In this document: positions 1 through 10,073 of the stretch, one piece after another
Numbering within the stretch: position 1 is the first letter of the stretch
How the letters are laid out: every line of letters starts with the position of its first letter
Source: Oscillatoria sp. PCC 10802
Lineage (GTDB): Bacteria > Cyanobacteriota > Cyanobacteriia > Cyanobacteriales > Oscillatoriaceae
Length of the DNA stretch: 10,073 nucleotides
Direction of reading: 5' to 3'
NCBI RefSeq assembly: GCF_000332335.1
Contig: NZ_KB235948.1
Span: 2,730,440 to 2,740,512 of the forward strand
Translations under genes and position numbers: made by a program
Notes under the pieces: generated by a model
Database searches by the model: none
The model's input: the letters and a program-made list of their open reading frames with translations, nothing else
What the model was told of the DNA's origin: nothing

Positions 1-116
1 GGGCTTCAGCCCAAAAGTTCGTAGTTGGGCTTCAGCCCAAAAGTTCGTAGTTGGGCTTCAGCCCAAAAGTTCGTAGTTGGGCTTCAGCCCAAAGGTTCGT
101 AGTTGGGCTTCAGCCC
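1..116. repeat. Tandem array of a 26-bp unit (GGGCTTCAGCCCAAAAGTTCGTAGTT), 4 full copies plus a 12-bp partial. Copy 4 has one A>G change. The array is truncated by the window start.
   Basis: Direct reading: units at 1-26, 27-52, 53-78, 79-104 and partial 105-116. Each unit begins with a mini-palindrome GGGC-TTCA-GCCC. Confidence 0.9.
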
Positions 117-284
117 CACACCGCCGGCAACCCCACACCCCCTGGTCCCCAAACCCCCTACCCCTTCCGCCCCAATCTCAGTCATGGGGCTGATCAGACC
201 GGCTGCAGGAACTGAATGCGACGAACTCAGCTGAGCGCACCGGCTCTCAGGGAAGCAGAAAATTTGATACAAATTTCGCTTAAG

Positions 285-314
285 TTGCCATATTCGGAAA
301 CATTATAATATAAT
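285..314 (+). promoter_or_regulatory. Sigma70-like promoter candidate: TTGCCA (285-290), 18-bp spacer, TATAAT (309-314). Predicted TSS ~321, reading into the inverted-repeat element.
   Basis: Hexamers read directly. A second TATAAT overlaps at 304-309. No experimental support. Confidence 0.3.
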
Positions 315-361
315 CTGCTGTCGGAGGGAACGCCATCTAAAGTTGAATACGATCCAGGCGA

Positions 362-627
362 TTGGAAATCGCGGCTATACAGACGAAGCCCGCCTACGCG
401 GGCTTTCATAGTAGAGCTAGACTCTCAAAATTTGCGGGGTGTTTCTCTCGTTTGATTCTCGCCGGCTTATACTGGAAATAAGCAACTGTTGCCTTGCCGG
501 TTTTGGCAGCCGTGATTTTCAATCGCCGGCATGTCCCCCCAGAAGCCTACGAGGTATAATTGCCGGAAGGAATTGGCAATAAGCAACCCGCGCAGGCGGG
601 TTTTGTCTGTATAGCCGCGATTTCCAA
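362..627. repeat. 266-bp element bounded by 23-bp perfect inverted repeats. Left arm TTGGAAATCGCGGCTATACAGAC at 362-384, right arm GTCTGTATAGCCGCGATTTCCAA at 605-627. Each arm abuts an 8/7-bp GC hairpin (385-406 and 585-604). Candidate structured sRNA or MITE-like element.
   Basis: Reverse-complement identity of the arms checked base by base. The right-hand hairpin AACCCGC-GCAG-GCGGGTT is followed by TTTTGTCTGT, terminator-like on +. No obvious target-site duplication. Confidence 0.55.
410..475. repeat. Copy A of a ~60-bp direct repeat (AGTAGAGCTAGACTCTCAAAATTTGCGGGGTGTTTCTCTCGTTTGATTCTCGCCGGC). It lies inside the inverted-repeat element.
   Basis: Aligns to 797-853 with ~85% identity. Both copies follow a CCCGC-containing hairpin. 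Confidence 0.7.
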
Positions 628-648
628 GAGACTGTTGGCGAAGTGATA

Positions 649-712
649 GGGGGTTTTACCCCACCCCCAACCCCTCACCGTTAACGGGGAGGGGAGCTTT
701 CTGGGAACCCTT
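649..712. repeat. G/C-rich palindromic mini-repeat, copy R1 (CCCCACCCCCAACCCCTCACC-GTTAAC-GGGGAGGGGA followed by GCTTTCTGGGAACCC).
   Basis: Shares CACCCCCAACCCCTC plus a hairpin with the reverse complement of 7431-7470. Shares TTCTGGGAACC with 6643-6660. Confidence 0.6.
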
Positions 713-796
713 GTTCTCCCCTTTCTCGTCTTTTATCGAAAAAAAACCCGCACATTTTGAAAGTCTCGCTCTACTCTTAGCCCGCGTTGAGCGAAG

Positions 797-853
797 AGTA
801 GATCGATACTCTCAAAAATTGCGGGGTGTTTCTCTCATTTGATTCTCACGGCT
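797..853. repeat. Copy B of the ~60-bp direct repeat (AGTAGATCGATACTCTCAAAAATTGCGGGGTGTTTCTCTCATTTGATTCTCACGGC). Preceded by hairpin TCTACTCTT-N15-AAGAGTAGA (768-800).
   Basis: Direct alignment with 410-475. Confidence 0.7.
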
Positions 854-1101
854 CACATTCTTGTGATTTCACTTTTTCTTTATAAATCACCCGCCCACCG
901 GCTCTCTCTTTCGGTAGAATTTAGTAGCCGGCTCTGACAAATGTAGCCGGAGATACAGCCAGTTAAATCAATATGAGCTATAATCATAGAAGCCGGCGCA
1001 AACAGGCGTTGCAGATGTGTGGGATGATGGGGTTCCCCGGTGGTCTAAGATGTTAATTACATAACAGCCCCTGACAAGATAAAACAAAGGAAATCTCTCT
1101 T

Positions 1102-2463
1102 ATGGCAGATGCAATTGAAAAGCAGCCCCCTCACCATGTCGTGATTGTCGGAGGCGGTTTTGGCGGACTTTATGCGGCGCAGGCGCTCCGTCGCGCCCCG
1201 GTTAAGGTGACGCTGATTGACAAGCGCAATTTTCACCTATTTCAGCCCCTCCTGTACCAAGTCGCCACCGGCACCCTGTCGCCGGCGGACATTTCCTCAC
1301 CGCTGCGGGCTGTGCTCAGCCGCAACAAGAATACCACAGTCCTGCTGGGTGAGGTGACAGATATTGACGCGCAAGGGCAAAAAGTTATCATGCGCGGGGG
1401 AGAGGTGAGTTATGATACCTTAATTGTAGCCACCGGCGCGAGCCACCACTACTTCGGAAAAGACGAGTGGGAGCCGTTTGCGCCCGGTTTGAAAACGGTG
1501 GAAGGGGCGCTAGAAATCCGCCGGCGCGTTTTCATGGCTTTTGAAGCGGCGGAAAAGGAAACTGACGCGGAAAAACGGCAAGCGTGGCTGACTTTTGCCA
1601 TTGTGGGGGGTGGTCCAACGGGTGTGGAATTAGCCGGCGCTATTGCGGAACTCGCCCACAATACGCTGAAGGACGATTTCCGCAATATTGACACAACGGA
1701 AGCGGAAATAGTATTATTGGAAGGGACGGATCGGATTCTGCCGCCTTACCCGACGGCACTGTCAGCAGAAGCGGAACAAGCCCTGCACCGGCTGGGGGTG
1801 AGAGTGCGGACAAAAACCCTGGTGACGAAGATAGAAGGCGATACGGTTGCGGTGCGCGAGGGGGAGAAAGAAGAGGAGATAAAAGCGCGAACCGTGCTGT
1901 GGGCGGCTGGGGTGAAAGCTTCTAAGCTGGGACAGGTTTTGGCGCAGCGAGCCGGCGCTCAACTCGACAGAGTGGGGCGGGTGATTGTGGAGCCGGATTT
2001 GAGTGTGGGGGGATATGGGAATATTTTTGTGATTGGGGATTTGGCGAATTATTCCCATCAGGAGGGGAAACCGCTACCGGGTATCGCGCCGGTGGCGATG
2101 CAGGAAGGGGAATATGTGGCGAAGCTGATTAAAGAGCGGCTGAAAGGCAACAGTGCGCCGGCTTTCCGGTATGTGGATACCGGCAGTTTGGCGGTGATTG
2201 GGCGGAATGCGGCTGTGGTGGATTTGGGGTATGTGAAGCTGTCGGGTTTCCTGGCGTGGCTGATTTGGGTGTTTGTGCACATCTACTTTTTGATTGAGTT
2301 TGACAATAAACTGGTGGTGATGCTGCAGTGGGGGTGGAATTATTTCACGCGCAAGGGCGGCGCTCGCTTGATTACGGGGGATGAGTCTGTGGGGCGCATC
2401 GCCGTGGATGAGGGGGGGAATTATTCCGTGCCGGTGGGTAAGAAAGAGCCGGTGGAGGTGTAG
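1102..2463 (+). CDS. ndh: Type II NADH:quinone oxidoreductase (NDH-2, FAD-dependent pyridine nucleotide-disulfide oxidoreductase family), 453 aa.
   Basis: N-terminal Rossmann FAD motif VVIVGGGFGGLYAA. Second dinucleotide-binding motif FAIVGGGPTGVELAG. Hydrophobic C-terminal stretch FLAWLIWVFVHIYFLI typical of NDH-2 membrane anchoring. ATG start with AAGGAAA about 12 nt upstream. Confidence 0.9.
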   Translation: MADAIEKQPPHHVVIVGGGFGGLYAAQALRRAPVKVTLIDKRNFHLFQPLLYQVATGTLSPADISSPLRAVLSRNKNTTVLLGEVTDIDAQGQKVIMRGGEVSYDTLIVATGASHHYFGKDEWEPFAPGLKTVEGALEIRRRVFMAFEAAEKETDAEKRQAWLTFAIVGGGPTGVELAGAIAELAHNTLKDDFRNIDTTEAEIVLLEGTDRILPPYPTALSAEAEQALHRLGVRVRTKTLVTKIEGDTVAVREGEKEEEIKARTVLWAAGVKASKLGQVLAQRAGAQLDRVGRVIVEPDLSVGGYGNIFVIGDLANYSHQEGKPLPGIAPVAMQEGEYVAKLIKERLKGNSAPAFRYVDTGSLAVIGRNAAVVDLGYVKLSGFLAWLIWVFVHIYFLIEFDNKLVVMLQWGWNYFTRKGGARLITGDESVGRIAVDEGGNYSVPVGKKEPVEV

Positions 2464-2493
2464 TGGTAGGAGGATTTTAACCGCAGATGCAGG

Positions 2494-2550
2494 CAGATAA
2501 ACGCAGATGAAGAGGATTATCTGCGTTCATCTCCGTTTATCTGCGGTTTG
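2494..2550 (+). terminator. Nested palindrome downstream of ndh. An 18-bp stem CAGATAAACGCAGATGAA / TTCATCTCCGTTTATCTG matches at 17 of 18 positions. A 14-nt loop is followed by GGTTTG. Candidate intrinsic terminator.
   Basis: Arms read directly (2494-2511 and 2526-2543). The U-tract is only 3 T. A second perfect 6-bp hairpin GCACAG-TTAT-CTGTGC lies at 2561-2576. Confidence 0.4.
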
Positions 2551-2935
2551 AAAAAGTCCCGCACAGTTATCTGTGCCACCATCGGGTGAGCCGGTTGAGG
2601 ATAGATGGGCGATTGTGCCAAGCTTGATAAAATTCCGGGTAGGGCATAGTTTGGGCGCAGTGCAAGATGAGTTTGTACCACTTCTCGAATCGCTCATATT
2701 TCATTATCTAACTTATCATTTATGCTGCTTTTCTGCGGGTATATTTATCCCGTTCTGACTCGATGACTCGCACTAACGTCTCCATAGCTATTTGATTGCC
2801 GGTGCCACAAACTCCAAGTGCTGCAGCGCCAGCCGCAGGGTATTTTTCTTCATATCCTTGATGCGATCTTTGTCCAGTTCGTTTAGCGCTCGCCGCGATT
2901 CGCAGCGCCAAAAGAAACAAAATACAAAAGAGGCG

Positions 2936-2994
2936 GCTGTTAATTGTTAAGAAAATTTACTGTTATTACAATAAACCTTTAACAATTAACAAGC
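2936..2994 (-). terminator. 15-bp inverted repeat (GCTGTTAATTGTTAA / TTAACAATTAACAAGC) with a 28-nt spacer. On the - strand it is followed by a T-rich tract (CTCTTTTGTATTTTGTTTCTTTT). Candidate terminator of the protease operon, or a palindromic operator.
   Basis: Arms read directly. Lies ~113 nt beyond the protease stop on the - strand. The stem is AT-rich, which weakens the terminator reading. Confidence 0.35.
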
Positions 2995-3106
2995 CACCAC
3001 CTATTAGGCTGGGCGACGCTCACCCTACCTGCAGAATGCTTCTGCGTAAGTCCTGGTCAACTCAGGAATAAAATAGCCCTGCCTTAAAATCAAAGGGGTG
3101 GTTTGC

Positions 3107-4018
3107 CTACCGGGGTATATAATTGACAATTATGTCAGCTTTTAGCCAGCCTCGTCCCAAGTAGTCTACGATTATGCCGCCTATTCTTCTGACTCCCTTT
3201 CCTTGCAAATGGGCGTACACGTCCACACAATTTGGTTGTCCGGCAACAATCTCAATCTTTTCAAAATAGGAATAGCCTCCATCAGAAATCATTAAGGGGG
3301 GTTGCCAATTCACAATCTCGCGGGCTTCTGGAACGCAAAACCTTTGAACGACTTGGCGATTGTCTGTATGATCTACACGCACGTCAAAGCGAAAGGTTCG
3401 CTGTTGCACTGGTGGTGGGGGAGGTGGGGGAAGTGGGGGAGCATCATGAAAACTTTTGAGGTTAGGGAACTCTTCAAAAATAACCTTTGTGGGCACTCCA
3501 TACCCACCTAAATTACTATAAATGTTGCGACTATCACTAATAATGCCGCACACCTTTCCGGTGTTTTCATTTAGCAAGGGTGAACCGCTGAATCCAGGAG
3601 CAGCTTGCCCCTCAGTGAATTTGATCAATTCTGGGTTTCTCCCGCAGACACCTTCACATTTATACGTTGCTGATTCCCCCTTGAAATGACTAATTTCAGT
3701 ATAGCCATAGGTGGAAAAGGAGTCACCGACTTGGAAAGACTCATCCAAAGACACGCAAGGTTGTCTGGGAATACTATTATTTAACCGGATAAGTGCTAAA
3801 TCAACTTTAGCAGTATCTTCCGCTCTTCCCACAACTGTGGCGGGGTATTCTTGATTTTGCCAGTAAACCGTGACCGACTGCTGATCCTTAACCACATGAG
3901 CGCAGGTGAGAATCAGCCCCTCAGCAGCCACAAAAAATCCTGTTCCGCTCTCTGTATTTGCACTTATCCGCACAGTGCATTGTTTCAACTGCTCGCACAG
4001 CTCGTTCAGATCCGTCAT
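3107..4018 (-). CDS. Cytoplasmic trypsin-like serine peptidase (S1/chymotrypsin fold, compact Trypsin_2-like), 303 aa. Carries a poly-proline linker (PPLPPPPPPPV) and an unassigned ~100-aa C-terminal domain.
   Basis: Catalytic triad in canonical order and context: His in GLILTCAHVV, Asp in VDLALIRL, Ser in GFSGSPLL. No signal peptide. ATG start with GAGG about 12 nt upstream. Lies 44 bp downstream of the co-oriented small ORF. Confidence 0.8.
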   Translation of the reverse strand: MTDLNELCEQLKQCTVRISANTESGTGFFVAAEGLILTCAHVVKDQQSVTVYWQNQEYPATVVGRAEDTAKVDLALIRLNNSIPRQPCVSLDESFQVGDSFSTYGYTEISHFKGESATYKCEGVCGRNPELIKFTEGQAAPGFSGSPLLNENTGKVCGIISDSRNIYSNLGGYGVPTKVIFEEFPNLKSFHDAPPLPPPPPPPVQQRTFRFDVRVDHTDNRQVVQRFCVPEAREIVNWQPPLMISDGGYSYFEKIEIVAGQPNCVDVYAHLQGKGVRRIGGIIVDYLGRGWLKADIIVNYIPR

Positions 4019-4061
4019 CCCCTTCTTGCCTCGCTAATAGCCAAAAACTACATGTTGACCT

Positions 4062-4412
4062 TCAGTTGCTTGAAGCATCGCGTGTTGGAATGTCTTCCTT
4101 TGCCCACTCCATAGTAATTTCTAGGTTTCCCTTGCTAGAGCCTTTTACAATCAGTGCTGTTAGCTGTCCCGACTCTAGTGCAACTTCTAACCCTAATTTT
4201 ACACTCGTTTTAGTAGGCTTTACCTGCTGCAAATGGTTGACTATCGCAGCGGCAATCCCCTCAATTGAATTAGTTAAATTATCCAAAGATAAGATTTGAG
4301 ATGAAGAGCTAATCTTCTGAGAGCCACCCAGCATCCTTGCTTCAATGTTTACCTCCTGGCCATTCGGAAGCTTAACTCGAACAATTTCTGTGCGTTCTGC
4401 GCCAGATTGCAT
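4062..4412 (-). CDS. Small soluble protein, 116 aa, co-transcribed immediately upstream of the trypsin-like peptidase. Possible trypsin-co-occurring (Trypco-like) partner, regulator or substrate.
   Basis: ATG start preceded by a strong SD (CTAAGGAGAAGAAATT-ATG). Same strand as the peptidase with a 44-bp gap. Beta-rich pattern SVKLGLEVALESGQLTALIVKGSSKGNLEITMEW. No TM or signal peptide. AT-richer than the flanking genes. Confidence 0.6.
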   Translation of the reverse strand: MQSGAERTEIVRVKLPNGQEVNIEARMLGGSQKISSSSQILSLDNLTNSIEGIAAAIVNHLQQVKPTKTSVKLGLEVALESGQLTALIVKGSSKGNLEITMEWAKEDIPTRDASSN

Positions 4413-5018
4413 AATTTCTTCTCCTTAGAGATTGAGGTATTGTTTTGAATCTGTCCGTGAGCCCCCCACCCAAACCCATCCAGCCGAGCTGGGGAACTCA
4501 TCAGCCTTTTTCCCACCACCCTCACCGCCATCCGGAAACTTTTTACATTTCTTCATCAACGAGCCTCCGAACCCCCCCAGCACCGGCACCCAACTCACTC
4601 CCCTCCCCCGCCCCCAGAATGCCGGCACGCCAGAGCCCCACCGGCTAAGTCGCTGGAGTCTTCAACCGGATGTCTTAAAATATCTGCCTTAGCCCAAATC
4701 GCGTAAACTCTACGCTGAAAGCATTTACGCTGCTAACGCCCGCAAAAGATTGCGTATTTTCCGGCAGAATACATAAGCAAACGCCCCCCACCGGCAGGCT
4801 CGCTCGGCGCACCGGCAGCCGGTGTGTTGCGCCAAGTTGCCGGTGGCTTCCCCAGCACCCAATATAGCGGCAAAGCCGGTGTTGCACAGAGCTGAAGAAC
4901 CCCGTGGGGTTAAATCCTGTTGCTGTAAACGCGACTCCCGACACTATCCCTCTTTATACAACAAGCAAATTAAAAGCGCAACCCCTTGCGATCCCCACCC
5001 CCACCAAACAGCTACAGC

Positions 5019-6383
5019 TTATTCCAGAGAGAGCTCGCAGCTCTCCTCACTAACCGGCACAGCCTCCGGAGCCAGCAAGTTAACTTTCACGTTTTGCCGG
5101 ATAGGAATTTCAATTGCAAACTCCGCTCCCCGCCCGGGCGCTGAAACACAAACAAGCCGCCCGCCGTGTTTTTTCACCACAATCTGGTAGCTAATGGACA
5201 GCCCCAAGCCGGTGCCGCTCCCCACCGGCTTAGTCGTAAAAAACGGGTCAAATATTCTATGAAGCACATCTTCACTCATGCCCGGCCCATTGTCAATAAT
5301 CCGGATTCTCACGCAGTCAAAGGAAGACACTTCAGTGCGAATCCGAATGCAGGGAAAAAACCCTGACTTGTCACGAGAGGAACCATCACCCCCCACTTGC
5401 GAATTCCCACACCCCATCCCTTCTTCAAGGGCATCAATCGCATTCGTAAGAATATGCATAAACACTTGGTTTAGCTCGCCGGCGTAGCAGGTAACTTCTG
5501 GAACATCCCCGTACTCTTTAACCACTTCGATATCAGCCAGACGCCCGTCTTTTTTGAACCGGTGCTGCAAAAATAGCAGCGTGCTGTCAATGCATTCGTG
5601 AATGTTCACCGGCTTGATATCCGATTCATTCAGCCGGGAAAAAGTCCGCAAACTCAACACCATATTGCGGATGCGATCGGCTCCCACTTTCATCGAATCC
5701 AGAATTTTTTGCACATCCTCAACCATAAATTCCAGGTCGATGCTCTCAGTAGCCGCTTTAATCTCCGGTGCCGGATTGGGGTAAGTTTTTTGGTAGAGGT
5801 CGAGCAGATTGAGCAATTCTTGAATATAGCTATTGATCGGGAACAGATTCCCGTAAATAAAGCTGATGGGGTTGTTAATTTCGTGGGCGACACCCGCCAC
5901 TATCTGCCCCAAGCTGGACATTTTAGCCGCCTGAATCACTTGCGCTTGGGTGGCGCGAAGTTCCGAGAGCGTTTGTTCCAGCGTTTTTGTCAGAGTGCGC
6001 ATTTTGACGTGCGCATTGATGCGAGCCAAAACCTCCTCTTGCTGGAATGGCTTGGTAATGTAATCCACTGCGCCCATAGAAAACCCCTTCACCTTATCCA
6101 CCGTCTCAGAAAGAGCCGTCATAAAAATCACGGGGATGTCTTTCGTTGCCTCATTTGCCTTCAGCCGCCGGCAAGTTTCAAACCCGTCGATTCCGGGCAT
6201 CATCACATCCAGCAAAATCAGAGCCGGCGGGTCGTATTGCACCTTGCGGATAGCACTTTCTCCATCTCGCGCTACCCGCACACCAAACCCAGCTTGATTC
6301 AAAACCGCAGAGAGCAAACTCAAATTGGCCGGGGTGTCATCGACGATTAAGATAGCAGCTATATCACCCTTTTTATCGTTCAT
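5019..6383 (-). CDS. Hybrid two-component protein: N-terminal receiver (REC) domain fused to a histidine kinase (HisKA + HATPase_c). 454 aa from the ATG at 6383, or 473 aa if the TTG at 6440 is used.
   Basis: REC acidic pocket (LIVDD ... LILLDVMMPGIDG ... K in DYITKPF). H-box AHEINNPISF. N/G boxes IIDNGPGM and GTGLGLSIS. The ORF-track start at 6440 is a TTG. An in-frame ATG (MNDKKGD...) at 6383 gives a canonical receiver N-terminus. Confidence 0.85.
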   Translation of the reverse strand: MNDKKGDIAAILIVDDTPANLSLLSAVLNQAGFGVRVARDGESAIRKVQYDPPALILLDVMMPGIDGFETCRRLKANEATKDIPVIFMTALSETVDKVKGFSMGAVDYITKPFQQEEVLARINAHVKMRTLTKTLEQTLSELRATQAQVIQAAKMSSLGQIVAGVAHEINNPISFIYGNLFPINSYIQELLNLLDLYQKTYPNPAPEIKAATESIDLEFMVEDVQKILDSMKVGADRIRNMVLSLRTFSRLNESDIKPVNIHECIDSTLLFLQHRFKKDGRLADIEVVKEYGDVPEVTCYAGELNQVFMHILTNAIDALEEGMGCGNSQVGGDGSSRDKSGFFPCIRIRTEVSSFDCVRIRIIDNGPGMSEDVLHRIFDPFFTTKPVGSGTGLGLSISYQIVVKKHGGRLVCVSAPGRGAEFAIEIPIRQNVKVNLLAPEAVPVSEESCELSLE

Positions 6384-6642
6384 AGTTATTTTTTTATCGC
6401 TGTTTTTTATTTGAGAAAACGGCTGAGCGAAAGACAACAAAGGAGGGGACGAAGTGAGCCGGCGGGTTGAGGGCTCGAAGTAAGTCTGCCTAGCAAACGC
6501 AGAACCTGCGACCTATTTTACCACCAGTCGTCCCAAGATTTGCCACTTGCTGCCGGTGAGCCCAACAATCTTTCCCAAAACTCCCACTGCAGCCATTTCC
6601 GCCCCCTGCCGGCGCTACATCGCTCCGTGCCGGTGCCGGTGC

Positions 6643-6660
6643 GGGTGTCTTCTGGGAACC
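6643..6660. repeat. Mini-repeat copy R2: GGGTGTCTTCTGGGAACC.
   Basis: 17/18 identity with 7467-7483. Shares TTCTGGGAACC with 699-709. Confidence 0.5.
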
Positions 6661-7004
6661 GAATTGTGTGCCGGTTTGACTGTTCATAGTTCATTCAACC
6701 CCCTCAATCCAGATTGCGGGCCCACTCCCCAATGCGAGCCTGAGCCATTTTAATTTATCCTAATGAATTTTTCACCTCTACCCCTTCAATCTTGATTAAG
6801 ATTTATCCGCAATCCCTGATATTATACCCTCACTTCTCACTTAAACCCGATCCCCCGGTACAATCCAGGAATTCTCCCCCGCTTCCCATCCGTTCTATCC
6901 GTTAAATCCCTGATATCCTGTCGTTGAACTGCCGCAATCTGAAACCAAAGCCCAAAGCCCCACGCCCAATGCCCGACCCTCAAGATATTACCGGCATTCA
7001 ACCT

Positions 7005-7020
7005 GATATAATATTATATC
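7005..7020. promoter_or_regulatory. Perfect 16-bp palindrome GATATAATATTATATC, 55-70 bp downstream of the nnr stop. It contains TGATATAAT, an extended -10 that reads identically on both strands.
   Basis: Reverse complement equals itself, checked base by base. Confidence 0.4.
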
Positions 7021-7074
7021 CCTCATTCCTAGCCTTTATATCGCCCCTTAGATAGAGGAACAAAATTGAACCTA

Positions 7075-8661
7075 TTACTTCGCGTAGTTGCGCAGCACCG
7101 GCACTAAATACTGCGCCAGCGTAAACGCATCGACCCCCAGCTGACTCCGCTCCTGCGCCGCCAGAATGCCGGCGCTCGCGTGCCACCACACCGCTAGTTT
7201 GCATGAGTCTTCAACCGGCTTTTCCGCAACAGCCGCCTGCGCCCACAAGCCCCCCATCAGCCCCGTAAGCACATCCCCGCTGCCGCCGCGAGCCAAAGCC
7301 GGCGTACTTTCCGGCTGCACCCACACCGTACCGTCCGGATGCGCCACTGCCGTTCGCGCCCCCTTCAGCAGCACGACAGCCCCAGTTTGCATCGCCGCCG
7401 CCCGCACAGCAGCAATTCTGCCTCCGTATCTCCCCTCTCCCTCAATGGGAGAGGGGTTGGGGGTGAGGGTGTCTTCTGGAAACAAACGCTTGAACTCACC
7501 GAGATGGGGCGTCAGCACTGCCGGCGCTCGCCGCTCAGTCAGTGTTGCAATCGCCCCCAGATGCGCCAGCACATTCAGCCCGTCCGCATCCAAAACCAGA
7601 GGGGGAGAGCTCTCCAGCACCGCCTCCACCACCGGCGCAGCCCCCACCGTCAGCCCCGGACCGCACGCGATCGCACTGTAAGAATTCAAATCGGCACCTG
7701 GCGGCAGACCTGCGATCGCCCCCGCCTCCGTTTCCGGACACCCGACAATCAGCGCCTCTGGCAGCTGCAAACTCAGCAGCGGCTTAACCGACTCCGGAAC
7801 CGCCACCGAGAGCATCCCCACCCCAGACGCCCGCGCCCCCAAACCCGCCAAAATTGCCGCGCCGGTGTACTTGCGCGAACCGCAAACCAGCAGCAAGTGC
7901 CCCATCTTGTACTTGTGCGACGCCGGCGGGCGGGGGATGGGGAGGTGCGACAGCGCGACTGCCGGTGTGATGCGCCGGATTGCCGGTGGCTCGCCGAGTA
8001 CCGCCCGGATATCCGCCAGCGGCAAATCAAAATCAACCAGCTCCGCCTCACCAATATACTCTAGCGCCCCATCTTGCAGGAACGCCAGCTTCCACAGCCC
8101 CAAGCAAAACGTCCGCGCCGCCCGAATCGCAGTGCCCAAAACCTCGCCGGTATCCGTGTGCAGCCCCGAAGGAATATCCACACTCAGCACCGGCACCCCC
8201 CAGCGATTCACCTCATCGATCGCCGCCGCAACCGCACCGTCGAGCGAACGCTCCAACCCAAAGCCAAACAGCCCGTCAACCAGCAAGTCACACCCTTGCA
8301 GCGGCTCAACTTCCTGATAGAACGGAATTCCCAGACTCGCCACATACCGGGCGTGCTGTCCCGTCAGTTCCTTAAGCTTAGAAAACGGCGAATACACCGC
8401 CACCTCAAAACCCCGCCAGTGCAGCTCCCTAGCCACAACCAAAGCGTCCCCCCCATTGTGCCCCGGACCAACCAGCACACCGGCACGCACCGGCTGCCGG
8501 TATAGCTCCTGAATCCGCTTCGCAACCAGTCCCGCCACCTTTTCCATCAGCGCCGGCACCGGCATTCCCGCCTCAAACACGCGCCCCTCAATCGCACGCA
8601 TTTGCTCAGCCGTCACAGCAAACTGGTGAATCTGCTCAACCCTGTCCTGAATTCGCCCCAC
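7075..8661 (-). CDS. nnr: Bifunctional NAD(P)H-hydrate repair enzyme Nnr, 528 aa, GTG start. N-terminal NAD(P)H-hydrate epimerase (YjeF_N) fused to C-terminal ADP-dependent (S)-NAD(P)H-hydrate dehydratase (YjeF_C, carbohydrate-kinase fold).
   Basis: N-terminal VTAEQMRAIEG ... LVGPGHNGGDALVVAREL. C-terminal GGSGDVLTGL. An upstream in-frame stop at 8686-8688 rules out a longer N-terminus. Confidence 0.9.
   Translation of the reverse strand: MGRIQDRVEQIHQFAVTAEQMRAIEGRVFEAGMPVPALMEKVAGLVAKRIQELYRQPVRAGVLVGPGHNGGDALVVARELHWRGFEVAVYSPFSKLKELTGQHARYVASLGIPFYQEVEPLQGCDLLVDGLFGFGLERSLDGAVAAAIDEVNRWGVPVLSVDIPSGLHTDTGEVLGTAIRAARTFCLGLWKLAFLQDGALEYIGEAELVDFDLPLADIRAVLGEPPAIRRITPAVALSHLPIPRPPASHKYKMGHLLLVCGSRKYTGAAILAGLGARASGVGMLSVAVPESVKPLLSLQLPEALIVGCPETEAGAIAGLPPGADLNSYSAIACGPGLTVGAAPVVEAVLESSPPLVLDADGLNVLAHLGAIATLTERRAPAVLTPHLGEFKRLFPEDTLTPNPSPIEGEGRYGGRIAAVRAAAMQTGAVVLLKGARTAVAHPDGTVWVQPESTPALARGGSGDVLTGLMGGLWAQAAVAEKPVEDSCKLAVWWHASAGILAAQERSQLGVDAFTLAQYLVPVLRNYAK
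7426..7484. repeat. Mini-repeat copy R3 inside the nnr coding sequence: TCCCCTCTCCC-TCAAT-GGGAGAGGGGA, then TTGGGGGTGAGGGTG, then TCTTCTGGAAAC. On the - strand it encodes the in-frame peptide FPEDTLTPNPSPIEGEGRYGG.
   Basis: The reverse complement matches R1 (CACCCCCAACCCCTC plus hairpin). It shares a 17-mer with R2. The translation was verified codon by codon. Confidence 0.6.
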
Positions 8662-8935
8662 TGCTTTACCCGAACGCCAACATTTTTAACATATCAGCGA
8701 GCCGGTTGCGATGGGAATTTTATTAATGTAAAATCCCAAATCTCAAAATTCTGTCCTGTTCAGGTAAGCTGTGGCGCATTGAATTTGCCCTATCCACCTC
8801 TATCCCCTCGTTACCATGCTCTGCCTGGTAACGCCCCTCGGGAGGCTCTGCCTCCTTTCTGCAACAAGCAGATTAAAAGCTTAACAGCTTATCGCACAGA
8901 ACCGAGCAACTCGAAGATCCCCCCTCACCCCCGGG

Positions 8936-8970
8936 GAAAAATGGGGCAAACCGGCCAGCCCCCCCTTTTT
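8936..8970 (-). terminator. Bidirectional terminator-like structure: an A-run (AAAAA), hairpin GGGGCAAACCGGCCAGCCCC, then CCCTTTTT. It sits 60-95 bp past the stop of the SPOR-like gene.
   Basis: Read directly. The stem is short (4-6 bp), so confidence is modest. Confidence 0.35.
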
Positions 8971-9029
8971 CACTGGGATTGGCGGGATCTAGCCCCTGTG
9001 CGAAGTCGGGGGCTCTCCAGCAGGCAACT

Positions 9030-9698
9030 CTAAAAATTCCCGTAATAAACCCGTGCGTTCTTCAAACCAAAATCCTGGAGATAGAAGTTCCAGCGCTCTG
9101 CCGTATCCCGGTCAGCAAATGGGCCCACCAGAACGTATGGCCCCTGCGGGCTGTCTTGCGGGCTGACCCCGAAATTCACCAGTCCCAGCAGGCGCACTTG
9201 CTCTGCAGTCGCCTGCAAGTCCCTCTCGCGAGCGGGGATAACCACAAAATAGCCGGTGCCATAACTGACGGGGGTCGGTGTGTCCGGTATGTTCGGTATG
9301 TTCGGGATGTCCGGCACCGGCGGTCTTGCCTGCCGGCTCTCGATTGAGGCAATCTCAGCCTTGATGTACTGCGCTTCCAGATCCCTTTCGAGCCGCTTAG
9401 CCCGATCTTTATCGTAAAAAACATTGGCTTGGACGACCACCCGCCCCTTGTACTCCACCAGCTGTGCCTGGGGCTCTATCCTGCGCACCTGTTCCAGCAG
9501 TAGCAGGCTGTTCCCATTGACATAAACCAAGTAGTACCTGTCCGACCTTTGGGCTAGTATTTGGGACTGCGCAGCCTCTGGGAGAGGGGTTTGTCCGAGA
9601 GGTTGAGCCCCGGCGGCGGTATTCCACGCCAGTAACAAACACCCCCCCAAAAGCAGCCGAGCGGGGGTGAGCACAGAGGGGACCGAGCTTTCAGGCAT
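9030..9698 (-). CDS. Probable secreted or lipoprotein with SPOR-like (peptidoglycan-binding) repeat architecture, ~222 aa from the ATG at 9698. Contains a tandem IPNIPNIPD segment.
   Basis: N-terminus MPESSVPSVLTPARLLLGGCLLLAWNTAAGAQP is signal-peptide-like, with a possible lipobox LGGC. Two Y-rich beta modules are present (YYLVYVNGNS...KRLERDLEAQ and YVLVGPFADRDTAERWNFYLQDFGLKNARVY, the latter resembling the SPOR consensus Y-V-VGPF). The 67 codons upstream in the ORF track (MDFF...) look non-coding. Confidence 0.55.
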   Translation of the reverse strand: MPESSVPSVLTPARLLLGGCLLLAWNTAAGAQPLGQTPLPEAAQSQILAQRSDRYYLVYVNGNSLLLLEQVRRIEPQAQLVEYKGRVVVQANVFYDKDRAKRLERDLEAQYIKAEIASIESRQARPPVPDIPNIPNIPDTPTPVSYGTGYFVVIPARERDLQATAEQVRLLGLVNFGVSPQDSPQGPYVLVGPFADRDTAERWNFYLQDFGLKNARVYYGNF

Positions 9699-9867
9699 AT
9701 CAGTCGCGGATTGACCAAAACGAGGGGACGCCTGTATATACTTATTTCCGGGGGGAGCGCCAGCAAAAGTGCTGAGCGTGCTGGCGCGGGCGTCGCGCCG
9801 GCAAAGCCGGCAACAGCCAAAAAATCGAGACAGCAATCCGGGAAATTCATTTGGTTGGCTGTGCTCA

Positions 9868-10073
9868 GGGGAGCATCCCGGTTGTGGGAAGAAGTCCATA
9901 TCAATGCGACAGTGATTTCAGCAGGGGGTAGGAGGAGAAGATTTTTGGCCAGCTGAATCCCGGCAACGGGATTGAAACACTATACCGAACGGGAGCATCC
10001 CCGTTGTGCAAAGAAGCCCAAATGAATGCGACAATGATTTCAGCAGGGGGTAGGAGCGGATGATTTTTGGCCA
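9868..10073. repeat. Two 84-bp direct repeats (9868-9951 and 9990-10073, ~88% identity, period 122 bp). They are separated by a 38-bp spacer holding a perfect 7-bp hairpin with a GNRA loop (AATCCCG-GCAA-CGGGATT, 9956-9973). The array runs to the window end.
   Basis: Aligned by eye: GGGAGCATCCC(C/G)GTTGTG..AAGAAG.CCA.AT.AATGCGACA.TGATTTCAGCAGGGGGTAGGAG.....GATTTTTGGCCA. Confidence 0.8.

Follow-up and report, generated by a model that had tools for sequence, protein, structure and literature searches.

Several of the systems that come closest to the repeat studied here are built around transposases of the Y1 (HUH) superfamily. The TnpA enzymes of IS608 and ISDra2, as well as the RAYT enzymes, read the ends of their elements as hairpin structure plus sequence. 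The ends of classical IS200/IS605 elements are not inverted repeats, and in Salmonella IS200 transcription that enters from outside is stopped by the hairpin of the left end, a known terminator. Among the TnpA_Y1 proteins, a subclass 1.2 has been defined by its motifs; it is cyanobacterial, low-copy, has a median length of 148 and is listed without REPs and without IS-like ends (Quentin, Siguier, Chandler & Fichant 2018, PMC6006769).

We analysed a stretch of 10,073 nucleotides of Oscillatoria sp. PCC 10802 (the window), in which an earlier note, made from the letters of the sequence, had pointed out a unit closed by perfect inverted repeats upstream of ndh and had read it either as a structured small RNA or as a MITE. 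The best explanation, to which we assign a probability of about 0.75, is that positions 353-634, continuing to about 860, are a gene-less mosaic of terminal modules of a small cyanobacterial IS200-type Y1 (HUH) transposon. The element is probably a non-autonomous, REPIN/PATE-like derivative of such a transposon. The perfect inverted repeat represents selfish repeat DNA of an ordinary sort rather than a gene dedicated to a small RNA, because its end modules are scattered through filamentous cyanobacteria and elsewhere bracket an IS200-type transposase gene.

With the REP/REPIN-RAYT systems, as described by Nunvar 2010, Bertels & Rainey 2011 (PMC3116915) and Di Nocera 2013 (PMC3733652), the modules share what may be the same kind of short hairpin with a conserved unpaired tag (here GT(G/A)TAG followed by CC, a stem of 6 bp and a loop of 3 nt). 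They also share inverted doublets capable of folding as long hairpins, an extragenic location in solo, doublet and clustered forms without target-site duplication, and a low-copy Y1 gene lying between two inverted copies. However, the enzyme enclosed by the modules belongs to class 1 (IS200-like, Y---Q--HH) and not to the class 2 RAYTs (Y--NP), the module ends have two hairpins each instead of one, and in the same genomes an unrelated REP accompanies the canonical RAYT. Furthermore, the tag of the window is GTATAG and not GTAG.

Regarding the IS200/IS605 family and its PATEs, the gene-bearing module units likewise encode a Y1/HUH TnpA (recognised by NF033573 and PF01797). They also have hairpins at both ends that are kept as structure and form a very small complete unit of 531-600 bp, and no target-site duplication was found in the family. 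As is the case for Salmonella IS200, a GC hairpin immediately precedes the ribosome-binding site of tnpA. Unlike the classical elements, the module units end in inverted repeats of about 50 nt and carry no tnpB, and their tnpA is apparently low-copy and at a fixed locus in Nostoc, whereas the gene-less ends are numerous. The enclosed protein agrees with TnpA_Y1 subclass 1.2 in its invariant motifs, in being cyanobacterial and in its length, 137-155 aa against the median of 148 (PMC6006769). Nevertheless, it departs from the published subclass in that, in 12 loci, the gene is bracketed by two-hairpin modules which are dispersed also without the gene.

Nezha (Zhou 2008) and the 'type II' MITEs of Anabaena sp. 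90 (PMC3542288) are, like the modules, small, non-coding, multicopy and intergenic inverted-repeat elements of Nostocales. Nezha differs by its 10-bp direct repeat (PMC6042816) and its ISNpu3-like partner, and the likeness to the Anabaena 90 MITEs, of which group 1 is described as carrying inverted repeats in three nested sets, with no IS to match (PMC3542288), is one of description only. Finally, the enterobacterial BIMEs are mosaic intergenic clusters too, made of REP-type hairpins and a small number of conserved linker blocks in alternation. In the window, the extension block, the flank and the spacer act like such linker blocks, although the sequences, the host and the partner enzyme are unrelated.

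The repeat cluster upstream of ndh

The two arms described in the earlier note, 362-384 (+) and 605-627 (-), are complementary at 23 of 23 positions, as claimed. The 23-mer has these two sites only in the window, even when up to 3 mismatches are allowed (0 expected from 200 shuffles), and the inverted repeat reaches 355-402 and 587-634, which is 48 nt at 88 %. A GC hairpin adjoins each arm, AAGCCCGC-CTAC-GCGGGCTT at 386-405 and AACCCGC-GCAG-GCGGGTT at 585-602, and the near-identical pair of hairpins that had been noticed is therefore present. The unit limits of 362 and 627, by contrast, had to be abandoned, since the conserved module covers 353-406 and 584-634 and family sequence runs to about 860.

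The first copy of the end module (353-406, plus strand) was recovered by nhmmer with the family profile at E = 9.8e-18. It consists of a small hairpin, GCGATT-GGA-AATCGC, at 358-372, an unpaired linker, GGCTATACAGAC, at 373-384 and the GC hairpin at 386-405, all on the plus strand. The second copy (584-634, minus strand; nhmmer E = 4.6e-16) shows, in plus-strand order, the GC hairpin at 585-602, a run of T, the linker GTCTGTATAGCC at 605-616 and a truncated small hairpin at 617-627, so that only half of this outer hairpin is left in the right arm.

Between both copies we distinguished two segments. The extension block AGTAGAGCTAGACTCTCAAAATTTGCGGGGTGTTTCTC... (410-460, plus strand) lies 3' of the module in Oscillatoriales copies, and it was also found after the module in loci of O. 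princeps and Oscillatoria Prado101 and in a Logan contig of a close relative (L038). It is the first copy of a 51-bp direct repeat (D2; 410-460 and 797-847, 90 %) and is matched in inverted orientation by 738-775 (I3). Among the fetched loci we found no relative of the interior (461-584), and window positions 448-584 gave no blastn match in 34 genome loci. Inside it, a degenerate third arm, GGCGATTGAAAATCACGGCT..., lies at 500-532 on the minus strand. This third arm forms the inverted repeat I5 (352-376 and 508-532, 84 % complementary) and shows weak similarity to the arms of tnpA units. No tnpA remnant was detected between the arms of the window by tblastn with TnpA, and look-ups of two small ORFs that lie within the element or overlap it (439-582 on the plus strand and 227-409 on the minus strand) returned no record.

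Downstream of the second copy, 628-737 holds a conserved flank, GAGACTGTTGGCGAAGTGATAGGGGGTTTTACCCC, and a G/C-rich palindromic spacer (CCCCTCACCGTTAACGGGGAGGGG), both part of the same mosaic. The flank abuts the arm in loci L011 (O. princeps) and L028 too, and window positions 588-796 are collinear with positions 6928-7135 of L011 (87 % over 210 nt). Next comes, at 738-796 on the minus strand, an inverted extension block with a remnant of the GC hairpin and without arm, delimited by the inverted repeats I2 (738-781 and 791-834) and I3 and by the alignment to L011. The second direct copy of the extension block (797-860, plus strand) follows from D2 and from the alignment to L038 (about 797-1110). 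Starting with this copy, the window is orthologous to L038 as far as ndh, whose product NDH-2 starts at 1102.

The comparison with relatives was informative about the unit itself. The NDH-2 of L038 is 98 % identical, and window positions 67-353 have an orthologous counterpart in the contig (identity about 93 %). Where the window has its left arm, L038 carries just one module, which differs in its arm variant and contains an insertion of 30 nt, and the contig is without about 387 bp (410-796 or 461-847) of the window, the segment which holds the right arm and thus the second copy. This indel is bounded by the 51-bp direct repeat. Since L038 keeps the left module position and misses the right-arm DNA, 362-627 is not one insertion unit. 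In the Argonema genomes (NDH-2 79 %) neither a module nor nucleotide similarity was found upstream of ndh. The four Logan contigs with identical NDH-2 all end at about position 704 of the window. The region upstream of ndh is a recombining repeat cluster, and caution is needed there because assemblies break in it.

To the left of the modules, the promoter-like TTGCCA-18-TATAAT reported earlier is indeed present at 285-314 (plus strand), with 11 of 12 positions of the sigma-70 consensus. The match to the consensus is genuine and falls beyond the limits of the repeat family, and the site is a putative promoter; two sites of this kind occur in 1-1200, against 0.7 expected. Its hexamers are identical in L038, which is uninformative because the surroundings are also about 93 % identical.

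Distribution of the module and its partner gene

The module of about 50 nt, GGCGATTGGAAATCGC-GGCTAYACARAC-hairpin, was found in 110 fetched loci belonging to Nostoc, Anabaena, Oscillatoria, Leptolyngbyaceae and metagenomes. Its core 21-mer, GGAAATCGCGGCTATACAGAC, is the one carried by the first copy of the window. Exact matches to it were obtained at 34 loci, from about 25 species-representative genomes that include many Nostoc, Anabaena, O. princeps RMCB-10 (8 loci with the exact core, besides degenerate ones), Oscillatoria sp. Prado101 and a Leptolyngbyaceae MAG. The core made degenerate at two positions gave 76 metagenome loci, and a profile of the module gave 270 matches in 115 loci. The order of the parts is a small 6-bp hairpin, (C)CnGGCGATTGGAAATCGC, the unpaired linker GGCTAYACARAC and the GC hairpin AAACCCGCCTGCGCGGGTT. 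The family consensus reads GTYTGTRTAGCC, followed by the 6-bp stem and the 3-nt loop, with a tag that is 87-100 % conserved; GTAG is invariant in the right arms of Nostoc, and the copies of the window have GTATAG. A search of the literature with the sequence string found no match, and a plasmid collection returned only four weak matches to the module, none of them annotated.

Almost all of the strong copies (41 of 42) are intergenic, and many lie less than 100 nt from the 3' end of a gene or between convergent genes. When adjacent modules face inwards, 71 of the 80 pairs span 90-133 bp and are gene-less doublets, and 4 pairs span 531-600 bp and contain tnpA. The pair of the window spans 282 bp, which is outside both size classes, and it may therefore never have moved as a unit. 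Whole doublets are also repeated in tandem, once every 136-166 bp, and solo modules occur. Such whole-unit tandem duplication was found instead of an array of unique spacers, and for this reason a CRISPR-like reading was rejected. One locus, L019, had been considered as a full-length IS with its two arms 3 kb apart, but these arms merely flank a penicillin-binding protein gene.

One orthologous site carries a doublet in eight Nostoc species, and from this we conclude that many copies are old and static. No target-site duplication longer than 3 nt was detected in the 47 doublets with distinct flanks: 29 were without any flank match and the rest had 2-3 nt when six boundary offsets were considered. 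Neither was there a target-site duplication at 353/634 of the window. No target motif emerged from the sample, since many of its copies are in arrays or at orthologous sites.

A single type of gene is repeatedly associated with the module. An ORF of 139-168 codons with the motifs HVHLL and YIRNQ was present in ten metagenome loci, and in nine of these (L080, L100, L054, L078, L079, L058, L090, L087 and L104, among the 76 metagenome loci) it lies directly between or beside modules. In L080, for instance, a module on the plus strand (147-198) precedes the ORF (207-623) and a module on the minus strand (677-624) follows it, and L100 has the same arrangement, with a plus-strand module at 2604-2657, the ORF at 2658-3074 and a minus-strand module at 3151-3098. 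The tnpA units carry one and the same module of about 50 nt at either end, in inverted orientation, and the arms of the window are 84-95 % identical to these ends (84-90 % in the case of the first copy).

The enclosed protein has 137-155 aa and is of the HUH/Y1 type. It scores 73-90 bits on NF033573 (NCBIfam, IS200/IS605 transposase; cutoff 55) and 87-101 bits on PF01797 (Y1_Tnp), but just 24-29 bits on the RayT model NF047646, whose cutoff is 80. Starting from the protein side, all three loci (L122 of Phormidium nigroviride, L124 of Nostoc and L126 of Lyngbya aestuarii) have a module directly upstream and at least one module downstream, and the distance from the end of the GC hairpin to the ATG is 7-30 nt. 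As in IS200, the GC hairpin is thus placed just before tnpA, which suggests the same transcription-blocking role. Homologues 70-96 % identical are found in Nostoc, Nodularia, Scytonema, Kamptonema, Coleofasciculus, Microcoleus, Phormidium, Lyngbya and Leptolyngbya. The protein clusters are mostly on one contig each, and these cluster statistics suggest that the partner enzyme is low-copy. In 12 sequences from 9 genera, H55, H57, W95, Y115, N118, Q119, H122 and H123 are invariant, and the motifs H-x-H, KWQ and Y-x3-Q-x2-HH are those of Y1 subclass 1.2 (DH[IV]H, WQ and Y---Q--HH).

As to other neighbours, ORF clustering of the first 34 loci showed ordinary genes alone, e.g. kinases and peptidases. 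Across the 110 loci the Y1 transposase was the sole recurrent neighbour enclosed by modules. Neither tnpB nor iscB was found nearby, so an omega-RNA/TnpB reading was discarded.

The module itself appears to be constrained both in structure and in sequence. In 68 distinct copies, which were not chosen by search pattern, the linker is 94-100 % conserved at most positions and the pairing of the stems is maintained at 97-100 %. Pairs of the small hairpin switch between AT and GC (40 to 27 copies) and between TA and AT (49 to 18), and those of the GC hairpin between CG and TA (45 to 22), AT and GC (45 to 21) and GC and AT (56 to 10). A formal count on the 34-copy alignment A4 gave 26 double-change cells, against 8.2 in shuffles, and this signal collapses once the partners are slid by 1-3 columns. 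Covariation analysis in relatives, which had been proposed as a check, therefore did reveal compensatory changes in both hairpins of the module. Covarying stems together with a sequence-specific single-stranded motif are the pattern expected for the substrate of an HUH enzyme, although the stem covariation would suit a role at the RNA level equally.

Proposed mechanism and rival explanations

Most copies of the family are without gene and take the form of inverted doublets of 90-133 bp, solo modules or tandem arrays. In the copy of the window, the interior is foreign or decayed, there is a third arm that is degenerate, and additional blocks of the family follow downstream. We propose that folded, single-stranded modules would be recognised by a Y1 enzyme supplied in trans, which would read the stems as structure and the linker GGCTAYACARAC, which corresponds to GTYTGTRTAGCC on the opposite strand, as sequence and would cut beside this conserved linker. 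Gene-less doublets could be mobilised in trans and copies would spread in this way, and homologous recombination among the copies may then produce mosaics like that of the window. We infer recognition, cleavage and mobilisation in trans from the biochemistry of the IS608/ISDra2 TnpA and of the E. coli RayT. The 23-nt perfect complementarity would come about because both arms belong to the same subfamily of a near-invariant core, and not through selection of an RNA stem.

Among the rival explanations, the one that survives best is also compatible with a mobile origin, namely that the element has been exapted for the regulation of ndh, as a terminator, an insulator or an mRNA-stabilising structure. 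The hairpin at 585-602 is followed by TTTTGTCTGT and a terminator scan called this hairpin terminator-like on the plus strand, in agreement with the intrinsic-terminator-like end seen earlier. Furthermore, many copies of the family are close to gene 3' ends or between convergent genes, and the left-end hairpin of IS200 is a known terminator. Nevertheless, the left hairpin has a tail of 3 T and gave no call in the scan, the arrangement is not conserved in the closest relative, and it is absent in Argonema. Thus, we consider exaptation unlikely. On the transposon-module explanation, the right hairpin and its T-run would terminate transcripts from 285-314 ahead of ndh, the effect being incidental.

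A stand-alone structured small RNA is very unlikely. It would start near 321, at the promoter-like site with its 11 of 12 consensus positions, and end at the hairpin of 585-602 with its run of T, its ends pairing over about 41 nt. The pairing is there: a terminal stem of about 41 bp, close to the 45 nt predicted earlier, appears in the fold of 350-640, and the fold is very stable (z = -8.4). However, the stem is as strong on the opposite strand (z = -9.3), as DNA inverted repeats predict. The Rfam scan that the earlier note had asked for found no family at gathering thresholds over the whole window, the best sub-threshold model being CRISPR-DR28 on the two hairpins with 28-29 bits against 35. 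Moreover, the arms and hairpins are generic modules of the family, the interior is without homologue among the fetched loci, the strain with 98 % identical NDH-2 misses the 3' half, and Argonema has nothing comparable upstream of ndh. So the ends of the element can indeed pair, whereas the dedicated RNA of about 290 nt that had been deduced from them finds no support: it has no Rfam family, neither its interior nor its arrangement is conserved, and its arms are explained by the family core.

The second proposal of the earlier note, a MITE, fared better in part. As a classical MITE the element would be a deletion derivative of a DDE insertion sequence, Nezha-like, moving by cut-and-paste and leaving target-site duplications. 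Terminal inverted repeats, small size, multiple copies in relatives and a non-coding, intergenic nature fit this description, and MITEs are abundant in Nostocales and Oscillatoriales (PMC11602168). What stood of it is the dispersed, multicopy family and the interior that is not conserved. What did not stand is the mode of movement, because flanking direct repeats are missing both at the window element and at the 47 doublets, no recurrent DDE transposase was found beside the module by ORF clustering in 110 loci (768 kb), the only recurrent neighbour enclosed by modules is of the Y1/HUH type, and the element is not one insertion unit. Therefore, a classical MITE seems to us quite improbable.

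The weakest alternative, a REPIN of the canonical cyanobacterial RAYT (the 183-aa REP-associated tyrosine transposase), can draw on the inverted doublets of short hairpins, the conserved GT(G/A)TAG tag, the extragenic location and the wide occurrence of RAYTs in cyanobacteria, but it is hardly credible, because the RAYT genes of Kovacikia, Gloeocapsa and two Nostoc (loci L041-L045, found with the E. coli RayT as query, its sequence confirmed against PDB 4ER8) are flanked by a different REP, GTAGG(A/G)TGCGTTA...TAACGCA, while the surrounding 3-4 kb are free of the module, and because the module-enclosed enzyme stays so far below the cutoff of the RayT model.

Place of the element among cyanobacterial repeats

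If the window element is a mosaic of transposon modules, it may also belong to a REPIN-like population that extends across the phylum and is served by a Y1 protein of subclass 1.2, a tentative reading to which we give somewhat less than even odds. If this were true, a filamentous cyanobacterial genome would have two parallel systems of a domesticated transposase plus a hairpin repeat, one formed by the canonical RAYT and the GTAGGRTGCGTTA REPs and the other by the IS200-like enzyme and the two-hairpin modules. The REP-RAYT lifestyle would then have arisen independently in class 1 of the Y1 superfamily. The link between the subclass 1.2 enzyme and the dispersed module of the phylum is possibly a new point. 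Through it, an orphan enzyme subclass would gain a candidate DNA substrate, and a widespread 'orphan MITE' module would gain a specific small Y1 transposase.

Regarding annotation, a candidate small RNA is removed and a striking perfect inverted repeat becomes repeat-family DNA. The module should be useful for repeat masking and for strain typing in Nostocales and Oscillatoriales. The cluster has, in addition, a separate neighbouring repeat at 1-116 on the plus strand, made of 4.5 tandem copies of a 26-bp, GTAG-tagged and REP-like hairpin (TRF, 98 % matches), and this 26-bp unit is present also in the O. princeps loci and in L038.

Arrays of doublets and insertions within modules

Complete doublets, that is, inward-facing pairs of the ~50-nt two-hairpin module, were also found in tandem. 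In these cases two to four doublets, each with a linker of ~25 nt, follow one another head-to-tail, one every 136-166 bp (L081:200-900, L095:1650-2250, L049:2100-2438, L070 and L121); such arrays of the element are satellite-like. A CRISPR-like array with unique spacers was ruled out, since the whole doublet is repeated together with its linker.

Furthermore, modules were interrupted by insertions of 19-30 nt at fixed spots, either after TACAG or within the hairpin loops. We found them in L014:2995-3027, L011:7134-7194, L019:4201-4261, L013, L038 (~320-375) and, in the right hairpin loop, in L015 and L034; one of them reads TTCGCGTAGCGTTCTGCAGGAA. By description they resemble the 'small dispersed repeats' that Elhai reportedly described in Nostocaceae in 2008. 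If this likeness is true, the module would be a habitual host of such repeats.

Genomic setting of the Y1 transposase gene

Regarding the 137-aa Y1 transposase gene bracketed by modules, in Nostoc (L124:1-5414) it lies with its modules between a DndC-like (PAPS_reduct) and a DndD-like (SMC/AAA_23) gene, and DndB and BrxL adjoin these surroundings. Because of these neighbours, the gene and its modules are assigned to a predicted defence island. The left neighbour is common to two other loci (L100 and L087), and the gene apparently occupies a fixed locus across several strains. In Lyngbya (L126) its neighbours are TIR-WD40 and SLATT genes.

Two segments of the extension block (window 436-457 and 816-844) showed a weak similarity to L080:369-397, inside tnpA (82-83% over 22-29 nt, E = 0.005-0.7), which may be due to chance or may hint at an origin of the block from tnpA.

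Surroundings of the element and other hairpin repeats

All four short-read (Logan) contigs with an identical NDH-2 stop at window 704-705, just right of the element (starts of L001, L002 and L003), consistent with an assembly break in repeated or polymorphic sequence. Further downstream, on the minus strand (window 3107-4412), a gene for a trypsin-like peptidase of 303 aa precedes one for a 116-aa Trypco1 (trypsin-co-occurring domain) protein. This pair is missing from the syntenic Argonema loci, which have ParE-like or other small genes in its place.

The window starts with 4.5 tandem copies (1-116) of a 26-bp unit, GGGCTTCAGCCCAAAAGTTCGTAGTT, also present in O. princeps (L010, L011, L026) and in L038. 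The unit is classed from its sequence as REP-like because a GTAG tag precedes a small hairpin (7-bp stem, 2-nt loop), although its copies are ordered head-to-tail.

The conserved 183-aa cyanobacterial RAYT is flanked on both sides by its own REP, GTAGG(A/G)TGCGTTA...TAACGCA(T/C)C (L041:2900-3625, L042, L043:3730-4700 and L045:3730-4820). Copies of this REP type also lie near modules in Oscillatoria loci (L012 and L019), and therefore two hairpin-repeat systems are found side by side in those genomes.

Follow-up and report, generated by a model that had tools for sequence, protein, structure and literature searches.

A Trypco1–trypsin protease cassette with a rare C-terminal beta-sandwich domain in a variable island of Oscillatoria sp. 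PCC 10802

The 10,073-nucleotide stretch of the Oscillatoria sp. PCC 10802 genome analysed here (the window) carries a two-gene cassette that can be named as a Trypco1 ("Pepco")–trypsin conflict module, a kind of system already described (Kaur, Burroughs, Iyer & Aravind 2020, PMC7159879; Evans et al. 2025, 10.1101/2025.11.14.688446). The original prediction, made from the sequence by itself, left the cassette unassigned to any named system; the Trypco1 family score and the gene order at related loci allow the assignment. What is unusual in the cassette is a small, rare and uncharacterised beta-sandwich domain in the place of the usual large sensor. On balance, and by a little, we believe that the cassette is a minimal, NTPase-free Trypco/Pepco–protease conflict module, serving programmed cell death or anti-phage defence from within a variable island and acting by the mechanism proposed below.

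Results

Organization of the cassette

The cassette consists of two ORFs that run in the same direction on the minus strand, with 43 nt (4019-4061) between them. The original prediction had placed both ORFs correctly on one strand and had counted 44 bp between them, one too many. The upstream gene (4062..4412, ATG at 4412, WP_017716948.1) encodes the 116-aa Trypco1/"Pepco"/CU044_2847-family protein, and the downstream gene (3107..4018, ATG at 4018, WP_017716947.1) encodes a 303-aa protease that RefSeq annotates as "S1 family peptidase". Both are annotated genes of Kamptonema formosum / Oscillatoria sp. PCC 10802, and the protease is an exact RefSeq match. The strong ribosome-binding site noted earlier for the small ORF is a canonical Shine-Dalgarno sequence, AAGGAG (4421..4426, minus strand), read from the sequence 8 nt 5' of the Trypco1 ATG. 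Scanning the surroundings of the cassette for promoters and terminators gave nothing above shuffled expectation, and Rfam and tRNA scans were empty.

Genes for YjeF (NAD(P)HX repair), a SPOR-like protein, a type-2 NADH dehydrogenase and a hybrid of response regulator and histidine kinase share the 10 kb window with the cassette. The window encodes no NTPase, caspase or nuclease, in agreement with the earlier picture of a free-standing module among housekeeping genes. Neither a STAND/NACHT NTPase nor the combination of MoxR ATPase, vWA and VMAP occurs in the 303-aa protein, in the window or in the gene table of locus L001.

The small protein belongs to the Trypco1 family

Judged by its sequence, the small protein is a true Trypco1/CU044_2847 member. 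It scores 54 bits against Pfam PF19493 (cut-off 24.6, E 2.7e-14, profile positions 3-97 of 98) and 59.8 bits against NCBIfam NF041216 CU044_2847 (cut-off 23, E 3.2e-16), and RefSeq names WP_017716948.1 a CU044_2847 family protein. These matches bear out the earlier appeal to the neighbourhood logic by which Trypco1 and Trypco2 were defined. PADLOC holds no model matching Trypco1.

A single-sequence AF2 model of low confidence (pLDDT 41) predicts a beta-hairpin (~7-28), a variable linker (29-43), an amphipathic helix (~44-63), three amphipathic strands (68-103) and a 13-aa charged tail, in that order. With positions taken from this low-confidence model, helix 42-65 has a hydrophobic moment of 0.41 (0.42 in SsPepco, the Streptomyces subrutilus protein discussed below), and strands 18-28, 68-79 and 89-103 have moments of 0.63-0.82 with alternating polar and hydrophobic residues. 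In an alignment of 17 homologues, from which all column counts given here are taken, the invariant residues E24, K68, G82, L84, T85, L87, V89, G91 and W103 are all retained in the window protein.

Two positions in Trypco1 are candidate cleavage sites. The first, purely hypothetical, is I34-S35 in the variable linker (codons 4308..4313, minus strand); this column pair is [VI]-[SAG] in 16 of the 17 homologues, with G30-E-Q just before it, and the amino-acid differences between the window allele and that of a related locus, L007, are concentrated in residues 31-45. The alternative candidate is I99-T100 in the conserved C-terminal strand N-L-[EK]-I-T-[LM]-E-W (codons 4113..4118, minus strand), the positional analogue of I97|R98 in SsPepco, a site taken from Evans et al. 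(2025). Position 99 is I in 14 and L in 3 of the 17 homologues, and W103 is invariant. The window protein continues for 17 residues after I99, while most homologues stop 6-7 residues after that Ile and finish 2-3 residues past the invariant Trp.

The partner is a cytoplasmic trypsin-like protease

Residues 1-190 of the protease (3449..4018, minus strand) form a cytoplasmic trypsin-like domain of the PA clan (Trypsin_2), with 71.7 bits against Pfam PF13365 (cut-off 27.6, E 1.4e-19). As originally predicted, the H/D/S triad is intact and an export signal is absent. H41 (codon 3896-3898), D73 (3800-3802) and S144 (3587-3589), all on the minus strand, sit in the canonical motifs CAH41VV (TCAHV), VD73LAL and GFS144GSP, and the triad is conserved in alleles P0001 and P0002. 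The N-terminus is non-hydrophobic, and the maximum 19-residue Kyte-Doolittle mean of 1.52 peaks on a core strand of the trypsin fold, leaving no TM-like segment. The domain is 44-56% identical to the Trypco1-linked trypsin-STAND proteases P0004, P0011 and P0038, and its closest relatives carry STAND NTPase, TIR and GUN4 domains as fusion partners. PADLOC/NCBIfam matches to Avs1b and LmuA are confined to this domain.

The pairing of the two families recurs elsewhere. In 21 of 22 other, related loci with a downstream ORF, the ORF directly after Trypco1 encodes a trypsin domain homologous to that of the window (E 1e-21 to 1e-57), as the original prediction had anticipated. These trypsin domains are normally fused to diverse large C-terminal regions (STAND, TM or WD40 sensor), as in the trypsin-STAND protein of L014; at L015/L016, a 248-aa trypsin follows Trypco1 and NACHT is a separate gene. 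Co-occurrence with the trypsin peptidases of conflict systems was also the basis on which the Trypco1 family was defined (Kaur et al. 2020). The host here is a multicellular, filamentous cyanobacterium, and it is in this group that such conflict systems are enriched (Kaur et al. 2020).

The C-terminal domain is a rare, predicted beta-sandwich

A poly-proline spacer, PPLPPPPPPP (residues 194-203, 3410..3439, minus strand), leads from the protease to a 100-aa C-terminal domain (CTD; residues 204-303, 3110..3409, minus strand), a predicted nine-strand beta-sandwich of an undescribed family. The CTD was rightly called unassigned: no model in Pfam, NCBIfam, PADLOC or PHROG matches residues 204-303, there is no PDB relative, and comparison with known lectin, jelly-roll and Ig-like families gave no significant sequence or structure match. 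The resemblance of its fold to lectins is weak. The AF2 model is an all-beta sandwich with a pLDDT of 95.6, and the domain carries the motifs F.F..VDH.., FC228.P, PNC264, G.GV..IG and GRGWL.

An exhaustive phmmer search of 1.84 billion (1.84e9) representatives returned 29 credible CTD relatives. Roughly half of these carry a fused trypsin domain from another lineage, with an identity of only ~25-30% to that of the window, and trypsins of three unrelated lineages occur beside the CTD. As a domain, the CTD is rare, conserved, well folded and recurrently associated with trypsin domains. Its cysteine pair, C228/C264, is typical of secreted or TM-anchored members and is lost in stand-alone members. 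This retained pair, together with the TM helix that would put the CTD outside the cell in the related protein P0003, means that a cytoplasmic CTD may be misplaced.

Other searches for CTD relatives were less productive. A pattern search of 185,579 species genomes, with patterns that would miss the secreted subfamily, found just one locus, the already known P0127. In a word-index search, with an index too sparse for this family, the CTD alone gave no candidates and the CTD alignment gave two proteins. Six giant repeat proteins from the phmmer search (P0125, P0129, P0140 and P0146-P0148) were rejected as family members because their significance arises from summed repeats, with per-repeat i-E values of only 0.001-8. 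IMG/VR scans with Trypco1 and with the CTD found no relatives, and PHROGs gave nothing meaningful for either. Of the remote homologues, P0121 and P0138 are surrounded by unannotated genes and P0132 is beside a Peptidase_C92 gene, which provides no functional lead.

The locus is a swappable island

Comparison with sister haplotypes identifies the locus as a swappable, variable island. At the same site, defined by histidine kinase / x / NDH-2 as in the window, haplotypes L003/L004 replace the segment 3432..4599, which holds the Trypco1 gene and the trypsin-domain codons, with a 3.5-kb cassette (blastn, gene tables, Pfam). The replacement comprises an α/β-hydrolase, a 58-aa ORF, an EAD8-trypsin and the EAD8-TM part of P0003. 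P0003 (L003) has the architecture EAD8-TM-polyPro-CTD, and its CTD is 95% identical to that of the window. By blastn, the break-point falls within the proline-linker codons, at approximately window position 3431. The two EAD8 copies in L003, on the protease and on P0003, are only 24% identical; PADLOC found nothing for P0003 or the L003 hydrolase, and in BLASTP only the nucleophile elbow of the L003 hydrolase aligns with LcHydrolase (E 0.06). A larger block, 2575..4670, is 94% identical to L007/L008, where it directly follows YjeF without a histidine-kinase gene (blastn, gene tables).

The cassette is thus not part of a syntenic housekeeping core, the outcome that the original prediction had named as telling against it, since a sister haplotype has a different cassette at the same chromosomal site. 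Because the CTD is kept while effector and protease are both exchanged, the pattern fits an input or regulatory module rather than an effector-specific one.

The trypsin-polyPro-CTD architecture of the window was found in three alleles (window, P0001 and P0002), which are 87-91% identical. When the window is compared with L007, nd:sd is 52:10 and dN/dS 1.2-1.7 for Trypco1 plus the trypsin domain, against a dN/dS of 0.15-0.33 for flanking housekeeping genes (cassette versus YjeF, Fisher p = 2e-8), and dS is lower in the cassette (0.05) than in YjeF (0.23). High dN/dS with low dS is typical of exchanged, fast-evolving immune loci; the cassette value near or above 1 is also statistically compatible with neutral decay (p = 0.27).

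Discussion

In the mechanism that we propose, Trypco1 would be produced as a harmless pro-form, and the protease (H41/D73/S144) would remain inactive until the C-terminal beta-sandwich, at the end of its stiff poly-proline spacer, receives an input in the form of ligand binding or induced clustering. The activated protease would cut Trypco1 once, with I34 in the linker and I99 in the last strand as the candidate residues preceding the cut, and an oligomer of the processed protein would damage the membrane and kill or arrest the cell. The small partner had been predicted to be an inhibitor, an activator or a cleavable substrate. Published experiments, on the sister family Trypco2, favour the cleavable substrate and lend no such support to the other two roles. 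We infer from them that the neighbouring protease cleaves Trypco1 and, by analogy, that Trypco1 may form pores, as has been demonstrated only for Trypco2. The CTD would be the sensor or regulator, and the trigger is presumed to be of the kind proposed above.

In gasdermin and CARD-protease logic, a neighbouring protease strips a small pore-forming protein of its inhibitory part. The bacterial gasdermin–protease and CARD-protease systems share this general logic with the proposed mechanism, but Trypco1 has no gasdermin fold or sequence and, as noted, no PADLOC match.

The closest experimental parallel is SsPepco–SsAvs4 of Streptomyces subrutilus, in which a pre-assembled beta-barrel pore is activated by C-terminal cleavage (Evans et al. 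2025). The barrels are SDS-resistant 9-10-mers. Toxicity is lost in S-to-A protease, cleavage-site and helix mutants; deletion of Pepco abolishes it, and truncated Pepco kills by itself (Evans et al. 2025). Like the cassette, this system places a small protein of ~117 aa, with an amphipathic helix and amphipathic strands, directly upstream of a trypsin-like protease, and it shares a conserved Ile near the C-terminus, I99 in the window protein, where the 17 residues that follow are 35% charged. Evans et al. (2025) group Trypco1 with Trypco2 under the name Pepco. However, SsPepco belongs to Pfam Trypco2 (PF19631, E 5e-18); an hhalign comparison of a 17-sequence Trypco1 profile with SsPepco found no similarity (probability 0.3), and BLASTP aligned the window and SsAvs4 proteases around the His motif only. 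Trypco1 also has an extra N-terminal beta-hairpin, and the Avs4 STAND ATPase serves as sensor where the cassette has its 100-aa CTD. Since most Trypco1 proteins do not have the charged/proline-rich tail of ~20 aa that SsPepco loses on cleavage, the SsPepco activation step is not transferable. The sole experimental work on Pepco concerns Trypco2, and its extension to Trypco1 would be by analogy.

The Trypco1–trypsin pairs of Kaur et al. (2020), which occur in VMAP/MoxR-vWA ternary and STAND systems, share with the cassette the Pfam family of the small protein, its position directly upstream of a signal-less Trypsin_2 peptidase and the type of host, a filamentous cyanobacterium. In contrast to those systems, the cassette has no MoxR, vWA, VMAP, STAND or NACHT in the protein or within 10 kb, and its protease bears the CTD instead. 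L003/L004 resemble the EAD-coupled and protease–α/β-hydrolase modules (Kaur et al. 2020; Evans et al. 2025). They occupy the same site as the window cassette with a nearly identical CTD, and in both a trypsin protease stands beside a candidate zymogen effector. In L003/L004, EAD8 is present on the protease and on the CTD protein, fitting the published homotypic-adaptor rule, whereas in the window the CTD is fused straight to the protease, with no EAD or TM helix, and Trypco1 takes the effector position that an LCAT-like α/β-hydrolase fills in L003/L004.

Three other explanations deserve consideration. The protease itself could be the effector, degrading host or phage proteins on activation, with Trypco1 as adaptor, inhibitor or scaffold and not as a cleaved toxin. 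Kaur et al. (2020) interpret the trypsin domains as peptidases that signal or act as effectors and assign no function to Trypco1/2, and a DGR paper calls Trypco1 an "adapter domain". The absence of detectable sequence similarity to the tested Trypco2, and of a removable C-terminal tail in most Trypco1 proteins, would also suit this account. It remains unlikely in our estimation, as the Pepco deletion and truncation phenotypes place toxicity in the small protein, in a family into which Trypco1 has been grouped, and the Trypco1 helix and amphipathic strands are as expected of a membrane-active oligomer. The α/β-hydrolase beside the protease in the sister haplotype moreover belongs to another class of effector shown to be a protease-activated zymogen (Evans et al. 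2025). Slightly less probable still is that the fusion is a recent, decaying or non-functional recombinant, in which a periplasm-adapted CTD was joined by its proline linker to a cytoplasmic Trypco1-linked protease whose STAND sensor had been lost. The L003 junction exactly in the linker codons, the cysteine pair shared with secreted or TM-anchored relatives, the TM helix preceding the CTD in P0003, a dN/dS compatible with neutrality and the mere three alleles of this architecture all agree with such a history. Decay is harder to reconcile with ORFs and triads that are intact in all three alleles, the sole length change being an in-frame 2-aa indel. Both alleles with known flanks keep an intact 116-aa Trypco1 gene upstream at the same spacing, every invariant Trypco1 residue is retained, and at least two genomic backgrounds have the architecture, one containing the kinase gene and another lacking it.

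It is highly improbable that the cassette has a housekeeping role in quality control, with a protease of the HtrA/DegP type, a PDZ-like CTD and the small protein as chaperone or substrate. In outline, a serine protease of the PA clan with a small beta-rich domain behind it does resemble the protease-PDZ arrangement of HtrA/DegP/DegS; weak partial matches to these models extend across the catalytic core, and the neighbours are housekeeping genes. However, the matches reach only ~44 bits against curated cut-offs of 416-450, and the protein is cytoplasmic, with neither signal peptide nor TM segment. The CTD is not PDZ, having no Pfam match and a predicted beta-sandwich fold, and its family is extremely rare, at one locus in the 185,579 species genomes with the patterns used. 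The site is not conserved, as sister haplotypes carry other cassettes, and the nearest protease relatives, fused to STAND NTPases, TIR and GUN4, point away from quality control.

Within the conflict-module reading, a bolder proposal is possible, although we think it rather improbable: the CTD could be a new portable input domain, for sensing or clustering, that drives an NTPase-free protease–effector death module in two wirings, one in each haplotype of this locus, with Trypco1 activated unlike Trypco2. In one wiring the CTD would be a cytoplasmic part of the protease itself; in the other it would lie outside the membrane and be linked to the protease again by EAD8–EAD8 contacts. Activation of Trypco1 may consist of removal of the N-terminal beta-hairpin at the conserved G-E-Q-x-[VI]/[SAG] linker, which would leave a helix-plus-three-strand core with the element order of Trypco2. 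More remotely, the sensor-light module might serve developmental cell death, such as necridia formation and trichome fragmentation in Oscillatoriales, rather than phage defence.

Death effectors switched on by proteases are increasingly recognised as a main design of bacterial immunity, parallel to the caspase/gasdermin logic of animals. To our knowledge, nearly all such effectors studied depend on large STAND or other NTPase sensors. The Pepco mechanism comes from Trypco2, and the Trypco1 proteins found here and in many cyanobacteria mostly have no tail of the kind cleaved in Trypco2, which makes the activation step of Trypco1 a directly testable question. At 116 + 303 aa, the cassette is near minimal size and thus a tractable test bed, and the sister haplotype supplies a natural control in which domains are swapped at the same chromosomal position. 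The cassette also draws attention to a domain, so far undescribed, that is repeatedly partnered with trypsin-like proteases.

Conserved pairing of Trypco1 with a trypsin-like protease

The cassette consists of a 116-aa ORF (4062..4412, minus strand) and a 303-aa ORF (3107..4018, minus strand), and lies between WP_017716946 (NDH-2) and WP_017716949 (response-regulator/histidine kinase). Exact-sequence look-up matched the two ORFs to WP_017716948.1 ('CU044_2847 family protein') and WP_017716947.1 ('S1 family peptidase') of the filamentous cyanobacterium Kamptonema formosum / Oscillatoria sp. PCC 10802. The two same-strand ORFs of the original prediction are thus annotated genes, although its 44-bp gap is 43 nt; the strong SD proposed for the small ORF is AAGGAG (4421-4426), 8 nt ahead of the ATG. 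Scans of the window for tRNAs and Rfam families returned nothing.

The suggested relationship of the 116-aa protein to Trypco1/Trypco2 was borne out by a match to Pfam Trypco1 (PF19493; 54 bits, cut-off 24.6, profile positions 3-97 of 98). The protein also matches NCBIfam CU044_2847 (59.8 bits, cut-off 23), with no match among PADLOC models. Trypsin_2 covers protease residues 25-159 (71.7 bits); the triad is intact (H41/D73/S144) and no signal peptide or transmembrane (TM) segment was found in the 303 residues, both as predicted. In the homologue search, only P0001 (91%) and P0002 (87%) are full-length relatives. The remaining homologues have the protease domain alone in common (about 40-56% identity) and run on into STAND/NACHT NTPases (PF13401, PF20703, PF05729), TIR, GUN4, kinase or unknown regions.

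The pairing of Trypco1 with trypsin is conserved, because in 21 of the 22 related Trypco1 loci with a downstream ORF the next protein starts with a homologue of the window trypsin domain (E 1e-21 to 1e-57). This contradicts the possibility, raised originally, that the small ORF has no homologues beside S1 peptidases. Behind these trypsin domains the proteins run on for another 50 to >1100 residues, in which NTPase+TPR, multi-TM or WD40 regions can be recognised. At locus L014 a STAND NTPase forms part of the protease protein; in Nostoc (L015/L016) the protease has 248 aa, and the gene after it separately encodes an 842-aa NACHT protein. In contrast, the window version features no NTPase at all.

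Trypco1 architecture and comparison with Pepco

Trypco1 and Trypco2 were described as mutually exclusive small proteins encoded beside trypsin-like peptidases, in conflict systems that centre on NTPases and occur in multicellular bacteria (Kaur et al. 2020, PMC7159879), and both have been renamed 'Pepco' (Evans et al. 2025, 10.1101/2025.11.14.688446). In that study, SsPepco of Streptomyces subrutilus forms SDS-stable 9-10-mer beta-barrels, is cut after I97 by the adjoining Avs4-fused trypsin protease and requires its amphipathic helix; the fragment that ends at I97 is lethal to E. coli. Using the sequence from its supplement, whose legends read 'Trypco2 beta-barrel', we found that SsPepco belongs to Pfam Trypco2 (E 5e-18), a different family from the window protein. 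By hhalign, SsPepco bears no similarity to a 17-sequence Trypco1 profile (probability 0.3). The window and SsAvs4 proteases are alike only around the catalytic His, and the literature searched yielded no experiments on any Trypco1 protein. The Pepco mechanism is therefore carried to Trypco1 by analogy, not by demonstrated homology.

The Trypco1 alignment comprised 17 complete homologues, drawn from 23 metagenomic loci, from three that protease homologues led to and from the L007/L008 allele; save for this close allele, they are 35-57% identical to the window protein. E24, K68, G82, L84, T85, L87, V89, G91 and W103 are invariant, and the block ESGQLTALIVKG...NL[EK]IT[LM]EW is nearly fixed. A low-confidence AF2 model and hydrophobic moments tentatively place a beta-hairpin, a variable linker, an amphipathic helix and three amphipathic strands in that order. 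Most homologues end 2-3 residues past W103, relative to which the window protein carries 13 extra residues (AKEDIPTRDASSN). In the studied Trypco2, activation comes from removing a tail that is mostly missing in Trypco1. Candidates for the P1 residue are two conserved aliphatic positions. One is I99 (I in 14/17, L in 3/17), positioned like I97 of SsPepco. The other, [VI]34, precedes [SAG]35 and follows G30-E-Q within a linker that otherwise varies. The amino acids that differ between the window allele and that of L007 are concentrated in residues 31-45.

The C-terminal domain family

The protease C-terminal domain (CTD, residues 204-303) follows a poly-proline spacer. Searched exhaustively with phmmer, 1.84 billion representatives yielded 35 matches, 29 of them credible; six giant repeat proteins were discounted, their significance being a sum of weak repeats. 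About half of the 29 combine a hydrophobic N-terminus (apparent signal peptide), Trypsin_2 and the CTD in about 330-370 aa, while others are signal/TM + CTD or stand-alone (100-107 aa). With the window trypsin domain, those of the secreted group share only about 25-30% identity, as does the EAD8-trypsin of locus L003; the CTD has therefore been joined to at least three trypsin lineages. The CTD family shares the motifs F.F..VDHEE, FC.P, PNC, G.GV..[IV]G and GRGWL. A Cys pair (C228 and C264 in the window protein) is kept in secreted and TM-anchored members and is absent from stand-alone ones.

The AF2 model of the CTD (26-sequence alignment) is a confidently predicted nine-strand all-beta fold (pLDDT 95.6, pTM 0.82), for which structure searches gave generic beta-sandwich or jelly-roll resemblance only (Foldseek best E 0.24 against PDB and 2.5e-3, TM 0.38, against BFVD). 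The best profile match among PDB sequences had E 0.82. Usable CTD patterns occurred at only one locus among 185,579 species genomes, and no relatives were found in IMG/VR.

The stand-alone, Cys-pair-free homologue P0137 (L010 2435-2737) has a NACHT NTPase gene on either side. P0127, of the same type (L009 8001-8318, a Synechococcaceae MAG), neighbours WYL, Uma2, UmuD/UmuC and ParM-like genes and several unannotated ORFs. A Peptidase_C92 (PF05708) gene directly precedes the secreted trypsin-CTD protein P0132 (L041 284-2157), a different two-peptidase pairing.

A swappable island with three haplotypes

We compared the window by blastn with loci carrying P0003 and P0002. The window order is YjeF - histidine kinase - [Trypco1 - trypsin-polyPro-CTD] - NDH-2. 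L003/L004 share these flanks (88-97% identical), with window 3432-4599 exchanged for 3.5 kb at the same chromosomal site (L003 7306-10822); homology picks up again at window 3431, within the proline-linker codons. The alternative cassette encodes an LCAT-like α/β-hydrolase (346 aa), a 58-aa ORF of no family, an EAD8-trypsin (359 aa) and P0003 (273 aa), which comprises EAD8, a strongly hydrophobic segment (GIFIFPLSILAGLIFFAFL, KD 2.5), a Pro-rich linker and a CTD 95% identical to that of the window. It is apparently an NTPase-free EAD8-coupled system, its two EAD8 copies being only 24% identical to each other.

L007/L008 carry the window cassette (2575-4670) at 94% identity directly behind YjeF and lack the kinase gene. 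A 58-nt direct repeat (76% identical; 4580-4637 and 7127-7184) flanks this gene, the second copy within the 3' coding end of YjeF. Because L007/L008 lack exactly the stretch between the repeats (4671-7095), the kinase gene looks like a repeat-mediated indel.

Other features mark the region. A 211-nt convergent intergenic segment (2633-2843) between the NDH-2 and protease genes, with no ORF or Rfam match, is missing in L003/L004 and present in L007/L008. For YjeF of L007 (7696-9267), gene calling gives two ORFs (399 + 107 aa) rather than one of ~526 aa, which suggests a frameshift or assembly error. A tandem array occupies window 1-130 (26-nt unit GGGCTTCAGCCCAAAAGTTCGTAGTT, about 4.5 copies, 98-100% identity, last copy degenerate). 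The ORF-poor first kilobase also holds a 48-nt inverted repeat (355-402 / 587-634), its arms 88% complementary and separated by 184 nt, and a 51-nt direct repeat (410-460 / 797-847, 90%); both look MITE-like. An 83-nt direct repeat (9869-9951 / 9991-10073, 88% identical) lies at the right end, upstream of a SPOR-like gene.

Between the window and L007, dN/dS is 1.24 for Trypco1 (nd:sd 16:4) and 1.73 for the trypsin domain (36:6), each with dS about 0.05; the CTD has nd:sd 2:0 and dS 0. Against L003, the flanks gave dN/dS 0.24 for YjeF (dS 0.23; the YjeF value is the same for the window against L008), 0.33 for the histidine kinase (dS 0.19) and 0.15 for NDH-2 (dS 0.07). The nd:sd ratio differs strongly between cassette and YjeF (p = 2e-8). 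Cassette dN/dS is not distinguished from neutrality (p = 0.27). The CTD carries far fewer substitutions than the trypsin domain (p = 2e-6). Because cassette dS is low relative to adjacent YjeF, recent exchange of the cassette between lineages is suggested. Its high dN/dS may reflect either diversifying selection of the sort common in immune genes or a relaxation of constraint.

Proposed mechanism and role of the CTD

The cassette is very probably a Trypco1-trypsin conflict module. For the full mechanism, which we favour with moderate confidence, Trypco1 would be a latent toxin and the protease its activator: the CTD would gate the protease, which would process Trypco1 into a membrane-damaging oligomer. 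It is rather unlikely that the protease is itself the effector, with Trypco1 as adaptor or inhibitor, and slightly less likely still that the cassette is a decaying recombinant. An HtrA-like housekeeping protease is highly improbable, HtrA/DegP model scores being a tenth of their cut-offs.

Pfam, NCBIfam and two papers already cover the Trypco1-trypsin kind. In the literature searched, we found no description of the trypsin-polyPro-CTD architecture without an NTPase, of the family to which the CTD belongs, of the in-situ swap between fused and EAD8-tethered wiring, or of a Trypco1 mostly without the tail removed in Trypco2 activation.

EADs have been proposed to act as homotypic adaptors, tethering effectors to core components. 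In the single case studied, the α/β-hydrolase adjoining a protease is a zymogen that the protease activates. In both wirings, one CTD is linked to a trypsin protease adjoining a candidate latent effector, covalently in the window and through EAD8 in L003/L004. Because effector and protease both differ between the wirings, the swap argues for the CTD as a putative input, regulatory or localisation module; a Trypco1-specific binding domain is unlikely. If the EAD8 of P0003 is cytoplasmic, its TM helix would place its CTD outside the cytoplasm, which fits the conserved Cys pair and poses the question of what a cytoplasmic CTD copy would sense.

Follow-up and report, generated by a model that had tools for sequence, protein, structure and literature searches.

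The question raised by this locus is what a region of about 100 amino acids, placed after a run of prolines at the C-terminus of a trypsin-like protease, contributes to that protease and to the genes beside it. The window (the whole stretch of DNA analysed, 10,073 nucleotides from Oscillatoria sp. PCC 10802) carries an open reading frame (ORF) at 3107–4018 on the minus strand, encoding 303 amino acids, with the stop codon at bases 3107–3109. The ORF is an exact sequence match to WP_017716947.1, an 'S1 family peptidase' from Kamptonema formosum / Oscillatoria sp. PCC 10802, a filamentous cyanobacterium. The protein has three parts: a trypsin-like protease, a PPLPPPPPPP linker and a C-terminal domain of 100 residues. 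The stretch RTFRFDV...NYIPR, quoted in a preliminary description of this DNA, corresponds to residues 207–303, and 3110–3409 (minus strand) translates to VQQRTF...IPR. The features of the locus are as follows.

3110–3409, minus strand: C-terminal all-beta domain, residues 204–303 (translation, AlphaFold2, phmmer and alignment A1)
3410–3439, minus strand: poly-proline linker PPLPPPPPPP, residues 194–203 (sequence; pLDDT below 50 at residues 193–198)
3449–4018, minus strand: trypsin-like serine protease domain, residues 1–190 (PF13365; Pfam match at 3542–3946)
4062–4412, minus strand: Trypco1/Pepco gene, 116 amino acids (PF19493, NF041216)
3432–4599, minus strand: segment specific to the window type, comprising the 5' part of the linker, the protease domain, and the Pepco gene with its upstream region (blastn against loci L001/L002)

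PF13365 (Trypsin_2) matched residues 25–159 of the protein (E=1.4e-19). The catalytic triad is intact, consisting of H41 (3896–3898), D73 (3800–3802) and S144 (3587–3589), and these residues were invariant or nearly so in an alignment of 15 protease-domain fusions (A3). PADLOC returned matches to LmuA, RT-Protease and Avs1b, all limited to the protease domain. No signal peptide or membrane segment was found in the protein, the sole hydrophobic peak being a core strand of the protease, and the protein is therefore taken to be cytoplasmic. A longer ORF with a signal peptide was ruled out by an in-frame TAG five codons before the ATG.

The C-terminal domain and its family

When residues 204–303 were modelled alone with AlphaFold2, using a 28-sequence alignment (A1), an all-beta structure of nine strands and no helix was predicted (mean pLDDT 96.6, pTM 0.83). 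The same strands were recovered at a pLDDT of about 90 in the full-length model, which was generated with A3. Residues 193–198 fell below pLDDT 50 in the full-length model and its pTM was 0.58, which suggests two independent domains on a flexible or extended spacer. The C-terminal region is thus a real domain, folding independently of the protease in the models.

Searches of Pfam and NCBIfam at E≤1 returned nothing for the C-terminal 97–100 amino acids, no Pfam match was found in any of the 28 family members, and neither PHROGs nor a sequence-profile search of the PDB gave a match to the domain. Foldseek found nothing at E≤0.001 against the PDB (best 0.51, TM 0.42) or against BFVD (best 8e-3). 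The preliminary description had presented the region as unassigned, as folding separately, and as distinct from PDZ, TPR, WD and peptidoglycan-binding domains; the searches and models agree with it on each point. Nor did they bear out two reservations raised there, that the region might be disordered and of low complexity or might belong to a common fold. PDZ in particular was rejected from the Pfam result, the helix-free nine-strand model and the absence of any PDZ domain among the fold neighbours.

The nearest Foldseek neighbours, all weak, included the STIV turret jelly roll, H-type lectins, phage cement proteins, pyocin fibre knobs and the nucleophosmin core. Neighbours of the lectin type might suggest a lectin- or lipid-binding-like module that places the protease at the envelope or membrane, close to its substrates, and senses no trigger. 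This we regard as rather unlikely: the lectin-type similarities are insignificant by Foldseek, no lectin or CBM family matches the domain in sequence, and in the window protein it lies in the cytoplasm, away from envelope glycans.

To define the family, phmmer was run exhaustively against 1.84 billion (1.84e9) representative proteins (cluster representatives), yielding 35 matches, about 30 of them credible. The relatives reached E=3e-16 at 35–41% identity and had a motif in common, F.F..VDHEE...Q.FC.P...NG.T......PNCV.V.A.V.G.GV..GGI.V...GRGWL..I.V. Identity of the roughly 30 family members to the window domain was 24–41% in A1, and that of the domain of one protein, P0003, was 95%. Giant surface proteins (P0122, P0132, P0139, P0146, P0147 and P0148) were rejected as members, as the A1 HMM missed them at E≤10; they carry MBG_2, Big_9 or cadherin repeats, and their phmmer scores were sums of 5–8 weak partial stretches.

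The family is rare and unnamed. A pattern scan of 185,579 species genomes gave one locus (L005), a scan of JGI metagenomes gave two loci with the domain, and no copy was found among IMG/VR viral contigs. The scan of GTDB species genomes, which also missed the source genome, gave no close relative, a null result that cannot be relied on for so short a domain. A word-indexed protein search was insensitive, returning nothing for the 100-amino-acid query and one protein for the A1 profile; its null results are not evidence, because homologues of 95–99% identity exist in the collection and were missed.

Five architectures were distinguished. The commonest (a) is a signal peptide followed by a trypsin-like protease and the domain, at about 330–375 amino acids. 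The others are (b) stand-alone proteins of 100–107 amino acids, (c) a signal peptide or transmembrane segment followed by the domain, (d) EAD8, a transmembrane segment, a proline-rich stretch and the domain (P0003), and (e) the window type, with a cytoplasmic protease, poly-proline and the domain. No fusion to a caspase, TIR or nuclease was seen in the exhaustive phmmer family. The earlier suggestion of an adaptor domain shared among effector types was therefore not upheld: apart from the stand-alone copies, the domain is joined only to trypsin-like proteases, to EAD8 with a transmembrane segment, to signal peptides or to transmembrane segments. This negative result, and the attachment of the domain to a recognised EAD8 in P0003, indicate that it is not itself an adaptor.

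Two cysteines, C228 and C264, covary across the family, both being present in 22 members, neither in five and one in a single member (n=28). The forms with one cysteine or none lack a signal peptide and comprise five stand-alone proteins (100–107 amino acids) and the 310-amino-acid P0138, while both cysteines are present in 15/15 protease fusions (A3). The pair probably forms a C228–C264 disulphide in the family. Given this distribution, and the occurrence of the domain in signal-peptide, Tat-partnered and transmembrane settings, the family appears to be natively extracytoplasmic. There is a tension, in that the family looks extracytoplasmic and the cysteine pair is kept, yet the window protein is cytoplasmic. 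Because of the apparent native location of the family, the window gene is probably a recombinant, by which a domain of extracytoplasmic type was brought into a cytoplasmic protease.

In 3/3 loci examined a Peptidase_C92 gene directly precedes the exported trypsin fusion of class (a). The combination of Peptidase_C92 (YiiX-like, PF05708) with the exported fusion was seen in the contexts L008, L012/L013 and L014–L016; the Peptidase_C92 gene of L014 carries a signal of Tat type, RRHFLR, and is adjacent to a VapBC pair. An operon of these two peptidases seems not to have been described before. In L005 (7983–9018; Synechococcaceae cyanobacterium SM2_3_2) there is a stand-alone, cysteine-free copy of 105 amino acids, followed by a 197-amino-acid ORF with a weak match to Peptidase_C39_2 (E=0.0036), a weak peptidase link. 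Genes like UmuD/UmuC lie nearby, as does a possible regulator of the WYL type, recognised by eye.

The Pepco-protease module

The gene immediately upstream of the protease (4062–4412, minus strand) matched PF19493 (E=2.7e-14; 54 bits against a cut-off of 24.6) and NF041216 (CU044_2847 family, E=3.2e-16), and the same Trypco1-protease pair is kept in the orthologous loci L006 and L007. Kaur et al. (2020, PMC7159879) defined Trypco1/2 as proteins that co-occur with trypsin in the conflict systems of multicellular bacteria; they were later renamed Pepco and described as a protease-activated pore toxin (Evans et al., 2025, bioRxiv 10.1101/2025.11.14.688446). This gene, which the preliminary description had missed, defines the system in the window as a Pepco-protease module. 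By analogy, the window Pepco is presumed to be both the substrate and the effector of the protease.

The published SsPepco (117 amino acids) has a conserved isoleucine, I97, just before a short charged C-terminal tail (bioRxiv 10.1101/2025.11.14.688446). In the window Pepco, Ile99 is followed by a tail of 17 amino acids, TMEWAKEDIPTRDASSN, of which six are charged. A candidate cleavage site lies after Ile99, between NLEI and TMEWAKEDIPTRDASSN, the likeness to SsPepco I97 being one of position only.

The closest non-orthologous relatives of the window trypsin domain are trypsin domains at the N-termini of STAND NTPases, about 50% identical to it, and many trypsin homologues at about 41–53% identity continue into AAA_22, NACHT, nSTAND1, TIR or GUN4. 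Two of these homologues were examined, and both are paired with Trypco1: behind P0038 lies an 842-amino-acid NACHT protein, and behind P0016, itself a fusion to AAA_22, a protein of 998 amino acids. No NACHT/STAND-type gene of the P0038/P0016 kind was found in the window or in L006/L007. As STAND NTPases stand on or after the nearest relatives and none is present in the window, the beta domain occupies the sensor position. The preliminary description had proposed a sensor or partner-specificity module. Its position accords with this, STAND NTPases being found there in the closest Trypco1-paired relatives; the function itself, that the domain senses something and that ligand binding activates the protease, we infer.

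Segment exchange and divergence at the locus

A metagenomic contig, L001, has flanks that match the window: NDH-2 at 96% nucleotide identity, a hybrid response-regulator/histidine kinase at 88% and YjeF at 92%. By blastn, window 2844–3431 corresponds to L001 11084–10501 at 96.6%, and the next match starts at 4600. The homology ends at 3431, inside the codons of the poly-proline linker, and where the window has 3432–4599, L001 has a segment of 3.5 kb (L001:7246–10822). It follows that the genomes differ by a swapped segment, one boundary of which lies in a coding poly-proline tract. The description of the linker as a spacer is thus correct in that it links two bodies, and incomplete in that it is also the site at which homology with L001 breaks.

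The L001 segment encodes an LCAT-like alpha/beta-hydrolase, a 63-amino-acid ORF, an EAD8-trypsin and the EAD8-transmembrane part of P0003. P0003 consists of EAD8 (E=1.5e-7), a hydrophobic helix (residues 123–141, Kyte-Doolittle 2.51), a proline-rich stretch and the beta domain that is 95% identical to that of the window. The EAD8-trypsin gave only a weak local BLASTP match, over 46 residues, to the window protease. Homotypic recruitment through paired EADs has been called the 'EAD principle' (PMC7159879, PMC8195603). The peptide bond between protease and domain in the window would then be the counterpart of the EAD8-EAD8 pairing in L001, a Rosetta-stone link. Since the fusion of the window is replaced by an EAD8 pairing in L001, there is good evidence, from gene arrangement, for a joint function of the domain with a trypsin-like protease.

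An alpha/beta-hydrolase of the L001 type has been shown to be a protease-activated zymogen (bioRxiv 10.1101/2025.11.14.688446). As the effector of L001 is this hydrolase, the domain is not tied to Pepco. A Pepco-docking domain was accordingly disfavoured, for the domain persists with the alpha/beta-hydrolase effector and in exported proteases that have no Pepco.

The domain might instead be the effector or cargo, a toxic or signalling moiety freed when the protease cuts the linker. EAD8 mainly recruits effectors (PMC7159879) and P0003 joins EAD8 and a transmembrane segment to the domain; pore formers also occur among small beta-rich proteins, Pepco and EACC1 being examples (bioRxiv 10.1101/2025.11.14.688446). 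Such a role is nonetheless very improbable. Homology to Pepco was rejected (hhalign probability 0.15%) and no similarity to any toxin family was found, a dedicated effector gene is already there (Pepco in the window, the alpha/beta-hydrolase in L001), and the domain is also carried by exported proteases of housekeeping appearance.

In its layout the L001 segment resembles a death receptor, a domain on the outside being linked by a single transmembrane helix to an adaptor on the inside, beside a protease that bears an adaptor of its own. The beta domain could accordingly be regarded as the extracytoplasmic receptor head of a death-receptor-like pathway, and the window gene as a recombinant of that pathway, single-chain and cytoplasmic, coupled to the Pepco pore. 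In L001, a periplasmic beta domain on a proline-rich stalk would signal through one transmembrane helix to EAD8; the cytoplasmic EAD8 would recruit the EAD8-trypsin homotypically, and the protease would activate the alpha/beta-hydrolase zymogen. This scheme is conceivable but unlikely.

The window was also compared with L006. Nucleotide identity was 99.3% in the domain, against 94.4% in the adjacent non-coding flank, 91.7% in the protease domain and 94.3% in Pepco. Over the span used for the protease and Pepco (window 3443–4412), the protease domain had six synonymous and 36 non-synonymous changes (dN/dS 1.7), and Pepco had four and 16 (dN/dS 1.2). Replacement change was far slower in the flanking NDH-2, histidine kinase and YjeF genes (dN/dS 0.15–0.33). 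These values suggest diversifying selection or relaxed constraint in the protease-toxin pair. Within the domain, synonymous and non-synonymous changes numbered 0 and 2 against L006, and 1 and 6 against L001. The domain is thus the constant element of the locus, beside a diversifying pair of protease and effector.

The repetitive, CCN-rich linker may have been the site of a recombination that glued the 3' end of an EAD8-transmembrane-domain gene onto a Pepco-associated protease, leaving the domain as a functionless by-product. The break in homology with L001 falls inside the linker, the domain keeps a cysteine pair otherwise typical of exported forms, and the substitutions within it against L001 are mostly non-synonymous, all as would be expected of such an origin. 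We consider it distinctly unlikely that the domain is without function, since the protease-domain fusion is intact in at least three diverged lineages (the window, P0001 at 91% and P0002 at 87%), and the domain is the best conserved part of the locus, which points to constraint or recent gene conversion and not to decay. A constant domain beside a diversifying pair likewise argues against 'junk left by recombination'.

Such constancy is not the usual signature of a sensor racing phage proteins; it would fit a conserved ligand, self-association or recent gene conversion. The second of these leads to an alternative in which the beta domain is a scaffold that self-associates and holds protease protomers, the assembly setting the activity and the trigger lying elsewhere. 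Among the closest structural neighbours, weak as they are, many are obligate oligomers; self-association would work on either side of a membrane, in keeping with the mixed cytoplasmic and exported contexts, and it would fit the conservation of the domain while the protease diversifies. On the other hand, structural similarity is too low for quaternary structure to be transferred, the EAD8 pair in L001 already provides association, and the stand-alone 100-amino-acid copies and the enzyme-free proteins of signal peptide and domain are not obviously explained. A scaffold is, on balance, conceivable and somewhat improbable.

Other differences were recorded along the region. Window 4632–7095, comprising the hybrid response-regulator/histidine-kinase gene (5019–6440) and its surroundings, is absent from L006/L007, where Trypco1 follows almost directly after YjeF. 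The interval between YjeF and NDH-2 thus appears to be a hotspot of gene-content change. A stretch of 211 bp downstream of the protease gene (2633–2843), also present in L006, is missing from L001/L002, where the sequences on either side of it meet; an insertion or a small mobile element could account for it. Just past the NDH-2 stop codon lies an imperfect 30-nt inverted repeat (2479–2548; 83% complementary, 10-nt loop) holding repeated GCAGAT(A/G)AACGCAGAT-like units, which could be a terminator or a REP-like element. At the window edge (1–116), a 26-bp tandem repeat, GGGCTTCAGCCCAAAAGTTCGTAGTT, occurs in 4.5 copies (98% match), with copies also at the end of L006. A 9-bp tandem repeat of 4.4 copies at 9275–9314, within the ORF at 9030–9899, encodes a PDIPNIPNIPDTP stretch.

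Proposed function and comparison with known systems

The reading ranked first, from the STAND-sensor position, the Rosetta-stone link and the published logic of the modules, is that the beta domain serves as the input module, whether sensory or regulatory, of a Pepco-protease suicide or defence cassette reduced to two genes and lacking an NTPase. We favour it tentatively, with somewhat less than even confidence. The C-terminal domain would engage a cue in the cytoplasm, and the tethered trypsin-like protease would be made competent by clustering or by relief of inhibition. The protease would then cut the charged C-terminal tail off the Pepco (Trypco1) barrel encoded upstream, probably after Ile99, and the trimmed barrel would permeabilise the membrane.

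Pepco-protease modules have only recently been shown to be protease-licensed pore toxins, and the protease switch is known for few, STAND-type sensors. The locus offers a very small version of the module, with two genes, no NTPase and a candidate input domain of 100 residues, which should be easy to test genetically. The joining of the domain to proteases takes three forms: a peptide bond, an EAD8 pair across the membrane, and the exported proteases. If the domain is a ligand-gated regulator of trypsin-like proteases, it would represent a new class of regulatory domain, analogous to the PDZ domain of HtrA, and the EAD8-transmembrane form would point to sensing at the envelope that feeds cytoplasmic death effectors. 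Were the death-receptor-like scheme true, a multicellular cyanobacterium would have an outside-in route to abortive defence or programmed cell death that involves no NTPase. Should the domain prove to be a scaffold or a by-product, what is left is a new entry of Pfam type and an example of a swapped segment, one of whose boundaries falls in a coding poly-proline tract.

Among known systems, the order of a trypsin-like domain followed by a small non-catalytic C-terminal domain is shared with HtrA/DegS/DegP, and the exported relatives (signal peptide, trypsin, domain) mimic the DegP/DegS layout. This shared order makes PDZ-like ligand gating of the protease a reasonable working analogy. HtrA models also match the protease domain, weakly and over part of its length. 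The window protein differs from these proteases in scoring 44 bits against a cut-off of 416 for TIGR02037 and 23 against 423 for DegS, and in having no PDZ domain.

The EAD-coupled conflict systems (PMC7159879, PMC8195603) resemble L001, in which the domain is carried on EAD8 and the neighbouring protease starts with EAD8. The window protein differs in having a covalent link and no EAD; the C-terminal domain matches no EAD Pfam model, while the paired copy on the L001 protease is EAD8. A further difference lies in the EAD8 partner of L001, which crosses the membrane once, with a proline-rich spacer before the domain, and is not a STAND, vWA-MoxR or GAP1 core.

With the Pepco-protease modules (PMC7159879; bioRxiv 10.1101/2025.11.14.688446) the window has in common a Trypco1/Pepco gene, here of 116 amino acids, just upstream of a serine protease of trypsin type whose triad is intact, a filamentous cyanobacterial host and a non-catalytic C-terminal module in the sensor position. 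The sensors described for Pepco modules are FGE/FGS domains, transmembrane STAND ATPases, Avs-type STAND NTPases and peptidoglycan-binding domains, whereas in the window the NTPase is absent and the sole extra module is the 100-amino-acid beta domain. The system in the window is therefore of a known kind, a Pepco-protease module, to which a new and unnamed C-terminal domain has been added.

Follow-up and report, generated by a model that had tools for sequence, protein, structure and literature searches.

An in-frame BoxC/PIT/TMECO-type repeat in a cyanobacterial nnr gene and a possible link of the repeat family to DUF559 endonucleases

A 39-nt repeat read in frame within nnr

How does a housekeeping enzyme come to carry a G/C-rich palindromic repeat within its reading frame? 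The window, the whole 10,073-nt stretch of DNA analysed here, contains nnr (7075-8661, minus strand), which encodes a 528-aa bifunctional NAD(P)H-hydrate epimerase/dehydratase with YjeF_N (PF03853) and Carb_kinase (PF01256) domains. The product is 100% identical to P0001 of Kamptonema formosum. A first-pass annotation placed a palindromic repeat in frame in this gene at 7426-7484. The repeat is indeed there, and the sequence together with a covariance model corrects its extent to 7430-7468 on the minus strand, a complete BoxC/TMECO-type element of 39 nt, or 13 codons. Read from 7468 to 7430, it consists of an asymmetric C-rich tail, CCTCACCCCCAA (7457-7468, minus strand), followed by CCCCTCTCCC-ATTGA-GGGAGAGGGG and AG. 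The arms CCCCTCTCCC and GGGAGAGGGG (7432-7441 and 7447-7456) form a perfect hairpin at 7432-7456, with 10 bp, no mismatches and the loop at 7442-7446. RNA folding of the 71 nt around it gives -28 kcal/mol (z = -2.8). The covariance model, R1, was built from 14 equal-length metagenomic copies unrelated to the window and scores the element at 50.5 bits (E 9e-11) over model positions 1-37. Rfam gave zero matches at gathering thresholds across the window, and near the element just sub-threshold generic hairpins.

A second, intergenic copy lies at 659-696 on the plus strand (CCCCACCCCCAA, CCCCTCACCGTTAACGGGGAGGGG and AG; R1 34.1 bits, E 8e-7). Its hairpin (671-694) has one mismatch, and the copy sits amid a nest of other repeats. 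An intergenic relative had been proposed at 649-712; the family assignment stood, while the R1 match narrowed the extent. The two copies, which are the family's complement in the window, have in common a 15-mer, CACCCCCAACCCCTC, found at 662-676 (plus) and 7451-7465 (minus) against an expectation of 0.04.

The nnr element is in frame with zero stops, running from the last codon base of T398 to the second base of R411, and reads (T)LTPNPSPIEGEG(R) in the host frame (peptide TLTPNPSPIEGEGR). The proposal that it is read through without frameshift or stop is borne out at the DNA level, where T398-R411 is continuous across the 39 nt. In an alignment of orthologues, residues ~398-411 are an insertion in the Carb_kinase/YjeF_C domain, between the conserved LTPHLGEFKRLFP and RIAAVRAAA..VVLLKG, in agreement with the position first given between the LTPHxGEF and AVVLLKG blocks. 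The extra segment is present only in the window Nnr and its closest relatives, P0002 and P0003. It is missing from 23 other cyanobacterial Nnr (62-72% identity). The usual linker at the site is 8 residues, and the net gain is 11 residues in the window and 15 in P0002, figures that replace the earlier count of about 15 added residues for what is an element of 13 codons. Homologues had also been credited with a short helix at this site; the alignment and the solved structures of Tm0922 and YxkO have a short linker instead, lacking the extra segment, and a helix was not demonstrated. In an AlphaFold2 model of Nnr, residues 394-414 are coil, with pLDDT <50 at 400-413, between helices 387-393 and 415-426, which maps the insert to a predicted surface loop. 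The insert is found in independent assemblies too, L002 and L003 as well as L332, the last 100% identical to the window. No direct repeats flank the nnr copy. Among close relatives none was found whose nnr site is empty, and therefore the insertion junction is undefinable and a target-site duplication is not visible.

Alignment, covariance matches and the AlphaFold2 model support the core of the original reading, a small G/C-rich repeat, dispersed and palindromic, that has entered a coding sequence and persists there as a tolerated surface loop. We consider it very probable that the segment is a solo BoxC/PIT/TMECO copy inserted in an ancestor of the K. formosum clade, and a tolerated passenger rather than an adaptation. 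The insertion into the coding sequence would have taken place in the common ancestor of that clade, after this lineage had parted from cyanobacteria with an Nnr of ~70% identity. The insert is presumably translated and neutral for Nnr. It probably persists because 39 nt is a multiple of three, because it is open in four of the six frames, because the peptide is Pro/Ser/Gly-rich in the frame used, and because it landed at the surface of the dehydratase domain, in a linker that joins two helices.

Membership in the BoxC/PIT/TMECO family

The nnr element is a member of the known BoxC/PIT/TMECO family of G/C-rich intrastrand triplex repeats, PIT standing for potential intrastrand triplex. Holder et al. 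(2015, PMC4666352) report these repeats to be abundant in cyanobacteria, dispersed and multi-copy, and to show no connection with transposons, phages or plasmids. Earlier sources, as far as they are cited there, are the 1990s BoxC papers and those of Maher and colleagues from 2000-2002. In E. coli K-12, TMECO is described as "always intergenic", with 23 copies in MG1655; its single strand forms a triplex in vitro, by CD or NMR on an oligonucleotide, and TMECO loci show strong local hypervariability between E. coli strains (PMC4666352).

The nnr and E. coli copies have the same three blocks, a C-rich stem, a complementary G-rich stem and a mirror G-rich block, and the core CCCTCTCCC ... GGGAGAGGG .. 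GGGTGAGGG is common to both. On the plus strand the complement of the nnr tail, GGGGTGAGGG (7460-7469), corresponds to block three of the published triplex motif, the mirror repeat. Under the ITxF criteria (stems 6-15 nt, loops 1-6 nt, at most one mismatch) a triplex is predicted from CCCCTCTCCC (7432-7441), TCAAT, GGGAGAGGGG (7447-7456), TTG and GGGGTGAGGG (7460-7469). The blocks contain one T-for-A position, the same as in E. coli. Each family copy would be a hairpin plus a mirror-repeat tail, able to form an intrastrand triplex when single-stranded. A G-quadruplex was considered for the G-rich strand and set aside; the triplex and hairpin description has experimental support.

The copies differ in detail. 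The stems are 10 nt in the nnr copy as against 9. The strict E. coli pattern, CCCTCNCCC N3-6 GGGNGAGGG N3 GGGNGAGGG, describes an E. coli subtype and not the family at large, and the nnr copy fits it only with a 5-nt second loop because each of its G blocks has one extra nucleotide. When 3-5 nt are allowed in that loop, the pattern (CCCTCNCCC-N3-6-GGGNGAGGG-N-GGGNGAGGG) has one match, at 7433-7469 on the plus strand, against 0 in 200 shuffles. The copy at 659-696 does not match the strict pattern. The nnr copy is intragenic and in frame, whereas the MG1655 copies are intergenic; that location, stated for MG1655 BoxC, is a descriptive and not a structural criterion.

Model R1 recognizes E. coli members as well: the fabI-ycjD BoxC of K-12 scores 26.9 bits, and two further E. 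coli strains have copies scoring 27.6-37.9 bits in their hrpB-mrcB and yhjE-yhjG spacers. The family name was recognized through E. coli matches of the repeat. Family copies in other genomes number in the hundreds. Exact matches to the 15-mer come from many phyla, and in 107 of 136 the next sequence is a stem that begins CCCCTC and is 6 bp or longer, with AG after it in 73 of the 107. Across the 136 copies from other genomes the tail is conserved as CC(Y)CACCCCCAA, and the sequence beyond it is not conserved. The inner stem covaries, with C-G, T-A, G-C and A-T pairs all found. On viral contigs, 76 of 122 matches to the 15-mer are genuine elements.

Nor is nnr the only gene with an in-frame copy. 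Such copies lie in genuine genes of several phyla, for example those for LeuRS, MetRS, ThiC and EPSP synthase; Pfam-confirmed hosts are an FAD-oxidase, ResB/CcsA, a STAND NTPase, EPSP synthase, ThiC, a radical-SAM enzyme and DnaX. Across the family, element lengths fall evenly into the three classes modulo 3 (117/114/107), so the in-frame copies represent a survivor effect. A literature search with the strings GGGGTTGGGGGTG, CACCCCCAACCCC, GEGLGVR and PNPSP found nothing relevant. The nnr case suggests, if translation is assumed, that repeats of the BoxC type, which are described as intergenic, can reside in housekeeping enzymes as loops, and gene callers and protein alignments should expect LTPNPSP..GEG and GEGLGVR peptides from them.

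Comparable behaviour has so far been documented mainly for the Rickettsia palindromic elements (RPE; Ogata et al. 2000, 2002), which, as recounted in PMC10969869, lie in frame in unrelated housekeeping genes, are compatible with protein fold and function, and are interpreted as selfish DNA. The nnr element is likewise palindromic and in frame, but this is an analogy of behaviour and not of membership: RPE, in the same account, are about 100-150 bp and restricted to Rickettsia, whereas the nnr element is 39 nt, occurs in many phyla and is unrelated in sequence. Bacterial MITEs such as Correia, Nezha and ERIC are also non-autonomous, multi-copy and at times intragenic with in-frame fusions. However, a MITE is bounded by terminal inverted repeats and target-site duplications and has a cognate DDE transposase, and here a single hairpin is the whole element.

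Association of the repeats with DUF559 endonuclease genes

To our knowledge BoxC/TMECO has had neither an origin nor a partner protein assigned to it since the 1990s. DUF559 is a very widespread domain without a known function. The gene flanked by family elements encodes a DUF559 protein (PF04480), YcjD-like and of the Vsr fold, with profile matches to 3R3P (I-Bth0305I; E 5e-6) and to the DUF559 structure 3HRL (E 2e-35). In a search that started from a 3-sequence alignment, 54 of 80 metagenomic DUF559 loci picked by protein similarity have one or more elements no farther than 200 nt away, and about a third have no nearby element. These 80 are relatives of element-adjoining nucleases; the link may be confined to one clade. 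Element density is 4.67 per kb at 0-100 nt from DUF559 versus 0.05 per kb at 800-1600 nt, a ~100-fold peak within 100 nt of both gene ends. When loci were picked by the 15-mer alone, 6 of 120 had a DUF559 segment within 300 nt. Same-locus DUF559 copies are 88% alike versus 76% between loci. Element orientation around DUF559 varies, the commonest flanking layout being inverted and some being direct-repeat. DUF559 proteins of different phyla are merely 33-49% identical, and the 12-nt tails and stem bases are near-identical. Two cyanobacterial plasmid DUF559 genes have no elements. As for phages as a candidate main vector, genuine elements do lie on viral contigs, but in cultured phages DUF559 is rare (3 of 50,697 records).

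Whole units also occur within essential genes. In LeuRS, an element-DUF559-element unit is in frame and contributes ~152 extra residues in place of 6, and MetRS carries a unit of this type. Neither shows an intein domain in Pfam, the open reading frame is continuous through the unit, and no direct repeat surrounds the LeuRS unit.

A similar relation can be examined within one species. In E. coli K-12 a BoxC lies 165 nt beyond ycjD. Among 60 E. coli genomes, an evenly spaced sample, those with ycjD (n=37) have 11-25 BoxC places (median 19) and those without it (n=23) have 1-18 (median 9), with at most four places in 11 of the 23. The difference is significant in a Mann-Whitney test (p = 8e-10) uncorrected for phylogeny, and the contrast tracks phylogroups, so it reflects few independent events. 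Strain O157:H7 has 12 BoxC copies despite missing ycjD. A single TMECO is reported for IHE3034 (PMC4666352), and in that strain ycjD is absent between fabI and sapF. O25b:H4 is another low-copy strain that lacks ycjD, and the contrast of these two with O157:H7 hints that BoxC decays once ycjD is gone. Salmonella reportedly has no TMECO.

The in-frame genic copies and the DUF559 flanking extend beyond the consulted accounts of the family. The DUF559 association is unmentioned in PMC4666352, and no paper describing a repeat association was found in the literature on DUF559, COG2852, PF04480 or Vsr-like endonucleases. The nnr insertion alone is a curiosity; the clustering with DUF559 may explain how these repeats spread, and we read the link as a lead on mechanism. 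The likeliest route, which we put forward tentatively, is that minimal selfish units encoding one DUF559 endonuclease use the elements as their cis-acting ends or as landing sites. A unit would be a single DUF559 gene with its elements. The unit would spread when breaks made by the nuclease are mended with another copy as template, and solo copies would be left by its collapse or decay. Against this, a nuclease by itself does not account for moves to non-homologous sites, and no DUF559 gene is present in the 10-kb window or in 21.6 kb of the relative L002. More broadly, BoxC/PIT/TMECO could perhaps be the ends or landing pads of pan-bacterial DUF559 selfish elements that colonise even essential genes in frame, with neither intron nor intein. 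If so, the 13-residue Nnr loop would be the footprint of such a system, and for a family that crosses phyla and destabilises loci, the DUF559 link would merge two open questions into one.

Known systems resemble this arrangement in part. REP/REPIN sequences are short G/C-rich hairpins whose asymmetric 5' tag is conserved, as here, and likewise comprise hundreds of solo or paired copies, inverted doublets and repeats that flank a single-copy nuclease gene. However, the GTAG or CGTC tag is absent here, the tail being CCTCACCCCCAA; the partner is a PD-(D/E)XK Vsr-fold DUF559 protein and not a RAYT, an HUH Y1 (IS200/IS605-like) transposase; and REPs are species-specific, whereas the present sequence is conserved across phyla. 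EDxHD or Vsr-like homing endonucleases ride in group I introns or inteins and are spliced out. I-Bth0305I (PDB 3R3P) reportedly belongs to this group, which is said to have been described by Taylor et al. in 2011 and Dassa et al. in 2009. They too are small selfish nuclease ORFs within conserved genes, and DUF559 is homologous to I-Bth0305I, but in LeuRS and MetRS the DUF559 ORF is read straight through together with the repeats on either side, with no intein domain.

A different mechanism would need no dedicated enzyme. Non-B DNA, whether hairpin or triplex, might provoke slippage, template switching and error-prone repair that copy, delete and mutate the elements, and DUF559 genes might just gather in the same dispensable, break-prone spots. 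This account, which competes with the mechanism only, is possible but doubtful. It fits the in vitro single-strand triplex and the hypervariability of TMECO among E. coli strains (PMC4666352), the divergence of the nnr copy in relative L001 given below, and the 12 copies that O157:H7 retains without ycjD; solo copies are also far more numerous than DUF559 genes. It leaves unexplained the near-identical tails and stem bases of elements whose DUF559 proteins have diverged so far, the density peak at both DUF559 ends, the matched flanking copies at a single locus, and the whole units inside LeuRS and MetRS.

The route through DUF559 units has a variant, in which the solo copy is the remnant of an element-DUF559-element unit in nnr that lost its nuclease ORF by recombination between its flanks. 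Comparable in-frame units do exist in essential genes, and some units have direct-repeat flanks that permit collapse. We find this unlikely, since there is zero DUF559 coding trace beside the nnr copy in any of the three carriers, and the commonest, inverted layout would lead to inversion of the segment and not to its deletion.

Variation of the nnr copy and the remaining repeats

The nnr copy varies unevenly among relatives. Between the window and L002, 44 of 45 positions are identical while the gene is 6-11% diverged, and the hairpin is perfect in both. In the closer relative L001, the copy is 29% diverged (13 of 45 nt) with 12 extra nt, against 2.8-5.6% in the remaining gene; the hairpin is destroyed and 8 of 15 codons are changed, and nnr is still intact at 533 aa. 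The conservation in L002 could be taken as a sign that the copy is useful, as a hairpin in the mRNA that sets the pace of translation or makes the message more stable, as a recombination hot spot, or as a loop that tunes the dehydratase. We regard this as improbable. By our estimate one difference versus about 3-4 expected is not significant, L001 lost the hairpin with its gene intact, the peptide is predicted to be disordered, and PIT elements, in the work as cited in PMC4666352, lack promoter or terminator activity. That a native loop instead grew by slippage of local G/C-rich sequence, its likeness to the intergenic copy being low complexity, is extremely unlikely and in practical terms refuted: linker length does vary among Nnr homologues and the region is C/G-rich, but this does not account for the exact 15-mer found twice, the score from a model of unrelated metagenomic copies, the perfect 10-bp stem, the empty shuffles or the recurrence of the 39-nt architecture in many phyla.

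A third copy had been suggested at 6643-6660. That site has no tail, no hairpin and no model match, and what it matches at 16/17 positions is sequence flanking the nnr copy, mainly native L-F-P-E-D codons. The 17-mer concerned, GGGTGTCTTCTGGGAAC, was rejected as part of the element; it is flank sequence without a model match and is not conserved in L001, where the orthologous site differs at two further positions. CCAGAA/GAAGAC motifs showed no enrichment beside 377 elements from other organisms. At the other end of the window, the independent assembly L332 breaks at position 704, directly beyond the copy at 659-696.

A BoxC-type element in the linker of Nnr

The host gene, nnr (7075-8661, minus strand), encodes a bifunctional NAD(P)H-hydrate epimerase/dehydratase of 528 aa with YjeF_N and Carb_kinase domains, and the protein is 100% identical to one from Kamptonema formosum. 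Within it, at 7430-7468 on the minus strand, lies a 39-nt insert that reads on the coding strand (7468 to 7430) CCTCACCCCCAA-CCCCTCTCCC-ATTGA-GGGAGAGGGG-AG, a 12-nt C-rich tail followed by a perfect 10-bp hairpin with a 5-nt loop and by AG. It reads in frame as (T)LTPNPSPIEGEG(R), Nnr residues 398-411, and four of its six frames are open. RNA folding of 71 nt containing the hairpin gives -28 kcal/mol (z = -2.8).

In an alignment of 26 cyanobacterial Nnr proteins, the segment is found only in the query and its two closest relatives, P0002 (94% identity) and P0003 (91%). The remaining 23 (62-72% identity) have an 8-residue linker (PDxxDxxxDR) compared with 19 residues in the query, and the linker is likewise short in the solved homologues Tm0922 and YxkO. 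This absence supports the first-pass annotation, which had read the segment as an in-frame insertion. Its proposal of a tolerated surface loop agrees with an AlphaFold2 model (mean pLDDT 71.5), in which helices 387-393 and 415-426 are joined by predicted coil (394-414) and pLDDT drops below 50 over residues 400-413. The insert is recovered in independent assemblies, namely two JGI metagenome contigs (L002 and L003) and a Logan contig (L332) matching window 704-9926 at 100% identity. We conclude with high confidence that nnr carries a solo BoxC/TMECO-type element as a passenger, in frame in a permissive loop of the protein.

Between the window and L001, the locus encoding P0002, divergence is 2.8-5.6% across nnr but 13 of 45 nt (29%) in the insert. 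There (L001 1215-1400) the hairpin is destroyed, 12 nt (TTTAGCGGATTT) are added and several codons differ at more than one base, which amounts to a burst of change local to the repeat. The hairpin is therefore dispensable for nnr. L002 is more distant (6.4-10.8% diverged from the window), and its insert is identical at 44 of 45 positions. TMECO loci are hypervariable from strain to strain (PMC4666352), and the pattern in L001 and L002 fits the local hypermutability that has been described for them.

Identity and distribution of the repeat family

The repeat family of the nnr insert is already known. BoxC, PIT and TMECO are names of one element, with the pattern CCCTCNCCC N3-6 GGGNGAGGG N3 GGGNGAGGG (Holder et al. 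2015, PMC4666352). The same study counts 3,610 copies in 262 proteobacterial genomes and 23 in MG1655, where they are "always located intergenically", and describes G/C-rich motifs as numerous in cyanobacteria. Earlier work that it cites found no promoter or terminator activity of the element. The nnr copy fits the pattern only when the second loop is widened to 5 nt (one match vs none in 200 shuffles), a width required by its stems of 10 nt, one longer than the 9 of the pattern. The few full-length E. coli matches fall in the hrpB-mrcB and yhjE-yhjG spacers, and their sequences are classic BoxC repeats. Rfam holds no family for the element.

The core 15-mer, CACCCCCAACCCCTC, occurs in the window at 662-676 (+) and 7451-7465 (-), with 0.04 occurrences expected. 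A covariance model trained on 14 copies, all from unrelated metagenomic loci, scores 50.5 bits (E 9e-11) at 7430-7468 (-) and 34.1 bits (E 8e-7) at the intergenic copy, 659-696 (+), and nothing else in the whole window convincingly; it also scores E. coli BoxC copies. The third copy that the first reading had placed at 6643-6660 falls outside the family, having no tail, no hairpin and no match to the model. Its 16/17 match is to the flank of the nnr copy, mostly native LFPED codons, and its L001 orthologue has two further mismatches.

Both BoxC-type copies have a GTTYCCAGAAG(A)C-like motif next to them (692-708 and 7467-7483), on different sides of the element, and the motif stands alone at 6643-6659. 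Beside the intergenic copy, a GTTCCCAGAA-like motif is on the opposite side from the nnr case, and it is not enriched beside 377 elements of other organisms. Possible readings of the GTTYCCAGAAG(A)C-like motif are chance, local target preference and a relic.

Scanning one genome per species (596 Gb), we found the exact 15-mer at at least 120 loci. By our arithmetic chance alone would give about 1,100 matches in 596 Gb, yet the hairpin is present in most of those listed. After the 15-mer, a stem of at least 6 bp starting with CCCCTC and ending with GAGGGG is present in 107 of 136 among the matches listed, with AG next in 73 of those 107. The three bases 5' of the 15-mer are also conserved, as CC(Y). 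Outer stem positions are near-invariant and inner positions covary, using all four pair types; the flanks outside CC(Y)CACCCC(C)-NN-hairpin-AG are devoid of signal. The matches listed include Prevotella, Sphingomonas, Planctomycetota, Chloroflexota, Acidobacteriota, candidate-phyla-radiation bacteria, Bradyrhizobium, many cyanobacteria and others. On viral contigs, the hairpin accompanies 76 of 122 15-mer matches.

Copies inside genes are not confined to nnr. About 40 of 139 15-mer matches, among those listed, lie within long open frames, and ten of these are real genes by Pfam. Solo copies occur in genes for a FAD-linked oxidase, ResB/CcsA (two inverted copies), a cyanobacterial STAND NTPase-WD40 protein, EPSP synthase, ThiC, a radical-SAM enzyme and DnaX. 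Plasmid matches lie under coding sequences annotated as DNA methyltransferase, DUF1156, Cas10d and cobalamin biosynthesis. Element length modulo 3 is uniform (117/114/107, n = 338 copies), and in-frame copies are therefore survivors of selection rather than products of a built-in property.

DUF559 genes and a possible route of arrival

How the nnr copy arrived we infer from the company that the family keeps. In a betaproteobacterial MetRS and a Chitinophagaceae LeuRS, elements flank an in-frame segment of DUF559 (PF04480), a YcjD-like endonuclease domain of the Vsr fold. The LeuRS unit has about 152 residues in place of 6 in solved enzymes, and its ends are inverted (CCTCACCCC...GGGGGTGAGG). 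The nuclease ATG is 1 nt downstream of the upstream element, and the GGAGAGGGG arm of that element looks like a ribosome-binding site. Against the PDB, the DUF559 profile matches 3HRL (E 2e-35) and 3R3P, the homing endonuclease I-Bth0305I (E 5e-6).

Among 120 listed loci selected by the 15-mer alone, six have DUF559 within 300 nt. A more independent test took 80 metagenomic DUF559 loci retrieved via protein similarity and scanned them with the covariance model. It yielded 115 non-overlapping elements, whose density drops with distance from the gene: 4.67, 1.62, 0.40, 0.11 and 0.05 per kb in the intervals 0-100, 100-200, 200-400, 400-800 and 800-1600 nt; 54 of the 80 loci have at least one within 200 nt. 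Mean identity of copies is 88% within a locus vs 76% between loci, and several same-locus pairs are identical, loop included. Orientation is variable, the commonest paired layout having both tails adjoining the gene. Elements also flank the DUF559 genes of a Synechocystis plasmid and of a Sphingomonas replicon. In Pseudanabaena ABRG5-3 and PCC 7002 the DUF559 genes have no flanking elements. A literature search, with subscription journals mostly outside reach, found no earlier account of this association or of copies in coding sequences.

In E. coli K-12, a BoxC lies in the fabI-ycjD spacer, 165 nt beyond the stop of ycjD (b1289), which encodes a DUF559 protein. The spacer (2700-2970 of the K-12 locus, L331) also has a degenerate BoxC-like hairpin overlapping the ycjD stop. 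A second copy of the last ~23 nt of ycjD (GAATATTCTCCAGCACCGTCTCC, at ~2838 and ~2943) lies between this hairpin and the BoxC. These features suggest past duplication or rearrangement of the DUF559 unit. Of 5,426 complete E. coli genomes, 3,378 have ycjD, and BoxC copies number from 1 to ~30 per genome. In 60 genomes evenly spaced along the match ranking, those with ycjD (n = 37) have 11-25 BoxC places (median 19), those without (n = 23) 1-18 (median 9); four or fewer occur in 11 of the 23, fewer than 11 in none of the 37. The contrast (Mann-Whitney p = 8e-10) tracks phylogroups and so represents few independent events. IHE3034, singled out by Holder et al. (PMC4666352) as holding one TMECO, has an efflux operon in place of ycjD in its fabI-sapF interval. 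O157:H7 lacks ycjD, yet has 12 BoxC copies.

The model we prefer, tentatively and at somewhat under even odds, is that the family would represent the ends or landing sites of minimal selfish units encoding a DUF559 endonuclease. Its main rival, copying driven by DNA structure and independent of any enzyme, we judge less probable still. In vitro, the TMECO single strand folds into a stable triplex, whereas none was detected in duplex DNA or in vivo (PMC4666352).

On cyanobacterial plasmids (L325 and L326; hits H48 and H66), a DUF559 unit lies beside, or apparently inside, DUF1156 genes. Synechocystis B12 has a short DUF1156 ORF upstream of the unit, and in Planktothrix elements are annotated within a DUF1156 coding sequence.

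Other repeats and genes in the window

At the left end (1-130), a 26-nt unit, GGGCTTCAGCCCAAAAGTTCGTAGTT, is repeated four to five times head to tail with a small hairpin (GGGCTTCAGCCC) in each, and the array continues past the window. Around the intergenic BoxC-type copy is a nest of further repeats (355-850): 48-nt inverted arms (355-402 and 587-634, 88%), a 51-nt direct repeat (410-460 and 797-847, 90%) and a further pair of inverted arms (738-781 and 791-834). The nest looks like stacked MITE-type insertions. At the right end is an 83-nt direct repeat (9869-9951 and 9991-10073, 88% identity). The independent short-read assembly L332 stops at 704 and 9926, at the repeats on either side.

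In 10 kb there are 16 occurrences of the octamer CACCGGCA/TGCCGGTG vs ~0.3 expected, and related words, such as GCACCGGC, occur 14 times in the window; the classical cyanobacterial motif HIP1, GCGATCGC, occurs just twice. The octamer may be a lineage-specific hyper-abundant motif. Among the genes, a trypsin-like peptidase (3107-4018, minus strand) has a Trypco1 (trypsin-co-occurring domain 1) gene (4062-4412) directly after it, and 5019-6440 encodes a response-regulator/histidine-kinase hybrid. A 30-nt inverted repeat, AACCGCAGATGCAGGCAGATAAACGCAGAT (2479-2548, 83%), closely follows the NDH-2 gene on its downstream side and may be a terminator or another small repeat.

Follow-up and report, generated by a model that had tools for sequence, protein, structure and literature searches.

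The pair of direct repeats at the right edge of the 10,073-nt window from Oscillatoria sp. PCC 10802 (the window being the whole stretch of DNA analysed here) probably represents two neighbouring, independently inserted copies of a 110-nt, non-autonomous, MITE-like element of the Oscillatoria princeps clade. The left terminus of this element is that of a classical MITE, and where a normal TIR would stand at the right it appears to carry 24-26 nt, the 3′ two-thirds, of a type I-D CRISPR repeat. As a genomic object, two adjacent MITE-like insertions are ordinary; a captured I-D CRISPR repeat at the right end would be genuinely unusual.

Anatomy and genomic context of the repeat pair

A repeat search of the window returned two 83-nt copies, at 9869-9951 and 9991-10073, which are 88% identical and start 122 nt apart. 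The repeat pair and its hairpin are far beyond chance. The preliminary description had reported the same identity and period for copies of 84 bp, but had parsed the region as an 84-bp unit plus a 38-bp spacer, and this parsing proved wrong. Alignment against 19 other copies gives a true unit of 110 nt, GGGAGCATCCC...CGGGATTGAAAC, with copy 1 at 9869-9978 on the plus strand (full-length nhmmer match, E=1e-38). Among the aligned copies the onset of homology at GGGAGCATCCC and its stop at CGGGATTGAAAC are both sharp, and the flanks are unrelated. Since the ends of the unit are set by the alignment, the hairpin belongs to copy 1 as its 3′ end and is no spacer. The hairpin itself, a perfect 7-bp stem AATCCCG/CGGGATT with the GNRA loop GCAA read from the sequence at 9956-9973 (plus strand), is as first described, and only its assignment to a spacer has to be given up. 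It is followed directly by GAAAC at 9974-9978.

Within copy 1, the TIR-like left terminus GGGAGCATCCCG (9869-9880, plus strand) is conserved in nearly all copies of the family, and a 37-nt CRISPR-repeat-like segment occupies 9942-9978 on the plus strand, its last 24 nt being 9955-9978. The gap between the two copies is only 12 nt long (ACTATACCGAAC, 9979-9990). Copy 2 (9991-10073, plus strand; nhmmer E=1e-28, model positions 11-99) is represented by the first 83 of its 110 nt and is cut by the window end, its visible part closing on the last base, 10073. It had been correctly noted that the window ends inside a repeat; what is cut there is a single copy and not a periodic array, and Tandem Repeats Finder left the pair at 9869-10073 uncalled.

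The window probably ends here because the 110-nt repeat terminated the contig. Logan contigs carrying an identical gene for the neighbouring SPOR-domain protein stop 228 nt upstream of its start, inside copy 1, and four independent short-read contigs from the same or related loci (L001, L002, L033 and L034) also end within a copy. When extension to the right was attempted via the SPOR protein, every contig with the gene broke within the repeat.

The SPOR-domain gene, encoding 222 aa, lies on the minus strand at 9030-9698 (Pfam SPOR, E=2e-5), with its ATG at 9698 and 170 nt between the start codon and copy 1; an identical 222-aa product was called on the Logan contigs. Further Pfam assignments in the window are NDH-2 (1102-2463, plus strand), a trypsin-like protease with a Trypco1 partner (3107-4412, minus strand), a hybrid histidine kinase/receiver (5019-6440, minus strand) and YjeF/Nnr (7075-8661, minus strand). 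This gene content resembles that of a filamentous cyanobacterium. No cas genes were found among the genes of the window by Pfam, and a tRNA/tmRNA scan returned none.

The element belongs to a dispersed family with subfamilies

The preliminary description had proposed a search for the repeat elsewhere. A one-genome-per-species scan with the 22-mer TGATTTCAGCAGGGGGTAGGAG identified 19 loci in Oscillatoria, 15 of them in O. princeps RMCB-10 and about 3-4 in two other Oscillatoria MAGs, including two in Oscillatoria sp. Prado101; a subsequent profile search added one copy. O. princeps RMCB-10 carries at least 16 copies, and more are present in at least three other lineages. The copies are 110-111 nt long, except for one with an internal duplication (L011), and show a mean pairwise identity of 92%. 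They are intergenic and have no orientation bias relative to neighbouring genes. A metagenome scan yielded only the two known Prado101 loci again, indicating that the family is narrow, and a BLAST search of a phage collection gave no match.

The two copies in the window fall into different subfamilies. The ten differences between them lie at subfamily-diagnostic positions, copy 1 having ATATCAAT, GGAGGAGAAGA and CCCGGTTG where copy 2 has AAATGAAT, GGAGCGGATGA and CCCCGTTG, respectively. Copy 2 is 96.4% identical to two O. princeps copies (L015 and L017) with identical diagnostic variants, and the best match of copy 1, at 94.5%, is a minus-strand O. princeps copy in L008. With only 88% identity between them, both window copies resemble copies in another genome more closely than they resemble each other.

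Conservation was compared with that of flanking DNA in two orthologous pairs. In the pair L007/L014 the element is identical at 109 of 110 positions, as against about 91% in the 400-nt flanks, an excess suggestive of selection or gene conversion, and not of selfishness alone. No such excess was seen for the window and L033 (54/57 in the element, 160/170 in the flank). Two other sources of conservation or variation were rejected: DGR-type variability of the hypervariable segment at element positions 20-27, because the variants differ by indels, and a small peptide, MNATMISAGGRRRRFLAS, because its start and stop codons are unconserved between subfamilies; in the alignment, the sole small ORF of the element is unconserved between them.

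Insertion sites are empty in related genomes

Two related loci, L026 and L030, whose SPOR orthologues are 73-74% identical, are without either copy. Upstream of their SPOR genes the sequence is conserved for 170 nt, to ...CTCAG, and continues with about 58 unrelated nucleotides, the 12-mer GTTCGGTATAGT and then other sequence. GTTCGGTATAGT is the reverse complement of the 12-mer that separates the copies in the window, and it is exact in L026 and has two changes in L030. As the 12-mer is native in genomes that lack the element, one insertion must lie on each side of it. Copy 1 replaces the approximately 58 nt and shows no target duplication. In L033, the locus with 92% SPOR identity, copy 1 is already present at the same site.

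We propose that the copies inserted 170 nt upstream of the SPOR gene, flanking the native 12-mer, and that about 58 nt would have been lost or replaced when copy 1 arrived. Copy 2 is predicted to continue for 27 more bases beyond the window and to end ...GGCCAGCTGAATCCCGG(N)AACGGGATTGAAAC; native sequence related to AGCCCCATGCAGATGGGGGATTTTTTTT, as in L026, and a divergent mnmA gene would be expected beyond it, perhaps preceded by an 8-9-bp repeat of ...ACCGAAC.

Target-site duplications

Perfect duplications abutting both ends were observed for 7 of the 21 copies, with lengths of 11, 9 and 8 nt (the last five times), and three more copies have decayed 8-mer duplications (6/8, 6/8 and 5/8). 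In a control with mismatched left and right flank pairs, 1 of 420 reached 5 nt or more. For the 9-bp case, the duplication is confirmed directly by an empty site: a single TTAGGCTTC is found in L039 and L040, from another species, and the filled arrangement TCAGGCTAC-element-TCAGGCTAC in L008 and in the complete 8.63-Mb O. princeps genome (L035; JGI Ga0558713_001).

About 10 of the 21 copies have no clear duplication, and among these, 3-5-nt matches are commoner than chance. One copy (L020) has a 13-nt near-repeat (12/13), the left copy of which ends 6 nt before the element, and on either side of another (L010) stands a 97-nt direct duplication, accompanied by a further small repeat. Recombination between copies, or adjacent deletions caused by a transposase, would be expected to leave some copies with no duplication; the spread of duplication lengths is partly unexplained. 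Derivation from IS200/IS605 (PATE) or REP elements was rejected, since duplications are present and the left flanks have no common tetranucleotide.

The right end is related to type I-D CRISPR repeats

A scan of viral contigs with AATCCCGGNAACGGGATTGAAAC led to a mini-array (L022) of three 37-nt repeats, CTTTCACATTAATGAATCCCGGCAACGGGATTGAAAC, at a spacing of 74-75 nt. The last 24 nt of this repeat are identical to window positions 9955-9978 (24/24). Moreover, BLAST against plasmids returned 24 matches in one plasmid of Gloeothece verrucosa PCC 7822, which carries a type I-D operon (cas3′-cas10d-cas7d-cas5d-cas6-cas4-cas1d-cas2) and, after it, a leader and an array whose repeat is CTTTCTATTAAATGAATCCTGGAAACGGGATTGAAAC; in its 3′ part the family consensus differs from this repeat by one base. 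The earlier remark that the hairpin plus GATTGAAAC resembles a CRISPR repeat terminus is thus borne out. Over the whole 37-mer the consensus matches the PCC 7822 I-D repeat at 28 and the L022 repeat at 27 of 37 positions, nearly all mismatches lying in the first 13 nt, of which five match.

An Rfam scan, also proposed in the preliminary description, was run on the whole window and on the 224-nt region, and no family reached its gathering score. For 9850-10073 there were eight sub-threshold hits, all to CRISPR-DR models and each with one boundary at 9978; seven of them are on the plus strand and end at 9978, and one is on the minus strand (best hit DR18, 23.5 bits against a gathering score of 50). 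We consider the CRISPR connection to be real homology. Repeats of the form ...AATCCC-loop-GGGATTGAAAC constitute the cyanobacterial DR5/type I-D family (PMC4916379, Table 4), and the 8-nt 5′ tag that Cas6 leaves in Anabaena derives from this repeat tail (bioRxiv 10.1101/2020.04.14.041012). The loop of the hairpin is GAAA in most copies of the element, otherwise GCAA, or GTAA in L014, and varies only at the N of GNRA.

Beyond the repeat itself, the resemblance does not extend to a CRISPR locus. The preliminary description had argued that the pair is not a CRISPR array, and the analysis agrees with it: the pair shows neither unique spacers nor cas genes, nor any leader similarity. The element body, compared with the PCC 7822 I-D leader and with the sequence upstream of the L022 mini-array, scored no better than shuffles. 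The only CRISPR array seen in O. princeps (L015) has an unrelated repeat, and no O. princeps Cas6 was recognisable among the best 120 I-D Cas6 homologues, which is weak evidence.

Element ends and proposed mobilisation

The left terminus GGGAGCATCCCG is also the left TIR of a different, 120-nt element, found at 2922-3041 of L026 and ending ...CGGGATGCTCA. That element has the TIR pair GGGAGCATCCCGTTTTTG/TGAGCATCCCGATTATG and a 9-bp duplication, CCAGCAGAT, and its sequence marks it as a classical MITE; this second family is known from one locus, which three assemblies of a single lineage share. The reverse complement of the right end of the 110-nt element, GTTTCAATCCCGTTTCCG, has the subterminal ATCCCGTTT in common with the L026 TIRs, but not the 6-nt tip. 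All four ends, those of the element and those of the L026 MITE, fit G-N5-ATCCCG-N-TT. The two ends of the 110-nt element match each other at 10 of 19 positions, with the ATCCCG core plus TT inverted, and their 6-nt tips differ (GGGAGC and, as reverse complement, GTTTCA); a transposase substrate with ends like these would be unusual.

Within the family hardly any variation is seen in the terminal 12 nt, CGGGATTGAAAC, but 7 of 20 aligned copies carry a changed 5′ hairpin arm, with TTT, TCT, TGT, AAA or CCT in place of CCC. An invariant terminus combined with an altered 5′ arm fits selection on a transposon end and not on the hairpin. In the approximately 280 kb of loci examined, no transposase gene bounded by these termini was found, and across these loci the only inverted pair of the TIR core GAGCATCCCG was that of the L026 120-nt MITE.

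We infer that the 110-nt element is moved in trans by a transposase that would bind the subterminal ATCCCGnTT and cut 6 nt outside this motif. A candidate source of such an enzyme would be the IS66 family, which has 8-bp duplications and GTAAGC-type ends. At the right end, the stem arm CGGGAT of the repeat together with the 6-nt tail TGAAAC may mimic the TIR core plus tip. If a CRISPR repeat serves as a surrogate right end, the exact coincidence of the element's end with the repeat boundary would be accounted for, and Cas proteins need play no part. The most likely origin would be capture of a CRISPR repeat in this role.

RNA structure and expression signals

A consensus scan of 9400-10073 found no promoter-like site, and no terminator-like site lies in or beside the element. 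The hairpin is part of the minimum-free-energy fold of the consensus; with both strands folded, the stability of this fold did not significantly exceed that of shuffles (z = -1.9), and RNAalifold on 20 copies found none of the 22 predicted pairs with a compensatory change. The C-to-T changes in the 5′ arm of the hairpin preserve G-U pairs on the plus strand only. A pair of related sRNA genes, as suggested in the preliminary description, therefore finds no support, there being no predicted promoter or terminator and no covariation, and the units being dispersed with target duplications.

Alternative explanations

The arrangement of two similar units head to tail, with a period of 122 nt and at a contig edge, would suit a local tandem duplication that has since drifted to 88% identity, and a long-period tandem repeat was among the readings first offered. 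We give this next to no credence. The differences between the copies are the subfamily-diagnostic variants of other genomes, and the copies are 94-96% identical to distant copies but 88% to each other, which together exclude a local duplication; the intervening 12 nt are native, the sites are empty in relatives, and Tandem Repeats Finder was silent. It is also extremely improbable that the region is a degenerate CRISPR mini-array, or a leader plus repeat, with repeats at 9942-9978 and at the unseen end of copy 2 and an 85-nt ‘spacer’ between them. CRISPR-like 37-mers would indeed recur every 122 nt in this case, and the weak Rfam CRISPR-DR hits fit. However, the 85 nt consist of the native 12-mer and the element body, with no unique spacer, no cas gene is present in the window, the body is unlike the two I-D leaders, and at about 20 unrelated loci the 110-nt unit is found alone, with target duplications. 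Among the three readings offered at the outset, an element terminus came nearest, although the pair would comprise two complete small elements, the second cut by the window end, and not the end of a larger one.

The mobile element could also have been moved by a route other than a TIR-binding transposase, such as target-primed reverse transcription of a small RNA or a Cas1-Cas2-type integration at the CRISPR-repeat end. Such a route would account for variable or absent duplications, which here range from 0 to 11 nt and include the near-repeat of L020 with its 6-nt left gap, for the above-chance 3-5-nt matches in copies without a clear duplication, and for the 58 nt replaced by copy 1 in the window; furthermore, the right end coincides exactly with the boundary of the CRISPR repeat, which is a site of Cas1 chemistry. 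Against it stand the modal duplication of 8 bp (five perfect cases) and the left terminus and subterminal motif held in common with a classical TIR MITE, and neither truncated copies nor A/T tails were seen in the profile search and the examined loci. Off-target integration by Cas1-Cas2 is expected to give a duplication of about one repeat length, not 8 bp, and copies without duplications are also expected from inter-copy recombination or adjacent deletions. We regard these routes as having a slim chance in comparison with transposition in trans.

The element might instead be kept because its repeat is functional: a solitary CRISPR repeat that is transcribed, with the hairpin bound and cut by a I-D or III Cas6, and that titrates Cas proteins or yields guide-like RNAs from flanking DNA. 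The last 24 nt are those of real I-D repeats and stand in the orientation of array transcription, and with about 73 nt ahead of its repeat hairpin the element is laid out similarly to RacrIF1 (PMC10651486). The G-U pairs kept on the plus strand only, the loop that stays GNRA and the conservation of L007/L014 (109/110 against 91% in the flanks) also speak for this explanation. Several observations run counter to it, namely the lack of a promoter- or terminator-like site in or beside the element, the z of -1.9 and the missing compensatory changes, and the degradation of the hairpin 5′ arm in several copies that keep the terminal 12 nt. In addition, only five of the first 13 positions of the 37-mer agree with real repeats, the array repeat of O. 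princeps is unrelated and no O. princeps Cas6 is recognisable (weak evidence), the window/L033 pair shows no conservation excess, and there is no orientation bias toward neighbouring genes. On balance we consider a functional solitary repeat unlikely, if appreciable, and retain the MITE-like element with a surrogate end as the preferred interpretation.

Comparison with known systems

With cyanobacterial MITEs the element shares its small size (110 nt), its non-coding nature, multiple copies with sharp common ends, intergenic location and division into subfamilies, as well as short target-site duplications checked against an empty site and a left terminus that is the TIR of a classical MITE. 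It differs from them in its strongly asymmetric ends, of which only the subterminal ATCCCGnTT is inverted and the right one is a CRISPR repeat fragment, in the unfixed length of its duplication and in having no autonomous parent in the loci examined.

Its 3′ 24-26 nt have the stem AATCCCG/CGGGATT, the GNRA loop and the ATTGAAAC tail (the 8-nt crRNA 5′ tag) of type I-D (DR5-family) repeats, and are identical to or one base off real arrays (L022 and Gloeothece PCC 7822); in contrast to those repeats, they come with no array, spacers, leader similarity or cas genes, and the 5′ 13 nt have diverged. The SRUs and Racrs of phages and plasmids (Camara-Wilpert et al. 2023, PMC10651486) likewise consist of a single CRISPR-repeat-like sequence on a mobile element, away from arrays and cas genes, with a non-repeat stretch of about 70 nt before the repeat hairpin. 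Here, however, the carrier is a chromosomal MITE with many copies per genome, only around two-thirds of the repeat is retained, and no promoter was detected.

Tandem sRNA gene arrays also occur in filamentous cyanobacteria, NsiR1 in Nostocales being an example. The pair shares with those arrays its short non-coding units, arranged head to tail, its place upstream of a gene and its filamentous host; unlike them, it has two units only, which belong to different subfamilies, arose by independent insertion, have no promoter or terminator per unit and are members of a family dispersed genome-wide with target duplications.

Implications

In practical terms, the pair is an annotation trap, as it resembles a two-repeat CRISPR or a tandem sRNA array and breaks short-read assemblies. 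A literature search found no paper with these sequences and nothing specific on MITE-borne CRISPR repeats. As far as the searched literature shows, a multi-copy chromosomal MITE with a solitary CRISPR repeat is undescribed; solitary CRISPR repeats on phages and plasmids act as RNA anti-CRISPRs (PMC10651486).

A further step would be that a transposon, having recruited a I-D CRISPR repeat as its end, scatters Cas6-recognisable solitary repeats over the host chromosome by transposing, and that these serve as decoys for Cas6/Cascade or as seeds of orphan arrays, an idea that we hold to be doubtful but not negligible. A host I-D or III repeat ending AATCCCGGAAACGGGATTGAAAC would make the decoy or processing reading a live one, and its absence would make the repeat a relic. 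If Cas6 processes the repeat, RNAs ending 8 nt before the element end would be expected, with downstream RNAs starting AUUGAAAC. Processing of the repeat by the host Cas6 would constitute a new mode of transposon-CRISPR interaction; an unprocessed repeat would still exemplify a CRISPR repeat that serves a transposase as a surrogate end. Decoys, if real, would amount to a chromosomal, MITE-borne Racr protecting a transposon family, and the seeding of arrays, if true, would go some way towards explaining why arrays in filamentous cyanobacteria are reported to be strongly fragmented.

Elements related to or neighbouring the 110-nt element

A classical 120-nt MITE with the terminal inverted repeats GGGAGCATCCCGTTTTTG and TGAGCATCCCGATTATG was found at positions 2922-3041 of L026, a related genome that lacks both window copies of the 110-nt element, and also in L027 and L028. 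In L026 this MITE contains an internal 15-bp inverted repeat, GGGCGAAGCATTCGG, is accompanied by a 9-bp target duplication (CCAGCAGAT), and has a terminus in common with the 110-nt element.

At L039 and L040, loci from another species that represent the empty site for the element copy of L008, an insertion of approximately 105 nt, distinct from the 110-nt element, was observed (L039 2491-2640). It contains a CCCCACCCCCAACC...GCGGGGAGGGGGAG hairpin and ends in ...TTTCAATCATCCTGATGCAACTCC. Direct copies of the 23-nt sequence CAGTAGTTTTATGCTGC(C/T)G(G/A)TGG, which is present only once in O. princeps, lie on either side of the insertion. Hairpins related to this insertion occur at positions 650-700 of the window and in the flanks of the element loci L009, L015 and L020.

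Variation among the element copies includes the one at positions 6044-6178 of L011, where GTGCAAGCGTT is triplicated internally within the hypervariable segment (element positions 16-27). The elements of L012 and L021, both from one subfamily, have 3' ends that read GAAA(C/T)GAAAC, with the terminal pentamer duplicated.

At 640-1140 on the minus strand of L010, the element and an adjoining hairpin repeat lie between two direct copies of a 97-nt sequence (89% identity), which itself includes a perfect stem of 11 bp (CCAAGAATTGC...GCAATTCTTGG); this locus has no target duplication of the short kind. The adjoining hairpin repeat, GGAAATCGCGGCTATACAGACGAAGCCCGCCTACGCGGG, is a dispersed sequence of approximately 48 nt that is also present in the flank of the O. 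princeps locus L008.

At L015 (2490-2591 and 4000-7050), O. princeps RMCB-10 has a CRISPR array in which GTTTCCATTCTTTTGGAGTCCCCAGCGAGTGGGGAC is repeated at least 34 times, and two isolated GTTTCCATTCTTTTGGAGTCCCCAGCGAGTGGGGAC repeats that adjoin a gene encoding a 219-aa protein. The copy of the 110-nt element in this locus lies 0.7 kb from the isolated repeats. L015 additionally harbours 12 tandem units of 21 nt (4095-4430) and a 24-nt tandem, CAGTTTGTAGTTGGGCTTTAGCCC (4434-4481), the latter resembling the tandem repeat at the window's left edge.

Other features of the window

The left-edge repeat (1-116) comprises 4.5 copies of the 26-bp unit GGGCTTCAGCCCAAAAGTTCGTAGTT at 98% identity, each unit containing a small GGGCT/AGCCC hairpin. 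With an element copy at the right edge, the window therefore has repeats at both of its edges. A gene pair on the minus strand (3107-4412) codes for a trypsin-like peptidase of 303 aa and a 116-aa protein with the Trypco1 'trypsin-co-occurring domain'; the G+C content of this region, about 45%, is lower than elsewhere in the window.

Upstream of the NDH-2 gene, GGAAATCGCGGCTATACAGACGAAGCCCGCCTACGCGGG forms an inverted pair at 355-402 and 587-634 (88% identity), which gave weak matches to the Rfam family CRISPR-DR28 (28.8 and 27.7 bits versus a gathering score of 35). Together, a 51-nt direct repeat, AGTAGAGCTAGACTCTCAAAATTTGCGGGGTGTTTCTCTCGTTTGATTCTC, at 410-460 and 797-847 (90%) and a 44-nt inverted repeat at 738-781 and 791-834 suggest that this 1.1-kb non-coding stretch 5' of the NDH-2 gene is packed with further small repeat families.
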